The notes under the pieces: generated by a model | What the model was told of the DNA's origin: nothing | What the model saw: only the letters and a program-made list of their open reading frames with translations | The model's database searches: none | Origin: Saccostrea echinata | Taxonomy: Eukaryota | Direction of reading: 5' to 3' | Assembly (NCBI RefSeq): GCF_033153115.1 | Contig: NW_026889750.1 | Span: 42,160,001 to 42,224,000 of the forward strand | DNA length: 64,000 nucleotides | Part shown: positions 1-64,000 of the stretch, piece after piece | Layout: each line of letters starts with the position of its first letter | Numbering within the stretch: position 1 is the stretch's first letter | Made by a program: the position numbers and the translations under genes

Positions 1-469
1 GAAAGACAAGTAATCCAACTAACATAGTGTACCTGAGATTATTAATTGTATGTATTAACTGCAAACAATGATAAGACAAAAGAAAATTAGAGTTTAATCT
101 TCTCGTCAAATAACACAGAATTGTCATTCTTTTTTTTCTTTCAGTCGGACTAACTTAGACATACTCATTGTTTCAACCTTAAATAAGGAAGGTGAAAAAA
201 TAAACTGTAAAAGATGAGGAGTTGTTTAACTTGCATCTTCATGACAGCGTGACAGGTCATTGACACCCTTCGCGTCCACAATCTTGAATTAATTATAATT
301 CGATTATTTACAACCGTGTTGTGCTATACTTTTCTTCAGCTTTGAACACTATCGTATATTTCTGACAAATCCATCATTTTATATCAATATTTATGTTGTG
401 GTTCAATTTGTTTATTTACTGATCCCACAATTATTTTTTGGAAAACAATGACTCTTAGTTCCGAATATG

Positions 470-531
470 TATAAAAAGAGGAAAAAGCTTGCAATTTCCA
501 AGTTAACTTCAGGAATTTCGCTACACAAGGT
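470..531 (+). promoter_or_regulatory. Candidate TATA box plus short non-coding first exon/donor of the 91-aa secreted peptide gene
   Basis: TATAAAAA at 470-477, an initiator-like ccaagtt ~30 nt downstream, and a donor CAAG|GTAATT at 529/530. Pairing it with the 1323 acceptor is inference. Confidence 0.55.
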
Positions 532-864
532 AATTAAGGCATAATTTTAATATTGTATTTATGTAACTAAAAGTAGTACTAGTGAGATTTTATTTAATAA
601 GAATTTTGTATTGAATGATGCACATTTTATTTTCTTTCAAAAATTCTCAAAATTACTTGATTTTTAAAAGTTCTTTCAGATTTTTTGATTAGTTATTATA
701 GATACAGGATCTATCAGAGGAGATGGGATGGCGGCAAAATTATTTGATTAACCAGAAATAGGAATAATTAATGTACAGTTCTAAATTATCGATACTGATA
801 TTTAACCGTGAAAATGTGTTTCATGTAATCTTACAAAGGAAATTACAGAGAAATAATGAAATGT

Positions 865-1035
865 GAAGATAACAACAGTAATCATGCTTAAAAAAAACCT
901 ATGAAACAGTACAAATTTTTAGCAAAGTAAAAACGGGGCTCTAAAAACCAGAGGGGAGATCAGGTGCCACAGAGGAGTAAACATCCTCTGTCAACCTGTC
1001 ATATCCGCCGCGTGCTCTTTGTAATGATCAGGTAG
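865..1035 (-). mobile_element. Penelope-like retroelement 3' fragment
   Basis: Reverse complement of the family core (gatcaggtgccacagaggagtaaacatcctctgtcaacctgtcatatccgccgcgtgc) shared with copies at 2.8, 7.9, 11.9, 17.5 and 34.8 kb. Confidence 0.65.
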
Positions 1036-1327
1036 ACATGTAAATAGCTAGGGTTNNNNNNNNNNNNNNNNNNNNNNNNNNNNNNNNNNNNNNNNNNNNN
1101 NNNNNNNNNNNNNNNNNNNNNNNNNNNNNNNNNNNNNNNNNNNNNNNNNNNNNNNNNNNNNNNNNNNNNNNNNNNNNNNNNNNNNNNNNNNNNNNNNNNN
1201 NNNNNNNNNNNNNNNNNNNNNNNNNNNNNNNNNNNNNNNNNGCTTCTACAGATTTTTTTTTATTGGGGAAGGAATAAAACTTAGTGCCATAATTGCTTAA
1301 TCATGTTTCTATTTCTTTTTCAGGACG

Positions 1328-1603
1328 ATGAAATCATCTCACTTTTTTATCTGTGCTGTTGTTTTACTTTTTGCTGTATCAACAACAAATTCATTTTCAC
1401 TCCCACGCTATGCGAGAAATGACCCCTACCTGCAGCAGTTGTTGAAGCCTAAAACGGGATCTAAGTATCCAAGCCGGTTCCAGATGCATCTGGCCAGAGA
1501 GTACCTGGATGAAATGGAACCCTATGATTCAGACCACCACGACATGATCGAAGACCGCTTGGAAAACTATTTGGAATTTGGTCTGGAACCTAGATATTTC
1601 TAG
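1328..1603 (+). CDS. Small secreted protein / peptide precursor (91 aa), unknown family
   Basis: N-terminal hydrophobic signal (MKSSHFFICAVVLLFAVSTTNS). The ATG sits 4 nt after an acceptor (ttctttttcag, AG 1322-1323). There is an upstream TATAAAAA at 470-477, a candidate non-coding exon ~500-529 ending in AAG|gtaatt, and AATAAA at ~1744 and ~1867. Confidence 0.8.
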   Translation: MKSSHFFICAVVLLFAVSTTNSFSLPRYARNDPYLQQLLKPKTGSKYPSRFQMHLAREYLDEMEPYDSDHHDMIEDRLENYLEFGLEPRYF

Positions 1604-1784
1604 TCAATTTCTCGTAAGACATTGCATAAATATAACAGAAATGTCGTCTTTCTCAATTTTCGTACAGTTTAAAAAGCAAACTGAGAGATTGTTAACATTC
1701 AGTTTACCTTTTGCAAACTTTTAATCTAGAAATACAAAAAAAAAATAAATATTGTGTCGTAGATTAACCCGAATGGGTATTTCA

Positions 1785-1821
<37 letters not shown>

Positions 1822-2634
1822 ATAAGTGATAATGCTTTATTTCAATGTGTCGTATAAAAGAGCATCAATAAATTTCCTTTTTTCTTTCCTTACAGACTAA
1901 TCATCTTTAACTCCATAATCAGCCGTCGTGTAAACCATACTGTGTACTTATTGTGTAATCCATTCCTTTGTACATTATCTGGCTTCTTCATTTTATATAT
2001 TGTACATAAAAAATGATAGTTATCTTGTTTTTTTTTAATAAATTGTATAAAATTTCTACATCTGTTTGAATTAACATTACCAGTATTGATAATTCATTTT
2101 ATTACTTTAAGGGTTTTTCATAACAAGGGTTTACTCTATAAACATAAAAAGGTGTGGTTATGAAAAAAGTCGATCAAGAACTGCAAATCCTCTGAAAATC
2201 AGAACTTGATTAGCACGTTGAACTGTGAGAATATCTAAATGTTGGTTGGCTGAATTATACAAGAAAACTCATACAAGGAACGGAAGATTTTGGGTGTTAA
2301 TTATAATATGCCAGCTATGAAGCAGTGTTTGTTTTAACCAACCAAAATACACTTGTCATCTTGTCCAGTTCAAAAGAATCGAAAAAAATGGAAGAAAAAT
2401 ATCTTCTTTGGTTGTCTCCGAAAGGAAAAGAAATGAAGAAGACGAGTTAATCGTTCCTTTTTTCCGTCGGTCTATTTGACCCTATTTTATCGATTCTTGA
2501 TGTCATTTGTGGTTGTCTGCAAAACTTGCCAGTAGGCACTTTAAAGGCTATAAAGAGGCCCGTTGGCCATAAAAGTCAGTTGATTTTATGCGCAAAATCA
2601 TGTGCTACTGAAGAACTTTTTTTTTTTAACGAAA

Positions 2635-3005
2635 CAGGCTATAGAGTGATAAGTTGATGAGACAAAGATATCAGCAGTCTCCTTTCAAAAATCAACATTT
2701 CGCAAATTCTATGGTCGATTTAATGACTTTGTTTGCAAGTACAATTAAGCTGTCATAAGGTCGAATGTTGACTGACGTCTTTCATAAAAATTGTTAGGCC
2801 ATTATTTTAACACAGAATTGTCTACGGATCTTTTCATCTACCCATCATAACAAGTTGCACACACCGAGTGTGACCGGTGGTCAGGAGATGCTTACTCCTC
2901 CTTGGCACCCGATTCCACCTTAAGATACGTGTTTGCCCTGCTCCAAATTTGTAGTGTTTAAAAGGACTTTTGGATATGATTGCTATTCGTTATCTTCAGA
3001 TTTCA
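2635..3005 (+). mobile_element. Penelope-like retroelement 3' fragment, inside a degraded HINE-type repeat (~2550-3500)
   Basis: Matches 34570-34945 along its length (aagttgatga..., ttctatggtcg..., gtgtgaccggt..caggagatgcttactcctccttggcacc). Confidence 0.7.
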
Positions 3006-4233
3006 TCATGAAGATGCCTGCATATGAAAAAATTTCATTATGTACTATTGGTGTATGAGAAATTGATTTTTAATGGTTTTTCCTTTATAAAACTTGTAAA
3101 CTTTCATCTTTTATTGTGGGTCAACCCGGGGCCATGATTTGAGCAAAAATGATTTTCTTAGGATATTTTCATATTAACAAGGCTAATCATGGCCTTGCTG
3201 TTCTAGAGAGGAAGACCTTTAAAGATTCCCATTGTAAAACTTTCACCAATAATACTTTTCCCTCTTTTGCCAGGGAGCCAAAATCTACTCTATCCTCCAG
3301 GGGCCAAGATTTGACTAAATTTGAAAAAATTACTACCTGAGAAAGCTTAAAATGACGAATCATAGGCTTGATGATCTTGGGAAAATAATTGAAAGATTTT
3401 TTCCCTTTTTTTTCCCATGTAAAAATTTATTCTCTTTTGTGGACCATCCTAACCCTGGAGCTCATGATTTGAACAAACATAATTCTACACTATTTGATTT
3501 TGTTTTTTTTTTTTTTTTTAACCGTTTTTCAAAGTGTATTTTATCAAGTCTATAGAGCTAATGAGTCATTTAAACAGATAAATGATTCTTCTGTCCTCTC
3601 TTACACTTCTTTTTAATAGATTCATTTTGCAAAGTTCTTGTTAATGACAAATAAAAGATCATTCTAAAGAAATATCACAATTATTAATTCCTTGATAGCG
3701 TATGTTGCAAAACTTTTCACCCTTTTATCTTCATCTTATAAAAAATTTTAGTGAAAACAATAGAGTAACCGAGTTATTACAAAATACATGAATATAATTA
3801 ACCAATAGAATATAAGTGAAAGCCAAGATAATGATTATTGGCATATAATGAAAATATGTTTGAAAACAGTTAATTATATTTTTGGGTAATATATATACAA
3901 TATAATCGACAAACTATAATAATGGCAAATGTTCAAAGGCGAAGATATGCGTATTCAAGTCAAAAATGCAAATATGATATTTGCATAAATCATATGATTG
4001 TCCAATCAGCTTTTAATGACTGTCTGGAAAAAAAAAACACATGTATAGAAGCGAATAATACACTATTATACTAATGCATCGGTAAGAAGGGCGGCTTTCT
4101 TCTAGAAAAAGGCATAATTTCTATAAAAATCCTCTGCCTGTGACAGCTGCCGTATGCTTTTCTGGTATCACGTACAGAAAATTATTGTCTTGTACAAATT
4201 ATAGCTAAGGTGACGATTCGTCATCCCATGGCA

Positions 4234-4302
4234 TATTTAAGACCAATCAGTTCGATATATCGATAGATTAGATCCGTCTGCACGTTAGGAGACCAGGTAA
4301 GA
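4234..4302 (+). promoter_or_regulatory. Candidate TATA-like box and non-coding first exon of the 57-aa peptide gene
   Basis: TATTTAA at 4234-4240 and a strong donor CCAG|GTAAGA at 4296/4297. The link to the 6290 acceptor is inferred. Confidence 0.5.
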
Positions 4303-5619
4303 CTTGCAGCATTTTCTTTGTTTCTTTAAAAATGTCCTTTTTTCTCCATCAGTGAAACATAACTTTGCCCTTTTCTTATATTACCTAATAAACCCACCCC
4401 ATCCCTAATAGTATCGCTCAAATTCAACGGAACACCAAGCTCATGCCATTTTGAACTAATCTAAACAAACACTCTTTTCTAAGTGTGTTTTTTCTTTTCT
4501 TTTTTGACATCTCTTTAGGTAAATATTTGCCTATTAACCTTTTAAGGACAAAAACAAATATTTGGGTAATTTTTAAGTTGGCTTGAAAATGTGTTTCCCT
4601 TTTAAAATATCAATGAAATTATGAAATATCCATTAATACTTTATTTTACAAAATGAAGGTCTCTTTTTTCATTCTATAGAAATGTCTTTTTTATTCTTCT
4701 TCTTAAAACTTTAACTAAAACAAGTTTCACAACACAATCCAAATATCCAAAGTACAAGAGTAGCAGCACATTATTCTTTTTCCAAATTAATTGTGATGAC
4801 TACTAAGATATAAACAATGTCTTTACTTTATGAAAATGGTGTCATTATAACATCTGTGGAACAATAATGACTAGCTATCCGCTGAAATTCACATTCATTC
4901 CTTTTCCCTGTCAAATGCACTAACTAAAGGATAAAGGCATAACAAAAATCAATATTAAACACCAATTATACAGTTTGTAAGTAGCTAAATAAGGTATGCA
5001 CGTATGCCATTAAATGATGTTTAGAGACATGAAATATCTTGTTAAATAACGATCTATTTCAATTAATAAAATCTCTTCTCTAATTTCTTTTTTCTCGAAA
5101 TACTTGATGATTCAAATTGCTAATGAACCAATAATTCATAAAACGACTAATTAAAGCTNNNNNNNNNNNNNNNNNNNNNNNNNNNNNNNNNNNNNNNNNN
5201 NNNNNNNNNNNNNNNNNNNNNNNNNNNNNNNNNNNNNNNNNNNNNNNNNNNNNNNNNNNNNNNNNNNNNNNNNNNNNNNNNNNNNNNNNNNNNNNNNNNN
5301 NNNNNNNTCTATTTCTGGTATATATCATAAAATCGATTTTTGTCTCCTTTGGGGTTAGAGAAAGTGGTATTTTATTATTGAGACATGACCACAAACCTAT
5401 AAACAAAACATACGTAAATGATGATGCATACTAGTATATTTCACATGCATTTCATTACAAGTATGCAAACATGAATGAAAAATCCAAAATAACTAGAGCC
5501 TATATAATTTTTTAGTAGTTAAGGACATGATCACGTACTTTCTGTTAAGTTGTTATTAGGTAATTATTACGCCAATATTGAAATATTACTTCTGTTACAT
5601 TTCTTTTTTATTTTATTTA

Positions 5620-6290
5620 TTCATTTGATTTTGGAGACCTCTGAAGAAAGGTAATCTAGCCTTCTGCTTTTTTATTTATTTAGCACCCTATGTACTTATT
5701 CACAGTGTATTTTGATTCTTTAAAGCATTCAAACATTAAGGGTACCAAAGCCTGCATTGTATTATCTATTCCGTTACTTTTCTTTTTTTTATTCTTTTGA
5801 GTTGAGATGGGTAATCTAGTCTACAGTGTGTTCGCTTTTCTGTTTTATTTTATCACTCTAGCTGTAGAGATGTGACAATCGGGAACCTAGCATACCTTGT
5901 CTTGGCTATTCTGCTATAATATATCTTTTTTTTTCCCATTCTGCAGAACTGTTAATTAAAATGATTAACCCAGACTACATAGATTCTCTGTTGCATTACA
6001 TTTCATTTTATTTTTCATATGCATTCTTTTGAGCTGTGATAAGAAGATGGGCAAACTAGTCTTCATTACATAATTGTTCTTCTGCTTAATTTTTTTTTCA
6101 TTTTTATCTATTTACTCTGATTCTGTGTGATTCTGGTAGCGTCTCCATATGAGTGAAAAATTCTCTCTCGGACATTAACCAACAAAAAATATAGAGAGAA
6201 AGAGACAGAGAGAGAGAGGGGGGATGAGTAACTTACTCTATATTGTGTTCGCTATTTTGTTTTATTACATTTTTTTTTCCTATTCTGTAG
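5620..6290 (+). repeat. Degenerate tandem echoes of the acceptor/ATG/signal-peptide start of the 57-aa gene
   Basis: Copies resembling gctgagaagATGGGTAACGTAGCCTACATTGTGTTC at ~5641, ~5801 (gttgagatgggtaatctagtctacagtgtgttc), ~5880, ~5961, ~6043 (gaagatgggcaaactagtcttcatt) and ~6223 (gatgagtaacttactctatattgtgttc). Confidence 0.75.
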
Positions 6291-6300
6291 AGCTGAGAAG

Positions 6301-6474
6301 ATGGGTAACGTAGCCTACATTGTGTTCACGCTTCTGCTAGTGGTCCTCCTGACCTTGTCAGCGGAAGCCTTTTCTTTCTTTGATGATTTTGAGTACCCCC
6401 GCTTCTTCCGCCCCTCCCCATTCTTCTATCCATACTTCGGTGGATTCGGTGATGACTTCTTCGATGATGATTGA
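6301..6474 (+). CDS. Secreted Phe/Asp-rich micropeptide precursor, 57 aa: MGNVAYIVFTLLLVVLLTLSAEA-FSFFDDFEYPRFFRPSPFFYPYFGGFGDDFFDDD
   Basis: Translated by hand; it is below the 60-aa ORF-track cutoff. Canonical signal peptide ending in A-E-A. Acceptor ttcctattctgtag at 6290; GC-richer codons than the flanks. Donor at 6480, acceptor at 6784, AATAAA ~6855. Candidate first exon ends CAG|gtaaga at 4296/4297 with TATTTAA at 4234-4240. Confidence 0.85.
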   Translation: MGNVAYIVFTLLLVVLLTLSAEAFSFFDDFEYPRFFRPSPFFYPYFGGFGDDFFDDD

Positions 6475-7759
6475 CCATGGTAAAATTTGTTTTTTTATCA
6501 TATCCCTATACAACAAGCAAAACGAAATAATAACTATTGAGGATAATTTCCAATCCTGGAAAATCACGGGAACATCATTTTGAAGTATAGATTATTATGA
6601 TTTACATGGCCTTGACATGCTCTAAGCATGAATGGAATTATAGGCTGATCGGCAATATCTAATTTAAGAGCGCAATATTTATTGTTTAATTTTGTTTGTT
6701 TTATTATTATCATTATTATTATTAATTCATTTCCACAGAAAAATACAAAAGACTTACACAACTCTTTCTCTTTTCTATTTACAGTTAGAAACACACGTTA
6801 CAAGAAGCACCAACTAAACTGTATATTGCACAGAGCATGAAGTCTCCAAGATCAAATAAATTTTGTTAATTTACTTCTAATATGTTGTATATTTCTTAAT
6901 ACACAGACAAATATTGCAATGATCATTCTTCGGCATTGAGAGGACAACAATCAATCAAGGTCTGCATGCACTGAAAATGTTTTCTACAGTTACACAAAGC
7001 CTTTACATCGTCGCGGTATTCAAAAAGAAAAAAAACAGAACTATGCATCTCAAAATGTGTGTTTTAGTTTCGAAAAATTTGTCACAGTTAAGAACATTTT
7101 TTTAAAAAATAGAACTCTTTGCGACAGCCTTCGCGTGGATATCAATTTGATAAATTTGAGGAATCCTGATTATTTACATTTTTATTTTACATGCACGAGA
7201 AAAAAAAAGATTAAGAACCCAAAATCAAATGCTTAGCATTATTTCTCTTATTCTGAAGCAAGACAATTACCGGGTAATAGTTTCTGAAATGCCCTCTTCA
7301 CTTTTTTTTTTATCTTCATCTTTTTCATGCTTCATTTCATTTCAAGTTTTGTCTCTGCAGATATGTCTCTTTATATGCAATTTAATGAGAAAACTCTCTA
7401 TTTGTTTGTTCCTAAATCAAACATAAAAATATCTAGTTCATTTTCTCTTAATAGTGATGCATCGTTTGATAATATTGTAAAGATAGAAAATATTACAGCT
7501 TTAATAAAAAAAATTAAATGCATTCTTTATATAATCTTTTAACAATAAAGATAATATTTTCAAGATGCCAAGTTTTCGTAGCTTTTTAAATAAATACAAT
7601 TTACAAGAAAATAATTAAAACTGTCAAATACCATGGTTATCTGCATTTCTGTCTCTATAATTGCAGCACGGAGGACCGGGCTGCTCTATACATCTCGTAA
7701 GTTTAATTTTTGGTGCATGGGATTGAGGTGGGAGAACTTATTCAGAATTAAGTGGTTAA

Positions 7760-8035
7760 CTACAATGACCTTGTCAGCAAATACAATCTATCATTAAGTC
7801 AAATGCTGACTGACGTTTTTCATACTAATTGTTAGGCCATTATCACACTAAATTGTCGACGGATTTTTCTGTTATTTCCCTATCATGACAACGAGCACAC
7901 GGCGGGTGTGACCGGTCGACACTCCTCCATGGCACCTGATCCCACTTCTGTTGTTTAGAGGTCTGTGATTCCTCTGCACCAAAATTTGTATTGTTTAATG
8001 TACTTTTGAGCTTGAATACTGTTCGTTATCTCCAT
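7760..8035 (+). mobile_element. Penelope-like retroelement 3' fragment
   Basis: Near-identical to 34650-34940 (tacaatgaccttgtcagcaaatacaatctatcattaagtc ... cacacggcgggtgtgaccggtcgac ... ctcctccatggcacctgatc). Confidence 0.7.
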
Positions 8036-8082
8036 ATATTTCATACATTAAAAAGATTATACATCAGAATGTTCTTTCTTTT

Positions 8083-8176
8083 TGTTACATTAAAAGTTTA
8101 AAGTTTAAACTTATCTATAACTATCTAGATAGTTATAGATAAGTTTAAACTTAAGATTTAAACTTTTAATGTAACA
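8083..8176. repeat. AT-rich palindrome (52-bp perfect core 8101-8152 with extended arms)
   Basis: aagtttaaacttatctataactatct-agatagttatagataagtttaaactt is its own reverse complement. Outer arms are tgttacattaaaagttta / taaacttttaatgtaaca. Confidence 0.95.
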
Positions 8177-11100
8177 CCTTTATAAATTACGAGATACACA
8201 ATATATTTACTTCCATGAAGTACATCTTTAAAAATATATGTTTTTCATATGTAATATAAAAAGTCGCTTATCATTTACTATCGACAAAACGACAGGTCCT
8301 TCTTTTTAGAACATTTAATTTTACTTATCTTTACACAGTCTGTGTTTTATATTCATTGAGTCAAATATATATTTGATGATAAGTGATAGATGTGTCTGAT
8401 TCTAATTTATATTTTATGCAGACAACAGTTAATTGAGAAAATGATAAAGATTAAAACGGTATCATTTTTGTTTGATTTTCATCTGATTAGAAACTTTCCG
8501 TAAATCTCGACTAAAGTCTCCATCATTCGTCAGACATATGTCTTTATCAGACAAGTCTAAGCGGTTTGATGATCAAGATTTTACTGCATTTATTACCCGG
8601 GCGACAATTGATGGCAACATCAATATTTTCTTGTTTAATTGTAAGTAAAGGAAACAAAAGTACATCACAAAAAAGTCTTTGATTGAAATAAAGATATGTT
8701 CATATCTCAGTATCGACACAAATGCGTAATTAAGACCACATTGTACATAGCTGATAGATATAGGGTTCAATCAAATCTACTCCTTGATACACTACTGGGG
8801 CTCTAGGTGGGCTTTGGCAATATTGTTAAGTATGTTACACAAATCACAGCAACCAGACCATGTTTGAGCGTTTTAAGATCCTTTTCTTTCGTTTATCTTC
8901 GTTACTTAATGTTGTGTCGATCTGTTCTTACATTTGATATTGTACAAGGGGGTAGGAATTTAATCCATCTGTGAATACGCCCATCTCAGACTGTCAGAGA
9001 GCACTTAAGACTGTTACAAATGATATTTTCTGATAGTCCGCTGAAAGGTCGGCAAGAAGTTTTTCAGCATTTTTCTTTTTCAAGCATACATCAGTCATAT
9101 TTCTCTCATGAATTGATCGTTGATACGATGATTAAGTGTTTAAATGAATTAAAAATAATAATCTACAGAAATTCAATTTCAAATATAATCACTAAAATAG
9201 CTCAGAAGATTGGGCGCTTATAAATTGTAGAATTTTAATTGGTAATATAAAGTTCGATGTAAACTCATTCACTTCATAATCAATTTATCAGATAATTTTA
9301 TTAAGGTTTAATTAGAACATAAAAAAATAAATAAAAGTTCACGTGTATCGTTCATCCTGGAAACGATTTGAATTGATTCCTATAGAAAATCCATATGTGT
9401 TAGGAATTTTATATTGTTATCAACGATTGTCACCGGATATCGGGGCAAACTTGGAGTGGATAGTCCACAACCTGCTATCTTTTAAAGTTCAGAAATAGGT
9501 CAGGTGTCTTCGTAAGAGAATCAATACATATCGAAGAGAGGGCCCTCGATTTTAAAGGGAGTAAAGCAAATTAAAGATCACCGATCGACTCCGTTATGCA
9601 AGATTGGGCGCTTTCACTTAACTTTTAAAGTTTGTCTCCAGCATAGCTGTGTATATTTATAATCGACAGAAATTGGTAAACGTTCTTACTCTGTGAGAGG
9701 ATTTCTAGCAAAACATGGTTAAAAATAGATATTGGAGATAGACGTTTGGTCTTCAAGGTGTGACTCGAGACACGTGTACAGGTGTACAGGTGATTTGTAA
9801 ATTATAGAAACAAAAGAGCAATATTAAAGGAGGAATAAATAAATAAGAAGAATCAACACATGAAAGAAAAAAATATTGGTGAATAGGAGCATAAATCACG
9901 AGAATATATTTACCTTGGACAGGTGAGTTAACCACTACCTTATCTCCTAAATGCTTTCCAATTACACGTGAAATATCGGTTTACAAATTACATGGGCCTT
10001 GACAAGCTGTTTACAACATTTTGAATAGTTGAACAATTTTGTGTTTAAGATTCTAAACAGATGTGGGAAGATTTAATTTCTTGCCTTTGCACTTTTTCTG
10101 ATTTTCTATTAAACATATCAGTTGTATTTTACATTTGTATTTTCTGTTATAATTAATGTAATTCTAGTTGGAAAATGAATACTAGAGATGACTTAGACGT
10201 ATTTGGCTTTAAATTGAAAGCTTTTTCTCTTTTAAAAATCATTTTAAAAAACAAAATAACTATCATACATACATGTTAAGTCGTGTCACTTTTAAAACTA
10301 TTCTGCAAGCTTGAAAAGAAATCATTAACCTGTCCTTTAGCAGTTTTAATCCATGTATACAAAATCATTGCTTTCATTTACCAAGAAATTGTATATTGAT
10401 TTCATTTAATTCTGATTTTAGAATTATAAAGTTAACATGCAGTATAGTTTTGATACTAATTACATTTTAATTCAAAACTTAAGAGAGAAAAGAGCTATTA
10501 CGAACAAATGATTAATATGAAATAAAACGAATGGATTTAATCGAACCAGAATATACTACTGATTCTCTAATAGCATGAAATTAATATTCTATCAGGCCTG
10601 AATAAAACTAGACCAAATAAAAATATATGCATTTTCTTTTCTTAAATTGAACCCCCCTTTGATAACCGGAATCTATTTAACGTATTGAATTTTCAATAAT
10701 ACCGTCGGTTTCAATAGTGTTAAATAAATATTTCCTCTTGTCAACGCGGCTCCTCGACTACATTTAAATTACTATGCATGTTTTAAAGTAGACGACTTCA
10801 CACTTAAAATAAGACAAGGGATACATGCACGATACTATCTCCTTGCCTCATTGTTTCTCAGGTGATTTTTTTAAGATAAGAAATTTGAAAAGCATTTAGA
10901 ATAAGAAAAATCAGTTTCAGTCATACCTAAAAGAAATAAAAGTCAGATATCTCCGTACATGTAAATATACGTGTGTAGTATTAACAGTAAGAAAAATCGG
11001 GTTCACATTAACAGAAATGAGGGATTTAAAAAGAAAAAAAGAGAATTTTTTTAAGTTGTTGAAATTCTTATAAACATCAAATTAAGTAACATACCATCTA

Positions 11101-11914
11101 AAAAAATTAATGTTAAAGCATTCATAATAGACAAAAATATCTAAAACCTTTGTTAGGTATTTTTTAAAGTACTAGTTTTTATAAGTATTCTAAATTGATC
11201 GAAAAAAGTTTTCCCAGTCATATTTTCCATTGCGTATTTTATATACTAGTTTTAGCTTCAAATTTAAATATCTAAAGTACATGTACATTATAGTGTATGT
11301 TGTTACGTACAAATGTAAAAATTCAGTGTATAAAAAGATTTAGTGCTCTCCAAATCTAGATAAATCATGAAGCAAACACCCTTTAAATAAAGGCAATGAA
11401 ATAAAATGAGGTACATATGGTCAAAAATTTACAAAATCAAATTTTTGGAACTCATGATTCATCTAAGAATCATTTCCCATGAATTTGTCTTTAACAAGTG
11501 ACGAATATTTTGTCCATCTACCAAATATCTAGTCACTTTCAAATACTTTTATGTTTGAACAAGGAAACAGAGGATTAAATAAAATTTATTTTACGTCTGC
11601 TATCAAACAATCAAATACCTTTTAAATGTTTATGCATCCAGTATTAGAGATTAAGCATCAATACTCTTTAAGTAAAATTCAGATCCTAAAAGTGTTGAAC
11701 AACTAGAACAAAATTTTAGAAATGATTCTTCTATAGCATCATGAACTGTCAGTGAGAAAGATGCAGATCTTAAACGTGTTGATCAAGTGGAATAAAAATT
11801 AAGAATTGCATGATTCTTTTAAAAGCTTCACGAACAACTGAAGAGAGCTTAACAAGTGGAACAAAATTTTAGAAATGATTCTTTTAAAAGCTTCATGAAC
11901 AACTTAGAGCGTAC

Positions 11915-12360
11915 AAGGACCTCTAAAACAGAAGCAGGATCAGGTGCAACAGAGAAATGAGCATTCCCTGTCGATCGATCACACGCCGCCGAGTGCCTCT
12001 TGTCATGATCAGGTAAACGGAAAAATCCGTAGGCAAGTCGGTGAAAAAATAAGGAATTAATATTAAAGACGTCAGTCAACATTCGACCTCTACAATAGAT
12101 TGTATTTGCAAACAAGGCCATTGTATCGATAAAATTTGCGAATTGTTGACTTTAAACGAGATTGGTGATACCCTTGTATCATCAGCTTACCTGCCAGTAG
12201 CATGTCTCGTTTTAGAAATTGTTCATAAATAGAACATGCTCTTGAATCGAATCAACTGTGAGACACAAATGCCATATGCAGGTAATAATGGTACATTGTT
12301 ACACAAATAAGGGAAGTTTACGATAGAAAAGTTGAATTTATCAAGTTCATCATAAAGTTT
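11915..12360 (-). mobile_element. Penelope-like retroelement 3' fragment
   Basis: Reverse-complement copy of the same family, including the degenerate RT C-terminal coding stretch (ccatatgcagg...gggaagtttacgat). Confidence 0.7.
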
Positions 12361-12555
12361 ATTTGTTAGTTTGCTATCAATGTCTTTTCATAGTAAAGCA
12401 TCCAAATATAAAAAAAAAGATTTGTCAGACTATGTGGTGTCTTCTATCTCGAAGATGCATGAAGAGCTGAACAACAAGAACAAAATTTTAGAAATATCAT
12501 GCTTCCAAAATCAACGTGAGCAAAGCAACAAGAAAGATGCACATTTCAAGTGTGT

Positions 12556-13070
12556 GGACCAACTAGCTGCAGATCTGTAGCTCGCTAGTCTGAAAAAAAT
12601 GGGCAACAAGAGAGCTACAGTGTCATCCATTGTAAAAAGTGCATATTTATTGCGCGCAAAAATTAATGTGCACAGAAAAGTGTCCTGCTTTATCAATTTA
12701 GAAGATTACTAACCCTGTGTTCTTAACATATTCTTGAACTACTTCCACAACAACACATTCCCAAAACTGTTGTTAATAGGCCTCCTGGACCTACAATTGA
12801 GACCATTGAAAAATTCGCCTATTTATACTGCCATTTTGGGTGACAAAACAATTCGGTCCAACGCGCTACATGACTTGTCCAGTATACTTGTATACTGTTT
12901 TGTTGTGGAATTAGTAAAAGAACATGTGGTTGGTAATATTTTTAGATATACGGAGAAATAAATCTAGAAACAGTACACTTTTTTCGATGGGTGACACTGT
13001 ACATGTAGCTCTATTGTCGTCCATCAAAATTTTTCAGACCAGCGAGCTACATATCTGTAGCCAGTTGACC
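12556..13070. mobile_element. Non-autonomous TIR element (MITE)
   Basis: Left caactagctgcagatctgtagctcgctagtctgaaaaa matches the reverse complement of right tttttcagaccagcgagctacatatctgtagccagttg; arms extend to ~80 bp. It interrupts a degenerate local repeat (gaacaaaattttagaaatgattctt). Confidence 0.8.
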
Positions 13071-14835
13071 AACTAAACAAAATTTTTAGAAATGATTCTT
13101 CAAAAAGCTTCACGAATATGTTTACATTGATTGTAATCCATATCAAATTAAACGACACAATAATTGTCAGTTTTCTTCTGTATTTCTTAATACTCTGCAA
13201 TTCAAATCATCCATTTTTATAAAATCATATGAAATATGTATTCTTTTTTTTTTTTTTTTTTTAGATATTAGTTTTACGCAAGTTTGGACGTTTTCTTACA
13301 GCTGTCAGGGAATTGCTGAAAAGTATAAATGCATGATCAATAAGGAAATATTAAACTCAAACCTTTTCAATACTGCATTAGTTTTATAGCATATTTAAAA
13401 GTTCAGTCTATAAGTAAATCTGAGGCTTTTTGAAGAACAATTTGAAGTAAAAAGTTCCTCCAGTGAATTTTCTGAACAATCCTGGAGTTTAGGAAACTAA
13501 TCAGATGTATCTTTTTTTTAACTTTTACAGATATACATTACCAAATCCGTTTCATGTATATAATGGCTCTTTACTTGTGTCAAAGAGAAATATTAAAGAA
13601 CAGTTTAAATTTCAAAGGATTGATTTTATTTTTTTATTCACTTGATTGGTTTTAAGACTGGTCACCAAGCATACTTTCTATAGGTATTGTTACAGCTTGG
13701 CCGTTCCTATCTCAGCTTTAAGAGTTCCTTTGGTAATTATAAAATTCGAGATTTCTACCATAGCTCTTCTTTAATTTTTTTCTTATTAATTATCTTAACA
13801 TTCAAGTAATAAACAACAGAAAATAAACCTCGTGGGCCTGACTCAGTGCCATTTTGTGTGCTCCCTTCTGGACGACATGTGTGGTCAAGGTCTTCCAAAA
13901 ACTACTGAGTTATAATAAAAAATTCATTTAAAAATATCATTTTATCTAAAACATGAAATTGCCCTTTTAAAAACTTCTGTCACATTTGCATGCGCTTGAC
14001 ACCAAAGAAATCATTGGATTATATAGTCACCTTTGTAGGTGACTGTTTAACAAAGATCTAAGTGAGAAAGTTCTCATGTGTAACAAACTTATACAGAGCA
14101 CCAGGTCAAAAAAAAAAAAAAGAAAAAACACGTTCTTGGGGGAAATTATCCATGTATATCTTATGAATCTGAAATTCGAGATCAGCTATGCTTTGTTTTT
14201 TGATATTTGAAGGGCATAAACTTGGTGTATTTAAACCTTAAAATAGCTTATTTGGTTTTGATAACAAAGAGTGCAAAAATCATTTAGTTTGTTATGCATA
14301 ACAATTTCTATTTTGAAGCAAATAGTATGAAGGTAAGTGTTAAATACCTGAAAATGTGGACTTATTTTATTTAAAATATTAAACTAGAAGTTTATATAAA
14401 TTCAATAATACTGCTTTTCCAATGAAGATGACTCAATACATGTACAGTACAAAACTTAATATATATTTATGTCCACTTTGTAAAATCGACCTAAAGTTAC
14501 ATCGTAAATGCATTTCTTTCGTTTCAGATGTAAATAAAGACTAACAATACATATTCCTCAGAAATCAGTTTTCGAGCATTCAAAATTATGCCTGACGTTA
14601 CAGTAAAATTTTTCATGCTTTTTTTTGGGGGGGGGGGGGGGGGGTGATGGAGACAATCTGTTTTATAAGTACATTGTAAAATGCTCCATATTTAACACAA
14701 TATTAAGAACAATTTTCAAAAGTTTGTTCTGGATTCTTTGCAAAAATCAATTTATCTAAATATTAAATATCGGAAATAGTATGAATGAATTACAAAACAA
14801 AATTGCACTTAGTTTATTGTCATAGACAGATGCAT

Positions 14836-14840
<5 letters not shown>

Positions 14841-14906
<66 letters not shown>
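14841..14906. repeat. Compound (CT)n(AT)n microsatellite
   Basis: Directly visible. Confidence 0.95.
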
Positions 14907-14911
<5 letters not shown>

Positions 14912-16239
14912 TATAGTCGGTTTAATTAAACATCAAGAATGTAGTTTTAAACCTTATTAATAGGTCGTGCATCCTGTCCTTTAATAAAAAGGGTAAAAAC
15001 TATTACAAAAATATCAGTTTATTCAAATACAAAAGCACTGTTCAAAGTACATGTATGTTTCAAATGTATCTTAAGGTTATGGAAAAAAGGACTAAAGTTT
15101 GAAATACACGTATAGATCATTATGTTTATATAGCACAGATCAAATGTGAGTATGTACAGATTTTTTCCATAGAAGATAAATCCATCATTATAACATTTAC
15201 GAAATTTACATATCAAAGATCATCCTCCTAATAAATAACATTCATTCGGGTTAACTATGACAGCAGCAGTATGTCTACTACACAGACTCTCATGGTTACA
15301 CTCCTTGCTCTAAGGACAAAAGTACATTATTTGTACATACATGACTGTATGTTTTGAAGAGACTGATTTGAACCAATGATATTGGGTCATATAAAAGACC
15401 CGTGACTTCTATTTATAGCGTCAGGGAAACTCAATCAGCTGAGAAGTCGCCTCGGTGTGGGGAATGAGCTCAACTCGAGCAGGCTCTGAGCAAGGATTTA
15501 AAGCAAAGTCAATGTTTCTTCAGACCGGAGTAAACCTTAGGCCCCGATAACGAGACCCATTGCAGTGGTTTGGGTCCGTAGAAAAGGTCCGAATGAAAAG
15601 TGCATTTGATATGGGTTCGGCAGGGATCTGGAATCTTTAAAATTTCAATGATCCCTCACATGGTATTTTAGCACTTTATTGATATATCGGCTTCTTGTGA
15701 TATAGGAAGGGAAATTTTCTCCCGATATTGTGTTTTGATTTGCTAAAATATACTTTGAAATATGGCAAGATAAGTCTTTTGACACAAGATGATAAAAAAA
15801 ATAAGACTTTTTTCTATAAGTTTGCTATCTCTCCACGGTTTTAAACGTTATGTGCGCATTTAAACACAAAGAAACGAGCAATCATTTGAAAAAAAAAATT
15901 GAGAGAAGACCAGAGACTATGAAAATAATTTTTTTAAATCAAATTGCGGCTTCATTGTATTTTTTCATTATTATTTATTTATTTATCAAAGTGTAAAATA
16001 AATTGTGATTGTGCTGCTCCGACAACGAAATCCTTTCTTCCCATTGATTGAAATTGTATTTAACTATACCTAATATGTTATGTTTAGTAATAATGTAAAG
16101 TAATACTGTGATCATGCAATAACTATGCTTTTTTAAATAACATACAAGGATCATATAAACCGTTCATTAAAATTGTTGAAATCAAATCATTAGTTTATTT
16201 AAAGAAACTTGCAAAGAAAACAAACAATCTATTTAATTA

Positions 16240-17620
16240 TTTCCAGAGTCGACGACGTTTTATCAATTAACAACAGATGTCTACTCCATAATTATCCCAG
16301 TGAACTCGAACTAAAAGATACCACAGTCTGCCACATCTGTTTTATATTTGAATGTTTAAATGACTAAAGATGATAAGGGCCAACTTACAACTAAATTGTA
16401 TGACAATGGAGATGACTTCAGTTTTCCCATTGTAAGCTTTCCTTATTACCGTCTTCCTTGGAAGACGGTATACAGAGTTGAAGTATTTTACAGTCTTCGG
16501 ACTTTGCACTTCCTCTCTTTTGTGATTGGTAGAAAATACATGAAGTGAAAAATTTTCAATTATTTCATTGGTTAAAATGCTGTTCACGGCAAGATAATTT
16601 TCTGTTGATCTAATTTTCGTACGACTTAACATTTTTTCTAGATTTTTCAATCTTTAAAAAAGTCGACAAAACGAACCAAAAAAAATTACAATAAATGAAA
16701 CTGTCACTTTAATTTTTCATAAGCAACTATTAAAAGGTGTTTTTTCTTAAATTTTAACAGAAATTTAGTGCAAACATTAGAAATGAATTCATCCTTTTTT
16801 TCTTACTTTGTTTTTGCACTGTCTTTCGTACGTTAGGGCGACGACCATTTGATTCTGAAAAAGGGGGGGGGGGGGCTGGCTAAATTTTTCGAGTCAAATT
16901 ATTTATTTTCATGTCAGTCAAGAAGAGATTATTTATTTTCAAGTTGATCAAGGACAGATATTTTTTTTTTCTTCTTCACTGAAAAAGTTTGTCTGTAACA
17001 AATCTGTTGACGAAATACAAAGCCAAGAACAGGTAAAGAACAACTAAAAAATAATACGACCTGATAGCTGAATGTCAGTTTACTGTTTAAGGTTGTTGCT
17101 AAAGACGTCAAGCTTTAGAAAAAAAGCTATACTTGTTCATGTAGTAATATTCCGCTATCCCCTGCATATGGTGTTTACGTCTCCAAACTTCCATACTCAG
17201 GTTATGCTCCGAGTAGGATCAATTTTTAAACCGATGCAGGCTACTGACAGATAAGTTGAGATGTAACAGTTGTTGCAAGGATTTCAACAACCTTGTTCTA
17301 AGTCAGTATTTTGTAAATTCTATGGTCGTTCTAATGACATTTATGGCATTTATAACCTATCATTGGGTCGTAGTTTGGCTGACATGTTTCATACCGATTG
17401 TCAGGCCTTTTTTTAAATTTAAACTTGACTATACGGAATATTCAATCTACGTTATCAATACATAGGCTCAAGGCCGTTTTAACATGTCAACAGGGGATGC
17501 TTACTCCTCAGGCACCTGATCCCATCTTTGGAATATCCGGGAGTCCGTGTTTCATGCCTGTTCACAGATTTTTTTTTTCTTTTTTAGATCGATCACTGTT
17601 CGTTATTTTCACCTTTTTTC
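16240..17620 (+). mobile_element. Penelope-like retroelement remnant, split by a ~680-bp insertion (~16448-17130)
   Basis: Encodes GQLTTKLYDNGDDFSFPIVSFPY (16378-16447) and resumes CSNIPLSPAYGVYVS at 17134. This is the RT thumb-region motif of invertebrate Penelope-like elements, followed by the conserved 3' block caggggatgcttactcctcaggcacctgatccc. Confidence 0.7.
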
Positions 17621-17881
17621 ATTTGATCGGATCATACCTGTATCGGTTTCAAAATAAAATATAAATTTATATTGATATTGATATACGATACATTTAAAAA
17701 AAAATTCTTTGATTGCAACAAAGAATAATCAGCTTAAAGATATACAGTTTTAATTTTTTTTCTAGGTTTCCGTACATTGCTTGACAAGCCTTAGATAAGA
17801 CAAGACAGTATGTGCTACACGACATCTCTTCAGGAGAGATGTCCATCCATTTACAGCTGTTTACAAGATCATTAGCCACCC

Positions 17882-18742
17882 ATGTTTCACAGAGAACCAA
17901 ATCGGGATAGCAGTTTACCTGGTAAAAAGATGGTTCACAAACCTGTTCTTGATGGTAGATTTCGAGATCGGCAAGCCAACCATATTGAAAATCGGCAGCG
18001 TCTTCATTCTGATAATGAAGTGCCTCAAATGGAAACTTCTCAAAACTTTCTTCTACCGCTCACTAAACGTGACTTTTACACGAGAAAAGACACAGCCCGA
18101 AAGAACCTGCTAGGATACTTGTATACCCGACAACCTGTTCTTCACCGCAGCTATTCCTTCGTTGCTGGGGAGAAACCAATCAACGAACCAGGTCTTCCTA
18201 AAATCGCATCTTTTTCCCGAGAAAAGTCGAATCTTGACCTTAGCAAATCAAGGAATCGAAGCTATGAAATGACCCATCATGAACTGGGCCTTGGTCAACC
18301 ATCGAAAATTGGAAAAGTAAGAGAATTTTTAAAATCCGGAAGTTCTAGGTCAATCTGTAGTGTAAAAAAAGAAAACAGGAGCCCTCAAAGATCCCGGACT
18401 AATAGCAACAAAATGACATTGCCGGAAATTATTGAGGATCTGAATAACAACGAAAAATATGTTAATGACACTTACTCAGAAGAGGAATCGTTCGACAGAC
18501 CACGTGGTAGTGATCAAGTGATAACTTTTGTGCCATCTAGACTCATAGGGAACGAACCTAAAGTCTATCCCTCCAGACATAGACCGATTACGCCAAATTT
18601 ATTGAAAAAACTAGATAAATTGAAGATTCCTAATCGAATACGGACCCAGGATTGGGTTAAGATGTTACCATCAGATACCAGAGCATATATCGGAGAATCT
18701 CGAATTAATGCACAGTATGTTCCAGAGGATGTAGACGATTAA
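17882..18742 (+). CDS. Uncharacterised 286-aa hydrophilic, probably disordered protein (single coding exon)
   Basis: Long stop-free ORF in AT-rich DNA with R/S/K/P-rich composition. Acceptor ttttttttctag at 17765 upstream of the ATG. No domain recognised. Confidence 0.75.
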   Translation: MFHREPNRDSSLPGKKMVHKPVLDGRFRDRQANHIENRQRLHSDNEVPQMETSQNFLLPLTKRDFYTRKDTARKNLLGYLYTRQPVLHRSYSFVAGEKPINEPGLPKIASFSREKSNLDLSKSRNRSYEMTHHELGLGQPSKIGKVREFLKSGSSRSICSVKKENRSPQRSRTNSNKMTLPEIIEDLNNNEKYVNDTYSEEESFDRPRGSDQVITFVPSRLIGNEPKVYPSRHRPITPNLLKKLDKLKIPNRIRTQDWVKMLPSDTRAYIGESRINAQYVPEDVDD

Positions 18743-20390
18743 CTAGCTATGGCGGTCATAATGCACTGTCTTTTATCAAAGCAACAATTTCTTATGTTGA
18801 GATTTTCTTGAGAAGAGAAAATGTTGATAAATTAAAAATGGAGTAAATCAATTAATACATCTCGTTTGGTCACACACATTCAATTAAAATCAATTTTTTC
18901 TCAACTTGAGAAATGAACATATATTTAATTATGCACTAGAAACTGTATTGCATTTTTTTTCTATCGTTCGATTCATTGACAAGACGAAGTTTTTAATCAT
19001 CAAGTGAAAAGCTCTTTGATGAACAAATCAATTACCACCATAAATATAAATCAGCATGAATTATTTTCACCTATTCTTGTACAAAAATAAAAAGGTGTTT
19101 AAAAATGGTGGTCATTTCATGCTTTTTTAAACAATAGGATTATACTTTCAGAAATTTTATGAAATCATTTTTATGAAAATAAAAAAGGGGGAGAGAGAGA
19201 AAATCGAAAATGTTAATCAAAAAACTTAAATTCTTTTTTTTTTTTTTTTTTTTTTGTTTTTTTTTTTTTTTTTTTTTTTTTGTTTTGTTTTGTTTTGTAT
19301 TATCATGTGCCTGGACGGAGTATTATCCTCTTATACTCATTTATGTCAGATGATTAATCAGACGAAGATTTTTTTTCTTAATGAAACAGGCCCAGGCCGT
19401 CTTTCATGTTCAAAATTTACGATACTATGAAAAATTCGGTACTACGGAAAATATTAGTCTATGGGATTAAAAAGGGTCACAATTGCCTTATACAAAAGTT
19501 CGATCCCTACGATGGTTCTTTTTTTTCACTAGAGACAGTTTTCTTTGCTATCTTATATTTCATCTCCAATTTTTTTTTTTTTTGGGGGGGGGGGTGGTAT
19601 TTAAATCACATGCGTTTACCCTTGATCCTTCTCAGACCCTGGTTGATACATGTATCATTTGAACAGACCTGCATTTACTCCCTCTGACACTTATTACATA
19701 ATGTATGCCAAATGCCACCTTGTTGTACTGTAGAAATGCTTATACATAAAAATAAATAATTAAGATGAAATATACGAAAGATCAAACAAAATGTGGAAGT
19801 TGGGGGTCAAAGTGTTTTTTTTTTCATGTCCCAAGAACGTTAAAAAAATAATTGATTTTTTTTTTTACATTCCCCACCTCTCTATCCCCAACAGAATCAT
19901 TTCCCCATAGATATGAATATAAATAAGTTGTATGCATTTTTTTTTATTTGTGTGTGTTCAAATGAAAACTCAACATTGAAAATGTTTGTCCGAGCTATTG
20001 ACTTCAAAACTTCATGATACGAAAAATGACTTCCCGATCAATAGTTTTCTCATGATTTCTGCTCCGTCTCTTAAAATAATGAATTACCTTTGCTAGAACT
20101 CAGTGAATAAGCTGTCAATAATAGGGTTTCAATGCATAAATTTTTTATCCTATTTCTGTACAAACTTTCACGTTATTTGTTTGCTCAATATCGATTAACG
20201 AATTTGTTACCGGTGGCTAGATCACAGTTCCTTTTCGCTTTAGACTTATCTATTTATCTGTACTCAAACTCAGGACATAATAGATATATGGATAGGTTAA
20301 GATCATGCTAAATCACATAGAACACTTTCATTACAATGAGATAAAAAAAAATTTCAAATTTTTTATTTCTTTATTTATATATTTAATTAA

Positions 20391-20391
<1 letters not shown>

Positions 20392-20436
<45 letters not shown>
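20392..20436. repeat. (TTA)n microsatellite
   Basis: Directly visible. Confidence 0.95.
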
Positions 20437-21360
20437 GATTTCGTTAAAAATTGTCAGAGGACTACACAAAAGCACAGTTAAAAACTTAACCGCTAGTGTT
20501 TTGAGGAAAACAAATACCAATAAATAATCCAAAAATATAGTGAAAAAATACATATTTCAAGTGATTAAATTTTTGAGTCAGTGCATTTGGGTGGTGGTGG
20601 TGTTCTATTCAATGGATATGAAATAGAAATGTATACATGATGGCAATTACATATTCTAGCTATGAGCTCTTTACCAGAGAGTGTAAAAAGTGTATTCCCA
20701 GGGATCAAGGTGAGGCTAAACTGACCTTCATTCAAAACTATACTACCAATGATCAAATTAATGTATTTCATGAATTTCTTCTGAGAATGGGATGAAATTT
20801 AGCTTGATCCTCTGGATTCCTTGTTAATTAATGATACACATACTCTGCATTTGCATCGTAACGCAGACCATATGCACAGAGAAACAGTGAAAATAAAGTA
20901 AAATTTCATATTGAATTTTAAAACTGTGATCCTTGCGTCTTCATGATCGAGGGCTTCAAATGAAAATTGAATCCTTCATTATCCTCAAGGGACAGGAACA
21001 TGTTTTGATTTCATGTAGAGAAAATTATATCTTCAAATAGACACCTTACAATCAGCTCATAGTTAATGGAAAGATTCAGTCGAACGTTTTTATTGCAGAA
21101 AAATGTCCAACGCCTTCTCAAGGTTCTTTTCCTTAGATCAAATGAGTGTTTAGAAGATTGTGATTTAATACTAAAGAAATATTTTCCTTTATGTACCTTC
21201 GCTAATTTTTTTTTTTCGAGATTGCTATATCCGTAGTTGATCAAAGTTTAAATATATGTTATTGTAAACGAAACATGAGCCAGATATGTCAAAACAAATT
21301 CCTCGAGATAAAAAACGAATATTATTTTTGCAAAGTCGCCAAACACGGCACTATCTAAGC

Positions 21361-21612
21361 TTGTTTTATTTGTTGGCTTCAGTCATATTGAGACGCCACC
21401 ATTTGCCTATACTCGGGCACTTATGGCCAATGAGCAAAGAGGGATCTTTTTTCGTGCCAGCACCTACTGCGACACGGGACCTCTGGTTATACGGTCTCAT
21501 CCGAAGATCCAGTCTCCACGTCCCGATGTGGGATTTAAACTCGCCACGTAAGGGTCATCTCCTTACTCTGCGACTCTAAAGCAAACGCTCTAACCATTGC
21601 CCAACGCGGGCG
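21361..21612 (-). mobile_element. tRNA-derived SINE
   Basis: Homologous to 32258-32556, with degenerate A/B boxes on the minus strand. TSD atctaagc at 21353-21360 and 21613-21620. Confidence 0.85.
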
Positions 21613-21951
21613 ATCTAAGCCGCCTATAAAAATGTTAAGAAGAATAGTTTTATTCAGAAAATTACCAAATAGACATATAACACATATAAAAACGCATATT
21701 TATAATCATGTAAAGCACAGGATTTAGTTAAATTGCTGCTATAAAAATGACAATAGCAATACAAGCATTAGAATTACGTCAAAGAATGTTCTTTTGACAT
21801 TTTGTGTCAGATCTCTATCCTCCAACAGAAACTGGTTTGGATCAAAACAAAAATGCATGAAAAAGTAACACAGAAATAACAAGTCTATCAAATAATACTT
21901 GGTAATAGAAAACTTGTGTGAAGTGTCTTACAGTGTGGAAAAATTTTAATA

Positions 21952-24900
21952 TCACATGGTAAATCCAGCATTTGGTGGGTAAGCTGGATTGATGCCGCCC
22001 CCAACAGTCTGGGGATACTGAGGGGGAGGATATTGCGAGTATCCTTGAGGTTGCTGATACATTGGAGGGGGTGGGACTTGGTTATAGCCCGGGGGTGGTG
22101 GAGGGTAAGCTTGCATTGGTGGACCTGTGTACTGGTTCTGTGTGTTGGAGTGCACTGAGAAAAAAAAATATGCATTTTAAAATTGCAAAAAACGTTCTGA
22201 CTGCAAAACATGTCCGAGGAGAAATTAATATTACATTTCAGAAATATTCATAATATACCTTTTAATAGACCTTTCAAGTGATTGAATCATATCGCCATAC
22301 TTAAAACATAAATAATTATAAGAGAGATATTTAGTGACGTTTCAAGCTTACCGATTGTGACATCTGTGGAAATTTCAAGTCACCTATTTTGACACCTTTG
22401 GAAATTTCAAGCTTACCTACTGTAATATCCGTAGTAATTTCAATTAAGTCAACCAATTGTGACACCTGTGGTAATTTTGAGCTTACTAATTGTGACACCG
22501 GTGGTAGTTTAAAGCTTAACTGATTGAGACACCGGTGGTAATTGCAAGACTACCGATTGTGACACCTGCGTTTATATTGAGGTTACCGATTGTGACACCT
22601 GTGGTAATTTTGAGCTTACCGATCGTGACACCTGTGGTATTATTTTGAAATGGTGCAATGATAGCACCTCTGGATCTTTTCTTCTTCATGACGACACACA
22701 CAACGACCCCAGCAATCACAGCTATACACACCAGCGCCCCAACCACAGCTCCAGCTATTGTGCCCCCACTACAAGTATATCGCCAAATAAAGGAGTAGAG
22801 CAAGTACATCATAAACTAGGGAGAGGAGCAAGTACTTCTCAAAGTGATGGAGTGTATCTTCATTTTAAAGTTTGGGAGTTGAGAAAGTACATGTATATTT
22901 CACTGCTATTGAGTGGAACAAGCATAAATGCATCACAAAGTTAAAGAGTGGAGCAAATATACTTCAAAGTTAGGGAGCGGAGCAAATGAATCTCAAAGTT
23001 AGGACTGGAGAAAACACATTTCAAAATTAGAGAGTTTAAAAAATGCATTGCAAAGCTAAGGAGTGAGCAAGTACATCTGTACTTTAGGGAATCGGGTAAG
23101 TAATTGTTCATTTTGTGTTTAGTAAATGTTAATAGATTTTTCATGGAACAGCAATAATGGTTATAGTAGGGTCATATAATTTAGTGATGTAGAAGATAAG
23201 CAGTTTGATATTACTCGCCTCGGCTTGTAACAACAGTAGCAATTATAGTAAGATCTCTAGCTGTTACATGTATTTGATAAGCAGTATAATGTTACTCATC
23301 TGGTCATATTTACAACAGCGTTAGCGGTTATAGTAGAATATCTATAGCTGTACATTAAGTGTTAAGTATGATGTTACTATCCTGGTTCTAAGGAAAACAG
23401 CAGTAGCAGTTATAGTAAGATTCCTATAGCTGTATCATAAAGTGTTAAGTATAATCTTACTATAGCCTGGTCTTATAACAGCATTAGCGGTTACAGTAAA
23501 ATCTGTATAGCTGTTTATTTGGTGCTCTTAATTAGAAGCAGTATGATGTTACTAGCCTGGTCCTAAAACAGCACTAGCGGTTATAGTAAAACTTTTATAT
23601 AGCTGTTTATTTAGTGTTCTTTACGAGAAGTATTATAAAGTTACTCGCCTGGTCCTATAGCAGCAGTAGCGGTTATAGTAACTTCCACAGCAGGAGGAGT
23701 AGCAGTATTTTCTACCAGACACGTAATAACTATTATAGTAGTTCCTAAAATAACACGTCTCTCCAGCCAGAATATCTAGGAAAAGATTTTGAGAGTCTAT
23801 TGAATTTATACATGTATTGCTTAAAACAAATATTTCATTGTTAATACAATCTGAACACTTCTCAAAACACATTTATTACTGAATGAAAATGTATAACAAG
23901 ATGTTATAATCTTTAATTTATCAATTAAATTCTGTCCCATGGTACCACGTCATAATTTTTTGAAAACTTTTTGTAGTAGTTTAGACTATGTGGAACGTGG
24001 CGAGCTCAGCAGTTAGACCATTCGACTAGAAATGCAGGGGTCCCAGGTTCGATTCCAGCCATATTTTTTCTCTTTTCCTGATACATTTGGTGCCGTTGAT
24101 TACTTCTGGACTTGCAGGTGAAAGTCCCACCAAAGGCTAAAAAATCTGGGTCGTGCGTCTTTAAAGGCAAAGATATCGATATTTCAAAGAGAGGGGATGT
24201 AGTTGATTTGGCTATGAGGACAGTGGATATCGGCCCCGGTAGCTCACTGGTTAGCACCTAACTAGAAATGCAGTGTTTCGTTCATAGAAATTTTCTTTCA
24301 AAATATATAAAAATCTTCAACTTAATTTGATCATTTTTTATGCGCCCATATCGAAGATTCGGGGATATATAGTTTTTGCCCTGTCCGTCCGTCTGTCTGT
24401 CTGTTTGTCCGCAAAAACTTTAACATTGCTCATAACTTTTGATTGGTAGGAGATATAGCTTTCATATTTCACATGCGTATTCCTTGTGACAAGACCTTTC
24501 TTTGAGTACCATCATATTTGACCTTTTGACCTTGACCTTGGAGTTTGACCCAGTTTTACAAAATTTTACCCAACTTTAACCTTGGCCATAACTTCTGAAC
24601 GGTTGGTGCTAGGGATTTCATACTTCACATGTGTAATCCTTGTGGCAAGACCTTCCTTAGGGTACAAACAACTTTGACCCTTTGACCTTGGAGTTTGACC
24701 TACTTTAAAAAAAACACCTTGGTCATATTTTTTGAACAGTTGGTGGCTTTCATATTTCACAGGTATATTCCTCGGGACAAGACCTTACTTTGGGTACGAA
24801 CATATTTGATTTGCATCTTAGAAAGTTTAACCTCCGCTGTAAGTTGCCTTATGGAGGCATCAGTGTTTCACTATCACATCTTGTTTTCTCTCAAACTTGC

Positions 24901-36722: not shown

Positions 36723-39700
36723 CTACTTTCCCTCGTATTCAGGACAAACTGCAAAGAAACACAAAGCAAATATTTAATAATAATAAAAGAAAATCTTAAA
36801 TGAAAATGAAGGTACATGTTTTAGACCCCTTTACATAAGGTAGCATTGAAGAGTAACAGAGGGAAAGCGGAAAGTTTCACACATACCCTGCTGCTGAAGA
36901 ACATTAACTTCCGTCACGTCATTTCCTGTCGTCGTGTATGTGAAGGTGTAGAAGCAGTTGTTATTGTTAAATACTTGGCACATTTTGGAGTTTGCAGAAC
37001 GTTGAGCTTCAGATAAAAATGAAATAAAAATATTATTATAAAATCAATGGGTATTTTCTTACTTTAACTATGTATCTGATATAACATGCAGGATAAAGTA
37101 TTCTTAAAATTCTCCAAAACTTATCTTTATAAAATAATGTTGAGATTCTTTGTGAATTCATGGTATGTTGATGATAAATCAATTACTCACGAATGAAAGG
37201 ACTCAAGGCTTGAATATTATATGATGCACAATTGATTCTGCATTCTCTCTCGTCTTTGTAGCCACTGAAGTCACTGAACGATGTACATGCCACACAGGAT
37301 TTAAGTTCATTACATTTTCCACCACAGTTCTGAAAATTAGTGTTTAACAAAAAACAAATTAACAAAGAGGTCATTTCGACCACAAAGCTCACATGAGTCA
37401 TATTTCTCTTCTCCTTCACCTTCACCTAGAGCTATCTCCGACAGTCACTAACTTCAGCATCTTGATTCTACTACAACACAGGGTCGATTATATATGTAAG
37501 TATGACTAGAAATTGACTTCCTGTTCTGTGGAAGAATTTAAGAATACATCAACTTCTAAATCAAACTTGAAATTTATTGTTTTCCTCCGAAGCTGTGCGA
37601 AAATGACTTAACAAACTTTCAAGAATCTACATTATTTGAGGATGATAACATTTACATCTGGCCCTGATGTTTTTAAGATGTTTCAAATCCCACATATATA
37701 CCTTTGTAAGAGTTTGCCACCTATTATACCTCTCCATTATCTCAGAAGCCAGGAATTGAAAAACTGACCTGAGTCTCTACCTAAGTAAGGTGAGCTACTA
37801 TAAGGTTATATTAATGTTGCTTTGTTATAGCATGAACAGTGTACCAGTGCAACACAGAAAATAACGATGATCATGATGATGAATTCAACAGAACTTTATT
37901 ACTGCAGAGGAAAAAAGAATGTTTATACCTGGCACTGTTCACAGGTTTGTCCGTAATACCCAGGGTTGCACTCGCACATTCCGCATTTACACATTCCATT
38001 GTTACTGCAGACATTCTACCATGAAAAAGAATTAAAATATTTATCACAATATTAAACTAAAATGCATCAATAACATCCATATTTTTTTTTAAACGTTAAC
38101 GTTTGATATGAGATTTTTAAAATCACTTGACAATATTTTGTAATTTTATAAGGAAGGTTCGTGTAAGCGATAATAAATGAATTAATTTCAAAAGCGCAGA
38201 TTTAACGTTATATGTCCTCGAAATCGGATGATCGTTGGGGATACGTCTAGTCCCCGTGACTTTGACCTTCTAGATCTATAAGAATTGAGGGAGGACAAAC
38301 ACTCTGTTCTTTAGCCACCTTCACGGTAAAATGTTCGGGATTGGAACAAATGAAAGCTTGAATTAATTTTAATATGTTGAATATTCATTTTTTCTTGTTT
38401 TTTTTCTGCATTTCACAAAATAAAGTGGAATCGTGGGAACTCCTCCAAACAAATAGAAATAACGACATAACTTACACCGCTTGAATCCGATGAACAAGTT
38501 GCGTTTTGTGGGCAAAGTTCTGTTGGGCAGTCTACAAAGAGTCATATAAAATCAAAGATGGAAATAAAAATAGTACAGACTTACACAGATATTTATAACA
38601 TTGGATTTTACACTAACCTTTCTTCATGGAAACTTCAAAGAATCTGTCATGAATAATTTGGAATTTCATTAAACACCCTTGTTCATCTCTGTACGTGCAC
38701 TTGTTAACATTGTCTGGAGTAAAACAAAGGAAAAAAGTTAAGATTATATTCAAACTTTAAATGGAAGTTAATGAATTTCATGATGATATTGTAGATTATA
38801 TTATATATACCAGGGAATCCTCGGACTCGTCTGAAAGTTGGTGCAAAACGCCTTCCTCCACAGAACTGGCGACACATTGCATTAGGCATAGGTGAACCAG
38901 AGAACACAAAGCAGTCCACACATTTCCCGTAATCAGGACATTGATCCTTACAATTCTAATAAAAATAAAAAAAATGTTTTTAAAAAACATTCATTCGATG
39001 AAACACAGGTGTTAACCTAAAGAGGGGGGGGGGGGGAGAGGGGGGGTTACCTCGCATTCAATGTCATCAGCAGGAGATCCAAGCGGAAGTTTATTCAGTG
39101 ATTCTTCAGGTATGGTGAATCTTGTACCCATTCCGCCACCCGCGGCCCCAATAGGGATTCCGCCTCCCATTGGTCTTATAACTGGCTTTTCTACCACGAC
39201 AGGTGCCCCGGTGGTAGTGGGTCTATCAGCGTCTGTACAGACACACTTGCTGTTGCCTTTGCTACCTTTGGAATCTTTCCATTTGCAGGTAGGGGCATTT
39301 GTTTTCTAGAATTTTCAATAAACAGTATAATTTAAGATCTTTTTTTTTTATTTTCGTTATAACTTTTATTTCTCCAGTGGAGTTGAACCAACATACCTTT
39401 GTGCTGCATTTACAAGGTTCAATCCCGGAGGCAAAGATTCGAAGAACTTGTTTTAGTTTGCCGATTTTGACCCTAAGTTTTAACTTCTTTTTCCTGCAAC
39501 ACAAGTGCTCTCAGAGGTCGAGTACATGTATGTGCTAAATATAGATATAATAATACACTATAAATAGAAATTACAGAATCTTCTTATGAAAATCTAGTAG
39601 AGATTTTGTACACTTGACAATTTTAAGACATTTAAAATCTAAATACAACTCACTCTTTCGTTGTCATATCCTTCAAAAATTTCACCTTTACTGTTATGTA

Positions 39701-40613
39701 AAACTGTCAAATAAAACTCAATTAATTAAAAATGAAATTCAGTTTTGATACGTTATACAATAAAAAGAATACACTGAAATTCTAAAAATGATGCAGAAAC
39801 AAGTTTTTCTGTAAGGAACCGTTTCTTTTTTGTTAAGAATACTTTAAACCTAAAATAGATAATTATATCGATAAAATTAATTGCGTCTTACCTCTTCTCC
39901 TCGCTTCAATTTTTTACATTTTACTTTGTATGGATTTTTCTTTGAAACAACTCTAGAAGTGAAAATATCAAACGTAAAAAAATATCTTTCGCATATTAAT
40001 TATTATGGCTAAGCATTTACAGACCGCGTGTAATAAAGTCTTAATTCCCCGTTACCTCTTACTGCACTCCACGTCTACGGTGACCTGTACTGGGTCGTCA
40101 TTTCCAGGTTTTGGTAAAATAACAACAGCTGTGACCTGTGAATATCAAATCATCAAATTCAAAGAATTTAGAGGAAATATACGATTTGTGGTCAATAAGC
40201 AAATGATTGGGTGTAACAACTAGGAAGATGAGAGATTTTGTAGTGTAAACATGGACAGTGTAGATATACCTTCTTTTTCCTGGACATTGTATCAGGTACC
40301 TTCACACCAATTCTGTGATCGGTTACACCACCTGCATAAGGTAAAATATAATAGTTTTGATAGAGACAATAAAGAATTTTCCGTTTTTTTTTTAACATTA
40401 CCCGACTTTTACTCGAAGTAGTTCGCTGTTTCAGACACCAATATTTAATATCATGGGTGTGTTTGCTGTAATAGTTAGTTTCATCCAATATACCTGTTAA
40501 TGTGTTCTCTATAATTGATGATATGCATTGTTAATATGGGGCTTACCTTTACGACCTGCATACTTGTTGATATCATTCCCTATAATAACCGAATCGGAAA
40601 ACCCCCTGCTCTG

Positions 40614-40669
<56 letters not shown>

Positions 40670-42094
40670 TTAAAGGAAAATAAAACATTCTGTTCATAAA
40701 TCTGACTAATTTTGTGAAAATAAAAAAAAAGATGTACATGTAGTTTGAATATTATTTCAAGTTGACTTACTTTAATGTAGGTTAGCTTTGTAGGCCAGTG
40801 GACAAGACTTCCAGGGCACTTCTGTCTCATTTTGAAATTTCTTATGTACATACAGCGAGGACCGGAAGTAAAGTTCTATTAAAAAAATATACATTTTCAG
40901 AATATAAATGTTAATAATATTGTGAAAAATCCATGATTTTCATATGATATTTTAAGAGAATTTTAGTGTCTTTCTCGTAAAAGTATTTCATAAGTGGCTG
41001 TATAACAATACAAGTGTGTCGTCTTCAACATCTGCAGCACTTCGGAAGTGCTTGAGTGGATCCTACCGAGTATTCGCAGCCGCTATCTACCCTTGACATT
41101 GTTAAATACGTGCTGATAAATGTGTACAAATAACCCCAGGCCCGTAGGAAGCAATTTCACTATGAAGGGGCACAACTATACATATAAAAATTTAAAAAAA
41201 AAAAAAAAAAAGTTAATCAGACGTTTTTATAGAGGGGCACAAGCATATAGTAGTTATGTTATCTATAGTATTCTATATATCGGCAAAATTATTGGGGTAT
41301 GGGCACCCCCCACCCCCCCCCCCCCCGGTTCCTACGGCCATGAACCCCTTCTATTAAGTATAAATACCATCTACTATCTCGACTATAATTAATGTTAAAA
41401 AAACGTTCTCAACTCTATATGTGTTGGACTCGAACAAGTGCAAAATACAATCTCCATATCGTTACTCAACTCACTGATGAGAAACTTAATATTCGAAAGT
41501 CCCAACCCAAAGAATGAAGTGCATTATTGCTGTTTATTACCATAAATGTAGTCTTCAAATGAACAGATTTATTCAATATGATGGAACATGCAAATACTCA
41601 AAACATAAAACAGATTTACATGCTTTTTCCTTATGTTTATTTATTTATTATTTATTTATTTATTTCTTGAACCCACGTGAATGCCACTTATTGGAATTCA
41701 CAAGCTTATGATAAAATGTTTATGATAATATCTGATGATGATTTTTTTGAACTCAGACCCCCCCCCCCCCCCACTAATACAAACACCCTACCTGTATCAA
41801 ATTTTACGATTAGTTCAGAATTAATTATACAAACAAATATTTATCAAACCAAACTGACCGCGGCTCCACACCAGATACATCTTCCAGACTCGCTGTTTCT
41901 CATGCATTCTTCACAGGTGTTCCCAAAACAATTTTCTTCTTCTGAAATGTATTGGGGGAATTGCAAATAAAGTATTGGCTTCGTTATCTCGTAAACTGAA
42001 GGCATTATTTTACTACAGTACATCAATGCTTAAACTTACCAGACACCGCCATACTGAACAGCAAGGCCAACGAAAGAAGCCCGAACACTCTCAT
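36723..42094 (-). CDS. Secreted integrin-beta-like protein (523 aa, 17 coding exons): signal-PSI-hybrid (no beta-I)-EGF-like/linker-beta tail-EGF-beta tail, no TM
   Basis: Exons 42094-42040, 41941-41859, 40875-40771, 40610-40547, 40331-40270, 40135-40056, 39952-39892, 39703-39654, 39493-39397, 39305-39051, 38946-38811, 38713-38618, 38531-38476, 38015-37929, 37329-37191, 37006-36887, 36748-36723. All GT-AG and phase-compatible, 1572 nt. PSI: CFGNTCEECM..CIWC..FTSGPRC..C. I-EGF: CSNNGMCKCGMCECNPGYYGQTCEQC. Beta tails: CPDYGKCVDCFVF..CTYRDEQGCLMKF and CNELKSCVACTSF..CQVFNNNNCFYTFTY. Ends VCPEYEGK*. Candidate 5' UTR exon donor at 42894. Confidence 0.88.
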
Positions 42095-44063
42095 CTTGAA
42101 GAAAGCTAGATGGACAGGAAAAAATACAATGTACATATAGACAGAAAATGGAGAAACTGAAAAGGTTATCTTAAATCTCAAACAAAGGGTCCTGATACCA
42201 CCCCCTCCCCGATATACCCTGTGTGGCTTTTTGACTTTTTTAAAAAATATTTTCCCGCATTAATTGATAAAAAAAAATTCCATACTATTATAATAACGTT
42301 ATTATTGTATGGACTTTTTTTTTTATCAATAAAGAGAATTATGTAAAAACGTCAGGTACCTGTACTGTGATCTTATCAATACACTATGAATTCGGAATTT
42401 ACCTCGACAAAAATCCTGATTCATTTTGTGTACATCACCTTGTTTTATATACATGTTTAGAGTGGGATCGAATTTGAGTGAACACCTTCATTATCATAAT
42501 TACTCAGTTCAAAACACAATTAATTACATTAGGTACAAATGACACCTGAAAAACTATTCAGATTCCTTTTTAAAATGCCCTGAATTCCGGTCTTGTTTTA
42601 TAGTGGAATTTTAAATGGAAACCTTATGTTGTACTTCCTTATCTAAACTGTATTCAAGAACGAAGCTTTTTTTAAACATTTACACGCATGTCATGCAAAA
42701 TACCATTTTCTTATCAAAAACCACTCTTTTATGTTGATTTAGTTACCTGAAATTTAAATTTAAGAGATGACCAATTGTCAATTTGAACTTCATTGAAAAT
42801 AAGTTTGCTTTTACAATTTGTAATGCTTAAATTATAGTATTTTTGAAAAGATTCGACAAAAAAGAGGAAAAAAGGAACAAGTATCTATACATACCAGTTT
42901 GTTCCAGAGACGACTGATTAATGACTTGTATACATACAGTTCCACTAGAGCCACTCAGGGCTCTTTGGCACGTGGGCAGGGATCAAGTTAATCAGGAAAT
43001 GGCTTTCAGAGATATGTGGTAATCAGCTGGCCAAGCTGTTCGCTTATAGGCCAGGAAAGGGTCGGAGTTAACAAGGGTAAACAAAAACATGTTTACATGA
43101 TAGAAAATACAAATATTTGTCACAAAATTGACACATTTTGCCGTATTATGAAAGAGTCATGGGTACCGTTAGACAAGGTGTGAATGGGTTAAGGGAGATT
43201 GTGAAATATTAATTGTGATAGCAGGTACTGTGATGTTTTCAAAAAATTACGCAATCTTTGGGTTTTGAATGTTTCTGATTACCATCACTGCAGTACTGTA
43301 ATTTAAGAAGACTTTGTGTTTCCAAGCCGTTTTATCATTTCAGGAGTTTGCCATGCACGCGTTCATATATACTGCAAGAATATATGTATTACATTATATC
43401 CTCGGACACTCTTGGATCATACTTATTCGCTTGTCCCTGCCTACGTATGAATTGTAGATATTTGAGTACCATTTAGCGTAATCTCATAATGGCCACTGAA
43501 GAGTTGGATAGTCAGCGGAAGATGCTTGTTGAATGAAGAGGTGTAAATAATCTGTGTTCACAATTAAAATATCATTTCAAGCCTGCTTATGCTGCATAGA
43601 AAGGTTATAACTTTTGGGGGTTTAGAGAAATAAAAGACAGTAAAAGATATTAAGAACGTTGTAGACGTAATTTTTAACATGAGGTCTGTAGACGCAATAC
43701 TCATCTGGATCACTTTGACTTAACTGTTCTTCTTCAGATTTCCCCCCTCAATATTTCCATGAAAAAAATTGACCCCATTCCTTAAAAACCCAAAGATTTT
43801 CCTTCCTCTTTATCGTATGTAACATATCCACTTTCATCCTAGTGACCTTGACCTATGATATTGACAATTTTTTCCATAAAATCTAACGAATTTTAACTGA
43901 AAGCTGTCGCGTAGGCTGACACTTTTATAGGACAGTCACTTTCGTCTTTTTTAGCTCATCTGAACGAAGTTGGACGGGAGCTTATGTAAAACCCTCGGCG
44001 TCGGCGTCAGTGTCGGCGTCCCAGGTTAACGTATTTAGAGCAGATTTCTTTTCAAGTACTTCT

Positions 44064-44410
44064 TATGGAATGAGGATAGTAGTTCACTATCGCACCATCG
44101 AGCATCGACTTGAGGGTCGATGGCGCCATGCGATGAAGCGATGGCACGAAGACAAGACGGTGCGATGACGATGATGCGATAGCACGAAAATGCGATGACG
44201 ATGGTGCGATAGCACGTTAGAGCGATAGTAAACATCGCTTCCTCGCACAATTATGCTATCGCTGAACATCGTGCCATTGCATCATCATTGTCGCGCCATC
44301 GCTTCATTGTCATCGCACCATCGCTTCATCGTAATTGCACCATCGACCCAAATCTCGATGGTGCTATGATGCAATAGTGAACTATTATATGGCCCTATCC
44401 GGATTCCATA
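44064..44410. mobile_element. MITE with catcg/cgatg internal micro-repeats
   Basis: Termini tatggaat...attccata, internal inverted atagtagttcactatcgca / tgcaatagtgaactattat, and an apparent cttct duplication on both flanks. Confidence 0.75.
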
Positions 44411-45193
44411 CTTCTATGCCCTATATTAATCAGAGATGCATGGACGATGGTTCTAGTGTGTTTCATTGTACCAATCATTATCAAGGTTTTAGATTTCAGC
44501 CAAAGAATGGCCAGGTTAATGTTTTTGGAGCAGGTTTAATTTCCAAGTACATGTAACTATAAGCCCTACATTGACTAAATTTGCATGGATGATACATCTA
44601 AGGATGCACATTGCCAGGTTCCAACGGATGCTTGATCTGACCTACATTTTCCGGATGAGTGACCAAGATAATGTTTTTTGAACAGGCATGGGAAGAAATT
44701 CTGTGGATTTTCTCCGGTGTTGCTTTAGACTGAATTCAATCAAAGCGCAATTAACGCTAATCTTTATATTACCCATGAGAGTGATGCGAGACAAATGATG
44801 GCAGCACTGTTGAGGGAAGGATCCAACATTTTTTTCAGATTTAAAATTAAAGCTTTAAAAGAACAATATAATATAAGGCCTTTCGGGGGGGGGGGGGGCG
44901 TGATTTCAATTTCCTACGTGCTCAATAATAATAACGAGTTTAAAATGAAACATATAATTATAGAAAATAAACGAGTAAACGATAAACAAATTAAAATAAA
45001 AAGGAAATTAAATTCCATGTCTGAGTTTGTAACCCTTATTTTTTTTTTTTTTTTTAGAAAATATAAGCGTATCACAGGTTACTAAAGTAATGCCATATAA
45101 AAACACAGGTTTTTTCATAAATATGTCTTCGGATGTATACGGGGTGGAATGGGCTGATTTTAGGGCATAGATGGGAAGGAGAGTGTCTGGGGG

Positions 45194-48100
45194 ATATCAT
45201 TTAGCAAAGCGATTAAATAGTAAAAATTCTTGTTTAGAAAATAAAGCTAATCTTCAATTAGAAAGCAAAAGCTATAAAAAGATACTGGATTCATGTATAA
45301 AAGATTATAGAAAAGGCATGACAAAAAACTTGAAATCACTACGCTCTACAAATACTCGAGATTACTGGAAAATTTTAAATGGTCCAAATATGTCAAATAA
45401 ATGTGCTGTAGATATTAATGCTATGTATGATTTTCTTAAGGGCATCAATGAAGGTTATGATAATGACGTAGAAGATGGTGATACTTTAAGGTTCTCAACA
45501 GACAGCCATGAATGTGATGATTTTTTGAACTTTGAGATTAGTGAGGAAGAAATTTTATTTGCAGTAAAAAAATTGAAAAATAATAAGGCCGCAGGCTACG
45601 ATCAATTGTTAAACGAACATATTTCATCAACAGTATCTATTTTTTTGCCTGTATACAAAAAAATGTTTAATTTGATTTTTGATAGTGGAGTCATTCCAGA
45701 CGAATGGCTCACAGGTATTGTCAAACCGATTTTCAAAAATAAAGGCGACCCAACAAATCCAGAAAATTATCGTCCAATAACACTTTTAAGTTGTCTTGGT
45801 ACGCAGCTAGGTTAAGGACTCCCATATATACGTCAGTCTATGCCGAGGTTCGGGAAAGCTATTATGACGTCACGTTAAAGCAATGCAAATGAATCTCGAT
45901 AAATAAATACTATATGTTCTTTTTAAAACAAACTAAATACTTTCGTTTCTCACAAATATTATAAAAATAATTGAGTGTGCAACTTATCTTGCCATAATAG
46001 CACTTAGCGTTTGTAGAATGAAAGCCAGCTTGATCTCGCTGTACTTACTGAGATGACGTCATTTCTTAGTTTGACACGCAGTTTCTCTGTACTTGAGGCG
46101 TGGATCAAGCTTTTATCATAGCTTGTAAAAATAAAATTAATGACGAAACACGCGTAGTCCGACCAAAATAGAGACGTATTCTGAAATATATTAATCTACA
46201 TTATATTGTCAAACTAAATTGATCATGTGTAGACATAATATATAAGCCGTAGGGAGCACATCTGTACAGTAACGTGCTAGAATGACAGGTCCAGTCCTTC
46301 GAAAATGTCAAAAAGTTCAACGATATCCGCTTCACTATAAATTCTGAATTTTTAAACACGTGTAGCTATTATTCCTACTATTCTGAAAAGTGCTGGGAGC
46401 TGGTTGTGCATTGTTTATTTATTTCGTAATGTAACATTATTCTAATGTGTATTATATCTATGTCTGGAGTTTACAGAAAGACGGCAAAATTTTACAAATT
46501 TCCCGAGCACGAGGAAGTTGCTCCCAGCACTTTTCATGTTAAGGAATTTGTCTCAAAGAAAACAAAATAAATTTTATAGCGGAAAGAGGCCCGTATATCG
46601 TTGAACTTTTACGATCTTTGTAGTAGTACATATATGTTCTAATTGTAAACCTGTCACGTGACAAACAGCTGATGTAAGCGAAGTCGCATTGGCCGAACTC
46701 AGCAGAGACCCGATATATACAAGTGCACACACCACGATTCACATTCATCAAAACTAATGCTGTTATAAAAAATATTAAAATTGTATTCATTTTCCCTGAA
46801 TATATTAAGGCGTATATTTCATGGGCGTCCTTAACCTAGCTGCGTAAGCTTTTTACCTCCATTTTATGTAAACGTTTGGAATGCTATGTAGAGAATTTAA
46901 ACCTTATAAGTGAAAGTCAAACTGGCTTCAGGAAAGGATATTCGACCTTAGATAATATACTGACTTTACATTTTCTTACAAATATGGTTATGTCTTTCAA
47001 AAAGAAACTTTTCTGTGCTTTTGTTGACTTTAAACAGGCATTCGACACGGTGTGGAGAAATGGGCTTTGGTACAAATTGTTAAATAATGGCATTAGTGGT
47101 AAATGTTTTACATTTATAAAAAATATGTATAATGGAGTTAAGTCCCTTGTGACTATGAATGGTTTTTCATCTGAGTTTTACAACTGTAACATTGGTGTAC
47201 GCCAAGGAGAAAATTTATCGCCTCTCTTGTTTTCTATGTATATTAATGATTTAGAAGAATTTCTCATTAGTAAAAATGTGCATGGGCTATCCTTTAATGC
47301 AAGCAGTTCAAATACTGTAGAAAACCAATTTTGGCTGTATTTTAAATTATTTATTTTGTTCTATGCTGACGATACAGTTATGATGTCTGAGTCTGCTGAG
47401 GGTTTGCAACACGCTCTTAATGAGTTTCATTCGTATTGTTTACAATGGAAACTGAATGTCAATGTAGACAAAACAAAAATTATGATTTTTTCGAAAGGTC
47501 CATCTGTAAAAAATGTATTCTACTACAATAATTCTGTTATTGAAATTGTGAATGAATTTAAATACCTAGGTATACTATTTTCCCGATCCGGTTCATTTTG
47601 TAAGGCTAAAAAACATTTATGTGAGCAAGCTCAAAAAGCCATGTATGGTGCTATACGAAAAATTAGACAATTTAATTTACCAGTAGATTGCCAGCTTGAT
47701 TTGTTCGATAAAGTTGTCACACCAGTACTTTTGTATGGATGCGAGATATGGGGTTTTGAGAACATTGAAATAATTGAACGCGTCCATCTCAAGTTTTTGA
47801 AATATATTTTTAATCTGAAAAGTAGTACTCCTAGTTATATGGTTTATGGCGAAACGGGTCGATTCCCTTTGTATATAACGGTGTATATAAGAATGATATC
47901 ACATTGGGCAAAATTACTGGTAAGCCCTGAAAATAAGATTGTTTATGTTACATATAAGAATTTATTTGAACAGTTTTGTTCAGGAAGTCATAAGAACCCT
48001 TGGATTTTATGTATTAAGAATATACTTGATACTTGTGGCTTCTCAAATATATGGAATGAACAGGCCTTTTTAAATATAAAATGGCTAAAAATTATAGTTG

Positions 48101-48719
48101 AACAACGTCTTAAAGATCAGTACATACAGAAATGGCAAAGTGATATGCGCGATTCGTCTAAAGGTCATATGTATAGTATCTTCAAAACAGAATTTGGATT
48201 TGAAAAATATTTAGACTTTCTACCTAAAAAATTTAGAACAATTTTAATTAAATTAAGAACAGCAAATCATCATCTCCCAGTTGAGACTGGGAGATGGTTT
48301 GGAATTCCCAAAAATGATAGACTCTGTAATATCTGTAATAATGGACAAATAGCTGATGAGTATCACTATATTTTAGAATGTCAATTTTTCTCAGAATGCA
48401 GAAAAAAGTATCTACCGGGTAAATATTGTAATAGACCAAATTTCTACAAATTCTCAGAATTGTTGTCAACTGCTGACTCCAAGGTATTAATCAAACTATG
48501 CAGCTACATAGATAGGGTATATGAACAAGTCTGTCCTCCATAATTATTATTATTATTATTATTATTATTTTTTTTTTTTTTTTTTGGTTACTTTATAATT
48601 TGAATGTATTTCCGCCATTTCACGTGTATCTTGCATATTGTTTTTGTATATATTGTACATAGAACCTCATGTACCATTAATTGGTTTGAGTGAATAAATT
48701 GAACTTGAACTTGAACTTG
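45194..48719 (+). mobile_element. 5'-truncated non-LTR retrotransposon (LINE); RT plus C-terminal CCHC; ORF split by a MITE
   Basis: RT motifs NYRPITLLS, QTGFRKG, FVDFKQAFD, GVRQGENLSP, YADD, KYLG and a C-terminal CNIC..DEYHYILEC. 3' AATAAA plus (TTGAAC)n tail. No endonuclease domain present. Clade (RTE-X or L2/Crack-like) not determinable by eye. Confidence 0.95.
45802..46844. mobile_element. 1043-bp non-autonomous TIR transposon with TA target duplication
   Basis: 24-bp TIR cgcagctaggttaaggac(t/g)cccat with one mismatch. TA at 45800-45801 and 46845-46846. Excision restores CLGKLFTSILCKRLE. Confidence 0.95.
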
Positions 48720-49986
48720 GAAAAGAATTAAAATTTCAAATATTGAGAAATATTGCCTTTGAATGCGTAGTAGGAAGGGTGTAAATAGGCCATGTTTACC
48801 TTCTTCTCAAGGGGTAAGTTAAATATGCAGGGTATGGGGTAACTCACGGTGTCTTAGAGGGACTTGTACACTATAGATTCTCCTGAGATTTAAAAATATT
48901 TTAAGGCTATAATAAAAAAAGAAATCGCTAAATTTCAAGATAAATTTAATTAATTCTAAATAAAATTTAAATAAATTCCACATGCAAAAAGGTAGAAGAA
49001 CGCGTGGTAGCAAAATCATATTGAGCATATTAAAGGAAATAAATGCTTTAATTATCAATGACATCCGAGGAAAATATTTGTAAAAGTATTTTTTTTTTTT
49101 TAGATCCACCTCTACAAGATTCTGCCATAAATTGTCTCGAATCACTCTTAGGGGAATATCGGTGATTAGCGTTAATAGCACTTGTATTGAGTTCAGCTCA
49201 TAGCTAAACCGGACGGGATTTCTTGGGATGTTCATTCTAAAGTAACTATATGCCCCATGTTGACCTAACTTGCATAGATGATACATGCACACAGTATGCA
49301 CACTGCTGGACCTGCTTAGGATACTGGATCTGACCTACATTTTCCAGATGAGTGACCAGGTCAAAGTTTTTGGAGCAGGCTCATTCCATTTGAACTTCAA
49401 GCCCTCCCTAGACCAAACTTGCGTGGATGGTGCATTAAGGGATGAATATTTAAAATTTGCTTTAGATGTTGGATTTTACTAAAAAAAAAAAAATAAATGG
49501 ATAATTAGTAGTTTAAGGATAGAACAAAACCATTCTCAAGTAACTGCATGCCCTATCAGACCAAAATTGTATAAATGTTGCATCTAGGGATGCACACTAC
49601 TAGATTATTAGTTTAGTGTGGGACTTTGCCTTACTTAAAATAAAGATACCATTCGTTGAGGTAAGCTCTGTAATCTCTGATAACCTAATAAGTTTTAACT
49701 CGGAGAATGCAATATTCTCAGGGTCTTGATGGTATACCTAAGTATCATGAGTTTCTCGTGCTGATCACTTTGGCCCTACAAGGAATTGAAACTTTAAACT
49801 CGTGTGTCAACTTTAAAATTTGATGTGGATTTTAATATAATCGTTGCCTTATTCATGCAGCTTGGCTTCAAGAAAATACAAGCAAAGAAGCTTAAGATAA
49901 CGTATGTATACTGTATTAAAAATGCATAATATACAACCAACTTAAACCACCCACGAGCCTGGCCCATGAATCCGGGTAAATGAATC

Positions 49987-50020
<34 letters not shown>

Positions 50021-64000: not shown

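Follow-up and report, generated by a model that had tools for sequence, protein, structure and literature searches.

The window analysed here, a 64,000-nucleotide stretch of Saccostrea echinata DNA (contig NW_026889750.1), contains a three-exon gene that is transcribed and spliced, with its entire coding sequence in the second exon. The encoded protein is a member of a conserved family of predicted secreted micropeptides that is unnamed in the collections searched, and consists of a hydrophobic leader followed by a short, acidic and strongly aromatic chain. The likeliest reading of this chain, to which we give about an even chance, is a shell-matrix peptide that would act in the manner of prismalin-14 and prismin of the pearl oyster.

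Transcript and gene structure

A contig of 361 nt from run X1 maps without mismatch to positions 4221-4294, 6289-6478 and 6784-6873 of the window, on the forward strand and with GT..AG joints. Exon 1 (4221-4296) is non-coding, its 5′ end being the end of the contig and not necessarily the true start, and is linked to exon 2 by the joint 4294>6289; if the transcript does start that far upstream, it would also contain an upstream open reading frame of 12 codons (4228-4266, forward strand). Intron 1 (4297-6290, 1994 nt, GTAAGA...TAG) includes an N gap. Exon 2 (6291-6479) comprises a 10 nt leader, the entire coding sequence and 5 nt of 3′ UTR, and is matched, beyond X1, by mismatch-free contigs in X2 and X4. 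Intron 2 (6480-6784, 305 nt, GTAAAA...CAG) lies within the 3′ UTR, with its joint present in both X1 and X3, from two studies, and the X1 contig continues into exon 3 (6785-6873), which is 3′ UTR with an AATAAA at 6855-6860. Since the stop codon ends at 6474 and exon 2 at 6479, the 3′ UTR intron begins 5 nt past the stop. Introns within roughly 50 nt after a stop codon escape nonsense-mediated decay, and the sequence-only reading, which had proposed a three-exon gene with an intron safe in this respect, is borne out both by the spacing and by a spliced transcript with GT-AG joints, the lack of which it had named as refuting.

Five runs are listed, four of them with part of the stretch, and X1-X4 were aligned. 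None is recorded as RNA, and their RNA nature follows from the spliced joints. Contig depth is 41 in X1 and 2-4 in X2-X4, depths that cannot rank expression. A single T>A at 6406 in one contig of depth 2 may be an error.

The coding character of the frame is evident from its base composition. Phe is encoded ten times by TTC and three times by TTT, whereas the share of TTC in the background is 0.28 (p = 4e-4), a bias which argues that the frame is neither a poly-T artefact nor a T-rich read-through. The GC content of the coding sequence is 48%, versus 30% in the flanks on both sides. Codon use, GC content, splicing and conservation together rule out a poly-T or intron artefact, and the opposite-strand frame was ruled out as it contains stops. 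The window has 177 frames that start with ATG and are 40-120 aa long, and one of them combines a hydrophobic leader with an aromatic share of at least 0.3 and an acidic share of at least 0.2, a count that is descriptive only, the thresholds having been chosen after the peptide was seen.

Composition and predicted structure of the peptide

The frame at 6301-6474 (forward strand) translates to 57 aa, a hydrophobic leader and, after the residues SAEA, a 34-mer. Residues 1-23 (6301-6369) are predicted to form a signal peptide from their hydropathy and their conservation, 13-19 of the 23 residues being identical between sequence pairs, and cleavage after S-A-E-A would leave a mature 34-mer (6370-6471). 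The hydrophobic stretch of the leader is short, about residues 7-19 by hydropathy, and has no basic N-region; its S-A-E-A/F junction is conserved. Hydropathy and junction fit the secretion that had been proposed, which is a prediction from sequence.

The 34-mer contains 12 Phe, 3 Tyr, 7 Asp, 1 Glu, 2 Arg, 4 Pro and 3 Gly, with four FF pairs, no Cys, Lys or Ile and no tandem repeat, such that Phe and Tyr make up 44% of the chain, in agreement with the counts given earlier. With 8 of its 34 residues acidic, it has a pI of about 4.05, a net charge of -6 and a mass of 4.25 kDa. The acids are clustered at the C terminus, where Asp fills five of the final seven positions (p ≤ 0.004 in all four aligned sequences). 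An N-terminal acidic patch holds three acids in the window's peptide versus one or two in the relatives. Of the acidic ends that had been described as flanking an Arg/Pro core, the C-terminal one thus stands as a conserved feature, whereas the N-terminal one is weak in the relatives. The four FF pairs are close to the mean of 3.9 obtained by shuffling this composition (p = 0.61), and neither the amphipathic moment, calculated for helix and strand, nor the evenness of aromatic spacing exceeds that of shuffles; with FF count and spacing at chance, the notion that FF motifs act here as drivers of self-assembly finds no support. When the 34-mer was modelled as a four-chain complex, the score was 0.02.

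An AlphaFold2 model of the monomer, built from an alignment of four sequences, gives a confident helix for the leader only, running over residues 2-29, and a pLDDT of 51-58 over residues 31-57. The mature peptide is likely to be disordered, which agrees with these values, the agreement being weak at an alignment depth of four sequences.

Relatives and conservation

Word-based protein searches returned P0002 first and then P0003 and P0004, and a third round with the four sequences returned none more. HMMER, run over 1.84 billion representatives, gave four matches at E ≤ 0.001, namely P0003, P0004, P0005 and P0006. P0005 differs from P0004 at 2 of 55 residues and was counted with it as one lineage, and P0006 (E 1e-6) was dropped as a tandem-repeat read-through that matches 20 positions six times. 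There are consequently four relatives in three lineages, three of which were aligned and are 71, 64 and 62% identical to the window's protein, so that the conserved open reading frame put forward earlier as a check on the gene is present in each lineage. The relatives are gene calls with extra residues before the aligned Met, which we infer to come from a prokaryote-style caller reading through the intron just before the ATG. Where a source is listed, as it is for three of the relatives, it is a Logan or JGI assembly, and the sole name given is ‘hypothetical protein’.

Conservation was counted over the six pairs that can be formed among the window's protein and its three aligned relatives (P0001-P0004). 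The acidic tail DDFFDDD (residues 51-57, 6451-6471) is invariant, with 7 of 7 residues identical in every pair, and is also found in P0005, and the SPF[FY]YP core (residues 39-44, 6415-6432) is identical at 5-6 of 6 residues in all six pairs. The stretch after the leader is identical at 5-9 of 13 residues between pairs, and the Gly linker, at 0-5 of 6-7, is the least conserved block. An unchanged acidic tail and a nearly unchanged aromatic-Pro core, beside a drifting post-leader stretch and linker, suggest that selection acts on these two segments. The aromatic share is 36-44%, the net charge -4 to -6 and the Tyr count 2-5 across the four mature peptides, all of which are without Cys and Lys. 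The three relatives have 2, 2 and 3 FF pairs, and the one invariant FF is that within the tail.

The gene had been called unannotated, and indeed no annotated collection that was searched includes the family. A collection of 15 billion proteins lacks the exact protein, P0001-P0004 match no Pfam family at E ≤ 1, sequences in the PDB give no match at E ≤ 10, and the Atlas offers no usable match for the 57-aa peptide. Rfam has no match over positions 1-10000 of the window, and no related locus with DNA context was found in metagenome contigs, viral contigs or prokaryote genomes. The literature searched contains no Phe-rich oyster, bivalve or shell peptide of this type, the motifs matching one irrelevant full text, and other oyster proteome supplements and subscription papers could contain the peptide under another name.

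Intron 1 copies and genomic surroundings

Nucleotide comparison reveals seven decayed tandem copies in intron 1 (5644-6290, forward strand), starting at 5644, 5735, 5804, 5875, 5958, 6044 and 6221, of a unit that consists of the first ~40 nt of the coding sequence and a pyrimidine tract. They are identical at 22-31 of 40 positions, four of them at 26-31, whereas no other site in the window exceeds 22, and are spaced 70-90 nt apart, one gap being filled by a repeat; TRF reports none. Some copies keep the AG and the ATG, and that at 5804 would read 22 codons; only the last acceptor of the intron is seen in use, in the X1 contig. Because the copies follow the form that the leader has in this lineage, tandem duplication of the boundary between intron and exon is their likely origin. 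There is no second full copy of the peptide gene in the window.

Five kb upstream lies a gene of the same exon layout (1328-1603, forward strand) for a 91-aa predicted secreted peptide, which is basic in its first half and acidic in its second. Its coding sequence is contained in one exon and followed by a 3′ UTR intron 10 nt past the stop; the predicted introns end at 1323 and span 1614-1895, an AATAAA is found at 2037, and two contigs, from X1 only, cover the predicted last exon (1900-1982). The 91-aa peptide does not align to the 57-aa peptide, belongs to no Pfam family above cut-off and has Atlas look-alikes below 0.9 only. Among 11 ATG frames preceded by an acceptor, only those of these two genes begin with a hydrophobic stretch.

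Elsewhere the window, which has introns and a GC content of 28-39%, holds several other features. Two divergent, related multi-exon genes for secreted proteins (28531-30677, reverse strand, and 31046-36274, forward strand) encode products that start with Cys-Pro-x-Tyr-Gly-Cys-Arg-Pro and have long last exons without a Pfam family above cut-off. Integrin-beta-tail-like exons are located at 37183-39305 on the reverse strand (E 1e-4 and 6e-3, which do not reach the curated cut-off), and an exon with F-box and SPRY, which we take to be FBXO45-like, at 63141-63845 on the same strand. A non-LTR reverse-transcriptase element (45171-48543, forward strand; RVT_1, E 4e-32) is present as two frames ~1 kb apart, and between these pieces, on the opposite strand, is an 83-codon frame (46790-46539) with a hydrophobic leader and four Cys that could be a small secreted gene or chance. 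Two long single frames of about 280-290 aa without a Pfam family occupy 53207-54052 and 17876-18742, both on the forward strand, the former ending in two hydrophobic stretches.

Possible function

We tentatively propose the following for a shell-matrix peptide. The leader would be cut off the 57-residue precursor after S-A-E-A to release a secreted, likely disordered 34-mer, presumably of mantle origin, whose Phe/Tyr/Pro part could adhere to the chitin of the organic framework or to further copies of the peptide, and whose invariant Asp tail could bind calcium or a calcite surface. Such a role is supported by spliced contigs from two studies, by relatives in three lineages, by C-terminal acid clustering that is significant in all four sequences and by the absence of Cys, Lys and dibasic sites. 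The pI of about 4 is close to that of prismalin-14, aspein and other acidic matrix proteins (PMC6003135). Furthermore, a low-complexity, acidic chain of low pLDDT corresponds to the make-up of shell matrix proteins, usually a signal peptide with low-complexity, domain-free sequence (PMC8032588).

Several observations nevertheless speak against the shell-matrix reading. Shuffled sequences have as many FF pairs, and in aromatic spacing and amphipathic moment, too, the peptide does not rise above them. To our knowledge, the known matrix proteins of the prismalin type are Tyr/Gly-rich and not Phe-rich. The family motifs are also missing from the tables that print sequences of larval and adult shell proteins for C. 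gigas and P. fucata (PMC6231486), although trypsin digestion of the peptide would by calculation yield detectable fragments of 11 and 23 residues; the searches behind those tables relied on gene models and on the transcriptome of D-larvae, which may lack this gene. Exact conservation of a seven-residue tail would, moreover, exceed the need of a simple calcium-binding patch, and a receptor ligand would fit it equally well.

The second-ranked reading is accordingly that of a secreted signalling ligand (a hormone, pheromone, or gamete or settlement cue) whose receptor would read the C-terminal DDFFDDD, which we consider improbable. The tail is the same in every sequence and the remainder varies, and a fixed motif in an otherwise drifting chain is the usual pattern of peptide ligands; the neighbouring secreted peptide also matches neuropeptide-precursor look-alikes in the Atlas, all below 0.9 and inconsistent, a lead only. 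Weighing against a ligand, P0001-P0004 have no dibasic cleavage site (KR, RR or KK), no terminal Gly for amidation and no Cys, and the searches matched none of the hormone families in Pfam (E ≤ 1) and gave no usable Atlas match for the peptide itself. The same arguments from composition that favour a shell peptide would serve for a structural peptide of cement, ligament, periostracum or mucus, working through aromatic stacking and cation bridging and not through crystal action, and oysters do make cement after a larval byssal thread (PMC12817120). The lack of Lys and Cys and the presence of only 2-5 Tyr, however, leave little room for the DOPA chemistry typical of mussel adhesives (PMC12817120), and our literature search found no Phe-rich bivalve adhesive; we rate this reading below the ligand.

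More doubtful again is an anionic aromatic peptide for defence or metal binding at mucosal surfaces. Many mollusc defence peptides are small, secreted, Pro-containing, encoded in a single coding exon and lineage-restricted, and our peptide shares these traits, its secretion being predicted. Its net charge of -4 to -6 and lack of Cys, on the other hand, are at odds with the cationic and disulfide-array criteria of mollusc antimicrobial peptides, its amphipathicity, whether as helix or as strand, is no greater than that of shuffles, its tail changes slowly and is not diversifying, and the window holds no second full copy; a review ties activity in the ALF family to net positive charge and treats short anionic stretches as propeptides (PMC10608444). 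Finally, the leader might remain uncleaved in a single-pass membrane micropeptide whose acidic aromatic tail would regulate a membrane protein. The single AlphaFold2 helix over residues 2-29 and a leader conserved at 13-19 of 23 residues without a basic N-region are compatible with this; the hydrophobic stretch, however, is a short one of about residues 7-19 that runs out in the invariant S-A-E-A/F, a small-residue motif typical of signal peptidase sites, making a membrane role very unlikely.

A bolder version would make the secreted 4-kDa Phe/Asp peptide a gene-encoded amphiphile, switched by the calcium of seawater or extrapallial fluid into fibrils or a coacervate, in which DDFFDDD would combine a diphenylalanine stacking unit with a calcite-binding face, and thus a component of shell or cement missed by gene-model-based shell proteomes; we regard this as unlikely. 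For now, it is an orphan predicted-secreted peptide of a sort common in molluscs. With 34 residues and no Cys, it is obtainable as a synthetic peptide, which makes calcium binding, crystal shaping and self-assembly directly testable. Since no collection searched names the family, published oyster inventories of shell, cement and hormone components that were built on gene models may lack it.

Comparison with known matrix proteins

Aspein and Asprich resemble the 34-mer in being secreted and disordered (both probable in the case of the 34-mer), richer in Asp than in Glu and free of Cys, and bridging of Asp by Ca2+ has been proposed for aspein (bioRxiv 10.64898/2026.06.03.729799). They differ in having hundreds of residues, 60% Asp and almost no aromatics, compared with 21% Asp and 44% aromatic residues in the 34-mer. 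An aromatic-rich region in a mollusc biomineral protein has a precedent in RTMP1 of the chiton radula, whose Trp/Phe-rich (WF-rich) region is proposed to bind chitin (PMC6351634). In contrast to the 34-mer, RTMP1 is large and multi-region, with Gly/Ser repeats and a His-rich part, and belongs to magnetite teeth.

The analogy drawn above is with prismalin-14 of Pinctada fucata, which is likewise small, acidic, aromatic- and Gly-rich, D-rich, domain-free and secreted, the latter being predicted for the 34-mer. Prismalin-14 is about three times longer; its ends are rich in Asp, and it has a repeat region of Pro, Arg and aromatic residues as well as tandem Pro-Ile-Tyr-Arg repeats. The block order of the 34-mer, in which an acidic and aromatic start is followed by a Pro-Arg-aromatic core, a Gly-aromatic linker and an Asp tail, parallels that of prismalin-14, with Phe for most Tyr; the tandem Pro-Ile-Tyr-Arg repeats are absent from the 34-mer. 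Prismin-1 and prismin-2 reportedly have precursors of about 51 aa, with an acidic, aromatic and Pro-containing sequence and a prismalin-like C terminus. The sequence searches with the 57-aa peptide and its relatives gave no named match to them, and the HMMER matches include neither prismalin-14 nor prismin, in libraries that may or may not contain these proteins.

Prismin is presented as a second family of prismatic-layer matrix proteins in P. fucata (PMC7591529, PMC3128620, PMC3120837, PMC8032588), and prismalin-14 as a GY-rich and D-rich protein of the prismatic layer (PMC4660305) whose GY-rich region is cited as chitin-binding (PMC8217771). Such a Gly/Tyr-rich chitin-binding region is absent from the 34-mer, which has three Gly and three Tyr and a Gly/Phe linker. 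Whereas prismalin-14 is Tyr/Gly-rich with tandem repeats, the 34-mer is Phe-dominated and repeat-free, and the searches gave no sequence match between the two. With GY-rich region and tandem repeats lacking and no homology detected, we do not assign the 34-mer to this group of proteins. An Asp-rich C terminus of the prismalin-14 and prismin type is nonetheless present in the 34-mer, and, if it is a matrix component, the peptide would be the equivalent of prismalin-14 in a minimal form based on Phe, and would provide a model from nature for the FF-acid peptides that are made by design.

Follow-up and report, generated by a model that had tools for sequence, protein, structure and literature searches.

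A headless integrin beta gene in oysters, coding for a likely secreted protein without beta-I domain or membrane anchor

To our knowledge, the hybrid domain is interrupted by a beta-I domain in every described integrin beta subunit, and the sole named secreted integrin beta derivative we know of is ITGBL1, which is made of EGF repeats only. A locus of the oyster Saccostrea echinata, analyzed here within a stretch of 64 kb (hereafter the window), raises the question of whether a beta chain may persist as a gene product once both its beta-I domain and its membrane anchor are gone. A preliminary description had proposed such a gene, with 17 exons, two hybrid halves joined directly and two beta-tail domains. 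We compared it with a canonical S. echinata integrin beta gene (G000:C28:~10073900-10093620; the C28 gene), with spliced RNA and with other oyster genomes.

The gene lies on the minus strand (42094-36723; Table 1). All intron borders are GT-AG with compatible phases, and the joined exons amount to 1581 nt, that is, 526 codons in a single frame plus a stop. RNA contigs were available from three samples, two studies and two related organisms (X1, X2 and X3 from organism A, X5 from organism B). Fifteen of the 16 junctions are listed directly in spliced contigs of these runs; the remaining one (40610/40771) is given by contig X1-3, in which exon 3 occupies record positions 978-1082, the first of these being 563+97+50+61+80+62+64+1. 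All four RNA runs carry the junction that joins exons 5 and 6 over the intron at 40136-40269. At the other end, contigs continue unspliced from 36748 to 36580, within a 3' UTR that contains AATAAA signals at 36562-36557 and 36535-36530; a downstream transmembrane exon is therefore absent. The exons, junctions and 3' end drawn in the preliminary description are thus those of the transcripts. Upstream of exon 1 there is probably one further intron, with AC..CT borders (42894-42106).

Table 1. Features of the headless integrin beta gene in the window
Feature	Position	Strand	Evidence
Probable non-coding 5' exon	42895..42930	-	loose end of X5 contig at 42106 matches window from 42896
Exon 1: short 5' UTR, ATG at 42094, hydrophobic signal-peptide-like N-terminus (18 codons + 1 nt)	42040..42105	-	coding 42094-42040; junction 41941/42040 in RNA
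Exon 2: PSI, first half	41859..41941	-	PSI_integrin 14 bits; hhalign residues 19-70
Exon 3: PSI, second half, and first strand of hybrid domain	40771..40875	-	phases 0/0, end point as in canonical exon; RNA junction
Exon 4: hybrid-N	40547..40610	-	phases 0/1 as in canonical hybrid-N exon; beta strands in both AF2 models
Exon 5: last strand of hybrid-N	40270..40331	-	acceptor common with canonical exon (phase 1)
134-bp intron where canonical genes carry beta-I exons	40136..40269	-	gene model and RNA
Exon 6: hybrid-C, first exon	40056..40135	-	phases 0/2; both ends at most 1 codon from canonical hybrid-C exon 1
Exon 7: hybrid-C	39892..39952	-	phases 2/0 as in canonical hybrid-C exon 2; Cys162 invariant
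Exon 8: hybrid-C	39654..39703	-	phase 0 start as in canonical hybrid-C exon 3; then extra phase-2 intron
Exon 9: end of hybrid domain, to Cys-x-Cys border motif	39397..39493	-	phase 0 end as in canonical exon
Exon 10: I-EGF1 start remnant, Gly/Pro-rich linker, end like that of canonical I-EGF4 exon	39051..39305	-	no Pfam match
Exon 11: beta-tail 1, first half	38811..38955	-	Integrin_B_tail positions 1-30, 19.3 bits; phases 0/1 as in canonical tail exon 1
Exon 12: beta-tail 1, second half	38618..38713	-	Integrin_B_tail positions 49-69, 18.3 bits; phases 1/1 as in canonical tail exon 2
Exon 13: duplication junction	38476..38531	-	start like canonical TM exon (Asp-Cys-Pro, phase 1), end like exon preceding I-EGF4
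Exon 14: I-EGF, equivalent to I-EGF4	37929..38015	-	EGF_2 30.4 bits, I-EGF_1 25.2 bits; phases 0/0, borders as in canonical exon
Exon 15: beta-tail 2, first half	37191..37329	-	Integrin_B_tail positions 2-36, 24.7 bits; phases 0/1
Exon 16: beta-tail 2, second half	36887..37006	-	Integrin_B_tail positions 45-81, 20.1 bits; phases 1/1
Exon 17: last 8 codons and stop (36748-36723), then 3' UTR	36530..36748	-	phase 1 start at Cys-Pro as in canonical TM exon

RNA contigs of the gene have a high word depth in two studies, and the assembly contains no N run inside the gene. A headless integrin beta gene is shown to be real, single-copy and abundantly transcribed in S. echinata. We had considered a gene family in this genome and rejected it because the paralogue search of the assembly, whether for a second copy of exon 11, of exon 12 or of the whole protein, came back empty. 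Pfam finds nothing in the neighboring genes at 28531-36274, and an ORF at 46876-48543 codes for a reverse transcriptase; no functional link with the headless integrin beta was seen for either.

Databases already contain the gene: RefSeq predicts the exact protein, letter for letter, as XP_061183768.1 (S. echinata), annotated "uncharacterized". A literature search by accession and locus names and by phrasings for an integrin lacking beta-I found no relevant description. The same architecture, sought in other bivalves, is found in orthologues of 520-541 aa from Saccostrea cucullata, Ostrea edulis, Crassostrea gigas and Crassostrea virginica, whose isoforms differ by just 1-4 aa. Overall identity across the five oyster species is 50-88%, all 42 cysteines are invariant, and conservation follows the domains (39-52% of positions invariant, vs 11% in the linker); exon 10 shares 70% identity with the O. 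edulis orthologue. Outside oysters, no relative was found by an exon-10 search of 1.84 billion representatives or, at the sensitivity of word seeds, by two word-seeded searches, and the ESM Atlas returned just integrin EGF fragments and ITGBL1-like clusters.

The domain content confirms the proposed architecture: a likely signal peptide, PSI, a complete hybrid sandwich without beta-I, an I-EGF1 remnant with a Gly/Pro linker, beta-tail 1, an I-EGF and beta-tail 2. By hydropathy the N-terminus, which resembles a signal peptide as had been claimed, is the sole hydrophobic stretch, and the protein has no transmembrane segment. We assign residues 19-70 to the PSI family on their alignment to canonical PSI (hhalign probability 90.6%, E 1.3e-6); they have the seven cysteines of the canonical domain, familiar from integrin beta-3, and a pLDDT of 72-83 in the second of two AF2 models described below. 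Integrin_B_tail (PF07965) matches the whole protein in two stretches with 67.8 bits for a cut-off of 33.6, placing both copies in the beta-tail family; they are 22% identical to each other, and hhalign gives beta-tail 1 a probability of 95.4%. Pfam likewise supports the single I-EGF (EGF_2 24.3-30.4 bits, cut-off 22.1; I-EGF_1 25.2 bits). In place of four I-EGF repeats, the protein thus has one intact I-EGF and, in exon 10, a three-Cys remnant, which agrees with the degenerate EGF and linker of the preliminary description. Its Pfam expectations came true for two tail stretches, EGF_2 and the lack of PF00362, and failed for PSI_integrin, which taken alone scores 14 bits, below its own cut-off.

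No PF00362 match and no DxSxS motif occur in the protein, which has no MIDAS, and a full-length integrin beta HMM detects no beta-I, transmembrane or cytoplasmic exon anywhere in the window; in the genome, PF00362 matches are confined to contig C28. The profile of the protein matches human beta-1 in the PDB over residues 595-725 (E 1e-25), that is, I-EGF4 and tail, ending at Cys-Pro. The stop comes five codons after this Cys-Pro, where the canonical transmembrane helix begins; the profile match, the alignment and the exon comparison agree on this border, as had been proposed. No PF08725 match to an NPxY cytoplasmic tail is present in the protein, and we attach no weight to a likeness of the C-terminal Tyr-Glu-Gly-Lys to canonical cytoplasmic C-termini, given its shortness. 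Since it combines a signal-like N-terminal segment with the lack of both membrane anchor and beta-I, the protein is likely secreted, and it is not a receptor: it cannot form an alpha/beta head or bind ligand via MIDAS.

Comparison with canonical betas (S. echinata, human beta-1 and beta-3) sets these losses in a conserved frame. PSI, hybrid, I-EGF4, beta-tail and the cysteine framework are homologous, introns agree in position and phase wherever the genes correspond, and the ectodomain ends at the same Cys-Pro. In contrast, the oyster protein lacks beta-I with its MIDAS, I-EGF2-3, the transmembrane helix and the NPxY tail, keeps I-EGF1 as a remnant only, has a second beta-tail, and bears a polybasic hybrid domain where the canonical one is mildly acidic. 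In the C28 gene, exon borders and phases equal those of the headless gene in PSI, hybrid-N, hybrid-C, I-EGF4, both tail halves and the start of the transmembrane exon. At the beta-I site, the canonical gene has about 10 kb with seven beta-I exons; exon 5 of the headless gene stops early at a donor without counterpart in the canonical gene, whose exon continues into beta-I.

Pfam is silent on the six hybrid exons and the linker exon when these are searched singly, and the hybrid claim therefore rests on gene structure and fold. By itself, the hybrid region is colinear with the canonical hybrid without reaching significance (hhalign P about 0.12; about 2 bits in HMMER). A first AF2 model, built from an alignment of four orthologues only, has a confident beta sandwich at residues 100-210 (pLDDT 61-87), and its best Foldseek matches are integrin beta chains (E 8.6e-9). 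In a second AF2 model, partly circular because its input alignment included canonical integrins, residues 19-216 align to beta headpieces with Z 11-12.5, bridging chain residues about 1-445 and hence the beta-I gap. Together with the RNA junction, these data support a direct joining of the two hybrid halves. We assign the region to the hybrid domain on its exon borders and phases, its invariant cysteines and the alignment of both halves in predicted structures.

These observations show that the oyster gene descends from an integrin beta gene. It lost beta-I, most of the EGF stalk and the anchor, doubled its tail and probably came to encode a secreted protein. Because the introns still match those of the C28 gene, the route can be read. 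A deletion from the middle of the exon at the hybrid/beta-I border to the intron before the first hybrid-C exon removed the whole of beta-I and allowed hybrid-N and hybrid-C to close into one sandwich. I-EGF1 to I-EGF4 collapsed into one exon, which retains the I-EGF1 start, the final I-EGF4 residues and, between them, a flexible linker of Gly and Pro. The unit of I-EGF4 and beta-tail was duplicated in tandem, with the junction kept in exon 13, and a stop five codons after the Cys-Pro truncated the chain.

As to function, for which the preliminary description had suggested a putative matrix, immune or decoy protein, the charge of the hybrid domain gives a lead. In all five species it is polybasic, hybrid-C having a net charge of +11 to +18 vs a median of -4 in 58 canonical betas. 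We may tentatively hypothesize that the protein, acting extracellularly, is a disulfide-locked stalk of two modules that binds polyanions, a role suggested by charge and conservation. The polybasic former hybrid domain (pI about 10) would bind polyanionic partners, for which sulfated glycans of mucus or matrix, acidic shell-matrix proteins and microbial surfaces are candidates. A very conserved basic loop of beta-tail 1 may provide a second polyanion contact, and the EGF/tail module would act as a spacer or second binding site. That oysters made the beta legs into a new kind of secreted protein, its emptied hybrid domain rebuilt as a polybasic polyanion module, for matrix, mucus, shell or microbial recognition, with a second conserved binding loop in the duplicated beta-tail, is a conceivable but uncertain outcome of this history.

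The main rival concerns function: the same protein might act in trans as an integrin modulator or decoy, a role reported for vertebrate ITGBL1. Its beta-leg domains would bind the alpha/beta legs of integrins on haemocytes or epithelia and either alter the balance of bent and extended forms or prevent matrix binding. In bent integrins, PSI, hybrid, I-EGF4 and beta-tail pack onto one another and onto the alpha legs, and it is exactly these leg domains that the oyster protein keeps; ITGBL1 is reportedly an inhibitor of integrin-ECM binding (PMC8921176). However, the hybrid surface differs from that of canonical betas by about 20 charge units and the I-EGF1-3 region has disappeared, so that many canonical leg contacts are unlikely to be kept. 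By analogy with ITGBL1 a modulator is thus thinkable yet rather unlikely, and we favor the polyanion-binding scaffold.

Other explanations bear on descent, or on the gene itself. Residues 71-216 could be an unrelated Ig-like sandwich recruited between PSI-like and tail domains, as might be argued from their lack of a Pfam match or significant profile score and from the first AF2 model, in which the sandwich ties at Z about 7-10 with many unrelated Ig-like folds. Such recruitment is very improbable in view of six consecutive exon borders at the positions and in the phases of the canonical gene, of Cys147, Cys162 and Cys214, invariant across 65 aligned sequences, with Cys216 nearly so, of the agreement of HMMER, hhalign and MAFFT in placing the region on the canonical hybrid-C segment, and of structural matches to integrin chains that cover both hybrid halves. 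The loss of the very parts that define integrin function might also suggest a transcribed relic, a decaying integrin beta duplicate without function of its own. This we find hardly credible for a frame kept intact and at equal length by five species from at least three genera, with every cysteine retained, conservation that tracks the domains and the RNA depth noted above. Nothing was found in favor of an artefact of assembly or annotation, such as sequence collapsed at 40136-40269 or an overlooked last exon. Its likelihood is negligible: it is already contradicted by identical junctions and 3' end in independent RNA contigs of two organisms and by the same architecture in independently assembled genomes of four other species.

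Descent from an integrin beta gene, the reading we retain, invites comparison with ITGBL1, which the preliminary description had fairly presented as EGF-only. Both proteins are cysteine-rich, derive from the integrin beta stalk and lack beta-I and a membrane anchor; ITGBL1 is secreted, as the oyster protein likely is. ITGBL1, however, consists of integrin-type EGF repeats only, whereas the oyster protein, with PSI, hybrid, two tails and a single I-EGF, has almost lost them and is not of the ITGBL1 type; look-alikes of that type in the ESM Atlas have no tail domains. The two keep complementary parts of the beta leg and are independent derivations. As the introns still match the parent gene, the oyster locus provides a dated, step-by-step example of the conversion of a receptor chain into a soluble protein, by deletion, stalk collapse, tandem duplication and truncation. 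Should partners be found, the gene may point to a lineage-specific component in the matrix, shell, mucus or humoral defense of oysters or, alternatively, to a new mode of integrin tuning from the extracellular side.

A structural parallel is found in PSI/hybrid/I-EGF fragments of human beta-2 without the I-like domain (PDB 2p26, 5e6v, 5e6w), in which PSI and hybrid fold in the absence of beta-I. If the polybasic-module reading is true, the oyster protein would be the first natural case of a hybrid domain that exists and functions without an inserted beta-I. The beta-2 fragments are laboratory constructs, whereas the oyster excision is natural, retained, and continues into the linker and a tail-EGF-tail module: the gene is the natural counterpart of the engineered excision, with a hybrid domain kept, conserved and recharged across oyster genera. 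The second AF2 model aligns to these engineered chains, 5e6v_A and 2p26 among them, with Z 11.0-11.4 over 177-195 residues, and they are also recovered by Foldseek.

The headless gene spans 17 exons on the minus strand, which are all bounded by canonical GT-AG sites and compatible in phase, and its joined frame covers 1581 nt, or 526 codons. No run of N touches the gene, which is present as a single copy in the assembly. When exon 10 was used as sole query, we retrieved a 520-aa Ostrea edulis protein with 70% identity over the exon. Searches with this protein and with a family alignment returned four clusters, containing oysters only. One of their members, P0011 (XP_061183768.1, 'uncharacterized protein LOC133191981', Saccostrea echinata), is identical letter for letter with the joined model. 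The window thus belongs to S. echinata. This exact protein is already predicted by RefSeq, and we used it as the reference sequence for later protein analyses. Orthologues occur in S. cucullata (526/527 aa, 88% identity to P0011; uncharacterized protein LOC134229802, isoforms X2/X1), O. edulis (520 aa, 66%; named 'integrin beta-6-like'), C. gigas (541 aa, 65%; uncharacterized protein LOC105341060) and C. virginica (523/527 aa, 50%; named 'integrin beta-1-like', isoforms X2/X1). Annotated isoforms of the family differ by 1-4 residues only, and none has a membrane anchor. We found no relatives outside oysters at the search sensitivity used, and no paper describing the headless oyster protein.

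Public runs covering roughly one quarter of the words sampled from the 5.8-kb gene stretch yielded contigs that are spliced, and therefore RNA. Contigs from X1, X2 and X3 (organism A) and X5 (organism B), runs from two studies, reproduce the modelled positions of 15 of the 16 junctions exactly; the other (40610/40771) was deduced from record positions within the 1232-nt contig X1-3. The 17 phase-compatible exons of the preliminary description are thus upheld, as is its direct joining of two hybrid-domain halves across a 134-bp intron (40136-40269), a junction found in all four runs. Contigs also continue unspliced past the stop to 36580, so that no exon is added downstream, in agreement with the proposed lack of a transmembrane (TM) exon; two AATAAA signals lie 3' of the RNA-covered part of the last exon. 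Word depths are in the hundreds, contig depth being no ranking of expression. An organism B contig has a loose end at 42106 and a continuation matching the window from 42896, which suggests a non-coding 5' exon separated from the ATG exon by an intron of ~790 bp. Long A runs and C/G homopolymer runs in introns 3 and 2 were skipped as repeats in placing the contigs. Within exon 12, X2 and X5 contigs match down to 38640 and then depart from it for more than 200 letters, opening with what resembles a diverged version of that part of the exon. Neither exon 12 nor the whole protein has a further copy in the assembly; the loose end might reflect an allele, an assembly-graph artefact or a rare isoform.

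Pfam matched Integrin_B_tail in two stretches of P0011 (67.8 bits, cut-off 33.6) and EGF_2 above its cut-off, with no Integrin_beta (beta-I) and no cytoplasmic domain; in a canonical beta scanned alongside, beta-I, tail, EGF_2 and cytoplasmic domains were all matched. Scans of single exons assign the tail copies to exons 11+12 and 15+16, whereas exon 14 matches the I-EGF. P0011 lacks a DxSxS motif, and its sole hydrophobic stretch is the N-terminus. Over the six frames of the window, a full-length canonical HMM matched headless-gene exons only, with no beta-I-like or TM/cytoplasmic-like exon; PF00362 matches in the genome are confined to contig C28. A family profile compared with PDB sequences found human integrin beta-1 (E 1e-25): profile positions 396-528 correspond to residues 595-725 (I-EGF4 plus tail), and the alignment stops at the Cys-Pro directly before the membrane. 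In profile-profile comparison with 26 canonical betas, I-EGF plus tail 2 (probability 99.2%, E 8.4e-20), tail 1 alone (95.4%, E 1.7e-8) and PSI (90.6%, E 1.3e-6) were all recovered. These results bear out the domain content first read from the DNA: PSI, I-EGF and two beta-tail domains, without beta-I/MIDAS or TM. The two tails share 22% identity with each other and 30-35% with canonical tails, and therefore derive from an old duplication.

With a canonical HMM we located the exons of a canonical integrin beta gene elsewhere in this genome, and then determined its splice sites. All shared exon borders agree in position within a codon and are identical in phase (see table). In the canonical gene, the last hybrid-N strand and the first beta-I strand lie in one continuous exon, and the first hybrid-C exon follows ~10 kb and seven exons farther on. 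Headless exon 5 keeps the canonical acceptor and ends near the domain border, where its donor lacks a canonical counterpart; exon 6 is the intact first hybrid-C exon. Exon 10 starts like the I-EGF1 exon, passes through a variable Gly/Pro linker and ends like the I-EGF4 exon. Exons 13 and 17 both start like the TM exon, the former ending like the exon that precedes I-EGF4 and the latter reaching a stop after eight codons.

Features of the headless gene, its surroundings and the canonical gene (window positions unless C28 is given)
Feature	Position	Strand	Phases	Headless counterpart or remark
Headless gene	42094-36723	minus		ATG to end of stop
Putative 5' exon	~42895-42930	minus		non-coding
Homopolymer runs	40620-40668; 41180-41333			introns 3 and 2
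Exon 12	38618-38713
C-terminal codons	36723-36746			Tyr-Glu-Gly-Lys-stop
AATAAA signals	36562-36557; 36535-36530	minus
Neighbouring genes	28531-36274			longest open frames without Pfam match
Reverse-transcriptase frame	46876-48543	plus		555 aa
Canonical gene	C28, ~10.074-10.094 Mb
Alternative last exons	C28:10093369-10093616			canonical gene
Integrin beta cluster	C28, 4.98-5.19 Mb			tandem
Second PSI exon			0/0	exon 3
Hybrid-N exon			0/1	exon 4
Hybrid-N end + beta-I start exon			acceptor 1	exon 5, acceptor only
Hybrid-C exon 1			0/2	exon 6
Hybrid-C exon 2			2/0	exon 7
Hybrid-C exon 3			0/0	exons 8+9, one extra intron
I-EGF4 exon			0/0	exon 14
Tail exon 1			0/1	exons 11 and 15
Tail exon 2			1/1	exons 12 and 16
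TM exon start (Cys-Pro)			1	exon 17 and first codons of exon 13

From exon structure and the comparison of cysteines and folds, we infer how the gene may have arisen. A single deletion, from the middle of the exon 5 counterpart to the intron before hybrid-C, would be the simplest account of beta-I loss. The EGF stalk may have collapsed by merging the start of I-EGF1 and the end of I-EGF4 in exon 10, and a unit of I-EGF4 plus tail may have been duplicated in tandem, exon 13 being the putative signature. Truncation would have left exon 17 as a TM exon start with an early stop. The C-termini of P0011 and its orthologues resemble canonical cytoplasmic Tyr-x-Gly-Lys ends, with which MAFFT aligns them. 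This very short match might mean that the truncation occurred by loss of an internal segment, with the old stop and 3' UTR retained.

The middle region of P0011 (residues 71-216) was described as both halves of a hybrid domain. HMMER, hhalign and MAFFT agree in aligning residues ~124-216 with the canonical hybrid's C-terminal half, with scores that are not significant, and sequence alone leaves this identity unproven. An AlphaFold2 model from four orthologues only is poor overall (pLDDT 46), with residues 100-210 forming a beta sandwich at pLDDT 61-87. With this family-only model, Foldseek ranks integrin beta chains (E 8.6e-9) and beta-2 PSI/hybrid/I-EGF fragments at the top. An exhaustive VIA search recovers integrin hybrids at Z 7.5-8.0 with both halves covered (chain residues ~59-434), and other Ig-like sandwiches tie with them. 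The tie and the lack of a significant sequence score would favor a region that is not a hybrid domain; this reading is nevertheless very improbable in view of the fold matches spanning both halves, the shared exon borders and phases, and the cysteines. Across 65 aligned sequences, Cys147, Cys162 and Cys214 never vary and Cys216 hardly does; the four occupy the positions of the canonical hybrid disulfide and of the Cys-x-Cys motif bordering I-EGF1. Cysteines, gene structure and fold thus support a hybrid domain, as first described. A second model of P0011, from the 65-sequence alignment, reaches pLDDT 72-91 over PSI and hybrid. Its residues 19-216 match integrin beta headpieces (Z 11-12.5, 172-195 residues, beta-I gap bridged) and engineered beta-I-less fragments (5e6v_A, Z 11.4; 2p26, Z 11.0). 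Because the alignment contains canonical betas, this model is partly circular, and is consistent rather than independent evidence for a hybrid fold.

Five oyster species share an uninterrupted reading frame that hardly differs in length, with all 42 cysteines invariant even at 50% overall identity. Invariant positions make up 52% of PSI, 39-45% of the hybrid, 42% of tail 1, 23% of tail 2 and only 11% of the linker, so that conservation tracks the domain layout. Together with the RNA contigs, this makes a transcribed relic hardly credible. An assembly or annotation artefact is likewise very improbable, given the same junctions and 3' end in RNA of two organisms and orthologues in four other oyster species. 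A role as integrin receptor chain is excluded, since the protein lacks a membrane anchor and a cytoplasmic tail and, without a beta-I domain, also the alpha-propeller interface and a MIDAS. Its former hybrid domain is polybasic in all five species (pI 10.1-10.4): hybrid-C has a net charge between +11 and +18, while the median for 58 canonical betas is -4 (range -12 to +2). Tail 1 contains a very conserved arginine-rich stretch. We tentatively propose a secreted stalk of two modules, PSI-hybrid and tail-EGF-tail, joined by a flexible linker, which may bind polyanions. Sulfated glycans in mucus or matrix, acidic proteins of the shell and the surfaces of microbes would be candidate partners. The main rival, an ITGBL1-like modulator binding integrin legs from outside, seems unlikely; ITGBL1 reportedly inhibits integrin-matrix binding (PMC8921176).

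Although homologous to integrin beta chains, the headless protein lacks three defining features of the receptors: beta-I, the four I-EGFs and the TM/cytoplasmic tail. The names 'integrin beta-1-like' and 'integrin beta-6-like' should not be used for this family. ITGBL1 is likewise a secreted derivative of the beta stalk, secretion being predicted for the headless protein, which retains the complementary set of domains. The nearest structural precedent is found in laboratory-made PSI/hybrid/I-EGF fragments of beta-2. The sequence itself is not new, the gene models being public; what is new is the recognition of the headless architecture, its origin and the conserved charge switch.

The canonical gene has two alternative last exons, each with a complete membrane-distal NPxY-type end and its own stop, and possibly produces two cytoplasmic isoforms. 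Elsewhere on C28, beta-I and beta-tail exon matches reveal at least 5-6 more canonical integrin beta genes in a tandem cluster. Around the headless gene, the longest open frames of the neighbouring genes have no Pfam match, and a retroelement lies ~4 kb upstream, its open frame carrying a reverse-transcriptase domain (RVT_1, 105 bits).
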